A stretch of 61,404 nt of DNA, from assembly GCA_964603995.1 (NCBI GenBank), contig CAZRXH010000006.1, positions 1 to 61,404 on the forward strand. The letters run 5' to 3'. Below the pieces are notes generated by a model that was not told where the DNA came from, did no database searches, and saw only the letters and a program-made list of their open reading frames with translations. The translations under genes were made by a program, and so were the position numbers. This stretch comes from an uncultured Bacteroidota bacterium. GTDB taxonomy: Bacteria; Bacteroidota; Ignavibacteria; Kryptoniales; JAKASW01. Shown one piece after another: positions 1 to 61,404 of this stretch; position 1 is the first letter of the stretch; each line of letters begins with the position of its first letter.

Positions 1-72
1 GCGCTATCGTCTAGTGGCCTAGGACGTCGCCCTCTCAAGGCGAAAACACGGGTTCGACTCCCGTTAGCGCTA
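1..72 (+). tRNA. tRNA-Glu(CTC), first base probably just outside the window
   Basis: Acceptor GCGCTA/TAGCGC, D-arm CTAGTGGCCTAGGA, anticodon arm TCGCC-CT-CTC-AA-GGCGA, T-loop GGTTCGACTCC; CCA not encoded. Confidence 0.95.
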
Positions 73-275
73 CAACATTTCATAATTCCACGCGCCAAGA
101 TCTCCGCCGGGACAAATCTCAAGCATGGACTGATTCTCAATCCGTAAACTCAAAGGTGGACTTGAGCTTTGCGATTCGTCTTCTTGACTATTGGAGTTCT
201 GTTGGATGCACGGTGCGTAGAATGCTGCTCGGCGACATGCGGAGTGTGCGTTTGAGAGTCGGAGCTGAGTGACCT

Positions 276-854
276 TCAGTCGAGGTACTTCGCTACAGTC
301 GACTCGAAGAATTTCTTGTCTCTTACTCCGATCCACTTCTCGACTACCTGGCCGTCCTTGTTCACGAGGAATGATGTCGGTATCGCGTTAATGTTGCCGT
401 AAGCGCTCGCGATGTCGTCGTTGTCAATTACGATCTGATAAGAGAGTCCATTTTCTGAAGCGAAGTCTGATACGTCTTTCAGTAGCTGGTCGCCTCTGTC
501 TTCAGAGACGCCGATGACCACAAGCCCTTTCACCGCATACTGCTTGCTTATTGCCTCGATGTCGGGAAGTTCAGCCTTACATGGGCCGCACCAGGTAGCC
601 CAGAAGTTGATCAGCACTGTTTTTCCCTTGAGAGAGTTCAATGAGAGTGGCTTCCCCTCGCTGTCGTACCATGAGAAATTAGATGCGGTTTCTCCGCTTG
701 CAGGGCTAACACTAGACACCAGTGACACGTTATTCTTGTAGCTTGCCTTTGTGGAGACCTGGATTGAGGAGGCCTGATTGGACTGCTTTGAAGGCGTCTT
801 GCCGCAGGAGCTTAGGGTGGCGAGTGTCAGTAGAATCAACACATTCCTTTTCAT
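276..854 (-). CDS. TlpA/ResA-family thiol-disulfide oxidoreductase lipoprotein
   Basis: INFWATWCGPC CxxC motif, AIPTSFLVNKDG cis-Pro motif, lipobox LATLSSC. Start re-set to ATG 854, which overlaps the upstream stop (ATGA). Confidence 0.9.
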   Translation of the reverse strand: MKRNVLILLTLATLSSCGKTPSKQSNQASSIQVSTKASYKNNVSLVSSVSPASGETASNFSWYDSEGKPLSLNSLKGKTVLINFWATWCGPCKAELPDIEAISKQYAVKGLVVIGVSEDRGDQLLKDVSDFASENGLSYQIVIDNDDIASAYGNINAIPTSFLVNKDGQVVEKWIGVRDKKFFESTVAKYLD

Positions 855-1720
855 TGTACAATCCTGTCCGTTGTTTTGAGGTAGCCGATGAGGTCCTTCT
901 TCTCCAGGTTGGCGGTGACAACGCATACATGGTCGTCAGTGCGCCAGACTGCCTGCGTGTCGCCGTTCTGGTCCATACCCCAGTACCACTTGTCCTTCTG
1001 TATTGCATGGGTGCAACTTGACGGAAGCGAAATTCCGTTTGAGGTCATCGCCTTCTTAGGAAAGCTGTAGATGTATATGTATCCTTCCCCGATCTTGTAG
1101 ATAACGTGAGTTATCTTGCTGCCATCGGTGCTCGTGACACTTCCTCCAACCCAGTCTGCGCTCGGAACGGCTGGGAGGGGAATGGTGTACCCGGCATTTT
1201 GATCAAGATAGGCGGAGACATCCGCGGTCGTTATGGCCGTGATCTGCGGTCTGAATTTCCCGTTGAGTACATCCTGAAAGTTGTTCATAGCTACCAGGAG
1301 GACGTTCTGCTCAGATACTTGAACTGCCTCAGCTGAATCGCCGGATGAAATGGGCATTATGATGTTTGCCCTGTTTGCGAAGAAGAGCAAGACTGCTACG
1401 ACGATCATGGCACCCACCGCCATGATCGGCTGAAGGATGGCGCTGGCAAAAAGCATTGAAAGAAATCCCGGTTTTCGTCGGATTGCGCCTTCTGATGAGA
1501 TCTGAGCGAGTATTGCTCCTTCGAGGTCATAAGGGACATCGACAAATGTGATCTTTCTCTTGATATACGCTTTGGTGAGCTTCTCCAACTCGTACTCATC
1601 CCTGCAGCTGCCGCAGATTTCTATGTGCTCATAGAAATTTTTCGACTCATTTTCCTCTAACTCGTTATCGACAGCTCCGCTCATCAATTCGCGGGACTCC
1701 CTGCAATCCACTTCTACCAA
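851..1720 (-). CDS. Zinc-binding (ZAS/zf-HC2) transmembrane anti-sigma factor
   Basis: N-terminal HIEICGSC (HxxxCxxC), one TM helix, extracytoplasmic C-terminal domain; directly downstream of an ECF sigma. Confidence 0.85.
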   Translation of the reverse strand: MVEVDCRESRELMSGAVDNELEENESKNFYEHIEICGSCRDEYELEKLTKAYIKRKITFVDVPYDLEGAILAQISSEGAIRRKPGFLSMLFASAILQPIMAVGAMIVVAVLLFFANRANIIMPISSGDSAEAVQVSEQNVLLVAMNNFQDVLNGKFRPQITAITTADVSAYLDQNAGYTIPLPAVPSADWVGGSVTSTDGSKITHVIYKIGEGYIYIYSFPKKAMTSNGISLPSSCTHAIQKDKWYWGMDQNGDTQAVWRTDDHVCVVTANLEKKDLIGYLKTTDRIVQ

Positions 1721-1762
1721 CTCCTTCGGGCCAGAAGCACATTAGCCTTCGGCCGATTACAT

Positions 1763-2353
1763 TCAATCTTCGTCTGTCTCAGCGTCACTATCTTTGAAGC
1801 CTCGTCCCAGTGCATAGTCTCTCAGCATAGATCGCAGCATCTTCCTTCCGCGGTGCAAACGTGACCTCACTGTCCCGATCGGAATCTCGATGAAATCTGC
1901 AATCTCTTCATAGGTATAACCTTCTATATCGCACAGGATCACCACCGTTCTGAAATCTTCCGGAAGCTCCTGCAGCGCCTTGGCCACTTCATCCTCAAAC
2001 AGATTGCCGAAAATCTTTTCCTGCAAATCGTTCGTGTCAACCGCTGAATCCTTTACACTCGCGTAAAAATCCTTAATGTCGTCATAATCAATCTTGTCGG
2101 GTTCCTTCGATTCCTTCCGATAACGGTTGATGTATGAATTCTTCATTATCCGAAACAACCATGCTTTGGCATTCGTTCCTTGCGCGTACTTGTCGAAGAA
2201 GCGGTAGGCTTTCATGTACGTTTCCTGCACAAGGTCTTTCGCGTCATCCGGATCCCCAGTCATTCGCAGAGCGAAGTTGTACAGTGCGGCCATGTGAGGC
2301 AGCATCTCATTCTCGAAGTCTTTGTGCTTCGCGGGAGTCTGATCTCTTTTCAT
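1763..2353 (-). CDS. ECF RNA polymerase sigma-70 factor (SigH/SigR-like)
   Basis: DAKDLVQETYMKAYR and AWLFRIMKN (region 2); YEEIA...IPIGTVRSRLHRGR (region 4). Confidence 0.93.
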   Translation of the reverse strand: MKRDQTPAKHKDFENEMLPHMAALYNFALRMTGDPDDAKDLVQETYMKAYRFFDKYAQGTNAKAWLFRIMKNSYINRYRKESKEPDKIDYDDIKDFYASVKDSAVDTNDLQEKIFGNLFEDEVAKALQELPEDFRTVVILCDIEGYTYEEIADFIEIPIGTVRSRLHRGRKMLRSMLRDYALGRGFKDSDAETDED

Positions 2354-2605
2354 CGAAGGAAGAAAGCGGCTCTATTCATTTCAAAATACTTTTTTATTAT
2401 AACACTCGATTCAAACTAAGGCAAGGACGGGCGGAGGGCTTCCACAATGCCACTAAAGGGAAGTGCCGGTTGTATCTGATTTGGTCAGGCCTGCAACCCG
2501 GTCACTGGAGAATGGTCGTGCCTTCGTATGACCAATAGACAGATTCCTGGCTCATTTAGTTATATTGATAGCACTATTATTAAACAGTCTGAATCAGGAG
2601 TCGAA

Positions 2606-3550
2606 ATGCAGAGAAGGAAACTGGGAAAGAACGGGCCTGAACTTACGATCGTCGGCTTCGGTGCATGGGCAATCGGAGGGCCGTGGGAATTTGGCTGGGG
2701 TGCGGTGGATGACGATGCTTCAATCAAAGCGATCCGTAAGGCACTTGACCTGGGCATCAACTGGATAGACACGGCCGCCGTGTACGGGCTCGGCCATTCA
2801 GAGGAGGTCGTTGCGAAAGCGATTGCCGGAAAACGCGATGAAGTTTTCCTGGCAACGAAATGCGGAATGGTCTGGGATGATAGTCGAAGGGTCAAGATCC
2901 ACCTCGGACCCTCAAGCATCAGGAAGGAAATTGAAGACAGCCTGCGCAGGCTCAAGACTGACCATATCGACCTGTACCAGTTTCATTGGCCCGATCGGGA
3001 GACGCCCGTGGAGGAATCGTGGGAAGTAATGACTCAGCTGAAGAGGGAGGGCAAGGTCAGGAATATTGGCGTCTGTAATTTTGATGTGCCGCTCCTGAAG
3101 AGGTGTTCGTCGATCGAGCCACCCCAGTCGCTTCAGCCGCCTTACAGCCTGTTAAGGCAGGAAGTCGGATCGGAGATTCTTCCTTATTGTCTTGAGAACT
3201 CGATTGGCGTTGTTCCCTACAGCCCAATGATGTCCGGTCTTCTTACGGGGAAATTCGACATGAAGCACGTCGCAGCCGACGACTGGAGAAGGAGGGACCG
3301 TATGTTTCAGGAACCTCTCCTGTCGAAGGAGTTGGTATTTGTCGAGAGACTGCATCCTATTGCCGCAAAGTACGGGAAAACCGTGGGCCAACTTGCGGTT
3401 GCGTGGGTGAACATGAATCCCGCGGTAACATCGTCAATTGTGGGAGCGCGGACTGACCTGCAGGTCGCGGAAAATGTTGGAAGCGATTTCTCGCTGGATG
3501 CCGCCGATATGAAGGAAATCGAGAAGTCGTTGAGAGAAACCGTAGGTTGA
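2606..3550 (+). CDS. Aldo/keto reductase
   Basis: GFGAWAIGG, IDTAAVYGLGHSE, SLRRLKTDHIDLYQFHWPD; start re-set to the ATG following SD AGGAG. Confidence 0.92.
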   Translation: MQRRKLGKNGPELTIVGFGAWAIGGPWEFGWGAVDDDASIKAIRKALDLGINWIDTAAVYGLGHSEEVVAKAIAGKRDEVFLATKCGMVWDDSRRVKIHLGPSSIRKEIEDSLRRLKTDHIDLYQFHWPDRETPVEESWEVMTQLKREGKVRNIGVCNFDVPLLKRCSSIEPPQSLQPPYSLLRQEVGSEILPYCLENSIGVVPYSPMMSGLLTGKFDMKHVAADDWRRRDRMFQEPLLSKELVFVERLHPIAAKYGKTVGQLAVAWVNMNPAVTSSIVGARTDLQVAENVGSDFSLDAADMKEIEKSLRETVG

Positions 3551-3929
3551 TTGCCAGACACTCGGGAATCCAGATGGACTCCTTTGAATTTGGTGTCAAG
3601 GATAACGTCATCAATGGTAAGTATATGGGTACCTTGACCATCGATCATGTCCATGTCAGCAGTTTGGAGATTTTCCTGCGGCTGAAGCGATAATCAGTTC
3701 GCTGGAGAATTGAACGACCCGCTCTCGGGTGATTTACACGCGACGCTTTGACAAATTGGCGCTTTCCCGGCAGAGAATTTTCGATTTCTGTCTCCCGTAT
3801 TGTTATATCTGTCCAGGTTCACAAGCGATGAGATGGCGGTAGTCCATTTCCAGATTGGTTTTGGGCCTCTTCCGCCGGCACGGCTATTGAACTATGGGTG
3901 GATTGAAAACAAAAAAGGAGGAAAATAAA

Positions 3930-4400
3930 ATGGCTATTGCAAGATGGAAACCCGAACGTGAAGTCTCTTCCTGGTCTCCCTACAGAGATCTGCTTAACAT
4001 GCAGAGGGAGATCGGACGAGTTTTTGACAACCTGTTTTCCGATTACGACAGTGAGAGTAGTTTTGTCGCTCAGTGGGTTCCTCGCGTCGACGTAGTCGAG
4101 AACAAAGATGCTTTCATGATCAAGGCTGAATTGCCCGGCATCGACAAGAGCAATGTCAAGATCACGCTTCACGACAATATCCTGACAATAAGAGGCGATA
4201 AGAAGCAGGAGAACGAAGAGAAAGGCATCAACGTGCACCGCATCGAGCGTTCATTCGGAACTTTCGAAAGGGCCTTCTCGCTTCCGACGACAGTGAAGAG
4301 CGACAAGATCGACGCCTCCTTCAAAGACGGCGTCCTGACAATTACTTTGCCTAAGGTCGAAGAGGCAAAACCTAAAGAAATTGAAGTCAAGGTCTCTTAA
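3930..4400 (+). CDS. Small heat-shock protein Hsp20/alpha-crystallin
   Basis: PRVDVVE, AELPG, ERSFGTFERAFSLP, FKDGVLTITLPK, C-terminal IEV; SD AAGGAGG. Confidence 0.95.
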   Translation: MAIARWKPEREVSSWSPYRDLLNMQREIGRVFDNLFSDYDSESSFVAQWVPRVDVVENKDAFMIKAELPGIDKSNVKITLHDNILTIRGDKKQENEEKGINVHRIERSFGTFERAFSLPTTVKSDKIDASFKDGVLTITLPKVEEAKPKEIEVKVS

Positions 4401-4418
4401 TCGGAGATTCATCGGTGA

Positions 4419-4438
4419 GGCTCCCAATTGCGGGAGCC
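4419..4438 (+). terminator. GC-rich stem-loop after hsp20 (partial terminator or mRNA stabiliser)
   Basis: GGCTCCC-AATTGC-GGGAGCC; U-tract weak and displaced. Confidence 0.45.
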
Positions 4439-4466
4439 CCATCGTAGTTTTGCATAAGGAGAAATA

Positions 4467-4961
4467 ATGTTGCAGCAGATAGCGGTGGACAGAAGGAACA
4501 GCAGGCTCGCTTTTCTTGATCGGCTCTCAGTGGGCGCTATGCAAAGAAGAGAACACGAGAAGATCGTAGAGTATCTGAGTGATGACTATTCGGCATCTCT
4601 CAGGATAGCCGCGAATCTCTCTTCACATGCCAAATGGATTCCCTATCCATTTCTCTCAAACCGGCTGAAAGGGATTGCTGACGAGATGAGGACTCAGGCG
4701 GAGATGATCAGGGCAAAGCTCGTGGAACTGGGCGGACACGTCCCCCAGCTGGATATCGAAGGCCGCGAAGACGTCGACTTTCGGCAAAATGTCAGGCGAT
4801 TAGTCAAAGATATGGAGGAATACATGTCGAGGAGCGAAATACTTGTGCACCAGAAGAACAGCATCACAGATGCCGGTGTCCTCATATTGCTTGATGCTAT
4901 CGCGGCTGGAATGCAGAAAGAGAAAGAGGAAATGTTGAACATTGTGATGAGATTGTCTTAA
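4467..4961 (+). CDS. Hypothetical helical protein, probable ferritin-like four-helix bundle
   Basis: Helical pattern with IRAKLVELGG turn as in ferritin-like folds; SD AAGGAG; lies between hsp20 and lon. Confidence 0.55.
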   Translation: MLQQIAVDRRNSRLAFLDRLSVGAMQRREHEKIVEYLSDDYSASLRIAANLSSHAKWIPYPFLSNRLKGIADEMRTQAEMIRAKLVELGGHVPQLDIEGREDVDFRQNVRRLVKDMEEYMSRSEILVHQKNSITDAGVLILLDAIAAGMQKEKEEMLNIVMRLS

Positions 4962-4994
4962 ATAAGAAGTAGCCCATTGAGTGAGGAGAGTTTT

Positions 4995-7409
4995 ATGAGT
5001 GAGAATGAATTTGATAAGGACGAACAGATAGTCATGGAAGATCCTGGAAAACTTTATAGCCAGGAGATACTTCCGATCATGCCGCTGAGGAATTCAGTGT
5101 TTTATCCGCGACAGATGATGCCGCTTTCAGTTGGCAGGAAGAGCACAATACAACTTGTCGACGAAGCATTTCGGGATGATGTTCCACTGCTCATCGTTGC
5201 CCAGAAGGACGCGAACATCGAACGCCCGACCTCCGAAGATATATACAAGACGGGGACCGTCGCGCGGATATTGAAGGTATACAATCTCCCTGACGGCTCG
5301 AAGAGTGTTTTTGTGCAAGGACTGTACAGAGCCCGGATATTCAACCTTGTCCAGCAGGATCCGTATCTGAAGGGTTTCGTTCAGAGGATCGAAGAAAAGA
5401 AGGTCGAGGGCATCGAGGTGGAGGCCCTGACCGCGACGATCAAGAACGGTTTTCGCAAGGCTGTCGAGCTTGCGCCGGACCTTACACCGGAACATCTCGG
5501 ACTGATCCTGAACACAGAGGATCCCGGTCATGTCGCTGACATGGCGATGTGGCTCATAAATATCCCGGTCAATGAAAAGCAGGAAGTTCTAGAAGAGCTT
5601 GATGTCCAGGAGAGACTGAAGAAATCGAATCTCTACCTTAGCAAGCTCGTTCAGCGACTCGAGCTCGGCAACAAGATACAGACTGAAGTGCAGGATGAAA
5701 TCAACAAGAGCCAGCGTGACTATTTCCTTCGCGAGCAGATGAAAGCTATCAAGCACGAGTTGGGCGAGGACGACGAAAACGTCGATATAAACGAGCTGCG
5801 GAAGAGGATCGAAGGGGGCAATTACCCCGAAGAGATGAAGAAGACCGCGTCGAAGGAACTCGACAGGCTGCAGAGAATGCATCCATCGAGCGCGGAATAC
5901 ACGGTCGCCCGCACGTACCTCGACTGGCTGCTCGATCTGCCGTGGAACACCTCCACTGAGGACAACCTGGACATAAAGGACGCGGAGAAGTCTCTCGGAA
6001 AGGATCACTACGGTCTGGAAAAAGTGAAGAAGAGAATTCTGGAGTATCTTGCCGTCCGCAAACTCAAGGCAGATATGCGCGGTCCGATACTCTGTTTTGT
6101 CGGTCCCCCCGGAGTCGGTAAAACGAGTCTCGGAAAGTCCATAGCGAAGGCTCTCGGAAGGAAATTCGTGCGGATATCGCTCGGCGGTGTGCACGACGAG
6201 GCGGAGATACGAGGGCACAGGCGAACATACATAGGTGCGCTGCCGGGAAGGATAATTCAGGGAATAAAGAAGGCTGGCTCGAACAATCCGGTGTTTATGC
6301 TGGATGAAGTGGACAAGATCGGGATGGATTTCCGCGGAGATCCGTCGAGCGCACTTCTGGAGGTACTCGATCCCGAACAGAATTTCTCTTTCAGCGATCA
6401 CTATCTTGAAATTCCCTTCGATCTCTCCAAGGTGATGTTTATCGCGACGGCTAACATGATGGAGCCGATTCCCCCGGCACTCAGAGATAGGATGGAAGTA
6501 ATCGAAATACCGAGCTACGTTGAAGACGAAAAGCTTCATATCGCGCGAAACTTCCTTGTCCCCAAGCAGGAAGCGGAGCATGGATTGAAAGAGAAGCAGA
6601 TCGAGTTCACGGACGAGGCCATCCATTTCCTGATCTCCGGATACACAAAGGAGGCAGGTGTGAGAAACCTCGAGAGGAAAATTGCAGATGTCTGTCGCGG
6701 CGTCGCTATGGAGGTGGCAGCCGGATCGAAGAAGAAGTTTGCAATCGACCGTGAAGCAGTCGTGAAGTATCTCGGAAATCAGAAGTTTTACCTGGAGGTC
6801 TCGGAGAGAATAAACAAACCCGGCATCGCAACGGGACTGGCCTGGACACCTGTCGGTGGAGACATATTGTTCATCGAAGCGACGAAAATGAAAGGCAAAG
6901 GGAATCTGATACTTACCGGGCAGCTCGGCGATGTAATGAAAGAGTCCGCGCAGGCTGCTCTAAGCTTCATCGGGGCGAATGCGGAAGCCCTGGGTATTGA
7001 GCCGGATTTCCGGGAGAAGTACGACATACATGTCCATGTCCCGGCGGGTGCTATACCGAAAGATGGTCCTTCTGCCGGAGTCACGATGCTGACCGCGCTT
7101 GTATCACTGCTAACCGGAAGGCTCGTAAGGAACGACCTCGCGATGACGGGAGAGATCACGCTGCGAGGAGCGGTCCTGCCGATCGGCGGAGTGAAAGAGA
7201 AAGTCATCGCTGCCGTGAGATCGGGCATAAAGACAGTGATTCTTCCGAAGAAGAACGAACTTGATCTCGACGAGGTTCCTTCGCATGTTCGTGATCAGCT
7301 GAAGTTTAAATTTGTGAGCGAAATGCCGGAAGTCCTCGGCTTTGCGCTTCGCCCCAACAAGAAGGATGATAAGCCACCCGTCCGCGCCGAAGCGCCGATA
7401 GCAAACTGA
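4995..7409 (+). CDS. lon: Lon protease (endopeptidase La), paralogue 1
   Basis: LON N-domain, Walker A GPPGVGKTS, LDEVDK, catalytic PKDGPSAG and IGGVKEK. Confidence 0.96.
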   Translation: MSENEFDKDEQIVMEDPGKLYSQEILPIMPLRNSVFYPRQMMPLSVGRKSTIQLVDEAFRDDVPLLIVAQKDANIERPTSEDIYKTGTVARILKVYNLPDGSKSVFVQGLYRARIFNLVQQDPYLKGFVQRIEEKKVEGIEVEALTATIKNGFRKAVELAPDLTPEHLGLILNTEDPGHVADMAMWLINIPVNEKQEVLEELDVQERLKKSNLYLSKLVQRLELGNKIQTEVQDEINKSQRDYFLREQMKAIKHELGEDDENVDINELRKRIEGGNYPEEMKKTASKELDRLQRMHPSSAEYTVARTYLDWLLDLPWNTSTEDNLDIKDAEKSLGKDHYGLEKVKKRILEYLAVRKLKADMRGPILCFVGPPGVGKTSLGKSIAKALGRKFVRISLGGVHDEAEIRGHRRTYIGALPGRIIQGIKKAGSNNPVFMLDEVDKIGMDFRGDPSSALLEVLDPEQNFSFSDHYLEIPFDLSKVMFIATANMMEPIPPALRDRMEVIEIPSYVEDEKLHIARNFLVPKQEAEHGLKEKQIEFTDEAIHFLISGYTKEAGVRNLERKIADVCRGVAMEVAAGSKKKFAIDREAVVKYLGNQKFYLEVSERINKPGIATGLAWTPVGGDILFIEATKMKGKGNLILTGQLGDVMKESAQAALSFIGANAEALGIEPDFREKYDIHVHVPAGAIPKDGPSAGVTMLTALVSLLTGRLVRNDLAMTGEITLRGAVLPIGGVKEKVIAAVRSGIKTVILPKKNELDLDEVPSHVRDQLKFKFVSEMPEVLGFALRPNKKDDKPPVRAEAPIAN

Positions 7410-7435
7410 CGTTGACTTTCCTTGACTGCTGATTC

Positions 7436-7466
7436 GCCTCCCCTTCCTACGATCGGGAGGCTTTTT
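7436..7466 (+). terminator. Rho-independent terminator
   Basis: GCCTCCC...GGGAGGC followed by TTTTT. Confidence 0.75.
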
Positions 7467-7530
7467 GTTATTAGTCAGAATGATCGAGTCGCGAAGATCA
7501 CGGCAAACATTCGAGAGGAAGGTAGATGAG

Positions 7531-9573
7531 TCAGCGGCTGGTGGCCGAGTTGCTTTCTATTTCCTTGTTAACATACTGCAGCAGTTGAAGAGCCGGTCCG
7601 TATCCGGGCCTCGTCGCGAGAATGTCCAGAAGTCTTGATCTTGCTTGCTGGAATCTACCCGCCTGAGCGCACGCGAAGCTCAACGCCATCTCATTTCCGA
7701 CTTTCTCTGCGGTTGTCTGCTCGAATTCGTCCATTCTTTCATAATAAAGCAAGGCTCCGGGTGCATCGCCTCTCTGCATCATCAGGTCCCCCAATGTTCT
7801 GTAAGCCTGCAGCGTTGGATAAATCTCAAGTGACCGCAACAGGACCGTGCGCATGTCATCAAGTTGCTTATCCATGAGGTATTCGCGGGCAAGATTCATG
7901 TATAGCTGGAGGTCCATTGGAAACAGACTCAGCAAAGCCTGGTATTCTCTCTCGGCTTGCCCGAAGTCTCCCCGCTTCTCATAGTACCTGATTGCATCCT
8001 TGTGGGCTGACTCCCAATCCAGCAGACCGAGTCCTGCTTGTTGAGCTAAGTATTCAAGCGTATCTGAGGGGGAAACCGGAACAGCCACGGGGGACTGGTC
8101 CTTGAACGGCCATCCCGAAGTCAGGAACTTGATTGTCTGCCCGGCAATCATCTCATCAAAATCTGTCACATGCCTGTCTCTCCAGATCTCTTCGTCATCT
8201 ATCGTGTCCGCCGTCGACCATTCCTGGGTGCTTGCGAGAATACCATGCGAGCGCATTACATCCGAGTAGCACTTGGCAATGAGAAAGCTGCCGCGCGAGT
8301 TCGGATGCAGATGTTCTTCAATCAGGTTGTGGCCGATAAGTGAGTCAGGTGAATTAGCTTCGAAAAATCGTGCTACGTCCGCGACGTAGGTCCCATTTCT
8401 GTCGGCCATCGATCTGATGAGATCGTTGAATTTAGAGTCGGTCCTGAATCGCAGTTTGTCATAGTTCCTTGCCAGTATGTACTCCCGGAGCGCCTCGGAC
8501 TTTTCTCCTGTTGCGTCGAGACATTGAGCGAGTCGATAGTGCGCGTCCGCGTACATGGAATCTTCATCTGTTGCCTGCCGGAACATGACTGCCGCTGAGT
8601 CAAATAATCCTTTCTCCTGGGCCGCGACTCCATCCCTAAAGAATTTCAGGAAGGCCGACTTGTGTTCAGGTGACAATCCGGGAGAGTTGCCGGAAACGAA
8701 TGGCGGCTGATCACGCAGGTCGGATACCTGCGTTCCGAGAATCAACGGTATTTCTCTGGAGTGACACAGCTCTTTGAGAGACTCCAAGTTGTCCCTAAAA
8801 ACCGCATATGCCTCGTTGTACACCTCGCTGCCAAGCGGCACATCTTGTCCCTTCGCAAGAATCTCCATCAGCGTTCCGTGAGAAAGCTTATCGTTCCTTC
8901 TCGGAAAAAGTTTCTCGATGCTCTCTACCGTGCTGAGCAGAAGCTGGAAAGTCCTGAGATGGATCAGCTTCAGGTACGTCATGGTCATCAATCTTGACGA
9001 GCCGACAGTTCGATCAGATGCAACGCCCAGTGCACCATAGGACTCGTTATGCCCGTCGTAATCAATAATCAGATCAGGCTGGAAATCGACCACGTCTTTT
9101 GCGAAGTCGAGGACAGTTATGCTGTTCGTGGCGGTCATCCCGAGGTTTATGACTTCGATCCGCTTTTCGGGGAAGATGGCGTGGAGGCGCTCGGCAAGGA
9201 AAGCCGGGAACGCGCCGTTGTATGAATATGGAAAACCTACTGTAGTGGACCCACCAAGACAGAAAATCCTGAACACACCTGGAGGTTTCGGTGATTGGAA
9301 ATATTGCGGGGATGTGGACGGGGTGAATCTCATGGTTCCAAAATACCGGAACTTCACCTGGGGATTCATCTGGTAGTACATCTGGTGTCGAATCTCTACT
9401 CGTTTGAAAAGCGACACATCCTCACCGTAACCGAACCAGCGCAGCCCAAGCTCAAGCATGACAAGGAAAACAATCGGCATGGAGATCGTCAGCGCGAAGA
9501 AGACCCTTTGTTTGGCGGGTGTCAGGTCCGGCTCACCCTTCGGCAATTTGTCCGGCGCTTTGGCTCGATTCAT
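7531..9573 (-). CDS. Membrane-anchored SGNH/GDSL hydrolase-like protein with TPR repeats
   Basis: N-terminal TM helix, CLGGSTT, VINLG, YDGHNE, EHLHPN blocks; TPR-like helices (AHYRLAQCL). Confidence 0.8.
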   Translation of the reverse strand: MNRAKAPDKLPKGEPDLTPAKQRVFFALTISMPIVFLVMLELGLRWFGYGEDVSLFKRVEIRHQMYYQMNPQVKFRYFGTMRFTPSTSPQYFQSPKPPGVFRIFCLGGSTTVGFPYSYNGAFPAFLAERLHAIFPEKRIEVINLGMTATNSITVLDFAKDVVDFQPDLIIDYDGHNESYGALGVASDRTVGSSRLMTMTYLKLIHLRTFQLLLSTVESIEKLFPRRNDKLSHGTLMEILAKGQDVPLGSEVYNEAYAVFRDNLESLKELCHSREIPLILGTQVSDLRDQPPFVSGNSPGLSPEHKSAFLKFFRDGVAAQEKGLFDSAAVMFRQATDEDSMYADAHYRLAQCLDATGEKSEALREYILARNYDKLRFRTDSKFNDLIRSMADRNGTYVADVARFFEANSPDSLIGHNLIEEHLHPNSRGSFLIAKCYSDVMRSHGILASTQEWSTADTIDDEEIWRDRHVTDFDEMIAGQTIKFLTSGWPFKDQSPVAVPVSPSDTLEYLAQQAGLGLLDWESAHKDAIRYYEKRGDFGQAEREYQALLSLFPMDLQLYMNLAREYLMDKQLDDMRTVLLRSLEIYPTLQAYRTLGDLMMQRGDAPGALLYYERMDEFEQTTAEKVGNEMALSFACAQAGRFQQARSRLLDILATRPGYGPALQLLQYVNKEIESNSATSR

Positions 9574-9732
9574 CTGTTATCCTTGCTCGACATCGATGGT
9601 TGCAAGTTAGCAAGAGTCTCATGCATTAATCAAGAAAGCTGCTTCTCGGTCGCCGTTATAGTTTTCAGACTTGGAGGTCTTTTGGAATTCCTTCACTATT
9701 TGGATAAATTGTCGAATCACTCGGAGGTCGTT

Positions 9733-9981
9733 ATGCAGCTGCTCAAGCAGATTGGATACACGCTGTACAGATGGTGGATGGCTTTTGCCCGTTTTCTCGG
9801 TACGGTGAATGCTGTCGTCCTGCTGACTATCGTGTACATATTCGTGATAGGCCTGACGTCTCTCATCGCCAGATTTCTCCGCAAAGATCTGATGAGCCAC
9901 CATGTGAACGCTTCCGGATCATTCTGGCAAGTGAAGGAGCCGATTGCTCACACCGTCGACCAGGCACGTCACCAGTTCTAG
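9733..9981 (+). CDS. SxtJ-family small membrane protein
   Basis: WMAFARFLGTVN..LLTIVYIFVI..RKDLM..W...HQF pattern; SD GGAGG. The 9295 start in the ORF track is over-extended. Confidence 0.75.
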   Translation: MQLLKQIGYTLYRWWMAFARFLGTVNAVVLLTIVYIFVIGLTSLIARFLRKDLMSHHVNASGSFWQVKEPIAHTVDQARHQF

Positions 9982-9990
9982 CGTCTGGAA

Positions 9991-11727
9991 ATGAATATCC
10001 TCGGAATATCATGCTTCTACCACGACGCGGCGGCGGCGCTTGTTCAGGACGGTAAACTTCTTGCTGCCGCCCAGGAAGAGCGATTTACGCGTAAGAAGCA
10101 CGATCAGGAATTTCCAAGAAACGCGATTGACTTCTGTCTTGACCACGCCCGGCTCCGAGCGGAAGATCTCGATTACGTTGCCTTCTACGACAAACCGTTT
10201 GTCAAGTTCGATCGGATCCTCCAGACCTACATTGCAACTTGGCCGAAGGGGTTGCCCTCTTTCCTCAAAGCGATGCCTGTGTGGATGAAGCAGAAGATTT
10301 GGATACCGCAGACGATCCGGAACGATCTCCAGTACGATGGTAAAATCCTTTTTACCGAACATCACATGTCCCACGCCGCGAGCGCGTTCCTTGTATCACC
10401 GTTCGAAGAGGCGGCGATCCTGACGACCGACGGTGTCGGCGAGTGGGACACGACGACCTACGGCATCGGGCGTGGAACCGACATTACCCTTATGAAAAGC
10501 ATAGGCTTTCCGCATTCACTCGGGCTGTTTTATTCGGCATTCACTTACTACCTGGGGTTTAAGGTGAACAGCGCCGAATACAAAGTAATGGGATTATCTC
10601 CCTACGGCGAGCCGCGTTTCTACGACTTGATCATGAACAACCTGGTGAATGTCAGAGAAGATGGCAGCTTCACCATGAATATGCGATACTTTACGTACGA
10701 GCACGGCCTTAGGATGACTGGGAGAAAATTCAGCGAACTTTTCGGACAGCCTGTACGCAAGCCGGAGTCTACATTGACGCAGTTCCATAAAGATGTCGCG
10801 GCCTCTCTTCAAAAGGTAACGGACACCATCATGGTGAAAATGGCACGACATGTCGAACGCGAAACCGGGATGAGGAATCTCTGCATGGCGGGAGGTGTCG
10901 CACTGAATTGCGTTTCGAACAGCAGGATCCTTGAAGAGACTTCGTTCCATGATGTATTCGTGCAGCCAGCTGCGGGGGATGCGGGCGGAGCCGTCGGAGC
11001 GGCCTCCTATATCTACAACACGATATTAGGGAAGCCAAGGAGCTATATAATGAATGATGTCTTCCTTGGGCCCGAGTATCCTGATGCGCAGATTGAGATG
11101 TTTTTGCGGGAAAAGAACGTGAATTGCGCGAAGCTGGGCCGCAAGGAGCTTCTGAAAGAGACGGCCCGTCTGGTAGCTGACCAGAAGGTTGTCGGGTGGT
11201 TTCAGGGGCGGATGGAGTTTGGTCCGCGGGCGCTCGGAAACCGGAGTATCATCGCCGATGCCCGTAACCCGAAAAACCAATCGGTGGTTAATCTGAAGAT
11301 AAAATTCCGCGAGAGCTTCCGGCCCTTCGCGCCTGCTGTGCTGGGGGATCGGATGCCGGAATACTTCGAGTTTGACAGGCCGGCGCCCTTCATGCTGTTT
11401 GTCGCGAATGTTCGCCCGGACAAACGAGTGATTCCTGCCGTGACTCATGTGGACGGATCCGCGAGACTGCAGACGGTCTCTCGCGAGCAAAATCCACTCT
11501 TCTATGACCTGATCTCGGAATTCGACCGCCAGACCGGATGCCCCATCATCATCAACACCTCATTCAACGTGCGCGGTGAACCGATCGTATGCACACCTGA
11601 GGATGCATGGCGATGCTTCATGAGGACCGAGATGGATTGCCTCGTCATGGGAAGCTTCATTATCGACAAGAGGGATCTGGGATCTTATCGGGAAGAGATT
11701 CTCGAAGAAAAATTTGAAATGGACTAA
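9991..11727 (+). CDS. O-carbamoyltransferase (NodU/CmcH/SxtI family)
   Basis: ILGISCFYHDAAA, EEERFTRKKH-like motif, HHMSHAASAF, EFGPRALGNRS, KFRESFRPFAP, NTSFNVRGEPIV. Confidence 0.95.
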   Translation: MNILGISCFYHDAAAALVQDGKLLAAAQEERFTRKKHDQEFPRNAIDFCLDHARLRAEDLDYVAFYDKPFVKFDRILQTYIATWPKGLPSFLKAMPVWMKQKIWIPQTIRNDLQYDGKILFTEHHMSHAASAFLVSPFEEAAILTTDGVGEWDTTTYGIGRGTDITLMKSIGFPHSLGLFYSAFTYYLGFKVNSAEYKVMGLSPYGEPRFYDLIMNNLVNVREDGSFTMNMRYFTYEHGLRMTGRKFSELFGQPVRKPESTLTQFHKDVAASLQKVTDTIMVKMARHVERETGMRNLCMAGGVALNCVSNSRILEETSFHDVFVQPAAGDAGGAVGAASYIYNTILGKPRSYIMNDVFLGPEYPDAQIEMFLREKNVNCAKLGRKELLKETARLVADQKVVGWFQGRMEFGPRALGNRSIIADARNPKNQSVVNLKIKFRESFRPFAPAVLGDRMPEYFEFDRPAPFMLFVANVRPDKRVIPAVTHVDGSARLQTVSREQNPLFYDLISEFDRQTGCPIIINTSFNVRGEPIVCTPEDAWRCFMRTEMDCLVMGSFIIDKRDLGSYREEILEEKFEMD

Positions 11728-11749
11728 TACTTCACGGAGAAACGAATTT

Positions 11750-11959
11750 GTGAGCACCTCTAAAAAGAAAAAACGAACAGGCAAAGCGTTGAAGCGGCTT
11801 TCAGGGAGACTCTCAATCTTCGGTGAGTTGTGGGCTTTCATGAGAGTCCGAAAGAAATGGTGGCTTGGTCCCATCTTCATCGTCCTGTTGTTCCTGGCGC
11901 TCTTCATCGTCCTTACTCAGGGTACGGCACTCGCTCCATTCATCTATACTCTCTTCTGA
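11750..11959 (+). CDS. DUF5989/SxtK-family small membrane protein
   Basis: ELWAFMRVRKKWWLGPI...ALAPFIYTLF signature; start uncertain (GTG 11750 or ATG 11714). Confidence 0.85.
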   Translation: MSTSKKKKRTGKALKRLSGRLSIFGELWAFMRVRKKWWLGPIFIVLLFLALFIVLTQGTALAPFIYTLF

Positions 11960-12133
11960 ATCGGAAGACCGGGCCGGGATTTCGGACGACACAACTCCGC
12001 TCCTGAAGGTGCAGCAGAGCCGAGTCTTCTTTACGTGATAGCTTCTCCTTTCGCACCACGAGCCGCCAGCTTCCTTGCAAACAGTTCTCTGCGGGCTTCC
12101 TCTATCTTAGCATCTGCCGGCTGCTTGCCGGTT

Positions 12134-12354
12134 AGTGGTGGACTATTTTGAATTTAAAGAATGGCACACGGATGACGCAGAAAAACACAAGATTGTCACG
12201 GATCAAATCATTGTCAGTAAACTATCCGTGAGAATCCGTCCTTCTTCTGCCGGCATTCCTTTGGAACCGTATATTCTGTGTGCGACATTTGAACGCTTAT
12301 GTCTATCCGCCGAACTCACGGGCAGGATTTGATTTCTCAAAGTAGCCCACCACT
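12134..12354. mobile_element. MITE-like element, copy A
   Basis: Terminal inverted repeats AGTGGTGGACTATTTTGA / TCAAAGTAGCCCACCACT (16/18 match), nested inner palindrome; homologous to 17530-17710. Confidence 0.7.
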
Positions 12355-12483
12355 CGCACGTTTGTTTTCATTTCGGCTCTTCATTAATTTAATAATGATC
12401 TCAAGCTTTCTGAGGTAAGTCCCGTTGTGTGAATGATGATTGTCAAAGATTTCCTTCCGAGAAATGATGGAGTTAGCCACCAG

Positions 12484-13989
12484 ATGGATGAAGCAAACCT
12501 GAAGATAGAAAGACCTAAGACCTTTTGTGGCATAGTTGGAGTTTACGGAGCGGAGAACGCTTCCAATTCCATTTACTACGCATTGAATGCACTTCAGCAT
12601 CGCGGACAGGAGGCCGCAGGCATAGTCACGCGGGAGAGAACCGCAGAGAGAAATTTCTTCAACGTTCACAAGAGCACCGGCTTGATTGCTGACGTGTTCA
12701 AGGAAGAAAAGATCCTGACGGACGTGCTCAGAGGAGACGCAGGGATCGGTCACAACAGATATTCGACGACCGGTGCGGCGGAGAGTCGGAAGAATGTCCA
12801 GCCCATTGTCGTTAACTACCGTAAGGGAAACCTTGCAATCGCACACAACGGTAACCTGACGAATTCGCACAGGCTCCGCGACGAATTGACGGAGGGCGGA
12901 ACTCTCTTTCAAACAACAACAGACACAGAGATCATTCTCCATCTCATCGCGAGAAGCCAGAAGGAAACTGTGGTCGAACAGGTTTACGAGGCTCTGCAGG
13001 CGATCAGGGGAGCGTTCTCGTTGGTCATACTCTCCGACAACCAGCTCATAGTCGCGAGAGATCCTTACGGGTTTCGGCCCCTTGCGCTCGGAAGGATAGG
13101 AAAGGCATTCATAGTTGCCTCTGAAACATGTGCGTTCGATATCCTCGGTGCTGAGTATATCCGGGACGTTGAGCCGGGAGAAGTGATAATTATCGACGAT
13201 GATGCGATAGAGGCTGGTGATGTACATTCCATGTTTCTTCCGGATCTGCCGAAACAATCCCGGCACTGTATTTTTGAATACATATACTTCTCGCGGCCGG
13301 ACAGTAAGGTCTTCGGAGAAAGCGTCGACAAAGTGAGGCGAAAAATCGGGAAGGGATTGGCCGAGGAAGCTCCAGTCGCGAACGATGAGGACGAGAAGCT
13401 CGTCGTCATAAGCGTTCCTGATTCGTCAAATACTGCGACGCTCGGTTACGTTTCGCAGAGCGCGAAGATGGGGATAAAAGCGAAATTTGAGATCGGTCTC
13501 ATCAGGAGCCACTACATCGGGAGGACTTTTATACAACCGCACCAGAATTCACGTGATCTCAAGGTGAAGATAAAGTTTAACACGGTCAAGGGTGTCCTCA
13601 AAGGGAGGAAAGTGGTAATCGTCGATGACTCCATTGTCCGCGGCACAACAAGCAAGCAACTTGTGAAATTAATACGCGAGGCCGAGCCGACAGAGGTGCA
13701 CTTCCGCGTCAGTTCGCCGCCCATAATGCATCCTTGCTACTACGGGATGGACTTCCCTTCGGAACGCGAGCTGTTTGCCAACCAGTTTGACGGGAATATC
13801 GAGCTCATGCGAAAGGAGCTGAACGTGGACTCGCTCGCTTATCTGTCTCTCGAAAAACTGCTTGATTCGGTGCCTGTCGACGAGCGTCGGAACTATTGTA
13901 CGGCGTGCTTCAGCGGCGAATATCCCACCGACGTTGAGGGGAACATTAAAGAGGAATTCGAGGCAAATATAAATGAGGCCAAAGTGTGA
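12484..13989 (+). CDS. purF: Amidophosphoribosyltransferase (Fe-S, propeptide type)
   Basis: CGIVG after a short propeptide, QHRGQE, HNGN, VDDSIVRGTT, CIFEYIYF, PCYYGMD, CTAC. Confidence 0.96.
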   Translation: MDEANLKIERPKTFCGIVGVYGAENASNSIYYALNALQHRGQEAAGIVTRERTAERNFFNVHKSTGLIADVFKEEKILTDVLRGDAGIGHNRYSTTGAAESRKNVQPIVVNYRKGNLAIAHNGNLTNSHRLRDELTEGGTLFQTTTDTEIILHLIARSQKETVVEQVYEALQAIRGAFSLVILSDNQLIVARDPYGFRPLALGRIGKAFIVASETCAFDILGAEYIRDVEPGEVIIIDDDAIEAGDVHSMFLPDLPKQSRHCIFEYIYFSRPDSKVFGESVDKVRRKIGKGLAEEAPVANDEDEKLVVISVPDSSNTATLGYVSQSAKMGIKAKFEIGLIRSHYIGRTFIQPHQNSRDLKVKIKFNTVKGVLKGRKVVIVDDSIVRGTTSKQLVKLIREAEPTEVHFRVSSPPIMHPCYYGMDFPSERELFANQFDGNIELMRKELNVDSLAYLSLEKLLDSVPVDERRNYCTACFSGEYPTDVEGNIKEEFEANINEAKV

Positions 13990-14084
13990 CTGTTCCGTCT
14001 CGTCTTCCTGCGCGGTCATATCGCCGACAGCTGCGACTCACAAATTAGCTGATTGCTTATCGGGAATTTGGGAGTGAACCTCGG

Positions 14085-14666
14085 TTGACCGGAACGCCTC
14101 GCGGAAGCGAAACATTGAAGGTTGAGAGGCGATGGACCGTCTCCAACATTCTCAGCCTGAGCCGCGTGTTCCTCATGGTCCCGATTGTGGTTTTGATCCT
14201 GAAGCCGGGGAGTGAATACCGGTTGACCGTGCTTGCGCTCATGCTAGTTACTGCGGCGACCGATTTCCTGGACGGCTTCCTCGCCAGGGCGCTGAACCAG
14301 GTGACTGATTTCGGCAGGCTGCTGGATCCGGTCGCGGACAAAGTCTGTATTATTACAATATCGGCGGCCCTCGTCCTCGTTGGAGACGTGCCGCTCTGGT
14401 TCGCGGCGCTTGTAGCCCTTCGCGATATACTTATCGTCGTGGGAAGCTCCTTCATCATCAGCAGGAGAAAGGTGGTGGTACAGTCGGTCTGGGCAGGGAA
14501 GTGGACGGTAACTTTCATAGCGGCCTATCTGATACTTGCGTCCATGAGGATCGATTCTCTGGTCATGGCAAAGACTTTTTTTCTTTACCTGAGTACTCTT
14601 TCAATATTTCTATCGCTCGGTATTTACACAAGGATTTACCGAAAATATATGGCACAGAATGGCTGA
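14085..14666 (+). CDS. CDP-alcohol phosphatidyltransferase (PgsA-like)
   Basis: [10 protein letters not shown]...[10 protein letters not shown] motif, multiple TM helices. Confidence 0.9.
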
Positions 14667-14720
14667 TTGTCATCGGGGCTTCCAGCTACCTGCTCGGCCT
14701 CTTGGAGGAATTCATAACTG

Positions 14721-15686
14721 ATGGGATTGCTTGACAGGTTCAAGAAAGTAAAAGATGGACTCTCACGGACACGTTCGACCTTTGTTGACAGAATAACAAG
14801 GGTAATCTCGAAAAAGACGAAAATTGATGACGAGCTGATCGATGAGATTGAAGAGACATTGCTTTCCAGCGATGTCGGCTTTGCTGCGACAGAGAAGATA
14901 ATCGGAGATATTCGCTCGCGTGTGAAAGCTGAAGGCTACGAGGATTCGAAGATGTTGAAGACGCTTCTGAAGGAAGAGATCGCGAAGTATCTGATCGATC
15001 CGAACGGAGCCGTCCCGGTCCCCGGTAAACCATACGTGATAATGATCGTCGGAGTGAACGGCGTCGGCAAGACGACGACGGTTGGAAAGCTCTCATATAA
15101 TTTCAGAAATGACGGAAGGAAGGTCCTCATTGCCGCGGCCGACACTTTCAGGGCGGCAGCAAACGAACAACTCAGCATATGGGCCAATCGTGCCGGGGTC
15201 GAAATAATCCAGCAGGAACCCGGAACGGACCCCGGTGCAGTCGCTTATGACGCCATCAGCGCGGCAAAAGCGCGCGGTGTCGATGTGGTCCTTATCGATA
15301 CGGCCGGAAGGCTTCATACGAAGACAAACCTGATGGAAGAGTTGAGAAAGATTAAGCGCGTGATCCAGAAAGTTGTCCCCACTGCACCGCACGAGGTTTA
15401 TCTTGTGCTCGACGCTGTTACAGGGCAGAATGGTCTCGTGCAGGCTCGGCAATTTCTCGATGCCGCCGGTGTAACCGGAATAGTACTCACAAAGCTTGAC
15501 GGGACCGCCAAGGGAGGCATCGTGATCGCAATCAGCCAGGAGCTTAAATTACCTGTGAAATATATCGGTGTCGGCGAAGGAGTAGATGACCTGCAGCCGT
15601 TTGAACGCGGCACCTTTGTCGACGCGTTGTTTTCCGGCACCGAAGAAGAGAACGCAGCAGGTGGAACCACTACAGAGGGAGCTTGA
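14721..15686 (+). CDS. ftsY: SRP receptor FtsY
   Basis: [32 protein letters not shown]. Confidence 0.97.
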
Positions 15687-17491
15687 TGGCTAAGATAAGA
15701 GTTCTTTCCGAAGAGATAGCAAGCAAAATCGCGGCAGGCGAAGTAGTACAGCGGCCCGAATCGGTCGTCAAAGAACTCATCGAAAACTCGATAGATGCTG
15801 CTGCAAAGTCAATCTATATCGAAGTGAAAGATGCAGGGAAAGGTTTCATCAGGGTCACGGATGACGGCTCCGGTATGACGGAGGAAGACGCGCTGCTTGC
15901 ATTCGAACGCCATGCGACGAGCAAGATCCACGAGTATCAGGATCTTGAGAATGTTGTCACACTCGGATTCCGCGGCGAGGCGCTTTATTCGATTGCCGCT
16001 GTCGCTCAACTCGAGGTGAAGACCAGGACGGCAGGCGAAGAAGCCGCTGTCTATTTTCGCATTGATGGAGGTAGGCGGGATGAAGTCTCCAGGGCAGCTC
16101 ATGGGATCGGCACGACCATCATTGTGAAGAACCTCTTCTTCAATACTCCTGCCAGAAGGAACTTCATGAAGGCGAGTCCGACCGAGTTCAGGCACATTTA
16201 TCGGACCGTTTCGAGGTACGCCATAGCTTTCCCTGAAATTGAATTCACGCTTCAGTCAGGCGACGAGACAGTGCTGCGCGCCAAATCAGGTACCATCCGC
16301 GGAAGACTTGACGAAATATTCGGTGAGCATTTCACCGATTCTCTGGTCGCATTTGAAGAAGACTACGATCACCTGAAAGTAAGCGGCTTCCTTGGCAAAC
16401 CTGAGTATACAAAACGCACTCGCGGTGAACAATTCTTATTCTTGAACAGAAGATATGTGGTGAGTAAGGCGATCAGTCACGCCGCATTCTCGGCTTACGA
16501 AAACTTGATCGACAGAGGTGATTTCCCCTTCTTTGCGATTTTCATCGACCTTCCTCCAAACGAGGTGGATGTCAACGTCCATCCGACGAAGATGGAGGTA
16601 AAGTTCAGGGATGAGAGGAGCATCTATGGAGCCATCCGATCGGCGACACGAAGTGCGCTGGTGAAGAGCGATCTGGTACCCGAGATGGGAATCGCTCCGG
16701 AGTCCGGACGTTTCGTGAGCCGGACGACGACCGAGTCGACGCGCGGCGGCATTGTTCCGGTTATGTTCAATTCGAGACCTGCCCAGCCCGGAGGGACTCC
16801 CGGACGGTATATAGAGGATGAACGGATCGCCGACGCTGTCGATCCTTTGTTCTCTCTCAGGATCCCTCAAAACAGAGCTTCCTCCACAGATGCTGAGGAA
16901 TCTGAAGCGACTTCTACTGAGAGTAGCGGCGATATCATCTATCAGCTCCACAACAAGTACATCATCTCCCAGATATCCACTGGACTCCTCGTGATCGACC
17001 AGCACGCTGCCCATGAAAGGGTAATCTACGAGAGAACTCTTAAGAGATTCAGCGAGCATGGCCAGAACACCCAGCAGCTCCTTTTCCCGATCAGCTTGAA
17101 TCTGGATCCTGCGGATTTCACGATTGTCGAGGAGACGCTGCCGGATCTCAACCTGATGGGGTTCAGCATAAAAACCTTCAGCGGTTCGACTGTCGTCCTG
17201 GACGGGGTACCGGTCGACCTTAAGCCGGGAAGGGAAAGCACGATACTCACTGAGATAATCGCGGACTACAAGCGCGACAACGACCTGAGACTCACTCCTC
17301 GTGAGAAGCTGTGCAAAACGTACGCCTGCAAGGCCGCCGTCAAGGCTGGAGACTACCTCACGACTGAAGAAATGGAGTCTCTTATCGACCAGCTCTTCCA
17401 GGCAGAGGTGCCGTACGTCTGTCCGCACGGCCGGCCTGTGCTCGTGAAGATCCCTCTGCTGGAGCTTGACAAGAAATTCGGAAGGATTTGA
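15686..17491 (+). CDS. mutL: DNA mismatch repair endonuclease MutL
   Basis: IAAGEVV, ENSIDA, GFRGEAL, endonuclease motif DQHAAHERV.YE, ACK, CPHGRP. Confidence 0.97.
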   Translation: MAKIRVLSEEIASKIAAGEVVQRPESVVKELIENSIDAAAKSIYIEVKDAGKGFIRVTDDGSGMTEEDALLAFERHATSKIHEYQDLENVVTLGFRGEALYSIAAVAQLEVKTRTAGEEAAVYFRIDGGRRDEVSRAAHGIGTTIIVKNLFFNTPARRNFMKASPTEFRHIYRTVSRYAIAFPEIEFTLQSGDETVLRAKSGTIRGRLDEIFGEHFTDSLVAFEEDYDHLKVSGFLGKPEYTKRTRGEQFLFLNRRYVVSKAISHAAFSAYENLIDRGDFPFFAIFIDLPPNEVDVNVHPTKMEVKFRDERSIYGAIRSATRSALVKSDLVPEMGIAPESGRFVSRTTTESTRGGIVPVMFNSRPAQPGGTPGRYIEDERIADAVDPLFSLRIPQNRASSTDAEESEATSTESSGDIIYQLHNKYIISQISTGLLVIDQHAAHERVIYERTLKRFSEHGQNTQQLLFPISLNLDPADFTIVEETLPDLNLMGFSIKTFSGSTVVLDGVPVDLKPGRESTILTEIIADYKRDNDLRLTPREKLCKTYACKAAVKAGDYLTTEEMESLIDQLFQAEVPYVCPHGRPVLVKIPLLELDKKFGRI

Positions 17492-17529
17492 GAGACCCTT
17501 CGACGAAACTGTCATCCGCGTGGAATTTC

Positions 17530-17710
17530 GGCAGTGGGCTATCTTGAATTGGAACATTAGCACACAGATGACGGAGAAAAAAACAAGAGATGATCACAGA
17601 TCAAATTATCATTCATGGCGCTGTCAGTGAGAATCTGTGTCCTATTTGCAGAAGGCATTCCTTCTGAACAGTGTGTTCTGTGTGCGATGATTTGAAAATA
17701 GCCCACTACC
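17530..17710. mobile_element. MITE-like element, copy B
   Basis: Terminal inverted repeats GGCAGTGGGCTATCTTGAA / TTGAAAATAGCCCACTACC (16/19 match); body collinear with copy A. Confidence 0.7.
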
Positions 17711-17762
17711 CGGAATTTGGTACTGGCTCGATTTCAATAAGATTGATCGGAGCATGAATCCG

Positions 17763-17875
17763 TTTCCCGCCACGAAGTGGCTCCTTTCGCGAAGCGATGC
17801 CTTCGGCACGGAGCAGATCTCGCAGATAAGCGCAGAATGGTGATCGGCGATCATCTGCGCAATCAGCGGGAGAAA
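17763..17875. repeat. REP-like palindrome (CGCAGAT repeats / ATCTGCG) interrupted by two nested 22-nt double mini-hairpins
   Basis: TTTCCCG[insert 17770-17813]CAGATCTCGCAGATAAGCGCAGA...ATCTGCGCAATCAGCGGGAGAAA. Confidence 0.7.
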
Positions 17876-17908
17876 CCAGATTGAGCCAATACCCGGAATT
17901 TCGGTTTT

Positions 17909-17937
17909 TTGAAACTCTTTTTCCCCTTTCTTATATT
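17909..17937 (+). promoter_or_regulatory. Sigma70-type promoter for aspS
   Basis: TTGAAA-N17-TATATT. Confidence 0.6.
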
Positions 17938-17975
17938 GAATTTCACTATTCTCAATAAATCAATTGATATAGAAA

Positions 17976-19802
17976 ATGCCTGAAACAATATCGTTGCGCG
18001 GTAAGAAAAGAACCAATACTTGTGGTGAACTGAGAGCGAAGGATGTCAATAATGTCGTGACTCTTAACGGTTGGGTCGATGGCCGGCGGGACCTTGGCGG
18101 AGTCATTTTTATCGACCTCCGTGACAGGTACGGAAAGACCCAGGTCGTTTTTGCACCTCAGCACAACCAGGCGGTCTACCAGGTCGCGAAGCAGCTGAGG
18201 AGTGAAGATGTAATAGCTGTTGTCGGCAAAGTAGAACGGAGACCTGACGGCACCGAAAACAAGAGCCTGCCGACGGGTGAGATAGAAGTGCTTGGAGATG
18301 ACCTTGTAATACTCAACGAGTCGGAAACTCCTCCTTTCCCGATCGAGGATGAGATCGATACGAGCGAGGAGCTGAGGCTGAAGTACCGCTTTCTCGATCT
18401 GAGGCGCCAGCAGATGCAGAGCAATCTGCAGACGAGACACAAGATGGCACAGGCGGTGCGCAGGTATCTCGACTCACTGAGATTCCTCGAGATAGAGACG
18501 CCCTTTCTCATGAAGAGCACTCCCGAAGGAGCGCGTGATTATCTCGTGCCGAGCAGGATCCATCACGGGAAGTTCTATGCCCTCCCTCAATCGCCGCAGA
18601 CATACAAACAGATCCTGATGGTATCCGGCTACGACAGATATTTCCAGATTGTGAAGTGTTTCCGTGACGAAGACTTGAGAGCGGACCGTCAGCCGGAGTT
18701 CACGCAGATCGATATCGAAATGTCATTCGTGCTGGAAGAAGATATTTACCAGATGGCGGAAGGACTGGTAAAGGCTCTCTTTAAGGAAATCAAGGGAATT
18801 GAGATAGAGACTCCCCTGCCGAGGATGAGCTATGACGAGGCGATCACGAGATACGGAAGCGACAAACCGGACCTCCGATTCGCGCTGGAAATCAGCGATG
18901 CAACAGAGATTCTCAGGGGATCCCAGTTCAAGGTGTTTGAGTCCAGCATACAGGGCGGGAATTTGGTTTGCGGAATCAATCTAAAAGGCCACGCCGGGAT
19001 AAGCCGGAAGCAGATAGACGAATTGACCGATCTCGCAAAGACATGCGGTGCAGCCGGTCTGGTTTATTTCAAGGTCTCTGCCGATTCGCTCGACTCGCCG
19101 ACGTCGAAGTATTTCTCGCCGGAACAGTTGAAGAGCCTGCGCGAGAAATTCTCGGCGCAGACAGGCGACCTGATTCTTCTCGTCACTCAGCCCCGCAAAC
19201 AGATTTATGCAACTCTCGGCCAATTCCGCCTCGAGGTAGCAAGGAAATTCAATCTCGTGGATCAGGAGAAGAACGCGCTCCTGTGGGTCACGGAATTTCC
19301 TCTGCTCGAATGGTCAGACGACGAGCGGAGGTTCGTGGCGATGCATCATCCGTTCACTTCCCCGAGAGATGAAGATGTAGCTATACTTGATGAAGGAATT
19401 GAAGAGTCCAAGAAGAAGAAGAGGTGGACAAGCGAGAACCCGGTAGGGAAGGCCCGCGCAAGGGCCTATGACCTGGTTTGGAACGGGAACGAAATTGCCG
19501 GCGGAAGCATAAGAATATTCCAGCCTGGGCTTCAACAGAAGATGTTCAACTGCCTCGGCATTTCCGAAGATGAGGCACAGAAAAAATTCGGTTTTCTCCT
19601 GGAGGCGTTCAGGTATGGAGCTCCTCCTCATGGTGGTATCGCGTTCGGGTTTGACAGGCTTGTGATGTTGTTTACGGGAAGCAAATCGATACGTGATGTC
19701 ATCGCCTTTCCGAAGACAAGCAGCGCGATGTCGCTGATGGATGAGGCGCCAAGCGAAGTCAGCCGGGAACAATTAATGGAACTTCACTTGAAGGTAATCT
19801 GA
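17976..19802 (+). CDS. aspS: Aspartate-tRNA ligase
   Basis: RRDLGGVIFIDLRD, LKYRFLDLR, EGARDYLVPSR, FRDEDLRADRQPEF, GAPPHGG. Confidence 0.97.
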   Translation: MPETISLRGKKRTNTCGELRAKDVNNVVTLNGWVDGRRDLGGVIFIDLRDRYGKTQVVFAPQHNQAVYQVAKQLRSEDVIAVVGKVERRPDGTENKSLPTGEIEVLGDDLVILNESETPPFPIEDEIDTSEELRLKYRFLDLRRQQMQSNLQTRHKMAQAVRRYLDSLRFLEIETPFLMKSTPEGARDYLVPSRIHHGKFYALPQSPQTYKQILMVSGYDRYFQIVKCFRDEDLRADRQPEFTQIDIEMSFVLEEDIYQMAEGLVKALFKEIKGIEIETPLPRMSYDEAITRYGSDKPDLRFALEISDATEILRGSQFKVFESSIQGGNLVCGINLKGHAGISRKQIDELTDLAKTCGAAGLVYFKVSADSLDSPTSKYFSPEQLKSLREKFSAQTGDLILLVTQPRKQIYATLGQFRLEVARKFNLVDQEKNALLWVTEFPLLEWSDDERRFVAMHHPFTSPRDEDVAILDEGIEESKKKKRWTSENPVGKARARAYDLVWNGNEIAGGSIRIFQPGLQQKMFNCLGISEDEAQKKFGFLLEAFRYGAPPHGGIAFGFDRLVMLFTGSKSIRDVIAFPKTSSAMSLMDEAPSEVSREQLMELHLKVI

Positions 19803-19803
19803 C

Positions 19804-22203
19804 ATGTTTGTCTACGGCTTAATCTTGCTACTTGGAGCCCAAATGGGATTTAATACGAACAGCACCGAGAATGCAGACGCATTGGGGAAACTGACCAAGA
19901 TCCAGAAGTCCCAGTACGAAATAATTGCTGACTACGAGTCTGGAAAGGCAAAGCTGCAGGGCTTCAAATCCGGGATTTTCCATCTGACGTTTGAACGGGG
20001 TGACGATGAAAGAAAATCATTTGCGGTTGTCGAGTCTCCCGAAGAGCTGTCACGTTTCAAGATGGACGTGGAACGGGAGAGAGTAACGGTGGATTTCCCC
20101 AATGGCTCCATCGAATACTCTCCGGAGACGATGAGATTGAGGCTCCTGTCCCAAAGCGGCCAGGATTTGTTCGATCTTGATAAGATCGAGTTCAGTGACA
20201 CGGGTCTCGTGGCAGGGTTTGATATACACAAGGCACGCTACTTCTATGGGCTGGGAGAAAAGACTCTTCCCTACAACAGGTACGGGACGCGCTGGACGAT
20301 GTGGAATTCGGATTTCCCCGCGTATGGTGTGCGGTTTGATCCGCTTTATGAGAGTGTGCCGTTCCTTCTCAAGGCAGACTCCAGCGGAGCTTATGGGCTC
20401 CTCTTTGACAACACGTCGCGCGCGAACTTCGATGTCGGCGCGACGGAGCCTGACAGTCTCATTTACGAGGCGCGGGCTGGCGCGTTTGAGCTCTACGTAA
20501 TAACAGGCAAGAATGCGGCGGATGTCGTCCGGAAGCTCGCGGACTTGACCGGCAAAATGCACATGCCGCCGCTTTGGTCGCTGGGGTATCAGCAGTCGAG
20601 GTGGAGCTATTATCCGGAGTCAAAAGTTCTGGATTTGGCGCATGGCTTTCGCGAGAACAGAATCCCCTGCGACGTGATCTATCTGGACATCGACTATATG
20701 AACGGTTACAGATGTTTCACATGGAGCCCGATAAACTTCCCGACGCCGAAGAACATGATCGACACGCTGCACAGCATGGGGTTCAAGCTCGTTACCATTA
20801 TCGATCCGGGAATCAAGGATCAGAAGGGGTATGGAGTCTACGACAGCGGAGCGAAGAAAGATATTTTTGTGAAGATGCCGAGCGGGAAATATTTCGTCGG
20901 AAAGGTGTGGCCCGGTGAATGCGTCTTTCCTGACTTCTTCAACAGGAAGGCGAGAGATTGGTGGGGCCAGCAGTACAAGTATCTCCTCAGGTACGGAGTC
21001 GACGGGTTCTGGAATGACATGAACGAGCCGAGTGTGTTCGATACTCCGAACAAGACTTTTCCTCCCGATGCAGTGCATAGACTGGACAGTGGTACGGTGA
21101 TGCATTACGAGGTTCACAACGCATACGGGATGCAGATGGCCCGCGCAACCCGCGAAGGACTCGAGAAGCTTGAGCCGGACAAGCGCCCATTCGTCCTCAC
21201 TCGTGCAAACTATGCCGGAGGACAGCGCTATGCTGCGATGTGGACCGGAGACAACTTCGCGAGCTTTGCACATTTGAAGCTTGCTCTCGCAATGTTCCTA
21301 AATATCGGAGTGAGCGGCCAGCCGTTCGTAGGAAGCGATGTGGGAGGGTTCATCGGGAACCCGAGCGCTGAGTTGTTCTCGCGATGGCTGGAACTCGGAT
21401 CGTTCACACCGTTCTTCAGAACGCACAGCGTTAAAGATTCAAAACCCCGCGAGCCGTGGATGTTCGGTCCGGAGTACACAAAGATAAACCGCGCGATAAT
21501 CGACAGGAGATATGAAATGCTCCCCGAGATCTACGCGGCGTTCCAGGCTGCGCATGAAGACGGGCTCCCGATCATGAGGCCGCTGTATCTCGACTTCCCG
21601 GAGGACTCGGAAGCTTATAAGATCTCTGACGAATTCATGTTTGGCAGCAACCTTCTCGTTGCACCGGTTCTTGATTCCGGTGTTGTCAAGAGAGATGTGT
21701 ATCTGCCTGCCGGGAATTGGACGAGTATTTATGACGGACTGGAAATCTCCGGCGGATGGCATGAAGTGGTTGCCCCGCTTGGGGTGACTCCCGTATTCGT
21801 GAAGGAAAGATCGATACTGTTTACTCAGAGCTTGATTCAGTCCACCAACGAGCAGGCGGACACTCTGTACCTTCGGGTCTACGGCCAGAAGTCTGCCAGT
21901 GGCTATGCGTACTTTGACGATGGGGAATCATACGCGTATCGTAACGGTGACTACATGAAAATGAAGGTTTCATTTGCGAGGACAGGTTCCGGTGCCGAGT
22001 TTAATTTTGCGAGTGACGGCAGATTCAAGCCGGGTTACAAACAGATTGCAGTGCGTCTCTCGGTGAGTGGCGCTCTCCACAATGCGGTGGCCGAGTCGAA
22101 CGACGGGACCACGGTCAAAGGTGTGATTACCAACCTTGGCGGAGATCTTGTCCAGGTCACATTCCCGTTCGACGCATCGATTCGCACCATTCACCTGGAA
22201 TAG
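19804..22203 (+). CDS. Glycoside hydrolase family 31 (alpha-glucosidase-like), probably exported
   Basis: FWNDMNEP nucleophile, WTGDN acid/base, GSDVGGF, IMRPL; hydrophobic N-terminus. Confidence 0.93.
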   Translation: MFVYGLILLLGAQMGFNTNSTENADALGKLTKIQKSQYEIIADYESGKAKLQGFKSGIFHLTFERGDDERKSFAVVESPEELSRFKMDVERERVTVDFPNGSIEYSPETMRLRLLSQSGQDLFDLDKIEFSDTGLVAGFDIHKARYFYGLGEKTLPYNRYGTRWTMWNSDFPAYGVRFDPLYESVPFLLKADSSGAYGLLFDNTSRANFDVGATEPDSLIYEARAGAFELYVITGKNAADVVRKLADLTGKMHMPPLWSLGYQQSRWSYYPESKVLDLAHGFRENRIPCDVIYLDIDYMNGYRCFTWSPINFPTPKNMIDTLHSMGFKLVTIIDPGIKDQKGYGVYDSGAKKDIFVKMPSGKYFVGKVWPGECVFPDFFNRKARDWWGQQYKYLLRYGVDGFWNDMNEPSVFDTPNKTFPPDAVHRLDSGTVMHYEVHNAYGMQMARATREGLEKLEPDKRPFVLTRANYAGGQRYAAMWTGDNFASFAHLKLALAMFLNIGVSGQPFVGSDVGGFIGNPSAELFSRWLELGSFTPFFRTHSVKDSKPREPWMFGPEYTKINRAIIDRRYEMLPEIYAAFQAAHEDGLPIMRPLYLDFPEDSEAYKISDEFMFGSNLLVAPVLDSGVVKRDVYLPAGNWTSIYDGLEISGGWHEVVAPLGVTPVFVKERSILFTQSLIQSTNEQADTLYLRVYGQKSASGYAYFDDGESYAYRNGDYMKMKVSFARTGSGAEFNFASDGRFKPGYKQIAVRLSVSGALHNAVAESNDGTTVKGVITNLGGDLVQVTFPFDASIRTIHLE

Positions 22204-22603
22204 CAGTGGCACCAAGTCATCGCTCCGACAAGTGCGATCTGCCGATCCATTTCTGAGAATGGAAACGTGCATTTGAAGGTGTTTCATTGCCCGATCGTTA
22301 CATCCCGCGCCTCTACCATTACTCTTCTGTAACCTTGGCGCTTTTCCTCCCTCAGAAGTCTCGTCCTGAATTGAATTGGGCCCTGTTTTACGGCACAGGA
22401 TTTGGGCTTTTAACTGAAAGATGCAGGGAAATTGAATTGAAGGCATTCGAAGACATATCTTCCCCAAAGCCGAGGGACGCTGCGAATTTCCACATATTCA
22501 GTGGATTGGAACTGCAATGTGTGGAACTTGCTTTCAGCAAAGGTGATTCTTGAAAACTTACCGGTGGCCGAGAGTTAAAGCGCTCGAGAGACTGCTCGGC
22601 AGA

Positions 22604-23554
22604 ATGTACAGCGCCAAATGCATTTCATATCTAGTGTCCGTTCTTCTTACGATTTTGCTTCTGCCGTGGGTTGCTTCTGCACAGAATCCGGCGATCACAT
22701 TGCTCAACGGTCTGTCGTTCGGTACGGTAGTAACCAACACGACTAGTACAATTGCTCCGTCTGATCCAGGAGCGGCTGAATTTGAGGTCCAGCTTCCGAG
22801 TTACAACAGCAATGTCAACATATCGCTCACGTTCAGTTTACCCGCAAATCTGAAGTCAGGAGGCAAGAGTGTCCAGGCCACATTTGGGTCTAATTCGGCG
22901 GCATGGAACACTACAAACTCGCTCTCCGGAAGTACTTCATTTGATCCTAGATCGGGGTACTCAAGCTCCCTTTATTCTAGTTCACCAGTTACTATCTATG
23001 TGTGGATCGGGGGGACGATCAGTCCTCCCGATGGAGCATCTGCCGATAGTTACACGGGTACGATAAGTGTAAATGCTACCGCCACAACATCCGGCTCGGG
23101 CAAGACTGGCAGCAACCAGGCGAGTCTGGACATTCCCGAAAGCGCGACAATAATCAAAGGGCTTTCGCTGATGGCGAGTGGGTCACTGGATTTTGGTTTG
23201 GTTGTTGCAGGGACGACGCCGCCCTCGCTGAGTCCTCAAAGCGGAAGTGCTCCTGTGATCACCGCCGCCGGCAGCAGTGGCCACCAGGTTACTGTGACAT
23301 ATTCCCCAGCAACAACTCTGACTGATGCAAACGGCCATACGTTGACGTTCACACCGAGCGTCTGCGGCGCCGATGTTTCCGGAGATCAGGCTGTAGCAGC
23401 TTCCGTCGTCTCAGGTTCAAGGGTGACTCTCAGCGGAGGCAGCCAGGGAAAGGGATATTACTATCTCTGGCTCGGAGGAGCGCTGGCTCCGGTACCGACC
23501 GACCAACCGTCCGGCAATTACAGCGGGACGTTTACATTGGCCGTGAGTTATTGA
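22604..23554 (+). CDS. Secreted two-domain DUF4402/SCPU-like pilin or tip adhesin
   Basis: Signal peptide (ASA|Q); two Ser/Thr/Gly-rich beta domains, each with L(S/D)FG, ending YTGTISV and GNYSGTFTLAVSY. Start uncertain (22550 or 22604). Confidence 0.7.
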   Translation: MYSAKCISYLVSVLLTILLLPWVASAQNPAITLLNGLSFGTVVTNTTSTIAPSDPGAAEFEVQLPSYNSNVNISLTFSLPANLKSGGKSVQATFGSNSAAWNTTNSLSGSTSFDPRSGYSSSLYSSSPVTIYVWIGGTISPPDGASADSYTGTISVNATATTSGSGKTGSNQASLDIPESATIIKGLSLMASGSLDFGLVVAGTTPPSLSPQSGSAPVITAAGSSGHQVTVTYSPATTLTDANGHTLTFTPSVCGADVSGDQAVAASVVSGSRVTLSGGSQGKGYYYLWLGGALAPVPTDQPSGNYSGTFTLAVSY

Positions 23555-23593
23555 AAGATTTGGAAGTGGCTCTTAATCACTTAAATTAACGTC

Positions 23594-24415
23594 ATGAAAA
23601 AAACGCTATCCGCGCTGCTGGTCTTGCTTTTCGTCACTGTGGCTCGGGCGCAGGTGATTGTCGCGCCGACACTCCTGTTCATGAGCGACCAGTCCCGCTT
23701 CGGGACTTTCGTGATCATGAATCGCTCGAATTCACCTCAGGAAGTCACCATCTCGTTCAAGTTCGGATATCCGGAATCAGACTCACTTGGCAATGTGAGA
23801 ATGCAGTACGACGACAGCCTTATGGCAAAGGAACACTCCTGCCAGGATTGGTTAAGAGGGTTCCCTCAGAGGTTCATAGTCAATCCCGGACATCAGCAGG
23901 TGGTTCGTCTCCTTGTCACCCCTCCGCAAGACATTCCGGATGGCGAATACTGGACCAGGCTGGTCACCAGTTCAACGCCACAGGCAAAAACTATCGACGC
24001 GGTCACGAGCGGCATCACAGCAAACATTACTTTCGTGCTTCAGCAGGTGACAACAGTCATATACAAGAAAGGTTATGTCAACACGACGGTCAACATTCCC
24101 GAGGTCCGTGCTGTCCCTGATTCCTCTTCGATGAATCTGATGGCGCACATAACTCGCGGCGGTAATTCGCCTTTTTTGGGGAGGCTGTCAGTTGTTGTGA
24201 AAGACCGGGCAGGAAACACTGTCTACTCCAATGAGGAAGCTCTTGCAGTTTACCCGAGCGACATGGTGATGAAGTTCGCGGTGCCGCTTTCCGAATTGAG
24301 GAGCGGTACCTACTCTGCGGAAGTCAAGTTAGAATCCGAAAGGAACGATATCCCATCTGACGATCTGCTGAGGGTCCCACCTGTGGACAAGACGGTAACC
24401 TTCATCATCCAATAG
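23594..24415 (+). CDS. Periplasmic pilus chaperone (PapD/EcpB-like)
   Basis: Signal peptide ARA|Q, VAPT..., FPQRFIVNPGHQQVVRL, PDGEYWTRL. Confidence 0.78.
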   Translation: MKKTLSALLVLLFVTVARAQVIVAPTLLFMSDQSRFGTFVIMNRSNSPQEVTISFKFGYPESDSLGNVRMQYDDSLMAKEHSCQDWLRGFPQRFIVNPGHQQVVRLLVTPPQDIPDGEYWTRLVTSSTPQAKTIDAVTSGITANITFVLQQVTTVIYKKGYVNTTVNIPEVRAVPDSSSMNLMAHITRGGNSPFLGRLSVVVKDRAGNTVYSNEEALAVYPSDMVMKFAVPLSELRSGTYSAEVKLESERNDIPSDDLLRVPPVDKTVTFIIQ

Positions 24416-24468
24416 CCATCCGGCTGTTGGCGGATCTGCCAGGTTTCGTGATCCAGGCTTCCAGTTAG

Positions 24469-27400
24469 TTGAACGAACGAAAGACGCGGGTGTGTCGCAT
24501 CAGTGCACGAAAGTACCTCTGGGTAGTATTTCTTGTTGAGTTGCTCGCTGTCTCCAGCAGAGCGCAGGATGTCGCCCAGAATCAGGAGACGCAGGATATC
24601 TACCTGTCCTTCAATTACAGTGGATTGGTCAGCACTGTAATTACGGGATTGTATTATCGGGATTCTGTCTTTATCCCTATCAGTGACGTCTTCAACCAGC
24701 TTAGAGTAGAGAACAAGGTCGATATCCGTGGGAAGACTCTGAGAGGTTTCTATATAAAGCCATCGGATAAGTATGAGATAGACTTTGGGACCGGAATTGC
24801 TGACGTAGGAGGGCGAGTTATCAAGTTCGATACATCGAAAGTAATAGTCGGGCAACTGGACTTCTATGTTCTGCCATCATTGTTTGACAGACTATTCGAC
24901 CTGGAATTCAACGTCGATTTCAACTCCCTTTCCATGGCGCTCAGTACGACGCAAGAATTGCCGGTAGTGAAAGATTATCAGAGGGAGAACAGTAGGAATT
25001 ACCTTGTTGTCTCTCCACAGGCGGGCCTCATCCAGGCTCCGCTGAAGTTTCCGCAGCAGCGGTCTCTGCTGAACGGAGGAATCCTTGACTATTCGCTATC
25101 AGGTTACAATGTGGGGGGCCAGTCGGCGTACAGCTATCAGTTGACAGCTGGGGCAGAAGTTCTCGGTGGCGAAACAGAGTGGGGCCTCCTTGGTAGCATG
25201 AATAAGACGAGCTCGATCATATATTCCAGCAACTTCAGCTGGAAGTATGCTTTCGATTCAACGTCCTATATAACCTACGCCGAGTTGGGAAACATCTCCT
25301 CGAATGGGTTGACAGAATATGGCTTCCGAGGTGCGCAGATCTCCAACCAGCCACTCACCGTGAGGACTCTATTCAGTGAATACGTTGTCACCGCCCAGAC
25401 TAAGCCTAATTGGGAAGTTGAGCTTTACCTGAACGGTCAGCTTGTGGAATACAAACGAGCCGACGCGCAGGGAAGGGCTGAGTTTTCTATCCCTCTCGTA
25501 TACGGTACGTCATTTCTCCAGATTAAGTATTACGGTCCTGACGGCCAGTTCAACGAAACAGACAGGAGGCTCCAGATACCATACACCTTCATGCCTGTCG
25601 GTCAGCTTAACTACACGGTCAGCGCCGGAAAGCTCGATAACACCGACGAGAACCTCGTTTCAGCCAACGCAATGTACGGAGCGACTGATTGGCTGACTGA
25701 CAAGGTCGGGATGGATTACCTGGACAGCCCGCTGTTTTCCAGGCCGCTACTATATAACTCGCTGTATCTGCGGCTCAGTCCTGAGTATATGTTGAGCATC
25801 GATGCGGCACCATCAGCATATTACACGTCCACGTTTAATGCGCTCTATGCTTCGCAGGCTGCATTTGATTTGTCCTACTCTCGCTACGACCGAAATTCAC
25901 TGTATAATCCGAGTGAGAAATCGCAGGGCGTTTCAGGAGATGCTTATGCGCCGTTCTCCCTGGGTGACGGCAGCTTCAATATCCGGGTGGCCGGAACCGC
26001 TGATCAGTATGTCAGCGGCCAATCTTCCTATACTTACTCAGGGTACCTGTCTGCAAGCTTGTCTCAGCTCAACGCGTCCATCGGATATCTGAGATCGATC
26101 ATGAAATACAGTACCGGAGAGACTTCCCGCAGTCTCACCTATACGGGATCGCTGCTGTACTCTTTAGCTTTTCAACAAGGTGGCTTTGACTTTCTGAATG
26201 GCACACTGATAAGTCTCACGGGAAGATACGGAGTATTGAGGAACTCGCTCGATGACATTTCGCTGCAACTCTCGAAGAGCGTGCAGCAGTACATAAGGGT
26301 CACGATCTCAGCCGAAAGAGACTATGTTAACCATGCTACCAATTTAAATCTGCAGGTCATAGCTGATCTTCCATTCACGAGAGCGACGGCGAGTGCCCAG
26401 GATGAGAATGGTGCAGGATGGTACACGGGGAGTCTCAGTGGCTCCATCGGGTTCGACAGTAATTACGGAAGCTTTCTCTTCAACGATCTGGGGTGGGTCG
26501 GACATTCTGCGGCCTCTATGAGGATGTTTGTCGACTCAAACGGCAATGGGAAGTATGACAAGGGAGAGGAAGTCATCCAGGACGGCCAGGTTGGTTTGAG
26601 ACAAGCTACGTCGACAGTAGCTGCTAGCAACGGCATCATCAGAGACTGGAACCTCCTTCCGTACACTCAGTACAGCGCAGACGTGGATGTAGGTTCCATC
26701 AGGAACCCTCTCTGGATTCCAAGAGAGAGATCATTCTCCTTCATAACAGATCCGAATTCCTACAAAAGAATCGACATACCGTTTTTTGTCGGCGGAATAG
26801 TAGATGGAACCGTTCTCCGGTTGGAGAAGGGACACCTGATTGCCACTCCAGGATTGAATCTCGAAATCAAGTCGGACTCCGTGGGGATCAGGAAAACCGT
26901 CAATGTCTTCAATGACGGTAGCTTCTACTATATGGGCCTGCCTCCGGGTGATTATGAAGCATATGTAGACTCCAGCCAGCTCGCATCGCTTGGAGTCTAT
27001 TCGGATCCGAAGATCCTGCATTTCACTGTGAAGCCGACGAAGAACGGAGATTTCGTCGAGGGACTGAAGATAATCCTGAAGACTCGCGGCGAGGCTGCGA
27101 CAGCTCAGCCTGCCAGCCCCAAAAGCACAGTGACGCCGCCGCCGAAGGCCGAAGCCCGCCAGACCAGATATGTGGTGCAAATCGGCGCTTTCGCCTCTCG
27201 CGAGCGCGCCGCAAGACTCGCAAAGTGGGCAGGAATTATGACAGGGTATATGCTGGAGGTGCGGTTCAATCCCCAATCCGGATTCTATGTCGTTCAGAGT
27301 GACACATTTGAGAGCCGCCGGGGCGCCTTGGGCAGGCTTGGTTTGTTCATCAACAAGTTCGGGTTCTCCGATGCGTTCGTCACTTCAGCCAAGGACAGCA

Positions 27401-27888
27401 CCTTGCACTATAACTACTATGTCCAAGTGGCCGCTCTTAGATCGACCGTTTCCGCAACGGAGTTCGCAGCCAGGATTAAGAGAGAGACCGGGCTTTCTCC
27501 GATCGTTCAATTAAAAAGATCAACGCAGCTCTACTCCGTCATGGTCGGTCCATATGGGTCAAAGCAGGAATCCGAGAAAGTAGCACAGCGGCTGAAGAAG
27601 AGGGAAGTCTGCCGCGACGCCTTCGTGGTGGTCGACGGTGAGCGCGACGTTCCCCGTATGTACACGGTCGTACTTGGGACTTTCTCAAGCGAGGATTCGG
27701 CGAAGCGGTTCACAACTGTCTTCCGCCAGAGAACCGGTCTCATGGCGCTCGTGGGATTCGATAGACAGGAGTCAGAATTCAGAGCGCTCACTCCGACCTT
27801 CAGGACTTATCGCGAAGCGCTGGCTATCCTGAAAAAGATAAGATCCTTCAGCCAGTATTCTTCCGCTGAGATCGTATCTTTTCCATAG
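24469..27888 (+). CDS. Usher-like outer-membrane protein with C-terminal triple SPOR domains
   Basis: Signal peptide, beta-rich body with VELYLNGQL...KYYGPDG plug-like motif, FVDSNGNG Ig-like domain, Pro/Ala linker, three SPOR repeats (YVVQIGAF, YYVQVAAL, YTVVLGTF). Confidence 0.75.
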   Translation: MNERKTRVCRISARKYLWVVFLVELLAVSSRAQDVAQNQETQDIYLSFNYSGLVSTVITGLYYRDSVFIPISDVFNQLRVENKVDIRGKTLRGFYIKPSDKYEIDFGTGIADVGGRVIKFDTSKVIVGQLDFYVLPSLFDRLFDLEFNVDFNSLSMALSTTQELPVVKDYQRENSRNYLVVSPQAGLIQAPLKFPQQRSLLNGGILDYSLSGYNVGGQSAYSYQLTAGAEVLGGETEWGLLGSMNKTSSIIYSSNFSWKYAFDSTSYITYAELGNISSNGLTEYGFRGAQISNQPLTVRTLFSEYVVTAQTKPNWEVELYLNGQLVEYKRADAQGRAEFSIPLVYGTSFLQIKYYGPDGQFNETDRRLQIPYTFMPVGQLNYTVSAGKLDNTDENLVSANAMYGATDWLTDKVGMDYLDSPLFSRPLLYNSLYLRLSPEYMLSIDAAPSAYYTSTFNALYASQAAFDLSYSRYDRNSLYNPSEKSQGVSGDAYAPFSLGDGSFNIRVAGTADQYVSGQSSYTYSGYLSASLSQLNASIGYLRSIMKYSTGETSRSLTYTGSLLYSLAFQQGGFDFLNGTLISLTGRYGVLRNSLDDISLQLSKSVQQYIRVTISAERDYVNHATNLNLQVIADLPFTRATASAQDENGAGWYTGSLSGSIGFDSNYGSFLFNDLGWVGHSAASMRMFVDSNGNGKYDKGEEVIQDGQVGLRQATSTVAASNGIIRDWNLLPYTQYSADVDVGSIRNPLWIPRERSFSFITDPNSYKRIDIPFFVGGIVDGTVLRLEKGHLIATPGLNLEIKSDSVGIRKTVNVFNDGSFYYMGLPPGDYEAYVDSSQLASLGVYSDPKILHFTVKPTKNGDFVEGLKIILKTRGEAATAQPASPKSTVTPPPKAEARQTRYVVQIGAFASRERAARLAKWAGIMTGYMLEVRFNPQSGFYVVQSDTFESRRGALGRLGLFINKFGFSDAFVTSAKDSTLHYNYYVQVAALRSTVSATEFAARIKRETGLSPIVQLKRSTQLYSVMVGPYGSKQESEKVAQRLKKREVCRDAFVVVDGERDVPRMYTVVLGTFSSEDSAKRFTTVFRQRTGLMALVGFDRQESEFRALTPTFRTYREALAILKKIRSFSQYSSAEIVSFP

Positions 27889-28113
27889 TCGAGTCTATAC
27901 GGACGGAAAGATTCCTCCCCACTTTCTTTTCTGTAAGCATTTCTTACTTTAGAGTCGGAAAAAATGACATATCTAAGAGGGCTTGCCGGATTTGTCATGT
28001 TCCCGACGTGGGGCGTAATCGGTTGCATCGCAATAACTTACAGAACATGACGGGATCCGGTCGGATGAAAACCGAGTTTGGCATCGTCTTCGTGGCATTG
28101 ATGCCTGAAGACG

Positions 28114-28473
28114 ATGAGAAAAGACAGATACATAACCCTTCTATTGGCCCTGGTGGCCGTTCTGCTCTCTGTCTCAACATCAAGAGCCCAGGGCACAGCC
28201 ACCGTGACAGTGACATTGATCGTGCTGCCGCCTCCCCAAATGAGCTTCACCACCAACACAACGCGCAGCAGCGGCGTCTCAGCGGTCAAGGACGGCAGGA
28301 CCTCGTTTAATCAGGGGATGACTCTTGAGTCACACGGCAACGTGATGGTACAGCTGAGCTCGGCCAAGTCCCGGAACACGAGATTCAATTTCAGTCAGGG
28401 TGAGATCAAGACATTCACTCCGCGTGAGTTGAAAGGTGTTTCCAAGATTGAGGTCGAATATCTCGACAGTTAG
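28114..28473 (+). CDS. Small secreted beta-rich protein, possible pilin subunit
   Basis: Signal peptide SRA|Q followed by alternating TATVTVTLIV strand; downstream of the usher. Confidence 0.55.
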   Translation: MRKDRYITLLLALVAVLLSVSTSRAQGTATVTVTLIVLPPPQMSFTTNTTRSSGVSAVKDGRTSFNQGMTLESHGNVMVQLSSAKSRNTRFNFSQGEIKTFTPRELKGVSKIEVEYLDS

Positions 28474-28596
28474 TGTCGGCATTCGTCTAACGATCGCTCA
28501 TATATTTTAGTGCGAAGGTTCTGCGATTGCGCTCTTGATTGCGAGTAATGGCACTGACGATTAAATATGGCAGGAAACACCTACCGGATACTGTAA

Positions 28597-29463
28597 TCAC
28601 ACCTGAGCGAGTCCCTCAAAACATTCCTTGAACACCTTGTCGCGATCTCCTCGCGGCACTGTGCGGTTGATCAGCGGGTATAGGATCAGCTCCTCTTTCT
28701 TGTTGTGAACCGCAAGTTTCGCTATCAGCGCGTCAACGTTGGAAGATAAAGTCCGTTCGTCCAGACGCTCTGCGGGTGTCGAGATCAGTGAGGTGATTTC
28801 ACGATGCTCGGCTATCATTACCTGAACCGGACCCGTTTGCTCACGGGTTGCATGTTCTTCGAACGCTGTGAACAGCACGTTTTCTTCCATCTCAATGTGC
28901 TTCAGGAGCTGTGCCCTTGTCTTCGAGTAGAATTCTTTCATGCGGGCGGAATCGGCAACCGACATGCGCAGCCGGGATATGTTGAGGTCGATTCTCTTGT
29001 GGTCGTATTCGAAGAGCGACCAGACATCGGCCTTTTTCTTTTCGGCTTCTATTTGGTGCGCTTCAGTTATCAACGATTCCATTTCTTGTTCTGTTATTCT
29101 CTCTTTGAGCCTTGGCATCAGCGTGTTCTCTTCTTCTCCGAAGTGCTTATTGAGAAGAGATATGAAATTCTCTGTCTCCGATGTAAGGGTATGCAAATCT
29201 CCTTTGCTGAAAGACGCATCTATAACATCCAGGCTGTGTTTGATTTCTTTGTGCTCACGGATCATTCCGTTCACGAAGTCTGCATCGTCGTCTGCGGTGT
29301 AAAGCGTCACCTCTTCTGCTTCAGCGTGGGAGATGAGGTATTCGCTGCAATAGGCAAGCAGTAAGGAGGCCTCCGCCGGGTCTTTTTTCGTGCGCTCGGA
29401 TAGTTCCTTTATTGTGCCGATTAGCTTTTCGTGGTGCGCATGTAGTTTCTCTGAAGGTGTCAT
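28597..29463 (-). CDS. Tandem hemerythrin/HHE-domain protein
   Basis: Two repeats of H...HxxxEE...H...HxxxEE (HAEAEE, HFGEEE, HIEMEE, HNKKEE). Confidence 0.85.
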   Translation of the reverse strand: MTPSEKLHAHHEKLIGTIKELSERTKKDPAEASLLLAYCSEYLISHAEAEEVTLYTADDDADFVNGMIREHKEIKHSLDVIDASFSKGDLHTLTSETENFISLLNKHFGEEENTLMPRLKERITEQEMESLITEAHQIEAEKKKADVWSLFEYDHKRIDLNISRLRMSVADSARMKEFYSKTRAQLLKHIEMEENVLFTAFEEHATREQTGPVQVMIAEHREITSLISTPAERLDERTLSSNVDALIAKLAVHNKKEELILYPLINRTVPRGDRDKVFKECFEGLAQV

Positions 29464-29518
29464 GTTTGCTCCTTTGGTGAAAATGGTTTGAGTAATTCAC
29501 TCTGAGTCTCGTCGTTGG

Positions 29519-29917
29519 TCAATGTTGGACAGAGCAATCTTCGATATGGAGATCTATGTTGTGCGACATCATATCCGCCGGGTCATTGCTCAAATGGATC
29601 TCAACCAGATCGCCTTGACGGACACGTATCATCGGCCCCGGAACTGTTCCGTTGAATGTCCAGAACGGATACTGAACTCCGTCGGCGAGTCTCCCGATCT
29701 TCTCTTTTGTGAAAAGGTGAACGATGACCTTGGTAGGATGATCACGCGTGATCGGAGGTGGAACGTTCGGAGCGGTCGTCAGGATGGCGTTCTCCGATCC
29801 CTCTATTTCATTTGAGTTGTCTGACTCGTGGCCTGAATAGATCAGTGCACCTGTGATAATCAATGCGGTTGCGACCACTGCTGAAACCACGGCCAGGGTT
29901 CTGAACTTCTTTTTCAT
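29519..29917 (-). pseudogene. nirK: 5' fragment of copper-containing nitrite reductase
   Basis: [41 protein letters not shown], then 8 unrelated codons and a stop; no room for the rest of the gene. Confidence 0.85.
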
Positions 29918-30366
29918 TTTTGCTGCTCCTCTCTGGGACGTTCCGCCGATTTTCGGTCAAGGACGTCTTCATTGAAACTGGATCTTTCTATTATATTTCG
30001 GATGATTTGCTCTGAAATATTGGCAAAAGAAAAGGCATGGCAAATCCTTCCAAATCGCGTCGTTTTCAATTGAATTGTTCGTTAATAGCATATATCGGAC
30101 TATTTTATCTTAATATAACCGAAACTGAAGAATCTGTCAAGTGGGGGCGGCTGTATAGCAGGCAGACTTCAGGGATTCTCTTCTCGCAGATGAGGTGGTC
30201 GCTTCCCGGCGGAGGCGTGGAGTCGGCAGAGAAAAAATCCGAAATTGCCTCCGCCGCCTTGCGGGAGTCTATTTCTGTTGGCCGGCATGAACCAGGATCC
30301 CGCCGGCGCAGAATAGCTTCGGGTATGAGCATACCCCTTACAGAAAATCCGGCAGGGGAGAGCTGG

Positions 30367-32637
30367 TCAGTGTGCGACGTTCTTGATCTTGTCGATTGCC
30401 TCCACTGCACAAACGGCGGCGATGTTGACGATGGCGTTCACGTCGCAGCCTTGTTGCAGGACATGGACCGGCTTCTTCATTCCCATCAGGACTGGCCCGA
30501 GCAGGGCAGCGCCTCCGATCTTTCCCATGAGTTTGTATGCAATGTTTCCGGCATTCAGGTCCGGGAAGATCAGTGTGTTGACGCCGTTCTTGAGCGTTGA
30601 GAATGGATAGACCTCTTCCAGCACATCCGGCGAGAGCGCGACATCCGCCTGGACTTCGCCGTCGATAACGAGAGTCGGATCAAGTTTGCGCGCGAGAGCG
30701 ACGGCCTGCTGGACTTTGATCGACTGCGGAAGCCGCGTATTTCCAAAATTGCTGAACGAAAGCATGGCCACTCTCGGGACGATGTTGAAGCGCCTGACGA
30801 CTTCAGCTGTCATGATAGCGATCTCGGCGAGGTCCTCTGCGGTCGGATCGATGTTGACGGTTGTGTCGGCGAAGAAGTAAGTGTCGCGTTTGGTCATGAC
30901 AATATAAAGGCCCGCAACCCTTGTTCTCTTCTCAGCCATGCCGATGACCTGAAGGGCGGGCCTGATTGTGTTTGGATAAGACTGCGTCAATCCGGAGACG
31001 AGTCCATCGGCATCTCCCATGCGTACCATCATGGCACCGAGGTAGTTTGGGCGTTCTATATATCGTGAGGCCTCCGCGCGTGTCATTCCTTTCCGCTGGC
31101 GCATCTTGAATAGTTCGTCTATATACTCTTCCCGTTTTTCAAACTTCGACGGATCGATCACCTCTATGCCTTCCGTGTCGATCTTCATTTCATGGGCTTT
31201 CAATTCAATCTGTGCTCTCTTGCCGAGCAAAACAGGTTTCGCGATCTCTTCGTCGATTATGATCTGTGCGGCGTGAAGAACCTTTGCCTCTTCGCCTTCA
31301 GGAAACACGATTCGCATTCCGCTCCCCTGTGACTTCGTTATTGCGGTCCTGACGACGCTGCGAGTGATTCCCATTCTCTCTTCGATCTGGAACACGTACT
31401 TGTCCCAGTCCTGGATTTGAACCCGTGCGGTCCCTGTCTCGATAGCTGCTTTCGCCACCGCGGGCGCGACCCATGTTATCACCCGGGGGTCGAAGGGTTT
31501 AGGTATGATATATTCCTTGCCGAACTCAAGGTTAATGCCGCCATAGGCAACCTTCACGGAATCCGGGACTGGCTCTTTAGCAAGGCGGGCGAGGGCGTTG
31601 ACCGCCGCTATCTTCATCTCATCGTTAATGTTGCGGGCACGGACGTCGAGCGCTCCTCTGAATATGAACGGGAAGCCGAGGACGTTATTCACCTGGTTCG
31701 GGTAGTCACTTCGCCCAGTGGCCATGATTGCGTCCGGTCGCGCATCGACCGCGTCCTCATAACTTATTTCAGGATCAGGGTTCGCCATTGCAAAGATGAT
31801 TGGGTCAGGTGCCATCGAGCGGACCATTTCTTTACTCACTACATTTGCTACGGAGAGTCCTACGAAAACATCGGCGGAAACCAACGCCTGGGCTAACGTC
31901 CGGAATTTCGTATCCTGCGCGAATTGTTCCTTGTACCGGTTCATGTCGTTCGGTCTGCCCTTATAAATGACACCCTTTGAATCGCACATGATAACGTTCT
32001 CAAGTTTTGCACCGAGCTTGATGTAGAGTTTCGTGCATGCGATCGCAGCCGCCCCTGCACCGTTGATGACAATCTTAACCTTTGAAATATCTTTGTTTGC
32101 TACCTCAAGTGCGTTCAACAGGGCAGCAGAGCTGATGATTGCAGTTCCGTGCTGGTCATCATGAAACACGGGAATATTCATCGTCTCCTTCAATGTCTCC
32201 TCAACGATGAAGCAATCGGGTGCCTTAATATCTTCGAGGTTAATTCCTCCGAATGTCGGCTCGAGTGCCTTTGCGACCGCAATGATTTCCTCCGGTGTCC
32301 TGGCGTTGATCTCGATGTCGAACACGTCGATATCCGCGAATCTTTTGAACAGGACTCCCTTTCCCTCCATAACAGGTTTTCCCGCAAGCGGCCCGATATT
32401 TCCAAGCCCGAGAACGGCCGTCCCGTTCGAAAGCACCGCGACAAGATTTCCCTTTGAAGTGTATTCATAGGCAGCATCCGGACTCTTGTCGATAATCCGG
32501 CAGACCTCAGCAACTCCCGGCGTGTATGCCAGGGAGAGGTCGCGTTGTGTCATACAAGGTTTTGTTGGCACAACTTCAACTTTGCCTCTTCTTCCAGATG
32601 AGTGATATTCAAGTGCATCTTCTACGCGAATCTTCAT
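30367..32637 (-). CDS. maeB: NADP-dependent malic enzyme with PTA domain
   Basis: [45 protein letters not shown]-terminal PTA domain; start re-set to MKIR. Confidence 0.96.
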
Positions 32638-32828
32638 ACCATACTCCTTGTTTAGAACTCGTCCAACGGACCCCGACTTGCGCCGGGACATGCCCTGAGG
32701 TCTCGCTTTTGGCGGGGCACTCGTGAGTTGATTTCTTTGTCCTGTTGAAAAGTTAGTCAGTAGAATCTGAAAGTTCAAAGCAGACGATTTGCTGCCTTGC
32801 TGCGATTGCCCTACTATCAAAGCTAACC

Positions 32829-32857
32829 TTGTTTAACCCTGAAGACTCTGCTATATT
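32829..32857 (+). promoter_or_regulatory. Sigma70-type promoter for the lon2-dnaX operon
   Basis: TTGTTT-N17-TATATT. Confidence 0.55.
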
Positions 32858-32902
32858 TTTCCACCAATTCCCAACTAAGTTCCTTTTCAACCGGAGATTA
32901 TT

Positions 32903-35311
32903 TTGAAGGATTTTGAAGAAATTGAAGAAGCAGGCGACATAAAGAAGATTGAGGACATACCGACCCGGCTCCCGGTTCTTCCTCTGCGGGATTCAATCAT
33001 TCTCCCGTATATGCTATTCCCGATTCTTGTGGGGCGCCAACAATCTGTGGAGGCTGTCGAACTTGCTGCGAAGTCGAATAAGTTCATTCTGCTGGTGGCC
33101 CAGAAGGACAGCACACTCGAGGATCCCACGAAAGACGAGTTGTACAAGGTCGGGACCGTCGCGCGAATCCTCCAGGTGCTGAAACTCCCTAACGGATTGC
33201 TGAAGGTGCTGGTTGACGGTGTCGCGCAGGCTTTCATAAAGAAGTACTACAATGAAAAAGGAATCCTCTATGCGGATTACGCACCGAATACGACTTCTGC
33301 GAAAAAGGAATCTTCGTTGGACGCTTACGTCAAACACGCGGGCCAATTGTTCAGGGATTACGTCCACAACAGCCGTGACATACCGCCGGAAACCATCATG
33401 TCCTTCGACAACATGGACGAGCCCGACCGGAAGCTGTATTACATACTCGCCAACATCGAGCTTTCGGTTCCGGACAAGATAGGAATTTTCAGTCTGAAGA
33501 GCCTGCAGGAGCAATACGAATCGCTGATAAAGATATTAATAGGCGAAATCAACATTCTGAAAATTGAGCAGGAGATTGATGACAAGGTCCAGGACAGCAT
33601 ACAGAAAAATCAGCGGAGATATTACCTGCAGGAACAGGTGAGGATAATGCAGGACGAGCTGGGCGACGAGAACCCGACCGGCGAGTCAGCACAGTTGAAA
33701 GAGAAAATTGAAAAAGCGAAAATGCCTGCCGCGGCAAAAACGAAGGCGCTGGACGAGCTGGACAAGCTGAAAAGGACACAGGCGTTTTCACCGGAAGCGA
33801 CCGTAATACGCAACTATCTCGACTGGCTCCTTGACGTTCCCTGGTACAAGAGGACCCGCGACAACCTGGATATCAAGCATGTCAGGGAAATTTTAGACGA
33901 GGATCACTACGGTCTCGACAAACCCAAAGAGAGAATCGTGGAGCAGATAGCGGTTCTGAATCTCGTGAAGGAAATGCGTTCGCAGATACTTTGCTTCGTC
34001 GGCCCACCTGGAGTAGGGAAGACGTCCCTGGCGAAATCCATAGCTCGGGCGCTTGGTAGAAATTTCGTCAGGATTTCTCTGGGTGGAATAAGGGACGAGG
34101 CAGAGATTAGAGGCCATCGTCGCACTTACGTCGGATCGCTGCCGGGTCGTATCCTCCAGGCGATGAAGAAGGCCGGGGTCGTGAATCCCGTCATGCTGCT
34201 CGATGAGGTCGATAAACTCGCATTCGATTTTCATGGCGATCCCGCCGCGGCACTGCTGGAAGTTCTCGACCCGGAACAGAATCATTCCTTCCAGGACCAT
34301 TATCTGGAAGTGGATTATGATCTTTCGAAGGTACTGTTCATCACCACGGCGAACGTTCGGGAAAACATACCGGCGCCGCTCGAAGACAGGATGGAGATCA
34401 TAGAGCTTCCTGGCTATCTCGACTATGACAAAATTGAAATTGCGAAACGGCATATCATACCGAAACAGCTCAGAGCTCATGGAATCGCCCCGGAATACGC
34501 CAGGTGCGACGATGCGGGTCTGCTGAAGATTATCCGTGAATATACTTGGGAAGCAGGCGTCAGGAACCTCGAACGTTCAATCGCAGGAGTGTGCCGAAAG
34601 ATCGCGAGAGAGATAGTCGTCCAGAAAAACGGGAAGAACGGGAAGATCAACCAGATCGAGGTGGACGAGAAAAGGATAGAGGAATTTCTCGGCGTTCCGA
34701 AATTTCATTCGAAGCAGATCATGAAGAAGAACCGTTTGGGTGTAGCTCTTGGGCTTGCGTGGACTAGTGGAGGTGGCGATATTCTAAACGTCGAAGCGAT
34801 ATTGATGGAAGGACCAGACAGGTTGCAGTTGACGGGACGTCTAGGAAATGTAATGCAGGAATCAGCACGCGCAGCACTCACATACGTCAGGGCAAATGCT
34901 GCACGGTTCGGCATCCCGAAGAATTTTCATAAGGGAAAAGAGATCCACATACACGTCCCGGAAGGAGCGACTCCCAAAGACGGTCCCTCCGCGGGGCTGA
35001 CGATGTCCATCGCACTCATCTCCGCAGCCGGCAAGAAACCCGTTAGAACAGATGTAGCCATGACCGGTGAGATCAACCTGAACGGCGAAGTCCTGCCGAT
35101 CGGCGGCTTGATGGAGAAGATGCTTGCGGCCAAGAGATATGGAATCAAGAAGGTGCTTATTCCGAAAGACAACTTGAAAGACTTGAGCGAGATTCCGGAA
35201 AAGTTGAAGGAAGGAATAACCGTAGTGCCGATAGAAAAAATTGAAGACGCGGTCAGCCATGTCTTCGATGACAAGTCGAAAGGCAGTAAGTCCGCACGGA
35301 AAAAGAGATGA
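32903..35311 (+). CDS. lon: Lon protease, paralogue 2
   Basis: LPVLPLRD, GPPGVGKTS, PKDGPSAG, IGGLMEK; TTG start after GGAG. Confidence 0.95.
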   Translation: MKDFEEIEEAGDIKKIEDIPTRLPVLPLRDSIILPYMLFPILVGRQQSVEAVELAAKSNKFILLVAQKDSTLEDPTKDELYKVGTVARILQVLKLPNGLLKVLVDGVAQAFIKKYYNEKGILYADYAPNTTSAKKESSLDAYVKHAGQLFRDYVHNSRDIPPETIMSFDNMDEPDRKLYYILANIELSVPDKIGIFSLKSLQEQYESLIKILIGEINILKIEQEIDDKVQDSIQKNQRRYYLQEQVRIMQDELGDENPTGESAQLKEKIEKAKMPAAAKTKALDELDKLKRTQAFSPEATVIRNYLDWLLDVPWYKRTRDNLDIKHVREILDEDHYGLDKPKERIVEQIAVLNLVKEMRSQILCFVGPPGVGKTSLAKSIARALGRNFVRISLGGIRDEAEIRGHRRTYVGSLPGRILQAMKKAGVVNPVMLLDEVDKLAFDFHGDPAAALLEVLDPEQNHSFQDHYLEVDYDLSKVLFITTANVRENIPAPLEDRMEIIELPGYLDYDKIEIAKRHIIPKQLRAHGIAPEYARCDDAGLLKIIREYTWEAGVRNLERSIAGVCRKIAREIVVQKNGKNGKINQIEVDEKRIEEFLGVPKFHSKQIMKKNRLGVALGLAWTSGGGDILNVEAILMEGPDRLQLTGRLGNVMQESARAALTYVRANAARFGIPKNFHKGKEIHIHVPEGATPKDGPSAGLTMSIALISAAGKKPVRTDVAMTGEINLNGEVLPIGGLMEKMLAAKRYGIKKVLIPKDNLKDLSEIPEKLKEGITVVPIEKIEDAVSHVFDDKSKGSKSARKKR

Positions 35312-35388
35312 GCTATCTCGTAACCGCGCGCAAATGGCTCCCGATGTCTGTGATTATTAAGATGAAGAAGAAGGTGAGCATACGATGA
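35308..35388 (+). other. Duplicated dnaX 5' end forming a 26-codon mini-ORF (MSYLVTARKWLPMSVIIKMKKKVSIR)
   Basis: First 39 nt match the dnaX start at 35991 (34/39). Its ATG overlaps the lon stop and its TGA overlaps the DUF433 ATG. Confidence 0.85.
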
Positions 35389-35612
35389 AGGAATTGAGTG
35401 AGCGCATTGTGATTGACCCCGCGATTCGTTTCGGCAAGCCCATCATTAAGGGAACTAGAGTTCCCGTCGAAGTAATTCTTGGCCGCCTTGCAGCAGGATT
35501 ATCGTACGAAGAGGTGATGAAGGAGTATGATGTCACAAGAGAGGACATCCTTGCCGTGTTGCTTTATGCTTCGCAATATTTGTCCCACGAAGAAGTTGCG
35601 TCTGTAAAATGA
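35385..35612 (+). CDS. DUF433 antitoxin (VapB45-like)
   Basis: RIVIDPAIRFGKPIIKGTRVPV...EDILAVLLYA. Confidence 0.92.
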   Translation: MKELSERIVIDPAIRFGKPIIKGTRVPVEVILGRLAAGLSYEEVMKEYDVTREDILAVLLYASQYLSHEEVASVK

Positions 35613-35613
35613 T

Positions 35614-35973
35614 ATGGCGGTTTTTCTTGTTGATGAAGACTTGCCACGTTCAACCGTTTCATTGCTGAAGAAACTCAATATTGAGAGTATCGATGTCCGA
35701 GATTGCGGCTTGCGTGGAAGGTCCGATGAAGAGATATATGAATTTGCCGTCGAACACAAAATGGCTATTCTCACTGCAGACAGAGGATTTGGAAACATCC
35801 ATCGTTTCTCGCTGGGTTCACACAGCGGAATTGTTATTCTGAAATTTTCAAATGAGATATCATCAGCAGATTTTGACAATTTCGTTCTTCATAATTTGAG
35901 CAGAGCGGACTTGGGTGGAATTACGGGTTGTGTCGTAATTGTTGAAGATGATAAGATAAGAATTAGAAAATAG
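35614..35973 (+). CDS. DUF5615 PIN-like toxin (VapC45-like)
   Basis: FLVDEDLP, G.SDEEI, ILTADRGF, HSGIVIL; 1 nt after DUF433. Confidence 0.88.
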   Translation: MAVFLVDEDLPRSTVSLLKKLNIESIDVRDCGLRGRSDEEIYEFAVEHKMAILTADRGFGNIHRFSLGSHSGIVILKFSNEISSADFDNFVLHNLSRADLGGITGCVVIVEDDKIRIRK

Positions 35974-35990
35974 TGACGAGAATAATTTAG

Positions 35991-37658
35991 ATGTCCTATT
36001 TGGTAACCGCGCGCAAATGGCGCCCGATGCGTTTTGACGAAGTGACTGCGCAGGAACACGTCACCGTCACGATGAAGAACGCGATCATCCGCAACCGCAT
36101 CGCTCACGCCTACCTCTTCAGCGGGCCGAGTGGTGTCGGCAAGACTACAACGGCTCGCATTTTTGCGAAAGCGATCAACTGCCGAAATGTCGTAGAAGGT
36201 GAGCCGTGCAACAAATGTGACGTCTGCGGAGAGATAACCGAGGGAAGAAGCCTGGACGTAATCGAAATCGACGGCGCTTCCAACAGGGGCATCGATGAGA
36301 TCCGGGACTTGCGTGAGTCGGTTCGCTACTCTCCATCGCGACTGAAATATAAGGTCTACATAATAGACGAAGTTCATATGCTCACCAAGGAGGCATTCAA
36401 CGCGCTCCTGAAGACTCTCGAGGAACCGCCCGAGTACGCGGTATTTGTGCTGGCGACAACCGAACCTCACAAGGTGATTCCCACTATTCTCACCCGGTGT
36501 CAGAGATTCGATTTCAAAAGGATCGAGGTAGAGAAAATAATAGAGCGACTTCGCTTCATAGCGGAGGAGGAGAAGATTGCGGTCGATGAGGAATCATTTG
36601 TAACCATTGCCAAGAAGGGCGATGGTTCAATGAGGGACGCGCTCAGTATATTTGATCAGGTTGCGGCGTTCTGCGGAAATGAGATTAAGCATGATGTCGT
36701 CGTTGAAGCTCTCAGCCTTGTGGATAGTGAGTTTTTCTTCAAGACTACTGAGCTAATAGAAAAAAATGATTCGAAAGGTGCCGTTGAACTTGCGTCTCAG
36801 ATAATTGCCCGCGGTTATGATTCCGTCGATTTTTTGGAAGGGTTATCGGAGCACGTAAGAAACTTGCTTATCGCCTCAACCACGGGGAAAGCCGATCTCA
36901 TCGAGGCATCCGAAGACTACAGGAAGCGATATCTCGATGCGGCTGCCAGGTTCGACAAGCTCGACCTGCTCCGAATGCTGAAGAGTATCAGTGAAGCGAT
37001 TCAGCAGATTAAATACGTGTCACAGCCGAGAATCAAGCTGGAAATGACTTTGCTGCAGTTGGCCAACATGGAACGCTCCGTTAAGCTGCGCGACCTTCTT
37101 CAGCAGGTGGAGGAGCTAAAAAAAAACTTAACTAGCCACAGGGCCTCACTCGGGGAGGTGCAGGTACCCCGTCCGGCCTCAGGGGCGGTGTCGTCAGGCT
37201 CTTCATTTAAAGAGAGCCGTCCATCGTATGCAGAAAGAAAAGTGCCTCCTGTCGCTGCACCGAGCGGTCCCGTCTCGCGCCCCACGGCAAGAAGCACTGA
37301 GGAAGGACCATCTCATGCTGCCAGTCAGACGTCTTTCCAGGAAATTAATGTGCGCTGGGATGAATTCCTCTTGGCTGTGCGCAAAGAGAGAATCGGGGTT
37401 TGGACGCAGCTTGTGAACCTGAAACCGCTTGGGGTGAAGAACGGCTGGCTGATTCTCGGGGCGCCGAACGAAGTTGTAATAGGAATGACGAAGCCTTACA
37501 AGAGTTACATACAGGATGCTATCCTGAGGACGCTGGGGGCACGCGTGGCGATCGACTTCACTATTGTCGAAAGCAAACAGCCCGTTGATAATGATGACAA
37601 CGATCCGATTATAAAATATCTGAAGGACGAATTCGGTGCTGAACCACTTGAATCATAA
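35991..37658 (+). CDS. dnaX: DNA polymerase III subunit gamma/tau
   Basis: ARKWRP, GPSGVGKTT, C-x-PCNKCDVC zinc module, EIDGASNRGID, IIDEVHML, TRCQ. Confidence 0.97.
   Translation: MSYLVTARKWRPMRFDEVTAQEHVTVTMKNAIIRNRIAHAYLFSGPSGVGKTTTARIFAKAINCRNVVEGEPCNKCDVCGEITEGRSLDVIEIDGASNRGIDEIRDLRESVRYSPSRLKYKVYIIDEVHMLTKEAFNALLKTLEEPPEYAVFVLATTEPHKVIPTILTRCQRFDFKRIEVEKIIERLRFIAEEEKIAVDEESFVTIAKKGDGSMRDALSIFDQVAAFCGNEIKHDVVVEALSLVDSEFFFKTTELIEKNDSKGAVELASQIIARGYDSVDFLEGLSEHVRNLLIASTTGKADLIEASEDYRKRYLDAAARFDKLDLLRMLKSISEAIQQIKYVSQPRIKLEMTLLQLANMERSVKLRDLLQQVEELKKNLTSHRASLGEVQVPRPASGAVSSGSSFKESRPSYAERKVPPVAAPSGPVSRPTARSTEEGPSHAASQTSFQEINVRWDEFLLAVRKERIGVWTQLVNLKPLGVKNGWLILGAPNEVVIGMTKPYKSYIQDAILRTLGARVAIDFTIVESKQPVDNDDNDPIIKYLKDEFGAEPLES
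37109..37135 (+). promoter_or_regulatory. dnaX A9 slippage/frameshift site
   Basis: GGAGGAG-CT-A9-CTTAACTAG; stops immediately in both the +1 (TAA 37129) and -1 (TAG 37133) frames. Confidence 0.75.
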
Positions 37659-38694
37659 TCGTTATTTCTTCTCAATAGTGGCGATCTCTATGGCAGCCAT
37701 ATTCGCGGCGTCGCCGAACGTGAGTGCGCAGGGGATCACTATTGCGAAATATGCAAACGATTTCCTGACAATCGGTGTCGGTGGCAGGGCGCTCGGAATG
37801 GGAAGCGCATACACCTCGGTAGCGAACGATGTCACCGCGGGTTACTGGAACCCCGCAGGGTTGGCACAGATCAAATATCCCGAAATAATGCTGATGCACG
37901 ACCAGCGATATGCAGACGCGGTGAGCTTCAACTACGGCGCGGGTGCGATGGCGCTCTCCAAAGACGAGACTGTCGGCCTGAGTGTAATCGTGCTGAACGT
38001 GAGCGGAATTCCGAACACACAGAACGCCGGGGTCGATGCAAACGGCAATCCGATCTCTCCGACGGACAACCTGGTCGGAGGTCTGAGCCGCCTCGACTAC
38101 TCGAAGATAACCTTCTTCAGTGCAACAGACGTTGCGGTCATCGGAAGCTACGCGAAGCGCGCAAGCGACAATTTCTCTTACGGAGCTAACGTAAAATTCA
38201 TTCGAAGGAGCATCGGTTCGACCTACGGGACAGGTATCGGATTTGATGTCGGGGCTCTTTATACGCCTTTCAGCAATTTCAGGCTGGGCGCAAACCTTCA
38301 GAACGCGACGACTACAGTTGTTGCATGGACAACCGGAACCACCGAGGTCTCGACACCGACGCTTGCCACGGGCGCAAGCTACAACCTATCCTTAGGACCC
38401 GTAAATGTATTACCGGCGGTCGACCTCCTTTTCAATGCCGACAACCTGGGTGCCTCTTCCACTGTTCACCTTGGGCCGCTTAGCGCAGATCTGCGGGCGG
38501 GAGCCGAGGTGAGTTACAAGAATGTCATTGCAATTCGTGCGGGATACAACGAGGTGAAGCAGTTCACGGTTGGAGCGGGAATTCACCTGCCGAAGCTTGA
38601 AATAGATTATTCTTTTGCCAGGTTCGCCTATTCTGGAGCGCTTGGTGATACACACAGGATATCGCTCGAGCTTGTTCTCGACAATAGCAACTAA
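37636..38694 (+). CDS. PorV/PorQ-family outer-membrane beta-barrel (T9SS-associated)
   Basis: FLTIGVGGRALGMGSA, YWNPAGLA, GFDVGAL, DYSF..LGDTHRISL; start uncertain. Confidence 0.85.
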   Translation: MLNHLNHNRYFFSIVAISMAAIFAASPNVSAQGITIAKYANDFLTIGVGGRALGMGSAYTSVANDVTAGYWNPAGLAQIKYPEIMLMHDQRYADAVSFNYGAGAMALSKDETVGLSVIVLNVSGIPNTQNAGVDANGNPISPTDNLVGGLSRLDYSKITFFSATDVAVIGSYAKRASDNFSYGANVKFIRRSIGSTYGTGIGFDVGALYTPFSNFRLGANLQNATTTVVAWTTGTTEVSTPTLATGASYNLSLGPVNVLPAVDLLFNADNLGASSTVHLGPLSADLRAGAEVSYKNVIAIRAGYNEVKQFTVGAGIHLPKLEIDYSFARFAYSGALGDTHRISLELVLDNSN

Positions 38695-39307
38695 GGTTAT
38701 CATACCGCTTCAGCTTATCGTGGCCATGAGCCTTGCCTCGTGCTCAGGCAACTATGAGAAGCTGACGTTCAATTCTGCCGAACAGCGTTCCTACATCGAT
38801 CAACTCGAGAATTTCAGAGAAAGAAAAGATATCTTCCTCAGATCGGATGTCTTCTCACCGCTCACGAGTGAACAAAAGGCGAGCCGCCCTCATCTCAATT
38901 ACTATCCGCCGAATTTCAATCTGATATTCAGAGTGAGGTTAATCAAGGAAGAAACTCCGGAGAAGGTAGGGATACAAGCGACTGGTGGCGAGACGAGACC
39001 GGCGATCAGATACGGCAAATTCGAATTTGAGGTTGACGGGAAAGTGCTGAGACTCAACGTGTACAAGATGATCGGGGATGGATCAAACGAACTCTTTCTG
39101 CCGTTCACCGACGAGACGTGCGGAAAGAATTCATACTCGGGCGGGAGATACATTGACCTGAGAGTAAATAATTCGGGGGAATATGTCCTCGATTTCAACT
39201 ATGCTTACAATCCTTACTGCGCATACAACCACAATTACAGTTGTCCGATAGTGCCGCAGGAGAATCATCTTGATGTTGCGATCAGAGCAGGCGAGATGAA
39301 TTATTGA
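38615..39307 (+). CDS. DUF1684 family lipoprotein
   Basis: LFLPFTDET, YSGGRYID, LDFNYAYNPYCAY...CP..P.EN; lipobox LASC. True start is probably downstream of 38615. Confidence 0.88.
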   Translation: MPGSPILERLVIHTGYRSSLFSTIATKVIIPLQLIVAMSLASCSGNYEKLTFNSAEQRSYIDQLENFRERKDIFLRSDVFSPLTSEQKASRPHLNYYPPNFNLIFRVRLIKEETPEKVGIQATGGETRPAIRYGKFEFEVDGKVLRLNVYKMIGDGSNELFLPFTDETCGKNSYSGGRYIDLRVNNSGEYVLDFNYAYNPYCAYNHNYSCPIVPQENHLDVAIRAGEMNY

Positions 39308-39514
39308 ATCCGGATTACCGTCCGGGGGCTGCTGCGAAACAAACCGATTCTGATTCCTGAACTGACAGACTCACATCAGTCTGAAGTGTCGGCTGTGCTG
39401 TTTTGTTCGATGATGCATGCCAGGTTCCTTGTTTGATGCAGATAAACTGCACCTTTTGCGCCCTTTTGTAACAAAAGATTGCAGAAAGCGAATAGTAGAA
39501 TTAGATTAGAACAC

Positions 39515-41590
39515 ATGCGACTGAACTTCAGAAATAGTTTGTTTTTCGTGGCAGCCGGATCAATCGCGACTTTCCTGCTTGTTTACGATTGGATCAGGAT
39601 TTCCATCAACCTTGAAGACCCTGTCCTCAACGGTTTCCGAAGCCTGTTCACAATCGCTGCGTTTGTCTTTCTTTACGCAGGGACAAAGCTGATACGAAGT
39701 AAGAAACCTGCCAAGCCGCTGGAGATTCTCCGTAAGCTCGTGGCGTATGGATTCTTCTCCGCAGCGATTATCTCTACCTGGGGGATCATACTCGAGAGCA
39801 AGGGGAGTTCATCCGGGAGCTTCATTCCCGGCAACATAATGCAGCTCCTTGCGACGACGTTGTTTGCTTTTGGCATCGCCTTCCTGATCATAGTCCTGCT
39901 CATGACTGTGAGCGATATTATTTACATCAAGCCTGACAGAAAAGTTCGAAGAAGATTTGAGCTTTTCGTAATCTTCGCGATGGCGGCTGCATTCCTGAGC
40001 ATATTCGGCGATTCCGGGTTCATCGCGGGGCTTCGCGACATTGCCTTCGGAGTCGCTGTCTTCATAGCGGTTCTCCACATCGTCAGCATGAACTGGATCG
40101 TCTTTCTCACTAAGAAGGAGAAGTACAAGTCTCTGGTTCACTCGTTCGTCCTAATGTTGCTCTTCGGCTATTCCTACGCGTCGATTGGGCCGGCTAATTT
40201 GGCGGGAGGAGTCCTGAGTTTTTACAGCCCTCCAATGGAGGAATTTTCAAAAATCATCTTCCTCTTCCTGACAATATATTTCTCCCTTGCGTTCATCGTG
40301 ACGATGTTCCACATACCGACCAGCGGAGTCTTCGAAAAGAAGAAGCGTGAGCTGGATTCGTACCAGAACCTGAGCAAGGTCATAACGAATGTGATGGATA
40401 CAACGGAGGTTCTGAACAATACGGTTGCAGTTGTCGGCGCAGTGACCCAAGCGAACAAGGTGTGGATTGAACTCAGATACGAAGGCGACGGAGGTTCGGG
40501 AGATGAGTACAGAACGTCTGCCACCCACCGGACAAGTCAATATGAGCTGTCCACTTTCAGCTTCGACGATGTCAGGAATGCCGTCCGAGCGAACAAGCGC
40601 GTTATCATCCAGGATCCGGACGAGTTCGCGAAATTTAACCTGAAGAATTTCCCGGCAAAGTCACTGCTTGCTGTTCCCCTCACTGCCCACGACGACTTCA
40701 TAGGAATGCTGTACGCGGCGCATGAGATGCCGTACGCGTTTGACGATGAGGAGATTTCTACAGTAAGCGCGTTTGCCGACACGGCGGCAGTGGCGATACA
40801 GAACTCGCTCCTTTTCACGAAGTCCATAGAGAACGAGAGACTGCAGCATGAGTTGCGCATCGCTCATGAAATGCAGTTGAAGCTCCTTCCCACCTCCTTG
40901 CCGAGTTCTGAGAAATTCGAGACCGATTTTCTTTCATTCCCTGCATTCGAAGTGGGCGGTGACTATATTGACTTTTCTCAGGTCGACGACAGAAGATATG
41001 CGTTTGTCGTAGGAGATGTGTCTGGAAAAGGGACGTCGGCAGCCTTCTACATGGCTTACATGAAGGGAGTATTTCAATCGCTCTCGGTTTCCGCCGGATC
41101 CCCGCTGGAGTTCATGATGGCGGCGAACGAAGCCGTCGGGAGCACGCTTCAGAAGAATTTCTTCATAACTCTGATATACGCGATGCTCGATGGCGGTACG
41201 GGTGAAATTTCGGTAGTGCGTGCCGGTCATACTCCGGGCGTGCTGATAAGCCCGGACGGTGATGCGGGTGTAAAGCGGTGCAGGCTGATCAAGCCGACGG
41301 GCGCCGGTTTGGGACTCGAGCAGTCCGGCGATTTCGGCAGGCACCTTGGCGAGGAGAAATTTGTTCTGAACCATGGCGACACTCTGGTGCTTTACACTGA
41401 TGGCGTCACCGACCAGCGGAATCCTGTCGGAGAGGAGTTTGGAGAACAACGGTTTTACGCTTTACTCAAAGAGCTAAGCGACGGGACACCGACACAGGTT
41501 AAAGGAGGCATTATCCGTGCTTTAGCCGAATTTTCACAGGGCACAGACGCGGTCGACGATACGACCGTGCTGGTTTTGAAATGGAGATAA
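39515..41590 (+). CDS. Membrane-bound GAF + PP2C/SpoIIE (RsbU-like) phosphatase
   Basis: Multiple TM helices, GAF domain, EVGGDY, GDVSGKG, LYTDGV, DDTT. Confidence 0.9.
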   Translation: MRLNFRNSLFFVAAGSIATFLLVYDWIRISINLEDPVLNGFRSLFTIAAFVFLYAGTKLIRSKKPAKPLEILRKLVAYGFFSAAIISTWGIILESKGSSSGSFIPGNIMQLLATTLFAFGIAFLIIVLLMTVSDIIYIKPDRKVRRRFELFVIFAMAAAFLSIFGDSGFIAGLRDIAFGVAVFIAVLHIVSMNWIVFLTKKEKYKSLVHSFVLMLLFGYSYASIGPANLAGGVLSFYSPPMEEFSKIIFLFLTIYFSLAFIVTMFHIPTSGVFEKKKRELDSYQNLSKVITNVMDTTEVLNNTVAVVGAVTQANKVWIELRYEGDGGSGDEYRTSATHRTSQYELSTFSFDDVRNAVRANKRVIIQDPDEFAKFNLKNFPAKSLLAVPLTAHDDFIGMLYAAHEMPYAFDDEEISTVSAFADTAAVAIQNSLLFTKSIENERLQHELRIAHEMQLKLLPTSLPSSEKFETDFLSFPAFEVGGDYIDFSQVDDRRYAFVVGDVSGKGTSAAFYMAYMKGVFQSLSVSAGSPLEFMMAANEAVGSTLQKNFFITLIYAMLDGGTGEISVVRAGHTPGVLISPDGDAGVKRCRLIKPTGAGLGLEQSGDFGRHLGEEKFVLNHGDTLVLYTDGVTDQRNPVGEEFGEQRFYALLKELSDGTPTQVKGGIIRALAEFSQGTDAVDDTTVLVLKWR

Positions 41591-41671
41591 TTTTGAAAGC
41601 CATTCGATGGATCCTGTCCCATCAGCTGGAGATTGTTGGACGGGAGCGTTCTAGTAAAGGTGGAGGAAGTA

Positions 41672-42022
41672 ATGAATGACTTTAAGGTGCTGACTCGAGA
41701 CACGGGCAATGCGGTTGTCATGGAGCTTCATGGTTTCCTTGATGCTCATACCGCACCTGATCTTGAAAAGACTTTTTCGGAACTCATATCAAGGGGCAAG
41801 TACAACATTGTAGTCAACTTCAATGCGCTCAACTACATATCGAGCGCCGGTCTTGGCGTTTTCATGGCATATATCGACGAGATCAGAACCAACCACGGCG
41901 ACATCAAGCTCGCCGCCATGCAGCAGAAGGTCTTCAATGTATTTGATCTTCTGGGATTCCCGTTTCTGTATGAGATCTATAAAGACCAGGACGATGCATT
42001 GAAAAAGTTCAACAATCTTTAA
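41672..42022 (+). CDS. STAS anti-anti-sigma factor (RsbV-like)
   Basis: GFLDAHTAP, YISSAGLG phospho-Ser motif; SD GGAGG. Confidence 0.92.
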   Translation: MNDFKVLTRDTGNAVVMELHGFLDAHTAPDLEKTFSELISRGKYNIVVNFNALNYISSAGLGVFMAYIDEIRTNHGDIKLAAMQQKVFNVFDLLGFPFLYEIYKDQDDALKKFNNL

Positions 42023-42053
42023 CCGGTCGATTTGAAAACTTCACGAAGGTGTT

Positions 42054-42497
42054 GTGAAAAGGTCTGATAGAATAGAGGAATCGAGAATCTTCAGGAGCAC
42101 GACGAAGGCGCTTGCCGACGTGCGGGAGTTCGTGAACGAACTCGCCGTCGGTTTTGGATTCGGAGACAAGGAGGTCTCCGAGATCACGCTTGCCGTAGAT
42201 GAAGCTTGCACGAATGTGATTAAGCACGCATACAAAGGGAATCCCAATACTGAATTCGAAGTCAGAATCCTCGCGAATGGTGATGAATTTCAGATCGTGG
42301 TCCGTGACTGGGGTACGGGCTTCAACCCGGAGGACGTTCCTGTCCCGAACCTGAAGGACAGGTTCAAGAAACACAAGGCTGGAGGACTCGGGATTTTCCT
42401 GATGCGGAAACTGATGGATACGGTGGAGTATCAAGGCAGGGACGCCTCGAACGAAGTGAGGCTTGTTCGATACCTGAGAAATGAACAAAAATCTTGA
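42054..42497 (+). CDS. RsbW-like anti-sigma Ser/Thr kinase
   Basis: LAVDEACTNVIKHAY, DWGTGF, GGLGIFLMRKLMD. Confidence 0.92.
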   Translation: MKRSDRIEESRIFRSTTKALADVREFVNELAVGFGFGDKEVSEITLAVDEACTNVIKHAYKGNPNTEFEVRILANGDEFQIVVRDWGTGFNPEDVPVPNLKDRFKKHKAGGLGIFLMRKLMDTVEYQGRDASNEVRLVRYLRNEQKS

Positions 42498-44226
42498 GTC
42501 AATCGCCCCTGAACGGCTGAAGCGTCAGGACAGCGACCAAATCGTCGAACTCACATCTCTCATAGAGACGGCAAAGATTCTCAATTCCTCCCTGGATTAC
42601 AAATTCATCCTGAACCATATCATGCTCGCATCCATGGGCAAGCTGGCCGTATCCAAAACCGCTGCGGTAGTTCGCTCAGTCGTGACGCCTGCCCTTGGGA
42701 AAGAGGAATTCTTTAAAATCGGCAAGGGAATGACGTTGGGTGACGAGATAATAGCGGACTTGTTCAAAGTTGACATGGAGGGGTCGGTCGCCGCCGCCGA
42801 TGTACACAAATCAACTTCGTTGAAACTAGTCGAGGCCGGCGTGAATAGGGTGTTTGCGATCCGGACATCCCATCGGCTCTTCGGCTACCTCTTCATAGGG
42901 AAGAAACTTCTTGGCAACGAATTCGCCTCGTCTGAAATAGATTTCGTATCTACACTGTGCAACATCGCCGCAGCGGCGATCGAGAACGCATTCGTGTTTC
43001 AGCAGTACAAGGATTCGAACCTGGAGCTGCAGCAGCGTGTACAGGAGCTTCAGACCCTGTTCGAGTTGAGTAAGGAATTCAACCAGCTGATCGACGAGTC
43101 ACGTGCGATCAGGACGCTTGAATTTGCGGTCATGGGACAGACCGGCGCGAGGAAATATGCAATCTGTTTGGTCCACGATCTGAAAGGGACCATTGTGGTG
43201 GACAGGATTGGCGGACTTGATGAGTCCGATCTCCATCCTCTCTGCTCGTCCGAATCGCCTATGAGACTCGCCGATCTCGCGGCCGAAATGCCGGCGGCTG
43301 CCAGGCTGCTTTCGAAGGGGGCTGAAGTGGTGATTCCTTTTCAGCTTCAGGGGAAAACCGATGGACTGCTGGTCCTCGGCGAAAGGGTGTCGAGGGCGAA
43401 ATACGTCGACTCGGAGATAAGCTTCATCTCTTCGCTCTGCAATCTGGCGGCGATGGCGGTGGATAATGCGAGGTTGTTTGAGGAGTCTCTCGCCAAGCAG
43501 CGGCTTGAAGAAGAACTCAGCCTCGCTCACGCGATCCAGGAGAAACTCCTGCCGAGAGAAATGCCGAGTTTCGCTGGCTGCGAGGTGGGGACATTCCACA
43601 TTCCTACCAAACAGGTCGGCGGTGATTATTTCGATGTGATAAAGCTGAGTGAAGAAGAGATTTGCGTGGCGATAGCAGACGTTTCCGGCAAAGGATTTCC
43701 CGCTGCCTTATTGATGGCAAATCTTCAATCGGCGTTCAGAGCTCTCACGGCGACAGAGTTGAAACTCGATCAGATTGCCGAAAGGCTGAACAATATCGTC
43801 TATGAGAACACAGACTTTGACAGGTTCATAACTTTCTTCACGGCGGTTTACAATTCCAGGGAGAGATCGCTCACATATGTAAACGCCGGTCATAACTATC
43901 CCTTTCTTGTCAAAGCCGATGGCCGCGTGATAAGGCCTGACAAGGGAGGCCTTATGCTGGGTGTGGTGCCGGCTGTCAAGTACGAGTGTGGCGTCGAGGA
44001 AATTGGTCGCGGCGATTTTCTTTACATGTTTACCGACGGCGTGAATGAAGCGCTGAATGAGAAAGGCGACCAGTTTACCGAGGAGAGGATCGATAACTTG
44101 CTGAAGCTTAATGCGGGCCTTGACGCCGAAGAAATTCTCGAGACTATTCGCAGGGAGGTGGCTTTGTTCGTAGGGAGCGCCCCTCAGAGCGATGACATTA
44201 CCCAGGTCTGTGTAAGATTCAATTAG
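42481..44226 (+). CDS. Cytoplasmic 2xGAF + PP2C/SpoIIE phosphatase
   Basis: Two GAF-like domains ending AIENA and AVDNA, VGGDYFD, DVSGKG, FTDGV, SDDIT. Confidence 0.9.
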   Translation: MNKNLESIAPERLKRQDSDQIVELTSLIETAKILNSSLDYKFILNHIMLASMGKLAVSKTAAVVRSVVTPALGKEEFFKIGKGMTLGDEIIADLFKVDMEGSVAAADVHKSTSLKLVEAGVNRVFAIRTSHRLFGYLFIGKKLLGNEFASSEIDFVSTLCNIAAAAIENAFVFQQYKDSNLELQQRVQELQTLFELSKEFNQLIDESRAIRTLEFAVMGQTGARKYAICLVHDLKGTIVVDRIGGLDESDLHPLCSSESPMRLADLAAEMPAAARLLSKGAEVVIPFQLQGKTDGLLVLGERVSRAKYVDSEISFISSLCNLAAMAVDNARLFEESLAKQRLEEELSLAHAIQEKLLPREMPSFAGCEVGTFHIPTKQVGGDYFDVIKLSEEEICVAIADVSGKGFPAALLMANLQSAFRALTATELKLDQIAERLNNIVYENTDFDRFITFFTAVYNSRERSLTYVNAGHNYPFLVKADGRVIRPDKGGLMLGVVPAVKYECGVEEIGRGDFLYMFTDGVNEALNEKGDQFTEERIDNLLKLNAGLDAEEILETIRREVALFVGSAPQSDDITQVCVRFN

Positions 44227-44490
44227 AGTATGAGAGTGCTGTCGCTGAAGAGAAAACCTCGACCGATTCCGGCTGCGATTTGTTCCCCACACAGGTGCGA
44301 ACGGACCTCACGGTTGCCCATGTTTTCGAGGACAAGCTGCCCCGGACACGTTTTCGGAATTTATTGGTGAACTCTTAGTGTTATATTCATTTTACTTTCA
44401 TTTCAAAAAAGTATATTTAACCTTGCGAATGTTTTGGATTTCCCTGTGGTACATCAATCGATACGAGAATGACCGAATCGGGCAGGTCAA

Positions 44491-45900
44491 ATGAGGAAAG
44501 AAGCACAGAATTTCGATATCATAGCGGGTTCCGCCGATACGTCCGGGAGGCAGCAGAAGGAATCTAACCGAATGAATAAAGAGACAGAGTTCAAAAGATT
44601 CTTCCAGTTTACGAGCTTGGTGACCGATGTCTTTCCGCGGCGTGGCGCACGCGTCCTGGATACGATGATGAGGAATCTCCTCGGGAATATCGCTGTTTTC
44701 AAGACGGTCGAATTCCAGGCAAGGAAGCGTCTCAGGAAGGTCAGAAAGTACGATCGGATCCTGGTGGCCGCTGACCTCAATATCGGCGACGCCATTATTG
44801 CACAGGGGACCGTAGCTGCAGTAAGAAGAGTTTTTCCACAGGCTAAGATTGACTGTGTAATAAAAAAGTCAGCCAGAGATCTTATCCAGGGTAATCCCGA
44901 CATCTCGCGGCTGTATCCTCTTTATGAGGGTGCCCCCTTTCCCAATGAGAGCGACCTCGCCGGGCTGGCTCAGGTATCCGGATCTGACGATTACGATCTG
45001 GTTCTCAATCTCAGCCCCATGGTAGACGATAAAACTTTCACCGGCAGGAATGTGGTCAACTATTCCTTGATGGCGGCCGAGCTCATCAGAAACGAAGGTC
45101 GACAGGGAGCCGTCGTCAACAATGTGACTTACCAGTCCTACAACTTCGTGGGACAGCTCTTCCGAGAAAGTGTCCCGCCCGGCTTCGGACAGGATTTTCA
45201 GGGGGCAAATGTCTATTTGTCGGATGAAGCGATAGAAGCGGCGAGAGACTTTCTCCTCAGCGAAGGAGTGTCTCAGGATGATCCTGTGGTCATGTTCAAT
45301 CCGGACGCTTCAGCGAAATTTACAAGGATGCCATTCGACTTCCAGTTGCAGCTTCTCAGATGTCTTGCGGAGATGAGGTGTTCCGTTCTGCTGGGGGCGG
45401 GACATGTGGAGAAGTTCATCGAGCACGAACTGATGTACTCGCTCGCGCCCGATCACAGGAAAGAAATCACGATTGTCCCTGCTTCGACGAGTCTCGATGT
45501 TTACACTGCGTTGATCGATCTTGCCGATGTTTTCATCAGCGGAGACACGGGGCCGCTTCATATCGCTGCGGCCCGGAAATTCGCCCGCCGCTCAGGCAAG
45601 AGTCTGAGAAACAGGACCGCGGTCATCTCGGTGTTCGGAGGAACGCCTTCGCATATCTACGGATACGACTCAGAAGCCCCGGGGTTTTTCCCCGCCAATC
45701 AGGATGCACCGTCGAAGACTTTCGTTGCGAAGAGCCAGTGCAGGAATATCACGTGCATAAATAAAATGGCAAAGACCTGCAAAGAGGTCAGATGTTTCAG
45801 GTCGCTCGATCCGGACGAAGTTGTTCTTGAAGCTTCCAGGTACATCGAGTCGACGCGGAAGGTGATTGATCGGGAGAGGTTGCGGATTCTTGTGAAGTAA
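44491..45900 (+). CDS. Glycosyltransferase family 9 (heptosyltransferase-like)
   Basis: IGDAI, FPQAKID, ADVFISGDTGPLHIAAA, VFGGT; start may be 44572. Confidence 0.82.
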   Translation: MRKEAQNFDIIAGSADTSGRQQKESNRMNKETEFKRFFQFTSLVTDVFPRRGARVLDTMMRNLLGNIAVFKTVEFQARKRLRKVRKYDRILVAADLNIGDAIIAQGTVAAVRRVFPQAKIDCVIKKSARDLIQGNPDISRLYPLYEGAPFPNESDLAGLAQVSGSDDYDLVLNLSPMVDDKTFTGRNVVNYSLMAAELIRNEGRQGAVVNNVTYQSYNFVGQLFRESVPPGFGQDFQGANVYLSDEAIEAARDFLLSEGVSQDDPVVMFNPDASAKFTRMPFDFQLQLLRCLAEMRCSVLLGAGHVEKFIEHELMYSLAPDHRKEITIVPASTSLDVYTALIDLADVFISGDTGPLHIAAARKFARRSGKSLRNRTAVISVFGGTPSHIYGYDSEAPGFFPANQDAPSKTFVAKSQCRNITCINKMAKTCKEVRCFRSLDPDEVVLEASRYIESTRKVIDRERLRILVK

Positions 45901-45937
45901 AGCCCTATATTTGTTTAAACAAACAATATAAGGTGTA

Positions 45938-46585
45938 ATGGATACATTCTTGTTCCTGATTATTACTTATGTCCTGGGTTTCCTAACAGCAATTCCAATC
46001 GGAGCGACGCAAATTGAGATAGCAAAGCGTTCGCTGAACAATCATCTTCGCGCGGCTTATATGGTGGCACTCGGATCAGTGAGCTCCGATCTGATGTACG
46101 GGTTCATAGCTCTGTTCGGGGTCGCTCCCTTTCTGAAGGACAAGGTAGTAGTTGCGGTCTTCGGGCTTGTTGCGACGGTCATTCTGTGGCTCCTTGCTTT
46201 CTTCACTTTCCGCGACGGCAGGAAAGCGAACATGCTCGAGCTCACTCATTCAACATTGAAAAGCAAGAGGATGTCCTTCTTCACCGGATTCTCCCTTGCC
46301 GTCACCAATCCCATGATGATCATGTGGTGGCTCATCGGCGTTAGAATCATAAAGGACCTCGGTCTTGTCGCGGATTTCGATGTGAACGTGTCACTGCTGT
46401 TTCTCGCTACCGGAGGAATCGGGCTCGCTTCCTATCTCTTCACTCTGGCAAACACCCTTCACTGGGCGAAGAAATTTATCTCAAATGAAATGATGAAGAA
46501 GGTGAACTACGGGTTGGGGGTCGTGCTTATCGTCCTCTCGTTCTATTTCCTCGCTACATCTCTCAAAGTTCTGATGCATTTATAA
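45938..46585 (+). CDS. LysE-family transporter
   Basis: AIPIG, GFSLAVTNP, about 6 TM helices. Confidence 0.82.
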   Translation: MDTFLFLIITYVLGFLTAIPIGATQIEIAKRSLNNHLRAAYMVALGSVSSDLMYGFIALFGVAPFLKDKVVVAVFGLVATVILWLLAFFTFRDGRKANMLELTHSTLKSKRMSFFTGFSLAVTNPMMIMWWLIGVRIIKDLGLVADFDVNVSLLFLATGGIGLASYLFTLANTLHWAKKFISNEMMKKVNYGLGVVLIVLSFYFLATSLKVLMHL

Positions 46586-46724
46586 CCTTCCCGGGCGCTC
46601 CGGCTTCTGCCGGAGCCCTGTACCCCTTCCTTTTCCTCCGGCGTAGTTCGGTACGAATGAAACCGTTTTTCCCAAAAAGGCAATCCTCCCCCCAACTTTT
46701 CACAGGGATCAGGAGTCGAAACAT

Positions 46725-47360
46725 ATGAAAGCGCCAAAAAACAGGAAGAAAGAGGAGAAATTGTCCGAGGCGGCGTTGGAGAACAGGTTTGTGAGCGACA
46801 TGGAACTGGTACTGAGCGCGCGAGACGGCGACATTGACGCATTTGAGGAACTCGTGCAGAAATATGATCGTCACATCCTCTCGCTCGCGTTTTCCTACGC
46901 AAGGAATTCCGACGATGCCAAGGACATTTATCAGGAGACGCTAATTCGTGCTTACAGGTCGATAAGGAAGTTTGAGATGAGGAGTGAATTCTCAACATGG
47001 CTGTACAGGATAACGACGAACGTGTGCATCAGCTTCAAGTCGACCCAGAGAAGACGCGCAGACATCTTTGAGAGCACGAGCTTGCGGCGACAACCAGGAG
47101 ACAGAAGAGAGTTTTCCCCCGATCCTCTCTCATCCGAGTCTGCTGAAGGAGAATTCATGCGTGCTGAACTCGGCAGACAAATAGAACTCGCGCTAGGACT
47201 GCTGTCACCGATGCAAAGGCTCGTGTTTACGATGAAACACTACGAAGGATACAAACTCAGGGAGATCGCGTCGATAACGCGTTGTGCGGAAGGAACAATA
47301 AAGAAACACCTTTATGAAGCCGTGCGCCGCTTACAGAGAGCGCTCGAAGCGGTCATTTAG
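46725..47360 (+). CDS. ECF sigma-70 factor
   Basis: GDIDAFEELV, DAKDIYQETLIRAY, FSTWLYRI, LREIA..GTIK. Confidence 0.92.
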   Translation: MKAPKNRKKEEKLSEAALENRFVSDMELVLSARDGDIDAFEELVQKYDRHILSLAFSYARNSDDAKDIYQETLIRAYRSIRKFEMRSEFSTWLYRITTNVCISFKSTQRRRADIFESTSLRRQPGDRREFSPDPLSSESAEGEFMRAELGRQIELALGLLSPMQRLVFTMKHYEGYKLREIASITRCAEGTIKKHLYEAVRRLQRALEAVI

Positions 47361-47372
47361 CAGGAGATCAGG

Positions 47373-48365
47373 ATGATGAGACACAGGAGATATGAAAGCC
47401 TAATTGTCTTGCAGTTATACGGCGAGATTACGGCAGACGAAAGAACGGATTTGGAAAAACACCTGGCGTCGTGCCTGCGTTGCGGTGACTTCAGAAAGAA
47501 AGTTGCCGGAGTCTTTTCAGAAAGGAAGCCGCAGTCCGGCGTGCCTGCCGAAGAAACCCTTCTTGCGGCGAGGGATGAGTTCCACAGAGCCCTCTCTTCG
47601 GAAATGGAAAAGAAACGCGGAAGTCAGAAGGTCCTGAAGTTTTCGCAACATCCTCGATGGAGCGGTATCGGCGTCCCCATCTACGCAACAGCAGCGGTGG
47701 CATTTCTGATGTTCGCCGCTGGGGTCGTCTCCGGTTACTTCTTCTTCGACCGCGGGACTCGCGGAGGCAGCGGAATCCAAGCCGTCCTTTCGGAGATTTC
47801 TTCGGGAATGCCGGACGACGCAGCCATAACTGACGTTCGCTTCATGAAGACAGACAAGAAATCCGGAGAAGTCCAATTTTCTTTTGATCTCATCCGTCGA
47901 TACGAAATGGTGGGGTCACTCGATGACCAACATGTGCAGAAGATCCTTGCCTATGCGTTGGTGAATTCCGACAATCCGGGTGTACGTCTCAGGACAATCG
48001 GTATGCTGGACGCTTCCGCCAGGCCTGACAAGGAAATCGTGGATGCTCTCGTCAATGCAGTGAAGACAGACAACAATGTGGGGGTCAGAAGGGAAGCGCT
48101 TCTGTCGCTTGAGAAGTTCCCCTTCGACAACCAGACGAAGGAGACCTTGCTTTTCGTTCTGCAGCACGACAAGAATCCAGGCATGCGCGTGGCGGCGATA
48201 AATTTCCTGGCCACCAAAGAATTGAATGTAACTTCCGGTGCAGGAGAAGAGAAGCATCCAGATCCAAGGGTCCTGGATGTCCTGAAGGAAAGGTCCGAGT
48301 CGGACCCCAATGGATATGTCAGACTAAAAGCAGCAGACATGCTGAAAGAATTCAAGGAGCTCTAA
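47373..48365 (+). CDS. zf-HC2 anti-sigma factor with TM helix and extracytoplasmic HEAT repeats
   Basis: HLASCLRC, TM helix, repeats DNPGVRL, DNNVGVRR, DKNPGMRV, DPNGYVRL. Confidence 0.85.
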   Translation: MMRHRRYESLIVLQLYGEITADERTDLEKHLASCLRCGDFRKKVAGVFSERKPQSGVPAEETLLAARDEFHRALSSEMEKKRGSQKVLKFSQHPRWSGIGVPIYATAAVAFLMFAAGVVSGYFFFDRGTRGGSGIQAVLSEISSGMPDDAAITDVRFMKTDKKSGEVQFSFDLIRRYEMVGSLDDQHVQKILAYALVNSDNPGVRLRTIGMLDASARPDKEIVDALVNAVKTDNNVGVRREALLSLEKFPFDNQTKETLLFVLQHDKNPGMRVAAINFLATKELNVTSGAGEEKHPDPRVLDVLKERSESDPNGYVRLKAADMLKEFKEL

Positions 48366-48366
48366 G

Positions 48367-49503
48367 ATGAACAAGAACGTTTCGTTATCCGTTATCCTGT
48401 TTCTTTTCCTCACAACTGTCACGTCCGCCACGGAACGGATCTCCAACGACGTCCAGAAGAATTTCAACGTCACAAAAGGCGGGACTCTTAACGTCTCCGT
48501 CAGCGGGGGAGATATTTCGGTGAAGGTCTGGGACAGAATGCAGGTTCAGATGATAGCCCGGAATATCGGGGACGAGTCTGAACGCCTACGGGCCGAACAG
48601 GACGGCAATACTATCACCGTCGAATACCGCTCTCACTGGGGATGGTCCGGATCCAACAGGGACCTGAGGTTCGATTTCTATGTCCCCGAGGATTTCAACG
48701 TCGAACTCACGACGTCGGGCGGCGACGTCAGTATTACCGGCGGCCTTCAGGGAAGCGCGTCGATGCACACTTCTGGGGGTGATCTGACACTAGATGGGGT
48801 GAGCGGTGAGGTGGACGGAAAGACTTCCGGTGGCGATATAACGGTTAAGGATATCGAAGGGGAGGCAAACCTCTCGACTTCAGGGGGAGATATTCAGGTA
48901 GAGCATGCCGCGAAAGACCTCGATATAACAACCTCTGGCGGTGACATAATTGTCGGGACGGTCGGCGGGAACTTGCACGCTTCCACCTCCGGAGGGAACA
49001 TGCACATTGAAAAGGTTGGCGGCAGCCTTGTTGCATCGACATCGAGCGGCGACGTGACGGTGGGAAGCGTTGGAGGAAACGTCACGCTATCCACCTCCGG
49101 TGGTGACATAACGCTTGGTTCGGGAAAAGGAAGAATAAATGCAAACACTTCCGGGGGTGACGTCAACATCAACGGTATAGTCGGGTCTGCAAGTGTATCA
49201 TCCTCCGGAGGGACTGTGAAGGTGGGTTTGACTCCAAAGGGAGATAAGATGAGCAGGATAGAGTCGAGTGGCGGCGACGTTTACCTCTATTTGCCTCCTG
49301 ATGCAAAGGTCACCATCAAAGCAGACATATCAAGTGCGGACGACGACCAGATTATCACGGATTTCCCGGTCACTTACAGATCGTCCGGCGACTACGGCAG
49401 CCGCAGAGCCGAGCTCACGTTGAACGGCGGCGGGCAGGAAATATACCTGCATACATCTTCCGGCAACATCTACATAAAGAAATTAGACTCGTCAACAAGA
49501 TAG
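48367..49503 (+). CDS. DUF4097 beta-strand-repeat secreted protein
   Basis: Signal peptide; many TSGGD repeats at about 19-aa period. Confidence 0.85.
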   Translation: MNKNVSLSVILFLFLTTVTSATERISNDVQKNFNVTKGGTLNVSVSGGDISVKVWDRMQVQMIARNIGDESERLRAEQDGNTITVEYRSHWGWSGSNRDLRFDFYVPEDFNVELTTSGGDVSITGGLQGSASMHTSGGDLTLDGVSGEVDGKTSGGDITVKDIEGEANLSTSGGDIQVEHAAKDLDITTSGGDIIVGTVGGNLHASTSGGNMHIEKVGGSLVASTSSGDVTVGSVGGNVTLSTSGGDITLGSGKGRINANTSGGDVNINGIVGSASVSSSGGTVKVGLTPKGDKMSRIESSGGDVYLYLPPDAKVTIKADISSADDDQIITDFPVTYRSSGDYGSRRAELTLNGGGQEIYLHTSSGNIYIKKLDSSTR

Positions 49504-49505
49504 AT

Positions 49506-50324
49506 ATGGAGAGAAGTCAAATGAAACGTGTCGGATTCTTTGCGATTCAATTAGCGTTGATGTTGGTCGCGGCAGGACTTACCAGCGCGTCGGCCAAGTC
49601 AAACAGGGCAAGTGAAAAATTCCAGAAATTGTGCGCGCTCTCTCCCGGCGGAACAGTGAGCCTGCAGAATGTGAACGGAAATGTGGAGATAACCACCTGG
49701 GACAAGAATGAAGTAAAGATCGAAGCGGAGAAATTCGCTGACGACGGTGGTGATCTGGATGATCTGCAGATAGAAGTCGACGCCACGGGCGATAGAGTTG
49801 CGATTGATACGAAGTATCCTGAAAGAAGGGATGATCATCACGGTCATGCTCTGGGAGTCAATTATATCCTGGTTGTTCCAAGAGGAGCAAACCTGGACAA
49901 AATCAAAATCGTCAACGGGGAAATCACTATTTCCGGTGTAGCGGGTAAGGTCATGGCAACCGCGGTGAATGGTACAATTCACACTACAGGACTCAGTAAC
50001 GGTTGTGAACTTGAAACTGTTAACGGCAAGGTAGATGCTGAGTTCACTTCTTTGCAGGCGCGGGCCGGGGCAAAATTGAAATCTGTGAATGGGTCTCTGG
50101 TTGTTCGACTTCCTGCCGATGCAAAAGCAGATATCAAAGCCACCGCCACGATGGGACATATCTCGAACGAGTTCGGACTTCAATCGTCGAGGCAGGACGA
50201 AGATCATTCTTTCGTGAAGGTTGGAGATTCTCTCCGCGGAAAAATCGGAGGAGGCGGAGCTTCTGTAAGGCTGGAGACCGTGAATGGCAGCATCAGGATA
50301 GTCAAATCAGGATCCACACATTGA
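49506..50324 (+). CDS. DUF4097 beta-strand-repeat secreted protein
   Basis: Signal peptide; repeated (T/S/N)VNG motifs. Confidence 0.82.
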   Translation: MERSQMKRVGFFAIQLALMLVAAGLTSASAKSNRASEKFQKLCALSPGGTVSLQNVNGNVEITTWDKNEVKIEAEKFADDGGDLDDLQIEVDATGDRVAIDTKYPERRDDHHGHALGVNYILVVPRGANLDKIKIVNGEITISGVAGKVMATAVNGTIHTTGLSNGCELETVNGKVDAEFTSLQARAGAKLKSVNGSLVVRLPADAKADIKATATMGHISNEFGLQSSRQDEDHSFVKVGDSLRGKIGGGGASVRLETVNGSIRIVKSGSTH

Positions 50325-52984
50325 ACATCGTTCACCAACTCATAGGTGCGCTAACCGCCCAATTGTTGACGGTTGCAGCACCTGCTCTCCTGGTCGCCGA
50401 CGACAGCAAAGTCTTGTCGCGTGTGGGGGCCGTCAGAGCTTACGAGGAGGTTAAGGTTGACGGAGTGTTTTCAGAGAAAGTCTGGCAGCGAACCGGCTTC
50501 GATTCATTTACGGAACGCGATCCCAATGAAGGGACGAAACCGAGCCAGCGAACCGAAGTATGGCTGGCTTACGACAGCAGGTCGCTCTATGTAGCAGCAA
50601 GGATGTTTGATAAATCTCCCGATTCGATCGTGGCACGGCTTGCGAGGAGGGACACGAAGATCTCCTCAGATTATTTCGTATTCTATGTAGACTCGTATCA
50701 TGACAGGAGATCTGGTTTCTATTTCTCCGTCAATGCCGCCGGTACCATCGGTGATGGAAGCCTCTACAATGATGATTGGAGCGACAACACATGGGATGGA
50801 GTCTGGGAGAGCAAAGCACAAATCGATTCGCTCGGCTGGACGGTCGAGATTAGAATCCCATTTTCGCAGCTCCGTTTCCAACGAGACAGTTCGTATGTCT
50901 GGGGGATAAATTTTGAACGATTTATCAGTCGAAGCAATGAGGACGACTACGTCGTCTATACTCCAAAAAACTCGAGCGGCTTCGTGTCGCGATTCGTCGA
51001 ACTCGAAGGGATTAGCGACTTGCAGGCAGACAGACCACTGGAACTGCTTCCGTATTTTACCACCAAGGCTGAGTACATGAAAGTAGATGCGGGAGACCCA
51101 TTCAACGATGGATCGAGATATACTCCAGGGATTGGAGGCGATTTCAAAATGGGTATTGGAAACAACCTGACACTCGACGGGACCGTAAATCCCGACTTCG
51201 GTCAGGTCGAGGTTGACCCGGCCGTGATGAATCTCAGCGACATTCAGACTTACTACAGTGAGAAGAGACCATTCTTCATCGAAGGGGCGGATATTTTCGG
51301 CAACTTCGGATTTGGGGGATCCAACAGCTTCTGGAATTTCAGCTTCGGCAACCCGGAGTTTTTCTACAGCCGGAGGATTGGCGGCCCGCCGCAGGGAAGC
51401 GTTCCCGATGCCGATTATGTCAACGTGCCAACTGGCAGCCGAATCATCGGCGCTGCAAAACTTACAGGGAGGATTGGAGACGGATGGACGATCGGCACCA
51501 TCCACGCAGTTACAGCCCGAGAGACGGCGAAAGTAGACACGGCCGGAACGATCTACGAGATCCCCGTTGAGCCATTGACTTACTACGGTGTGGCCCGAGT
51601 TCGCAAGGAAATCGGCGACGGTATGCAGGGCATCGGTCTGATTTCGACACTTTCAGAACGAAACTTCCGGAATGATATACTTCGTGACCAGCTCAATAGC
51701 AGTGAGTTTGTGCTTGGCGTCGACGGCTGGTCGTATCTTGATAACAGCAAGATGTGGGTAATCACAGGATGGTCGGGAATGAGTCAGGCACGCGGCAATC
51801 GAGACAGAATCATTTCTCTCCAGGAATCTGCCGCACATTACTTGCAGAGACCGGATGCGGGCTATGTCCACATTGATAGTTCAGCCGCTTCCCTGACCGG
51901 GTATGCAGGTCGTCTTTCTTTGAACAAGCAGAAGGGGAACGTTTATGTCAATGCGGCATTTGGGTTCATTGATCCGAAGTTCGATGTAAGCGATCTCGGT
52001 TTCATGTGGCGCGGCGATGTCATAAACGGGCACGCGGTGGTCGGTTACCTCTGGACCGAGCCGGGAAAATTTGCACGATCAGGACAGGTCTTTCTTGCGC
52101 TTTTCCGAAGTTATGACTTTGGCGGCGACGTGACGTGGACCGGGCTCTACACGCAGGGAGGCATCACCTTTCTGAACTATTATTCAGTCAACGCGTGGTT
52201 TGCCTACAATCCACAGAGCGTAAGTGATTATGCCACACGTGGCGGTCCAAAGATGCTCAACCTGCCCGGTTATGAAACTGATTTCCAGGTCAGTTCCGAT
52301 GACAGAAAAGAATGGGTGGCAAACGGGGAAGTTCATCACATGAATTACAGGAGTGGTGACCTTGATGTCACCTACTACGCAGGTATCCAATGGACCCCGA
52401 GACCGAACGTGACGTTCAGCCTGACGCCGTCTTACGAACAATCCAATTGGGACGCTCAGTGGGTGGGAGAATTTGACGATCCGCTGGCCACGGCCACTTT
52501 CGGGAAAAGATATGTCTTCGCGACGCTGAAGCAGAAAACGATTTCTGCGAACATAAGGCTCAATTGGGCGTTCACTCCCCAGTTGAGCCTGCAACTCTTC
52601 GCTCAGCCATTTGTCTCGGCAGGGAGTTACCACGGCTTCAAGGAACTCGCAAGACCCAAGTCCTACGATTTCGTTCGTTACGGAGAAGGGAATTCATCCA
52701 TAATCGAAGACGGTGGCACTTTCACTGTCAATCCGGATTTGAGCGGTTCGGCACAGCCGTTCACGTTTTCGAATCCAGATTTTAACTTCAAGTCATTGCG
52801 TGGTGATGTCATACTTCGATGGGAATATGTTCGGGGCTCGACATTGTACTTAGTCTGGACACAGGACAGGACGGACGACAGGTTCCCTGGCTTCATGCAG
52901 ATCAGTCGGGACTTCAGAAGTCTTGTCTCGACACCTCCGAGTAACATCTTCTTGATTAAGCTGACTTATTGGTTCAACGTTTGA
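50321..52984 (+). CDS. CBM9-like + DUF5916 outer-membrane protein
   Basis: VDGVFSE..W, WDGVWES, GWTVEIRIPFSQLRF, TVNPDFGQVE.D, EKRPFFIEG, C-terminal KLTYWF. Confidence 0.85.
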   Translation: MNIVHQLIGALTAQLLTVAAPALLVADDSKVLSRVGAVRAYEEVKVDGVFSEKVWQRTGFDSFTERDPNEGTKPSQRTEVWLAYDSRSLYVAARMFDKSPDSIVARLARRDTKISSDYFVFYVDSYHDRRSGFYFSVNAAGTIGDGSLYNDDWSDNTWDGVWESKAQIDSLGWTVEIRIPFSQLRFQRDSSYVWGINFERFISRSNEDDYVVYTPKNSSGFVSRFVELEGISDLQADRPLELLPYFTTKAEYMKVDAGDPFNDGSRYTPGIGGDFKMGIGNNLTLDGTVNPDFGQVEVDPAVMNLSDIQTYYSEKRPFFIEGADIFGNFGFGGSNSFWNFSFGNPEFFYSRRIGGPPQGSVPDADYVNVPTGSRIIGAAKLTGRIGDGWTIGTIHAVTARETAKVDTAGTIYEIPVEPLTYYGVARVRKEIGDGMQGIGLISTLSERNFRNDILRDQLNSSEFVLGVDGWSYLDNSKMWVITGWSGMSQARGNRDRIISLQESAAHYLQRPDAGYVHIDSSAASLTGYAGRLSLNKQKGNVYVNAAFGFIDPKFDVSDLGFMWRGDVINGHAVVGYLWTEPGKFARSGQVFLALFRSYDFGGDVTWTGLYTQGGITFLNYYSVNAWFAYNPQSVSDYATRGGPKMLNLPGYETDFQVSSDDRKEWVANGEVHHMNYRSGDLDVTYYAGIQWTPRPNVTFSLTPSYEQSNWDAQWVGEFDDPLATATFGKRYVFATLKQKTISANIRLNWAFTPQLSLQLFAQPFVSAGSYHGFKELARPKSYDFVRYGEGNSSIIEDGGTFTVNPDLSGSAQPFTFSNPDFNFKSLRGDVILRWEYVRGSTLYLVWTQDRTDDRFPGFMQISRDFRSLVSTPPSNIFLIKLTYWFNV

Positions 52985-53032
52985 GGAGATTAGAGTAGTC
53001 AATCCGGTTCCATTGTTTTCCGGATTTGGCTG

Positions 53033-53395
53033 TTGATCCGGCCGTCAGGTTGTTTTTTTGCCAGGCGGTCGGATAGATTTATTTCGAGGTTCCTGCGAGA
53101 TTTGTGGTTTGCGGATGACGGAAAGCCGTTTGCTCCAGGCGATGCGTATGCGCAGACGAGGAGATGCATTGAGCTGATCGAGGCGGCACTTAAGAGGCTC
53201 GGCGCTGATCTGACGGATGTTGTACGGACCAGGATGTTCGTCACCGATATTTCTCTTTGGGCGGAATACGGGAAGGCGCATCGTGAGTATTTTGAGAATA
53301 ACCCGCCAGCGACGAGTATGATAGAGGTGAAATCACTGATTGATCCTTCGATGATGATTGAAATAGAGGCTGATGCAATCCGCAATTTCGATTGA
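53033..53395 (+). pseudogene. RidA/YjgF-family protein with degraded or missing N-terminus
   Basis: Conserved from DDGKPFAPGDAYAQ onward (DVVRTRMFVTD, PATSMIEV..L, EIEA). Upstream codons lack the usual YSRAV/SGT segment and no clear RBS is seen. Confidence 0.6.
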
Positions 53396-53449
53396 AATTG
53401 CGCAATCTGGTCTTCGACCGCGAGCGTTCAACAACACTTCTTTTGACCT

Positions 53450-53478
53450 TTGATTTTGTGCTTCAGGAAAACTATATT
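53450..53478 (+). promoter_or_regulatory. Sigma70-type promoter for the tRNA-Gln/prs operon
   Basis: TTGATT-N17-TATATT. Confidence 0.6.
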
Positions 53479-53531
53479 TTATGCCGCTACGCTTGTCAAG
53501 TGGCGTGTGGCGGAATTTTTGGAAGTCCTAT

Positions 53532-53603
<72 letters not shown>

Positions 53604-53608
53604 CGTAG

Positions 53609-53872
53609 ATGAATTTCTTTGTGTATGTTCTGAGGAGTCTGACAAAGGAAAGGTATTATGTCGGGCAGACTGATGATCTTTCGGACAGACTCAGGAGACA
53701 TAACGGAGGAAGAGTTAAATCGACAAAGGCTTACAGGCCATGGTCGATAGCGTACTTTGAGAAATATGAGACACGAGCGGAAGCTGTGAGGCGAGAACGA
53801 GAGTTGAAGAACCTCAAGGGGACCGCTAAGTTTCTGAAGCTGATAGGCGTAGTCCCGACCTTGTCGGGATAA
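53609..53872 (+). CDS. Stand-alone GIY-YIG endonuclease (87 aa)
   Basis: FVYVL, YYVGQT, RLRRHN, EA..RE..LK; starts 5 nt after the tRNA and its stop lies inside the pseudo-tRNA. Confidence 0.92.
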   Translation: MNFFVYVLRSLTKERYYVGQTDDLSDRLRRHNGGRVKSTKAYRPWSIAYFEKYETRAEAVRRERELKNLKGTAKFLKLIGVVPTLSG

Positions 53873-53965
53873 GGCATCCCGGCTCAATTGTATTGAGTCG
53901 GGACACTCGTAGGTTCTCGCAAAGCGATCCCTTCGGGAGAATCCTGCCGCCCCAGCGTAGATGAA
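53846..53965 (+). pseudogene. Degenerate tRNA-Gln copy invaded by palindromes
   Basis: Retains GGCGTAG, TAAGGCA, CACTCGTAGGTTC and 27 nt identical to 53587-53613, in tRNA order, separated by hairpins. Confidence 0.9.
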
Positions 53966-54159
53966 CCACGTCACTGAACGTCGCAATGTATCAGCGCCGG
54001 GTACTCGTGATGAGAATCAGCCGGAGATAGTTGGTCTCGTGGCTGTAAGCTTTGACATATCGTGACAAATGCCTAACGGCAAGGTGTTCCTGAAGAGGGA
54101 CATCCGAGTCCGCCACCCGCGGAGGATCCTTGTTGAATGGCGAAGATCAAAAGTGAATA

Positions 54160-55092
54160 ATGGACGGCATAAAGATATTTTCAGGTAGAAGCAGTCTTGC
54201 CCTTGCGGAAAAGATTGCCCAGGAGATTGGCGAGCCTCTCGGCGAGAGGGAGATCGTTAATTTCAGTGACGGTGAAATCTGGGTGAAGTACTCCGACAAC
54301 ATCCGCGGTGCGGACGTGTTCATAATACAGAGCACGTGTCCACCCGCCGAGAACCTGATGGAACTTCTCATAATGATCGATGCCGCCAAACGCGCATCGG
54401 CATCACGGATCACTGCGGTTATCCCATACTTCGGCTATGCACGCCAGGACAGGAAAGATCAGCCCAGGGTTGCGATCTCTTCGAAGCTGGTTGCAGACCT
54501 GCTGACAAAGGCCGGTGCCGATCGCGTACTGACGATGGATCTGCACGCCGCTCAAATCCAGGGGTTCTTCGATATTCCCGTGGACCATTTGTATTCATCG
54601 GCCGTTTTTGTCAGGCGGATCAAAGAGCTGAAGATACCGAATCTGATTGTCGTGTCACCGGACGTTGGCGGCATCAAGTTCGCCAGGGCATATGCGACGC
54701 GTCTCGAAGCCGACCTTGTCCTGATTGACAAACGACGCCCGAAGGCGAACGTGGCTGAGGTCGTAAACATCATAGGTGATGTGAAAGGAAAGAACGTTCT
54801 GATCGTGGATGACCTTATCGACACTGCGGGAACTTTCGTTGCCGGAGTCAACGCGCTGAAGACTGCTGGTGTGAACGAGATCTACGGGGCTTGCACTCAT
54901 CCTATCTTCAGCGGGAATGCTTATGAAAGGATCGAGAGCAGCGCCTTGAAAAAATTGATAGTCAGCGATACTGTTCCGCTGAGGCGTAAGTCCGAAAAAA
55001 TCGAAGTTGAGTCGGTGGCGAGGCTGTTTGCTGAAGCAATACGGAGAACCTATCAGAACGAATCAATAAGTTCACTATTCGAAATTAAGTAA
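54160..55092 (+). CDS. prs: Ribose-phosphate pyrophosphokinase
   Basis: FSDGE, PYFGYARQDRK, DLHAAQIQGFF, VSPDVGG, VDDLIDTAGT. Confidence 0.97.
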   Translation: MDGIKIFSGRSSLALAEKIAQEIGEPLGEREIVNFSDGEIWVKYSDNIRGADVFIIQSTCPPAENLMELLIMIDAAKRASASRITAVIPYFGYARQDRKDQPRVAISSKLVADLLTKAGADRVLTMDLHAAQIQGFFDIPVDHLYSSAVFVRRIKELKIPNLIVVSPDVGGIKFARAYATRLEADLVLIDKRRPKANVAEVVNIIGDVKGKNVLIVDDLIDTAGTFVAGVNALKTAGVNEIYGACTHPIFSGNAYERIESSALKKLIVSDTVPLRRKSEKIEVESVARLFAEAIRRTYQNESISSLFEIK

Positions 55093-55101
55093 GAGGATAA
55101 A

Positions 55102-55779
55102 ATGGAAGACGTTGTCTTGAATGTTGAGAAAAGGACATTGGTGGGCAAGAAGGCAAAGAGACTATATGCAGAGAAGAAGATCCCGGGTGTGTTCTACATG
55201 GGCAATGAGAACGTTGCCCTTCAGGTCGAAGAGGCTCCTATCCGAACTCTCGTCGGCTCGCATACCACCCATGTCATAAAGGTGAAGTTCCAGGATGGCA
55301 CTGAACGTCGAGCGATCTTGAATGACGTCCAGTTCGATCCGGTCGTCGGAAACATACTGCACTTCGATTTACATGGCATTAGAGAGGGCGAGAAAATTAC
55401 CGTGGAAATTCCAGTTCGCCTTGTTGGATCCGCAAAGGGTGTTAAAGACGGAGGAATTCTTCAACATTCCATTCACAGGATCAGAATTCAATGTGAGCCT
55501 GACAGTGTTCCCGAACATGTGATGGTGGATGTTGCCGAGCTAGGCATAGCTGATTCAGTGCACGTGAAGGACCTCAAGATTGATGGAGTGAAGATACTAG
55601 ATAATCCCGAGTCGGCTATCGTGACCGTTGTGCCGCCGCCGACACTCAAGGAAGAGACTCCTGAAGCCGCCGCTCTTGCCGCAGCCGAGACTCCTGCAGA
55701 GCCTGAAGTTATCGGCAAGACAAAGAAGGCAGAGGAAGAGGCCGAGGGTGCTGAGACAGAGGAGAAAGGAAAGAAATAG
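55102..55779 (+). CDS. rplY: 50S ribosomal protein bL25/Ctc
   Basis: IPGVFY, DVQFDPV..ILHFD, GVKDGG, acidic tail; prs-rplY-pth synteny. Confidence 0.95.
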   Translation: MEDVVLNVEKRTLVGKKAKRLYAEKKIPGVFYMGNENVALQVEEAPIRTLVGSHTTHVIKVKFQDGTERRAILNDVQFDPVVGNILHFDLHGIREGEKITVEIPVRLVGSAKGVKDGGILQHSIHRIRIQCEPDSVPEHVMVDVAELGIADSVHVKDLKIDGVKILDNPESAIVTVVPPPTLKEETPEAAALAAAETPAEPEVIGKTKKAEEEAEGAETEEKGKK

Positions 55780-55827
55780 ACTGACTGATCTTCTGCGTGG
55801 CATGGCCTTTCTGAAGGGTTCCGTGGA

Positions 55828-56397
55828 TTGGGCAAAAAGATGATTGTCGGCCTGGGGAATGTCGGGCGCGAGTATGAAGCGACACGACACAACGTCGGCT
55901 TTATGGTTGTTGATCTCATCGCATCGAAAGCGAGAAAATCCTTCTCTGCCGGAAAAGGTGAATACTACCATTCCGAGATGCGGCATGCCGGTGAAGATAT
56001 CGTGCTTCTCAAGCCTACAACTTTCATGAACAACAGCGGAATCGCTGTGAAGGAAGCCGTAGAAAGATTCGGGGTCGAAATAGAAGATTTGCTGGTTGTC
56101 TGCGATGATTTCAATATACCGTTAGGCAAACTCCGGCTCCGCAAAGGCGGTAGCGACGGAGGGCATAACGGCGTTTATTCCATTATCTATCATCTGAATG
56201 ACGACCGCTTTCCCAGACTAAGGTGCGGTATCGGTACTGAAGAAGTCGTGCCCGGGAAAGATATGGCGGAGTATGTTCTTTCGAAATTCGATGCAGAAGA
56301 GAATCCTGAGGTTGAGGAGATGGTCAAGAGAGCCGCTGACGCGGCCTTCGTCTTTGTCAACTCGGGAATTCAGACTGCTATGAATAGATTCAACTAG
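55828..56397 (+). CDS. pth: Peptidyl-tRNA hydrolase
   Basis: IVGLGN, TRHNVGF, KPTTFMNNSG, GGHNG, AMNRFN. Confidence 0.96.
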   Translation: MGKKMIVGLGNVGREYEATRHNVGFMVVDLIASKARKSFSAGKGEYYHSEMRHAGEDIVLLKPTTFMNNSGIAVKEAVERFGVEIEDLLVVCDDFNIPLGKLRLRKGGSDGGHNGVYSIIYHLNDDRFPRLRCGIGTEEVVPGKDMAEYVLSKFDAEENPEVEEMVKRAADAAFVFVNSGIQTAMNRFN

Positions 56398-56440
56398 TTA
56401 AGAAACGCACCACGTCGAGAGATCGTCTGGTGCTTAAACT

Positions 56441-56533
56441 GCTGTCCATGAGCGTCTCTGGCGCCATCCCGGCATAAACAGAATCATGACGGGGCTTTCA
56501 CCGGCGGGCAGCCGAAATGACCAAAGGAGGTGA
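56441..56533 (+). promoter_or_regulatory. Candidate S6:S18-binding rpsF leader
   Basis: GCTGTCC...GGGCAGC stem, CCG trinucleotide, then AAAGGAGGTGA SD. Confidence 0.45.
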
Positions 56534-56539
56534 ATTAAA

Positions 56540-56986
56540 CTGAATATCGCTCAGCGAGAATATGAAACGACCTTCATTGTTAATTCCAACCTGGAAGACA
56601 GTCAGGTCGAGGCGGTTATCACTCGTTATCAGGAATTCGTTACGAAGAATGGCGGCCAAGTGACGACCGTTGACCGTTGGGGGAGAAGGCGCCTCGCGTA
56701 TACAATCAACAAGAAGAACGCCGGATTCTACGCGCAGGTGCTGCACAAATCCCCGACAGACATCGTCGCGAAACTCGAGCAGGCATTCAAGCTCGACGAG
56801 GATGTGATCCGTCACCTTACAGTTGTTGTTGACAAGAATATGCTGAAAGCCCGCGCAGGAGTGAAGAAGCGCCGACGTCAGCGCGCTCCCAAAGCTGAAC
56901 AGGCTGAATCGTCCAATCAGACGGATGAAACCCATCCATCAGGTGGGCGGAATTATGCTATGGCCGGGAAAGTTGATGAGATGTAA
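56540..56986 (+). CDS. rpsF: 30S ribosomal protein bS6, non-canonical CTG start
   Basis: REYETTFI...WGRRRLAYTINK..GFY; in-frame TGA at 56531 and no ATG/GTG/TTG before the conserved YE motif. Confidence 0.92.
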   Translation: MNIAQREYETTFIVNSNLEDSQVEAVITRYQEFVTKNGGQVTTVDRWGRRRLAYTINKKNAGFYAQVLHKSPTDIVAKLEQAFKLDEDVIRHLTVVVDKNMLKARAGVKKRRRQRAPKAEQAESSNQTDETHPSGGRNYAMAGKVDEM

Positions 56987-57022
56987 AGAACATAGTAAGG
57001 CTAAATCATTGATGGAGGACTT

Positions 57023-57505
57023 ATGGCTGACCTAAAGATGCCCGAGATGAACTGCGTCATGATTGCGGGCAACTTAACAAAGGACCCGATATTCCGGCAG
57101 ACGACGAACGGTACCCCCGTCGTCAACTTTACCGTCGCTTCGAACAGGAAATTCCGTGACAGCGCAAACCAGTGGCAGGAAGACGTTTGCTACGTCGGCA
57201 TTGTTGCATGGAACAAGCTGGCTGACAGCTGTCGCGACAGACTCAAGAAGGGGAGCGCAGTCCTTATTGACGGTGAGCTCCAGAGCCGAAATTGGAAAAC
57301 TGATGACGGTCACAACCGTTCGATTGTCGAGATCAAAGCGAGACGGATTCAGTTTCTCAACAAGCGCGGGCGTCTGGCGGATGTCGTTTCTGATCAGGTT
57401 ACGGAAGATGAACCATCAACTTTCACCGACGATTCGTTCGATCGTTTCCTCACGAACGAGGAATCTGAATTGCTCAAAAACAACGGTCACAAAAACAGCG
57501 AGTAA
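57023..57505 (+). CDS. ssb: Single-stranded DNA-binding protein
   Basis: [29 protein letters not shown]; rpsF-ssb-rpsR synteny. Confidence 0.93.
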
Positions 57506-57510
57506 ATGAA

Positions 57511-57747
57511 TTGTTGCCAGTAAAAGAAATAAAGAAGAGAAAAGTCTGCAGGTTTTGCGAGAGCGGCGATGTCTACATCGATTACAAGGATGACAAACGC
57601 CTCGTTAAATTTACCTCCGAGCAGGGGAAGATCATTCCCCGTCGGGTCACAGGAACCTGCGCGAAGCATCAGCGTCAGCTTGCGCTCGCGATAAAGCGCG
57701 CGCGTCACCTCGCGATGCTGCCGTTCGTATCGGACATAATAAGATAG
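57511..57747 (+). CDS. rpsR: 30S ribosomal protein bS18 (Zn-binding form)
   Basis: [32 protein letters not shown]. Confidence 0.97.
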
Positions 57748-57851
57748 AAGTCGGTAAGTAGTAGGAAGTAGACTGCCAGCGGCAAATCCGGGATTCAGCC
57801 GGTTTGTGCTGTTTACTTTTTACTAATTACTGCTTTGAACAAGGAGTTTAT

Positions 57852-58301
57852 ATGAAAGTAATACTGAGAAAAAACCACGAAGGCCTCGGCGAAATCGGTA
57901 AAGTCGTCGATGTTCGAGACGGTTACGCGCGGAACTTTCTTATCCCGCAGAAAGTGGCGTACCCTTATTCGCCGGGCTATATAAAGATGATAGAAAATGA
58001 AAAGAAGGCCTATCAGGCAAAGCTGAACCGCGAGATCCATGATGCGGAAACACTTGCACAGCGGCTCGGCGGTGTCGAGATTACGGTTGAGGTCCAGGCG
58101 GGCGAAGAGGATAAGCTCTTCGGTTCCGTGACTTCACAGATGATTGCCGACAAGCTGGCCGAGAAGGGATTCGAGGTAGACCGCCGACGCATCGAACTGG
58201 CTGAACCGATCAAGATGCTCGGCAGCTATAAGGTACCGGTGAAGCTTCATCAGCAGGTTTCCGCTGAGGTCAGCGTGCTGGTGGTAAAGCAGCCGGAGTG
58301 A
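57852..58301 (+). CDS. rplI: 50S ribosomal protein bL9
   Basis: MKVIL, VRDGYARNFLIP, KLFGSVT, PIK.LG; SD AAGGAG. Confidence 0.97.
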   Translation: MKVILRKNHEGLGEIGKVVDVRDGYARNFLIPQKVAYPYSPGYIKMIENEKKAYQAKLNREIHDAETLAQRLGGVEITVEVQAGEEDKLFGSVTSQMIADKLAEKGFEVDRRRIELAEPIKMLGSYKVPVKLHQQVSAEVSVLVVKQPE

Positions 58302-58600
58302 TCGGATTGAGCGGCGGGCGGTCCATCGCGACTTGCCCGCAGTCCAATCCCCCCGGGAGGGGTATTCCTGAGTCTGGTCGACGGATGTGAGCGCAGTATT
58401 CCTTGCTAGGGCACCTCGCTGGTTGAGGCTTCTCGTCCATCTTTCGGGAGAAGTTGCCCCGAAGGTATAGGACGGGGTGCCACACGGTGCGGAATTTTTC
58501 ATTGTAAGCGGAACCCTTCGGCACGCAATTTTCATCTCATTTGTGCCGCGTAACCTTGCTTAGACGGCGTTTCTGAGTTATTTTTTTTGAAGAGATAGCG

Positions 58601-59329
58601 GTGGAAAATGTTAGTATATTGACGGCATTCCTTTTCGGGATAATATCCTTTGTCTCGCCGTGTGTCCTGCCGATAGTACCGGGTTACCTTTCTTTCATAA
58701 GCGGCTACAGCTTCGACGAGCTGGTCAACAGTTCGCGAGCCGACCTCTTTAAGAGGGTCACGCTGAACTCCCTCCTGTTTATATTTGGTTTCTCCGTAAT
58801 ATTCGTCGCTATGGGTGCTTCGGCCACAGCAATCGGAAGATTCCTGGTCCAGGAACTGAATCTCCTTTCTAAGATCGCTGGCGTGATCATCATTGTCTTC
58901 GGACTTCACATGATCGGGGTCTTCAAGATCAAGTTTCTGAATTATGAGAAGAAGTTTCATGCAGACAAGAAGATCGGACCGCTGGGTTCGTTCGTGGCCG
59001 GCCTTGCCTTCGCATTCGGATGGACGCCTTGCATCGGGCCCGTGCTCGCGGCGATACTCACGATAGCGGCGCAGCAGGACACAATAGGAAAAGGCATAGT
59101 GCTTCTTTCAGTTTATTCGCTTGGGCTGGGCATACCGTTTCTCGTCACGAGCCTGAGCATAAACGCATTTCTCGCATTCTTCAGGAGGTTCAGCAAATAT
59201 ATTAAGTGGGTCGAGGTGGCAGGAGGAGTTCTGTTGATTGCTGTAGGGATACTGATTATGACGAACAATCTAACCGTGCTTTCAGGTTACTTTGCAAAGT
59301 GGTTCCCGTTCCTTAACCAACTGTCATGA
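58601..59329 (+). CDS. ccdA: CcdA/DsbD-beta transmembrane electron transporter
   Basis: SFVSPCVLP.VPGY, FGWTPCIGP, YSLGLGIPF. Confidence 0.92.
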   Translation: MENVSILTAFLFGIISFVSPCVLPIVPGYLSFISGYSFDELVNSSRADLFKRVTLNSLLFIFGFSVIFVAMGASATAIGRFLVQELNLLSKIAGVIIIVFGLHMIGVFKIKFLNYEKKFHADKKIGPLGSFVAGLAFAFGWTPCIGPVLAAILTIAAQQDTIGKGIVLLSVYSLGLGIPFLVTSLSINAFLAFFRRFSKYIKWVEVAGGVLLIAVGILIMTNNLTVLSGYFAKWFPFLNQLS

Positions 59330-59354
59330 AAGCAACAAAGCAGAGGAAACATGA

Positions 59355-61190
59355 ATGAGTAAGACGATTGAAACTTTAGATGATGTGGTGATACGATTCG
59401 CCGGCGATTCGGGTGACGGTATGCAGTTGACCGGCATGCAGTTCACTAACACAACTGCCATGGTCGGCAACGACCTGAGCACTCTTCCCGACTATCCGGC
59501 GGAGATAAGGGCTCCTGCCGGCACGCTGTTTGGCGTCTCGAGTTTTCAGCTGCACTTTTCGAGTTGGGATATCCTGACTCCCGGAGACCATCCTGATGTT
59601 CTCGTTGCGATGAACCCCGCTGCGCTGAAAGTACATCTCAAGGATCTGAAAAAAGGCGGTGTCATAGTCGCGAACATCGATTCGTTCGATGACAAGAACC
59701 TTGGCCTTGCGGGATATGAGACAAGCCCATTGGGCGATGAATCTCTTCTTGATTATCAAGTAATCGAAGTCCCGATCACCAAGCTTACATTAAATGCACT
59801 TCAGGGGACAGGATTGTCGCAGAAGGAAATGGTTCGTTGCAAGAACTTCTTTGCTCTCGGCCTGATGTACTGGATGTACTCGCGTCCGTTGGATCCTACC
59901 GAAGGGTGGATAAAAGAGAAGTTTGGAAAGGAACCGAAGATAGCGGAAGCCAACGACAAGGCTCTGAAAGCAGGCTATTACTATGGCGAGTCGACGGAAG
60001 CTTTCGCTGCGCGGTTTGAAGTCAAGCCTGCACAGCTTAAACCCGGTCTCTACCGGAACATCACGGGCAACGAAGCGACTGCACTCGGCGTTGTTGCGGC
60101 AGCACAGAAGTCCGGCATCCCTCTGTACTATGCCAGCTACCCAATCACTCCCGCCAGCGAAATTCTCCACAATCTGTCGGGTTACAAGAATTTCAACGTG
60201 AAGACATATCAGGCGGAAGACGAAATCGCGGCGGCAGGTGCGGCGGTCGGTGCATCTTATGCCGGAAACCTGGCAGTCACCGGAACAAGCGGTCCCGGTG
60301 CGGCATTGAAATCCGAGACGATCAGTCTTGCCATTATGCTCGAACTTCCGCTAGTCATAGTGGATGTTCAGCGCGGCGGACCTTCAACCGGTCTGCCGAC
60401 CAAGACAGAGCAATCCGATCTGATGTTCGTTACATATGGACGTCACGGTGAAGCTCCGGCGCCGGTAATCGCGGCTGCCACGCCCGCAGACTGTTTCCAC
60501 ATGGCGTACGAGGCGGCAAGAATAGCTGTGAAATATATGACCCCGGTCTATCTCCTGACTGACGGCTACCTTGCCAATGGAAGCGAGCCCTGGCTCGTCC
60601 CCGATGCCAAGGACCTGCCTGCAATCCCGGTTCACTTCAGGACGGATCCCGAGAACTTCAATCCGTACTCGAGGAATGAGAACAACGTGCGTCCATGGGC
60701 GCTGCCCGGAACTCCGGGGCTCGAACACCGAATCGGCGGCCTCGAAAAAGCCAATATCACGGGCAACGTCAGCTATGATCCCGACAACCACGATTTCATG
60801 GTTCACCTCAGAGCCGAGAAGGTGAAAGGAATCGAGAAGGACATCCCCCTGCAGGATGTCTACGGCGAACAAAGCGGTGAACTGCTCGTCATAAGCTGGG
60901 GAGGTACTTTCGGAGTGGTTCGCTCGACGGTTGACAGAATGCGCAAGAACGGATATAAGGTATCACACGCGCATCTGCGCTATCTGAATCCATTCCCACG
61001 GAACCTCGGCGATGTCCTTAAGAGCTTCAAGACTATCTTCGTGCCGGAGATAAACCTCGGTCAGCTCTCGAAGCTTATCAGAACCGAATACCTGATTCCC
61101 GTGGTTCAATACAACAAAGTCAGAGGTCTTCCTATCCGGTCGGCTGAACTTGAAGAAGCAATTAAAGATGCATTAGGAGGTGTTAAGTAA
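59355..61190 (+). CDS. korA: 2-oxoacid:ferredoxin oxidoreductase alpha subunit
   Basis: [45 protein letters not shown]. Confidence 0.93.
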
Positions 61191-61404
61191 TGGCTACGTC
61201 AAATGGAAATGGTGAAGTTCAGACAAAGAAATACACGGCGAAAGATTTCGCGTCGGATCAGGATGTAAGATGGTGTCCAGGTTGCGGCGACTACTCGATC
61301 CTCGCCCAGGTTCAGAGAATCCTTCCAGAGCTCGACACGCCGAAGGAAAAGCAAATCTTTATTTCAGGCATCGGCTGCTCAAGCCGGTTCCCTTATTACA
61401 TGAA
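61190..61404 (+). CDS. korB: 2-oxoacid:ferredoxin oxidoreductase beta subunit (partial, runs off the window)
   Basis: WCPGCGDY, SGIGCSSRFPYY; ATG overlaps the korA stop. Confidence 0.92.
   Translation, partial: MATSNGNGEVQTKKYTAKDFASDQDVRWCPGCGDYSILAQVQRILPELDTPKEKQIFISGIGCSSRFPYYM

Follow-up and report, generated by a model that had tools for sequence, protein, structure and literature searches.

Double mini-hairpin units of 21-22 nt as probable ultra-small, non-autonomous mobile elements in an Ignavibacteria genome

How does a piece of DNA of only 22 nt come to sit inside another piece of its own kind? The question is raised by positions 17770-17813 of the window, the 61,404-nt stretch of DNA analysed here, which is contig C6 of a 3.55-Mb, 227-contig genome assembly (G000; 51% G+C). 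At these positions, one 22-nt double mini-hairpin unit lies inside the second loop of another, with coordinates and letters exactly as the initial annotation of this DNA had claimed (Table 1). A unit of 21-22 bases that is copied into unrelated places would be among the smallest mobile DNA elements known. To our knowledge, mobile DNA so small has barely been documented; the only bacterial precedent that we know of is the small dispersed repeats (SDRs) of cyanobacteria. The data described below support the reading of these units as ultra-small mobile DNA, and the nest in the window probably belongs to a large family of such elements, all of them ultra-small and non-autonomous.

Table 1. Positions of the units, their host repeats, and the tRNA-linked cassette in the window.
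Feature	Position	Strand	Sequence or remark
Second MITE	17531-17709		contains the decayed fourth unit
Decayed fourth unit	17647-17668	.	TGCAGAAGGCATTCCTTCTGAA; both closing pairs mutated; within the second MITE
8-bp target duplication of the 175-nt MITE	17711-17718, 17894-17901		CGGAATTT
Host repeat, 175-nt MITE-like element	17719-17893	+	terminal inverted repeats GGTACTGGCTC / GAGCCAATACC
REP-like hairpin, core of the 175-nt MITE	17764-17769 + 17814-17838		pairs with 17853-17876
Outer unit, hairpin 1	17770-17780	.	CCACGAAGTGG
Outer unit, hairpin 2	17781-17786 + 17809-17813	.	CTCCTT + CGGAG; loop interrupted at TT^C by the inner unit
Inner 22-nt unit	17787-17808	.	TCGCGAAGCGATGCCTTCGGCA; GCGAAGC mini-hairpin core present
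Intact tRNA-Gln (UUG)	53532-53604	+	empty-site reference for the T-loop insertion
GIY-YIG ORF, 87 aa	53609-53872	+	PF01541, 62.3 bits; separates the tRNA from its 3' duplicate
Duplicate of the last 40 nt of tRNA-Gln plus flank	53904-53965	+	interrupted by the third unit; copy 1 at 53574-53613
Third unit	53917-53938	.	TCGCAAAGCGATCCCTTCGGGA; 35.4 bits (covariance model)

The inner unit was the top match of the whole genome to a covariance model built from 10 distinct units (37.2 bits, E 8e-6). Its host was cut at TT^C, one base earlier than the TTC^G of the nests found elsewhere. When both units were taken out, CCCG was followed by CAGATCTCG, CAGATAAGCG, and CAGA, an arm that pairs with 17853-17876. 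The proposal that such a regular REP-like arm had preceded the units was borne out: in the homologous MITEs of two other genomes (G017 and G001), which are free of units, CCCG runs straight into the 9-mer repeats, and the outer unit is therefore an insertion at CCCG^CAGAT. The same outer unit was present without interruption in contig C14 and in stem-covarying forms in C71 and C4, at the identical CCCG^CAGAT point of three diverged hairpins. Copies of the host MITE carried 0, 1, or 2 units; within G000, both units were present in the window, C102, C25, C52, and C169, only the outer unit in C11, and neither in C2. The nested form was intact in 5 places of this genome, and further copies were altered or interrupted. 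DNA folding of 17763-17875 (113 nt) recovered the nested drawing on both strands (z -2.8 and -3.5). For a bare unit, nearest-neighbour folding gave only -5.1 kcal/mol (z -1.2), a value in which the model may miss the stability measured for the GAA loop.

The surroundings of the nest are themselves layered. Two unlike MITEs adjoin between a mutL-like gene and aspS, the 175-nt MITE having been inserted beside the target duplication of its neighbour; the neighbour is orthologous in the corresponding spacer of the closest relative (L001), from which the 175-nt MITE is missing as a whole. The decayed fourth unit, which lies in the neighbour, corresponds to a 22-column gap in the orthologous MITE of L001, and intact versions of it were found in other MITE copies, at C56 and C82. 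At least three copies of the 175-nt MITE harbour, in the TTCG loop of the inner unit (the point corresponding to 17805-17806 of the window), an IS-like element whose terminal inverted repeats are imperfect, so that the unit is itself the target of a larger element. The junctions of this IS-like element coincide with contig ends of G000 (left, C45, C144, and C149; right, C66 and C178), with CG alone common to both, and its ORF begins a few bases inside the left end. The MITE copy of C74 looks like a deletion footprint, and the copy of C166 has lost the loop. The interior of the element was absent from the G000 assembly, and a 32-base exact pattern was unmatched in metagenome contigs. In a diverged REP-like hairpin (C71:14450-14660), double hairpins occupy mirror positions in the two arms, one following CCCG and the second, with the loops AAA and CTA, preceding CGGG.

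Units conform to the pattern T-NN-C-GAA-G-NN-A followed by T-NN-C-TTC-G-NN-A, that is, to two 11-nt modules; they measure 21-22 nt, and 27-nt relatives are rare. Because the GAA module precedes the TTC module, either strand folds as a 5' GAA mini-hairpin plus a 3' TTC hairpin. The two hairpins of a unit are usually not inverted copies of each other. Stems are taken from a small vocabulary (TCCC, TGCC, TCAC, TCGC, CTCC, CCAC, and a few others) in many pairings, with loops, closing pairs, and terminal T/A kept, and in an alignment of 10 units C4, A6, A7, and G8 were invariant. The earlier description of the units as structure-defined thus fits the two middle stem pairs, which vary freely, but not the loops, the closing C-G pair, and (mostly) the terminal T/A, which are conserved in sequence.

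When adjacent pairs of perfect hairpins with 4-bp stems and 3-nt loops were counted in G000, 94 were found; the loops were GAA or AAA followed by TTC or TTT in 12 of them, and the reverse or same-loop order did not occur (0). The initial annotation had suggested that its unit be counted genome-wide against simulated sequence, and this comparison came out in its favour: a loop-only pattern had 48 matches in G000, in 12 of which all 6 free base pairs were formed, whereas 10 third-order Markov genomes, with 21-41 loop matches each, yielded 0 fully paired doubles. Lone C-GAA-G hairpins were only mildly enriched (286 versus ~211 expected), and both these and lone C-TTC-G hairpins were near expectation from 5-mer counts. 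What is special is the adjacent GAA plus TTC pair, not the single hairpins. A covariation count (98.8% paired, with double changes at 6 of 8 pairs) is circular because its 10 units were chosen for being paired, and it was not relied on; the unbiased evidence is the Markov-genome comparison together with the loop-order count.

The three covarying units originally claimed are real, but they are far from the whole, the family having many more members. With both strands counted, the covariance model gave 27 matches in G000, equivalent to 16 places at E<=0.01, and among the 25 other genomes of the genus 21 had matches, with counts from 0 to 54 per genome; the genomes without any unit were G009, G041, G004, and G007. 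Of 150 other genomes sampled across the phylum, 27 also had matches (24 of 88 genera, with the genus of G000 itself counted), mainly in the same class and in a single additional family, f29 (9/22). In one genome, G099, every one of the 150 candidates scored was a match, so that 150 is a lower bound. All of these counts take in both strands, and none can exceed the number of candidates scored. Of the 37 distinct instances in G099, 23 were a single 22-mer, often lying in repeat families whose flanks are shared. The 22-mer TCCCGAAGGGATGCCTTCGGCA recurred within the genus, and loci of two other families of the phylum had it as well. Copy number thus ranged from 0 to >100 among related genomes; because many copies were inherited within larger repeats, independent insertions are far fewer than copies.

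Comparison of filled and empty sites was informative in protein-coding genes. A 21-nt version of the unit was present as four identical copies and one variant at five sites, the 150-nt flanks of which were without similarity to one another. At three of the five, it lies in frame in a long ORF, encoding an AcrB-family protein (C119), a GH115 glycosidase, or a MutS-domain-V protein; the other two sites are in C27 and C34. When the GH115 gene was aligned with its relatives, 11 of 11 segments from 9 relatives were short of exactly 7 codons, and at the DNA level AACCG/21 nt/CTGG in G000 stood against AACCG/NTGG in the relatives, a clean 21-nt gap without duplication. The 21 nt were likewise absent from 3 of 3 homologues of the MutS-domain gene. 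A neighbouring 27-nt relative, made of one GAA module plus a 16-nt hairpin (G000:C58:3551-3577; L125), was also in frame in this MutS-domain gene, being common to one G005 homologue and absent in two others. For the AcrB-family gene of C119, the best relatives were <=27% identical, and there was no close orthologue. Only 21- or 27-nt versions were seen in genes, with the reading frame kept, and the peptides differed according to reading frame (PNGSLR in GH115, ERIPSG in the MutS-domain gene). In another genome, G018 (L095:1501-1522 and L087:295-316), an IS3-type element has a 22-nt unit between its orfA and orfB. Since 22 nt is one base more than a multiple of three, the unit places the integrase frame in phase with orfA, and a fused transposase would skip the usual -1 frameshift; the IS3-type copy with the unit is repeated within the G018 genome.

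Comparisons of the same kind were provided by tRNA genes. The third unit of the window is an exact 22-nt insert at GGTTC^GAATCC in a duplicated T-loop, with the intact tRNA-Gln as its empty-site reference. The corresponding point, GTTC^GAAT, was filled in spare tRNA 3' ends of four lineages (the window, G015, G011, and G017), next to intact functional tRNAs, and two tandem arrays showed filled and empty T-loop repeats side by side. Since the functional tRNAs represent the ancestral state of the T-loop, the change runs toward insertion. The arrays, in G017 (L156:1227-1640) and G011 (L166:1100-1690), are built of 96-nt and 128-nt repeats of tRNA 3' ends behind real tRNA genes, and contain empty, filled, and doubly filled T-loops in neighbouring repeats. 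No target duplication was present at any clean filled/empty pair, and nesting at TTC^G was found independently in three other places (G024, G017, and C68). Empty-site alleles, named by the initial annotation as a test of mobility, were thus recovered in relatives and paralogues (GH115, MutS-domain gene, T-loops, and MITEs), and its further propositions of compensatory stem changes, insertion without duplication, and nesting in the unit's own TTC loop are supported as well. No insertion was caught in progress: the third unit was present in the filled form only, in contigs of 3 runs from one study, a result that says nothing on mobility because contigs are blind to rare empty alleles. Seventeen other sequencing runs listed contained only a small share (0.09-0.10) of the sequence words. 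An Rfam scan of the window gave two tRNAs and nothing else; the units are therefore covered by no known RNA family.

Junctions were then considered as a set. With each junction read toward the unit from both of its sides, TTN^ was found at 37 of 82 half-junctions (~5 expected), as TTC in 17, TTG in 10, and TTT in 10, compared with expectations of 2.0, 1.4, and 1.4, respectively. At 15 of 70 sites, the flanks paired over >=5 bp within 4 nt of the junction, versus 2.6% of random positions. Insertions favour TTN^ (most often TTC^G) and hairpin tips, as a tendency rather than a law; the GH115 site is neither TTN nor a hairpin. Targets comprised spare tRNA T-loops, the TTC loop of other units, MITE centres, and protein-coding genes, and it is because the TTC loop of a unit is a target that nesting arises. 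Whatever the flanks, the units end at the hairpin feet (T...A), including at sites free of TTN/NAA (GH115, C119, and C27).

Four family searches yielded no mobilising gene. The initial annotation had put forward the GIY-YIG gene of the window as the mobiliser of an ultra-small non-autonomous unit; the mobile unit was upheld, and the mobiliser was not. It is very improbable that this nuclease or its paralogues move the units by cutting TTC^GA in T-loop DNA. Small GIY-YIG ORFs behind tRNA genes constitute mini-cassettes closed by a duplicated tRNA 3' end, such as those at 53574-53965 of the window, in C70 and C17 of G000, in L151 (G015), and at G016:C8:597112-598548; sometimes they form tandem arrays at 309-nt spacing. 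In the cassette at G000:C70:399-500, the TTC^GA point of the duplicated T-loop is likewise occupied, here by an insert of 59 nt with two hairpins, the first of them a covarying variant of one found ~100 nt upstream. The nuclease is suggested by the cassettes of the window, C70, and G015, where units or other hairpin inserts break the duplicated T-loop, and by the presence of GIY-YIG genes in 5 of 5 unit-rich genomes outside the genus. However, every one of the 26 genomes of the genus had PF01541 genes (4-15 per genome), the four unit-free ones among them, and across these 26 genomes the GIY-YIG count did not correlate with unit copy number (Spearman 0.18, p 0.37). Because 12 of 14 control genomes matched as well, GIY-YIG genes do not discriminate, their family being much wider than the units. 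Moreover, the duplicate of the C17 cassette is empty, and the T-loop arrays of G011 and G017 had no GIY-YIG match on their contigs among the matches listed. A simpler explanation of the local association is that GIY-YIG cassettes make spare tRNA 3' ends, the T-loops of which are tolerated targets. Co-occurrence with Y1/TnpA-REP genes, also suggested earlier, amounted to a weak positive trend only. Within the genus, Y1_Tnp counts against unit counts gave rho 0.30 (p 0.14); in the phylum sample, Y1_Tnp was matched in 22 of 27 unit-positive versus 69 of 123 unit-negative genomes (p 0.017, kinship ignored), and it was unmatched in five unit-positive genomes. This is a loose association, and the Y1 genes of G000 (3 matches) had no unit modules in their flanks. 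A search for Y2_Tnp (IS91-type), prompted by GTTC/CTTG-like borders that recall IS91 targets, gave 0 matches in 5 unit-rich genomes and also 0 in control genomes, so that it carries no weight either way.

If the units were not mobile at all, they would be built-in parts of larger repeats, differing by deletion and compensatory drift. Such an origin would suit the nest of the window, which travels with the 175-nt MITE in 5 intact nested copies, the single 22-mer that makes up 23 of 37 distinct instances in G099, often within shared flanks, and the shared CCCG^CAGAT point of the outer unit in the diverged C14, C71, and C4. It is nevertheless highly improbable, being already contradicted by the GH115 and T-loop comparisons: units are precisely in frame in two unique genes and missing in 9 and 3 homologues, five sites have unrelated flanks, functional tRNAs show the ancestral T-loop and hence that the change was insertion, and the homologous MITEs of G017 and G001 are unit-free. 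Only slightly less improbable is that the units are selected functional motifs (for priming or termination, or as stabilisers of RNA or of direct repeats) that spread as useful. Their loops and closing pairs are strongly conserved across families, some of them lie just upstream of ribosome-binding sites (G024 and C138), the G018 unit puts an IS3-type orfB in frame with orfA, and an excerpt of PMC13037366 has mini-hairpins mark phage priming sites. However, copy number varies from 0 to >100 among related genomes, 4 genomes of the genus are without units, and units occur in pseudo-tRNAs, in genes, and in each other, with no common position relative to genes. Function would, in addition, not explain insertion, and it can coexist with mobility.

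The main rival to an enzyme is a template-switch or repair route without a dedicated transposase, in which a nascent strand switches template to a distant unit through TTN/NAA microhomology at the borders of that unit, or nuclease-resistant double-hairpin oligonucleotides, remnants of DNA degradation, are captured at nicks in the loops of hairpins. An excess of TTN at the 5' borders, matched by its complement at the 3' borders, is what a 2-3 nt microhomology guiding the switch would give; units sit at hairpin tips, where replication stalls; the four family searches left no mobiliser; mini-hairpins resist nucleases (PMC13037366, in excerpt); and the 59-nt insert of C70, with a first hairpin that varies from one 100 nt upstream, looks like local templated copying. 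We consider this route unlikely, given that the ends are the same whatever the flanks, including at sites without TTN/NAA, that an exact 22-mer in loci of several families points to recognition by a conserved protein, and that the strict GAA-then-TTC order (12 to 0) is not predicted by it. Taken together, the fixed ends, the absence of duplication, the hairpin-tip targets, and the recurrence of one 22-mer in several families favour an enzyme acting on single-stranded DNA. In such a mechanism, units would insert on single-stranded or extruded DNA, and an enzyme encoded by the host or by a transposon would act in trans, recognising the two loops and the closing pairs. The absence of duplication is more in keeping with a single-strand (HUH-type) or site-specific mechanism than with a DDE transposase. 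After insertion, much of the copy number comes from hitch-hiking on the larger repeats that the units entered. We tentatively propose an undescribed transposition system in which a conserved enzyme may recognise a 22-nt DNA solely by its GAA mini-hairpin and the TTC hairpin that follows, and may place copies at TTC^G in the loops of single-stranded hairpins, including T-loops.

By description, the closest known kind of element is the small dispersed repeats of Nostocaceae. These repeats, SDR1-8, were reportedly described by Elhai et al. in 2008 as dispersed and 21-27 nt long; they are said to be inserted into other repeats and conserved sequences, to be nested, to share a fold through compensatory changes, and to have no known mobiliser. 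The units described here resemble them in dispersal, nesting, size class (21-22 nt here, one of 27 nt, within 21-27 nt), a fold with compensatory changes, and the lack of an identified mobiliser. They differ in phylum, in consisting of two 4-bp triloop hairpins with GAA and TTC loops, and in the T-loop targeting and in-frame 21-nt gene insertions shown here. The AspRS loci closest to that of the window belong to Bacteroidetes/Ignavibacteriae MAGs, not Nostocaceae. Double-hairpin elements and GC clusters of fungal mitochondrial DNA are likewise very short inserts, two-hairpin or GC-rich and palindromic, that appear mobile and have no known enzyme; they differ in residing in organelle genomes, in being longer and more variable, and in having other sequences. 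SDRs are mentioned in excerpts of two citing papers (PMC3116915 and PMC5861425), and the excerpt of the latter places none outside Nostocaceae.

Other known systems share single traits with the units. Rickettsia palindromic elements (RPEs), according to an excerpt of PMC10969869, are palindromic selfish DNA found in frame within unrelated genes, to which they add a peptide. In-frame insertion was also found here in the GH115 and MutS-domain genes and in the AcrB-family gene of C119; however, RPEs are ~150 bp long with a conserved peptide, whereas the units add 7 or 9 codons in varied frames and are mostly non-coding. REP/REPIN elements are short hairpin repeats mobilised by RAYT tyrosine transposases (excerpts of PMC3116915 and PMC3733652); for REPs, too, movement as single-stranded DNA with no duplication of the target has been proposed, and they are targets of insertion sequences. 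They are defined in the excerpt of PMC3733652 by a GTAG or CGTC tag at one hairpin end, which was not found in the 10 units aligned, and they have a single longer hairpin, and unit modules do not accompany the Y1/RAYT-like genes of G000. In the GAA module, GCGAAGC is present either as such or as the tolerated CC...GG variant, and the GAA triloop and C-G closing pair are those of a DNA mini-hairpin that is exceptionally stable and nuclease-resistant according to an excerpt of PMC13037366; that mini-hairpin is a physico-chemical motif known from phage origins and promoters rather than an element dispersed through genomes. The units are not themselves MITEs, given the absence of duplication at clean pairs and a length of 21-22 nt versus ~50-500 bp. 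Palindrome-associated elements derived from IS200/IS605 insert without duplication, 3' of a fixed tetra- or pentanucleotide; for the units there was no duplication, and TTN^ at the half-junctions was accompanied by no fixed word. In the literature covered, with most subscription journals outside it, no description of a like element in the phylum was met. Three further candidates were rejected: an RNA tetraloop reading (UUCG/GNRA), because the registers do not fit; a sequencing adapter or assembly artefact, because units recur in independent assemblies; and P-nucleotide-type footprints, because the inserts are unrelated to the flanks.

As a second, unrelated family with clean empty sites, these units would make the minimum needs of a mobile element testable, the assets being a simple fold, a sharp target (TTC^G), and copy-number contrasts from 0 to >100 among relatives. 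For genome biology, the units break the direct repeats at tRNA-linked cassettes, attract an insertion sequence, and in one relative fuse IS3-type frames; they also fragment assemblies and can mislead tRNA and gene callers. For protein evolution, they insert 7- or 9-codon segments into enzymes and transporters. If the transposition system that we tentatively propose is real, no self-defined mobile DNA in bacteria would be smaller than these units, which would be at work throughout an entire class of the FCB group and would supply proteins with 7-residue insertions.

Follow-up and report, generated by a model that had tools for sequence, protein, structure and literature searches.

How a toxin-antitoxin pair can come to lie at the very start of an essential replication gene, and leave that gene whole, is the question raised by the locus described here. 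The gene is dnaX, whose product is a subunit of the clamp loader. Directly upstream of it, in the window (the whole stretch of 61,404 nucleotides of DNA that was analysed), the beginning of dnaX occurs a second time, on the stop codon of lon, and two small genes occupy the space between the copies.

Duplication of the dnaX start around a two-gene cassette

The features of the locus are collected in Table 1. A 41-nt direct repeat, the sole direct-repeat family reported there, has two copies that are 88% identical and spaced by 683 nt, each of them beginning with two shared bases, AG, just before an ATG. The insert between the copies measures 644 bp, is AT-rich, and contains only two genes, for an antitoxin (DUF433) and for a PIN-like toxin (DUF5615/PIN_10). 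A cassette is thus flanked on both sides by the dnaX start, as the original prediction had claimed. dnaX stays whole because its first 13 codons are present twice, and the intact gene matches relatives of 72–86% identity with 100% coverage. Lon relatives are likewise full-length (802–804 aa, 85–89% identity).

Table 1. Features of the lon–dnaX junction, with positions counted along the window
Feature	Position	Strand	Basis and remarks
lon (ATP-dependent protease La), 802 aa	32903..35311	+	ORF; Pfam Lon_C 2.7e-83, LON_substr_bdg, AAA, Lon_lid
Left repeat copy, relic of dnaX codons 1–13	35306..35346	+	12/13 residues kept, Arg11 to Leu
Mini-ORF, 26 codons: 13 codons of the dnaX relic continued in frame by 13 of the antitoxin leader	35308..35388	+	ORF; predicted translation
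Cassette leader, 38 nt	35347..35384	+	Sequence; AT-rich, Shine-Dalgarno-like AAGGTG ending 8 nt before antitoxin ATG
DUF433 (COG2442) antitoxin gene, 75 aa	35385..35612	+	Pfam PF04255 8.4e-23, residues 8–62
PIN-like toxin gene (DUF5615/PIN_10, Mut7-C group), 119 aa	35614..35973	+	Pfam PF18480 2.2e-21, PF18478 6.1e-06
Spacer, 17 nt, toxin stop (TAG) to working dnaX ATG	35974..35990	+	Sequence
Right repeat copy, working dnaX start	35989..36029	+	Repeat and core matches
dnaX (DNA polymerase III gamma/tau), 555 aa, intact	35991..37658	+	ORF; Pfam DNA_pol3_delta2 4.2e-47 and others

The four reading frames of lon, mini-ORF, antitoxin and toxin, up to dnaX, are tightly packed, with spacings of -4, -4, +1 and +17 nt. 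The lon TGA stop (35309–35311) falls inside the relic dnaX start, and the TGA of the mini-ORF overlaps the antitoxin ATG, in both cases as ATGA. This arrangement of the orphan start had been described correctly beforehand. The mini-ORF has no match to a Pfam family.

A 19-bp core had been said to be identical in both repeat copies, and it is found at exactly two sites (35320–35338 and 36003–36021), with no further sites at up to three mismatches. In 100 shuffles the expectation for the core was 0.01, and no shuffle held two matches. Among short-range repeats of at least 24 nt, the whole window has one other besides that at dnaX, and it is unrelated.

Over the 39 nt counted from each ATG, the copies differ at positions 4, 5, 10, 12 and 32. 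Four of these five mismatches are synonymous (Ser AGC/TCC and Leu CTC/TTG) and lie within codons 2–4, in the 12 nt left of the core. To this extent the earlier reading of the differences stands; it passed over the fifth, although displaying it, which is non-synonymous (Arg CGC in dnaX, Leu CTC in the relic). The divergence is a mosaic: codons 2 and 4 have two base changes each, the next seven degenerate codons have no synonymous change, and the nine codons after codon 4 are one base apart between the copies. Arg11 is present in all 48 close dnaX relatives with a full N-terminus, and the relic is therefore free of the dnaX constraint at this residue. Residue 2 is Ser, Thr or Asn across the same 48 sequences.

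The predicted content of the cassette is borne out by Pfam; the PF18478 match to the toxin scores 26.7 bits, the cut-off being 26.2. The antitoxin also matches the DUF433 part of PDB entry 5af3 (‘VAPBC49’) at 6.8e-05, and it has 9588 representatives at E<=0.001. The toxin ORF begins 1 nt past the antitoxin stop, and the two small genes are adjacent and co-oriented; antisense ORFs within the insert have no family matches. From its domains and gene order we infer a type II toxin-antitoxin module of the VapBC kind, with a predicted toxin activity. The motif TADRGF (toxin residues 54–59) had been taken as a sign of attenuation, a view that the subfamily does not support. We found 24 toxin homologues, and the subfamily alignment has conserved acidic residues, candidates for the active site of the PIN-like fold, at D7/E8/D9, D30, D38 and D56, and a motif T-[AG]-D-x-G. 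Gly replaces the second Asp of T-x-D-x-D-F in 24 of 24 aligned sequences, the window’s own included, and Asp occurs in an outgroup (L019). Gly is the subfamily norm rather than a lesion.

The cassette is also AT-richer than its surroundings, as had been noticed by eye. Compared with 39 host genes, the toxin gene has z-scores of -5.9 for GC (0.403) and -8.3 for GC3 (0.361, against a host mean of 0.60), and the DUF433 gene a z-score of -3.35 for GC3 (0.507). Only 0.1% of 360-bp windows are as AT-rich as the toxin gene.

Neighbourhood in relatives and routes of insertion

The original prediction supposed that lon would adjoin dnaX in at least some relatives, and in 6 of 80 distant loci that were fetched (L002, L003, L004, L006, L007 and L008) lon does lie just upstream of dnaX and in the same direction. 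The interval is 45 nt in L002 and holds a DUF6922 ORF in L003 and a GAF-domain gene in the other four. The Lon proteins of these six loci are 59–65% identical to the dnaX-linked Lon, compared with 47% for the window’s second Lon. The two closest fetched loci (L001 and L005, 57–60% identity, high GC) have no lon in the 6 kb upstream. Among 51 close Kryptoniota dnaX relatives (62–86% identity), 17 have dnaX and Lon matches on equal-sized (longest) contigs, six of these being at most 30 kb; co-location is judged here indirectly, from contig sizes.

Toxin distribution among the relatives is patchy. Only 2 of the 51 have a toxin homologue and dnaX on equal-sized contigs, of 8444 bp (with Lon too) and 4529109 bp. 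Genomes with dnaX identities of 73% and 81% have toxin homologues of 76% and 67% identity, respectively. The 67% homologue (P0124) is without its first ~16 residues and is apparently on the 8444-bp contig with Lon (85%) and dnaX (81%). A second dnaX N-terminal motif, or cargo flanked by a duplicated dnaX start, was found in 0 of the 80 loci, and the event is therefore without parallel among the loci examined. Of 81 sources, three (the window, L047 and L003) have toxin-antitoxin-like genes directly against the dnaX start and in its orientation; the position ahead of dnaX may thus be a favoured niche, though the count is small.

Insertion with target duplication is well supported. We propose that a foreign type II toxin-antitoxin module of 644 bp entered dnaX 39 nt from its start, with duplication of the first 13 codons, in a lineage related to Candidatus Kryptoniota in which lon and dnaX were neighbours and probably once overlapped as ATGA. 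The downstream copy heads the intact gene, and the upstream copy is left as a relic on the lon stop, fused in frame to the antitoxin leader. The event would have been recombinational rather than integrase-driven. We infer its route from a set of candidates comprising an att-type crossover, recombination with DNA of a related lineage, and staggered-cut duplication. The likeliest would be that DNA from a related lineage, in which the cassette already preceded dnaX, recombined inside that gene, and that one joint, at codon 13, was illegitimate or used short homology. The outcome would equal that of the ‘insertion with long target duplication’ known for restriction-modification units. The confinement of synonymous changes to codons 2–4, followed by near-identity, fits a crossover inside the repeat. 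Under simple decay of an identical duplicate, the 4:1 ratio of synonymous to non-synonymous changes would be weakly unlikely (estimated p about 0.1–0.2). Taken as a whole, entry of a foreign cassette into the lon–dnaX junction by recombination, with a duplicated dnaX start and co-transcription, is in our judgement the probable explanation.

That the cassette brought the working dnaX start through an attL/attR-type exchange, as first suggested, is plausible. Fully developed, this suggestion becomes site-specific integration of a non-autonomous 683-bp element whose attP mimics the dnaX start, with a recombinase acting in trans and a crossover in the 19-nt core; the element would supply the new dnaX 5′ arm and the old arm would end up at the outer edge, as in dusA-targeting islands. 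Those islands share the layout, as described, with a 21-bp semi-conserved attL/attR (PMC4482086). An imperfect repeat with an identical core, and synonymous changes all in the 12 nt to its left, are in keeping with such a crossover, and another small insert of the window likewise lies between copies of a target end, in that case the 3′ end of tRNA-Gln. However, 19 identical bases running among 39 with five differences are not significant in themselves, and the absence of an integrase between the copies, which had been noted before, extends further: scans of the cassette, its antisense strand and 54 further ORFs of the window yielded no integrase, transposase or recombinase, and no integrase or transposase turned up among 136 ORFs that lie up to 1.5 kb ahead of dnaX at the fetched loci. 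Nor are there terminal inverted repeats or attC-like arms at the cassette ends, including the spacer, and the 80 loci have no cargo between duplicated dnaX starts. We consider site-specific integration unlikely.

About as unlikely, in our estimate, is a true target-site duplication, in which a widely staggered break duplicated 39–41 nt of the host’s own dnaX and the five differences arose later. The working copy would then have acquired the synonymous changes, perhaps under selection for initiation behind its new upstream sequence, and the relic would have changed freely. The length of the repeat and the lack of mobility genes are as in the ‘long target duplication’ cases described, with repeats of at least 46 bp (PMC2853133). 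The path AGC to ACC to TCC would be easy once the lon overlap had gone, because relatives vary among Ser, Thr and Asn at residue 2 of dnaX, and the relic’s one change falls at an otherwise invariant residue. Yet two double-hit codons stand beside seven unchanged degenerate codons, which makes uniform drift unlikely (p below 0.05, as estimated from the proportion of synonymous sites), so that positive selection, or a rate that varies strongly, would be needed.

The matches in relatives bear on a further alternative, an old inherited operon element that entered before the Kryptoniota split and was lost many times, its relic being held close to dnaX by gene conversion, or maintained by selection as a leader ORF that would couple lon, antitoxin, toxin and dnaX. 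The homologues of 76% and 67% identity, the 8444-bp contig size common to toxin, Lon and dnaX, and the intactness of both ATGA overlaps agree with this. Were P0124 to occupy this very site, the insertion would be old, and an identity of 34/39 would not be expected of a neutral relic; selection or gene conversion would have to account for it. A more distant toxin match (P0133, 49%) has a contig size, 6638, equal to that of a distant lineage’s dnaX and Lon, but it may be a chance agreement because the sources of the three records differ. At least 15 other contig sizes common to lon and dnaX have no toxin match, and the toxin GC3, far below that of the host, argues against long residence. Furthermore, the chance of an open frame ending on ATGA, such as the mini-ORF, is roughly one in five, and RNA structures supporting coupling were not found. 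An old element is in our view distinctly unlikely.

The window probably derives from an assembled environmental genome, as its relatives are named as MAGs, and two strain variants might have been chimerically joined via their shared dnaX start. However, joining via a repeat would yield one hybrid start, not a pair enclosing an insert; no identical stretch exceeds 19 nt; and the sequence at the junction 35346/35347 is not homologous to dnaX from codon 14 on. An assembly artefact is hardly credible.

Predicted expression and significance

No sigma-70-type site was reported upstream of the antitoxin, where there are only weak 8/12 matches, and the only promoter-like site ahead of dnaX is a weak one (TTGAAG-16-TAGAAA, 35942–35969). 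These scans covered sigma-70 and Bacteroidota-type motifs, which may not be the promoter type of this phylum. The tight packing, together with the lack of a convincing promoter or terminator in the lon–cassette–dnaX stretch, suggests that transcription of the module together with lon and dnaX is most likely. On leaving lon, ribosomes could re-start on the relic and then on the antitoxin. The spacing fits the proposed role of the relic as a translational coupler, but the antitoxin has its own Shine-Dalgarno-like AAGGTG.

The scar of the event is unusually legible, since the duplicated 13 codons mark the joint and show how an essential gene was kept whole. Given an empty site in relatives, the locus could show whether toxin-antitoxin pairs spread via the ‘long target duplication’ route that has been proposed for restriction-modification units, and also whether the lon–dnaX position brings free expression and protection from deletion. 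To our knowledge, the movement of chromosomal toxin-antitoxin pairs without a mobility gene is poorly documented. A more far-reaching and very doubtful idea would make the 683-bp unit a mobile toxin-antitoxin element of minimal size and without an integrase, one that homes to the dnaX start with its own replacement start region, moves between Kryptoniota lineages via the 19-nt core (by short-homology or trans-acting recombination) and leaves precisely via the repeats, the relic being a working leader ORF in one coupled chain of Lon, antitoxin, toxin and clamp loader. If this were true, the cassette would be hard to lose without harming replication.

Comparison with known systems

Integron gene cassettes can carry toxin-antitoxin pairs, and are small, promoterless and expressed from an upstream promoter. 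The cassette described here is also small and without an evident promoter, presumably being read from upstream. It differs in lacking an attC-like inverted repeat, and no intI was found in the window.

With respect to its genes, the cassette resembles pairs of the COG2442-COG4634 (PIN_10) kind, among them VapBC10 of Synechocystis PCC 6803, a PIN-COG2442 pair described as co-transcribed, toxic in E. coli, neutralised and complex-forming (PMC3834315). DUF433-PIN_10 is also listed as a toxin-antitoxin system, with the toxin family in the Mut7-C group of PIN-like nucleases (PMC5499597). The two domains, their order and the arrangement as small, adjacent, co-oriented genes are the same. However, VapBC10 is reported to have its own promoter, activated by its antitoxin, whereas the cassette has 38 nt from relic to antitoxin ATG and no evident promoter, and its toxin is from a subclade in which Gly stands at the position usually held by the second Asp in T-x-D-x-D-F. 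The original prediction had linked Lon to degradation of antitoxins; the VapBC10 antitoxin, as one characterised DUF433-type antitoxin, is described as cleaved by ClpXP2s rather than Lons (PMC3834315), which speaks against that link.

The layout of the junction recalls the dusA islands, in which the target gene receives its 5′ end from the element while the original one lies at the outer boundary, with imperfect repeats and a semi-conserved core of ~21 bp (Farrugia et al. 2015, PMC4482086). The 19-nt core within the imperfect 41-nt repeat is similar. However, those islands are described as spanning tens of kilobases, with their own integrase and excision shown by PCR, whereas the unit here has 683 bp and no integrase.

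A closer parallel is provided by long-target-duplication insertions, described as addiction-type units with duplications of 46 bp and longer and no mobility genes (Furuta, Abe and Kobayashi 2010, PMC2853133). As in these restriction-modification cases, an addiction-type unit of deviant GC is flanked by a target-derived direct repeat of more than 30 bp and has no mobility gene, and the repeats there may overlap gene ends, as they do here (PMC2853133). The cases presented in that work were shown against empty-site genomes and have repeats of 96–100% identity, whereas the cassette repeat is 88% identical and mosaic. The cargo also differs, being a toxin-antitoxin pair rather than a restriction-modification system, as does the target, which is the 5′ end of an essential gene. 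The cassette works like the long-target-duplication class but falls outside that class as it was defined for restriction-modification units, and the locus neatly illustrates an event whose kind is already known.

Duplication of the dnaX start around a toxin-antitoxin pair

The repeat finder reported, as one family, a direct repeat of 41 nt whose copies are 88% identical and 683 nt apart. The two copies flank a predicted DUF433 antitoxin gene and PIN-like toxin gene. Counting from each ATG, 34 of 39 bases are equal, and this alignment bears out the claims that a 19-bp core is identical at both copies and that the Ser (AGC/TCC) and Leu (CTC/TTG) codon differences are synonymous. The other difference is an Arg codon, CGC, in dnaX versus a Leu codon, CTC, in the upstream copy. 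The core occurs exactly twice in the window, where 0.01 occurrences are expected from shuffles, and the window holds no third site at up to three mismatches. Indeed, the sequence, ORF and repeat scans agree with the original prediction in all particulars of coordinates, core and ORFs.

The downstream copy heads a 555-aa protein, 100% of whose length aligns to relatives of 72-86% identity. Of these first 13 residues, the upstream copy specifies 12 unchanged, after which it gives way to unrelated AT-rich sequence. Its only residue change affects Arg11, which is kept in all 48 close relatives with a complete N-terminus. Given the altered Arg11 and the unrelated sequence, the upstream copy is a relic of the dnaX start, rather than a second start under DnaX constraint. 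An assembly artefact is very unlikely to account for the pair of starts, because a join made through the repeat would yield one hybrid start, not two.

The last codon of the duplicated stretch is precisely that for Met13 of DnaX (35344-35346 and 36027-36029). Three homologous DnaX proteins (P0041, P0044 and P0048) have their annotated start at that Met, which may be usable as an alternative start.

Features at the dnaX locus, elsewhere in the window and at dnaX loci fetched from other genomes (L numbers)
Feature	Source	Coordinates	Strand	Match or remark
lon	window	32903-35311	+	ORF list; Pfam Lon_C 2.7e-83
Direct repeat, upstream copy	window	35306-35346
26-codon ORF beginning with the relic	window	35308-35388	+	ORF list; no Pfam match
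DUF433 gene, 75 aa	window	35385-35612	+	ORF list; Pfam DUF433 8.4e-23
PIN-like gene, 119 aa	window	35614-35973	+	Pfam DUF5615 2.2e-21, PIN_10 6.1e-06
Direct repeat, downstream copy	window	35989-36029
dnaX (clamp-loader subunit DnaX)	window	35991-37658	+	Pfam DNA_pol3_delta2 4.2e-47
Second full-length Lon paralogue	window	4977-7409		25 kb upstream
tRNA-Gln	window	53532-53604
GIY-YIG gene, 87 aa	window	53609-53872		PF01541 3.4e-17
27-nt repeat, left copy	window	53587-53613		last 18 nt of tRNA-Gln and 9 nt downstream
27-nt repeat, right copy	window	53939-53965		perfect copy
Spacer between lon and dnaX	L002			45 nt
GAF-domain gene, about 165 aa	L004	5392-5901		between lon and dnaX
GAF-domain gene, about 165 aa	L006	5505-5993		between lon and dnaX
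GAF-domain gene, about 165 aa	L007	1645-2154		between lon and dnaX
GAF-domain gene, about 165 aa	L008	5480-5968		between lon and dnaX
DUF6922 ORF and broken frames	L003	5354-5990		DUF6922 2.8e-16; starts on the stop of lon (ATGA)
100-aa ORF overlapping a PIN_3 gene	L047	5243-5995	same as dnaX	PIN_3 3.9e-16
DUF433 gene and truncated DUF5615 gene (78 aa)	L019	4654-5111		about 0.9 kb upstream of dnaX

Origin of the insert

The composition of the insert indicates that it is foreign to the host genome. Relative to 39 host genes of the window (mean GC 0.511, sd 0.018; mean GC3 0.605, sd 0.029), the PIN-like gene has a GC of 0.403 and a GC3 of 0.361 (z -5.9 and -8.3), and the DUF433 gene has a GC3 of 0.507 (z -3.35), which confirms the claim that the insert is richer in AT. 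Only 0.1% of windows of 360 bp are as AT-rich as the PIN-like gene. Neither the 26-codon mini-ORF nor the antisense ORFs of the insert gave a match in the Pfam scan. Transposon ends and attC sites were considered and rejected, as no inverted repeats were found at the cassette boundaries. The core of the original proposal, that a toxin-antitoxin cassette was inserted at the 5' end of dnaX and the former start stayed in place upstream, is well supported.

There are three routes by which the insertion could have occurred. In the first, which is possible, an att-type or short-homology crossover joined the chromosome to a circle carrying a look-alike of the dnaX start. In the second, the incoming DNA came from a related lineage in which the cassette already preceded dnaX, and it recombined with the host through a homologous joint inside dnaX on one side and an illegitimate one at codon 13 on the other. 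In the third, a widely staggered break was repaired in a way that duplicated 39-41 nt. The distribution of differences between the repeat copies bears on this choice. Codons 2 and 4 differ at two bases each, while the next seven degenerate codons share every synonymous site, even though these sites vary freely in other lineages. By our count, codons 2-4 hold about one fifth of the synonymous opportunities, so that two hits there and none elsewhere have p ~0.04, a value that the double hits within codons 2 and 4 lower still further. This mosaic favours the first route, the second or a gene-conversion tract, and disfavours a staggered break followed by plain drift. An att-like origin of the working dnaX start, as originally proposed, is possible. 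As for codon usage in the left arms of the two copies, AGC and CTC are the codons commoner in the host, and TTG accounts for 14% of Leu codons in the host versus 40% in the cassette (n = 20), too few codons to weigh.

Three results speak against an insertion at the dnaX start that was driven by an integrase. First, neither the cassette nor any of 54 other ORFs scanned in the 61 kb contained an integrase, transposase or recombinase domain, in line with the earlier description of a cassette lacking an integrase. Second, none was found among the 136 ORFs of the fetched loci that lie no more than 1.5 kb upstream of dnaX. Third, a second dnaX N-terminal motif, as expected of a duplicated start, is present in none of the 80 other loci.

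The same genome contains a second small insert, in which a GIY-YIG gene follows tRNA-Gln and a 27-nt repeat flanks it; the ATG of this gene falls inside the left copy of the repeat. Thus, there are two one-unit inserts with target duplication and without a recombinase in this genome, at the dnaX and tRNA-Gln sites.

Expression of the insert and its neighbours

From lon through the mini-ORF, the DUF433 gene and the PIN-like gene to dnaX, successive gaps are -4 (ATGA), -4 (ATGA), +1 and +17 nt. The ORF list thus contains both predicted overlaps, of the orphan dnaX start with the lon stop and of the mini-ORF stop with the antitoxin ATG. No sigma-70-type promoter was reported on the + strand at 35000-36000 and no Bacteroidota-type TAnnTTTG motif at 32700-36100, although the host phylum may use another promoter type; the best sites of a relaxed promoter scan of 32700-36100 matched at 8-9 of 12 positions. 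The single terminator-like hairpin, within the PIN-like gene, is weak, and shuffled sequence gives such hairpins equally often. Because no promoter was reported, the terminator is at chance level and the relic ends only 38 nt short of the antitoxin ATG, the simplest reading is that transcription would continue from lon through the cassette into dnaX.

With respect to translation, the two overlaps have the geometry of termination-reinitiation, and the spacing fits the suggestion of a promoterless cassette whose old start would act as a translational coupler. Three observations speak against reading the overlaps as an adaptation. The antitoxin gene has its own AAGGTG eight bases upstream, and the probability that 13 more codons stay open and end in the required frame is roughly 0.18 (0.53 x one third). 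Local RNA folds are ordinary as well (z -0.08 and +0.69), with no structure hiding the antitoxin or dnaX start. Since dnaX begins 17 nt after the toxin stop without a clear ribosome-binding site, one could speculate that its translation relies partly on ribosomes finishing the toxin gene.

The lon-dnaX junction in relatives and the toxin family

The named DnaX and Lon relatives are metagenome-assembled genomes (MAGs) of Candidatus Kryptoniota and 'Bacteroidetes/Bacteroidota bacterium'. A scan of genome contigs, dominated by one universally conserved peptide pattern, yielded 80 distant dnaX loci, with a best identity of 60% and no Kryptoniota among them. Six of these 80 have lon immediately before dnaX in the same orientation, and their Lon proteins share 59-65% identity with the Lon that is linked to dnaX in the window. 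(The second Lon paralogue of the window is 47% identical to the dnaX-linked one.) The two nearest loci (L001 and L005) are in high-GC genomes and have other genes upstream of dnaX. The content of the junction differs by lineage, since a GAF-domain gene, conserved among the four Ignavibacteria-like loci, fills it there. In a 'Bacteroidetes bacterium' MAG (L003), broken frames follow the DUF6922 ORF, one with a sub-threshold match to an AbiEii toxin N-terminus (E 0.023); possibly, a toxin-antitoxin module has decayed at this junction too.

Close relatives were compared through equal longest-contig sizes in the protein tables, which are an indirect proxy for linkage. Of 51 dnaX matches (62-86% identity), 17 are on a longest contig of the same size as that of a Lon match, and six of the shared sizes are at most 30 kb (8444, 12553, 14874, 18347, 22860 and 28052). 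The shared sizes, otherwise hard to explain, indirectly suggest that lon and dnaX are neighbours throughout the clade. This count and the six adjacent loci contradict the refuting condition set for the original proposal, namely that relatives never have lon beside dnaX. Residue 2 of DnaX is Ser, Thr or Asn in 48 of 48 close and 60 of 68 distant relatives, some of the latter without an ATGA overlap, and was therefore rejected as an uninformative proxy for that overlap.

The PIN-like toxin has only 24 detectable homologues, the nearest being P0122 (76% identical), P0123 (67%) and P0124 (67%). P0122 shares contig size 4529109 with a DnaX (P0045, 73%), but this is a whole genome and hence uninformative on position. 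P0124 is probably encoded at or near the same junction, because its contig size, 8444, is common to a DnaX (P0006, 81%) and a Lon (P0151, 85%). Its first 16 residues, and with them the V-D-E-D motif, are missing, so the protein may be undergoing decay. For P0133 (49%), the contig size, 6638, equals that of a DnaX and a Lon of a distant lineage, which may be a coincidence, as the records come from different sources. The remaining shared lon-dnaX contig sizes had no PIN match, so the distribution of the cassette is patchy, consistent with some lineages having gained it, many having lost it, or both.

Among the closest toxin homologues, P0124 (103 aa) and P0125 (99 aa) are both called N-terminally short, without V-D-E-D, which suggests toxin decay in some lineages. 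In 3 of 81 sources (the window, L003 and L047), genes resembling toxin-antitoxin components abut the start of dnaX. In L047, a Bacteroidales MAG, a different PIN pair adjoins dnaX: the first ORF has weak ribbon-helix-helix matches only, the PIN_3 gene stops 3 nt before the dnaX ATG, and the dnaX start is not duplicated. A Sunxiuqinia MAG (L019) has a canonical DUF433 gene and the truncated DUF5615 gene, separated from dnaX by an opposite-strand glutathione-peroxidase gene; this proximity is probably coincidental.

The proposal that TADRGF attenuates the toxin did not hold up. In an alignment of 24 subfamily sequences, including that of the window, all 24 carry Gly at position 58, within T/S-[AG]-D-x-G-[FI], whereas the ordinary DUF5615 protein of L019 has T-Y-D-A-D-F. 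Moreover, D30, D38 and D56 do not vary, and every sequence with an intact N-terminus has the D-E-D there. As Gly58 is universal in the alignment, TADRGF is characteristic of a subclade that is under selection and has conserved it, and is not damage to the window copy.

By its domains, the DUF433/PIN-like pair can be assigned to a recognised toxin-antitoxin type. One study assigns COG4634 and PIN_10 to the Mut7-C group, and it lists DUF433-PIN_10 as a toxin-antitoxin system (PMC5499597). An account of the PIN-COG2442 pair VapBC10 describes it as co-transcribed, toxic in E. coli and neutralised via complex formation, and its antitoxin as cleaved by ClpXP2s 'rather than Lons' (PMC3834315). Because of this description of VapBC10, the suggested functional tie to Lon is not borne out, and the position beside lon seems better explained by the location of dnaX.

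Taken singly, the parts of this arrangement are familiar: the toxin-antitoxin family is a known one, and so is the style of insertion. A full-text literature search on toxin-antitoxin genes, direct repeats and duplication turned up no paper describing a gene start duplicated by the insertion of a toxin-antitoxin pair; as far as this search went, we did not find such a pair combined with a 13-codon duplication of an essential-gene start and a relic within a bridging mini-ORF. Two known classes are similar. 'Insertion with long target duplication', as described in PMC2853133, involves restriction-modification units with repeats of at least 46 bp and deviant GC, without mobility genes; the outcome is like that at dnaX, although the class is described there for restriction-modification units. 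In dusA islands, as outlined in PMC4482086, a new 5' end arrives with the element and the former one remains at the boundary, a layout like that of the dnaX insert, but unlike the latter, dusA islands encode an integrase.
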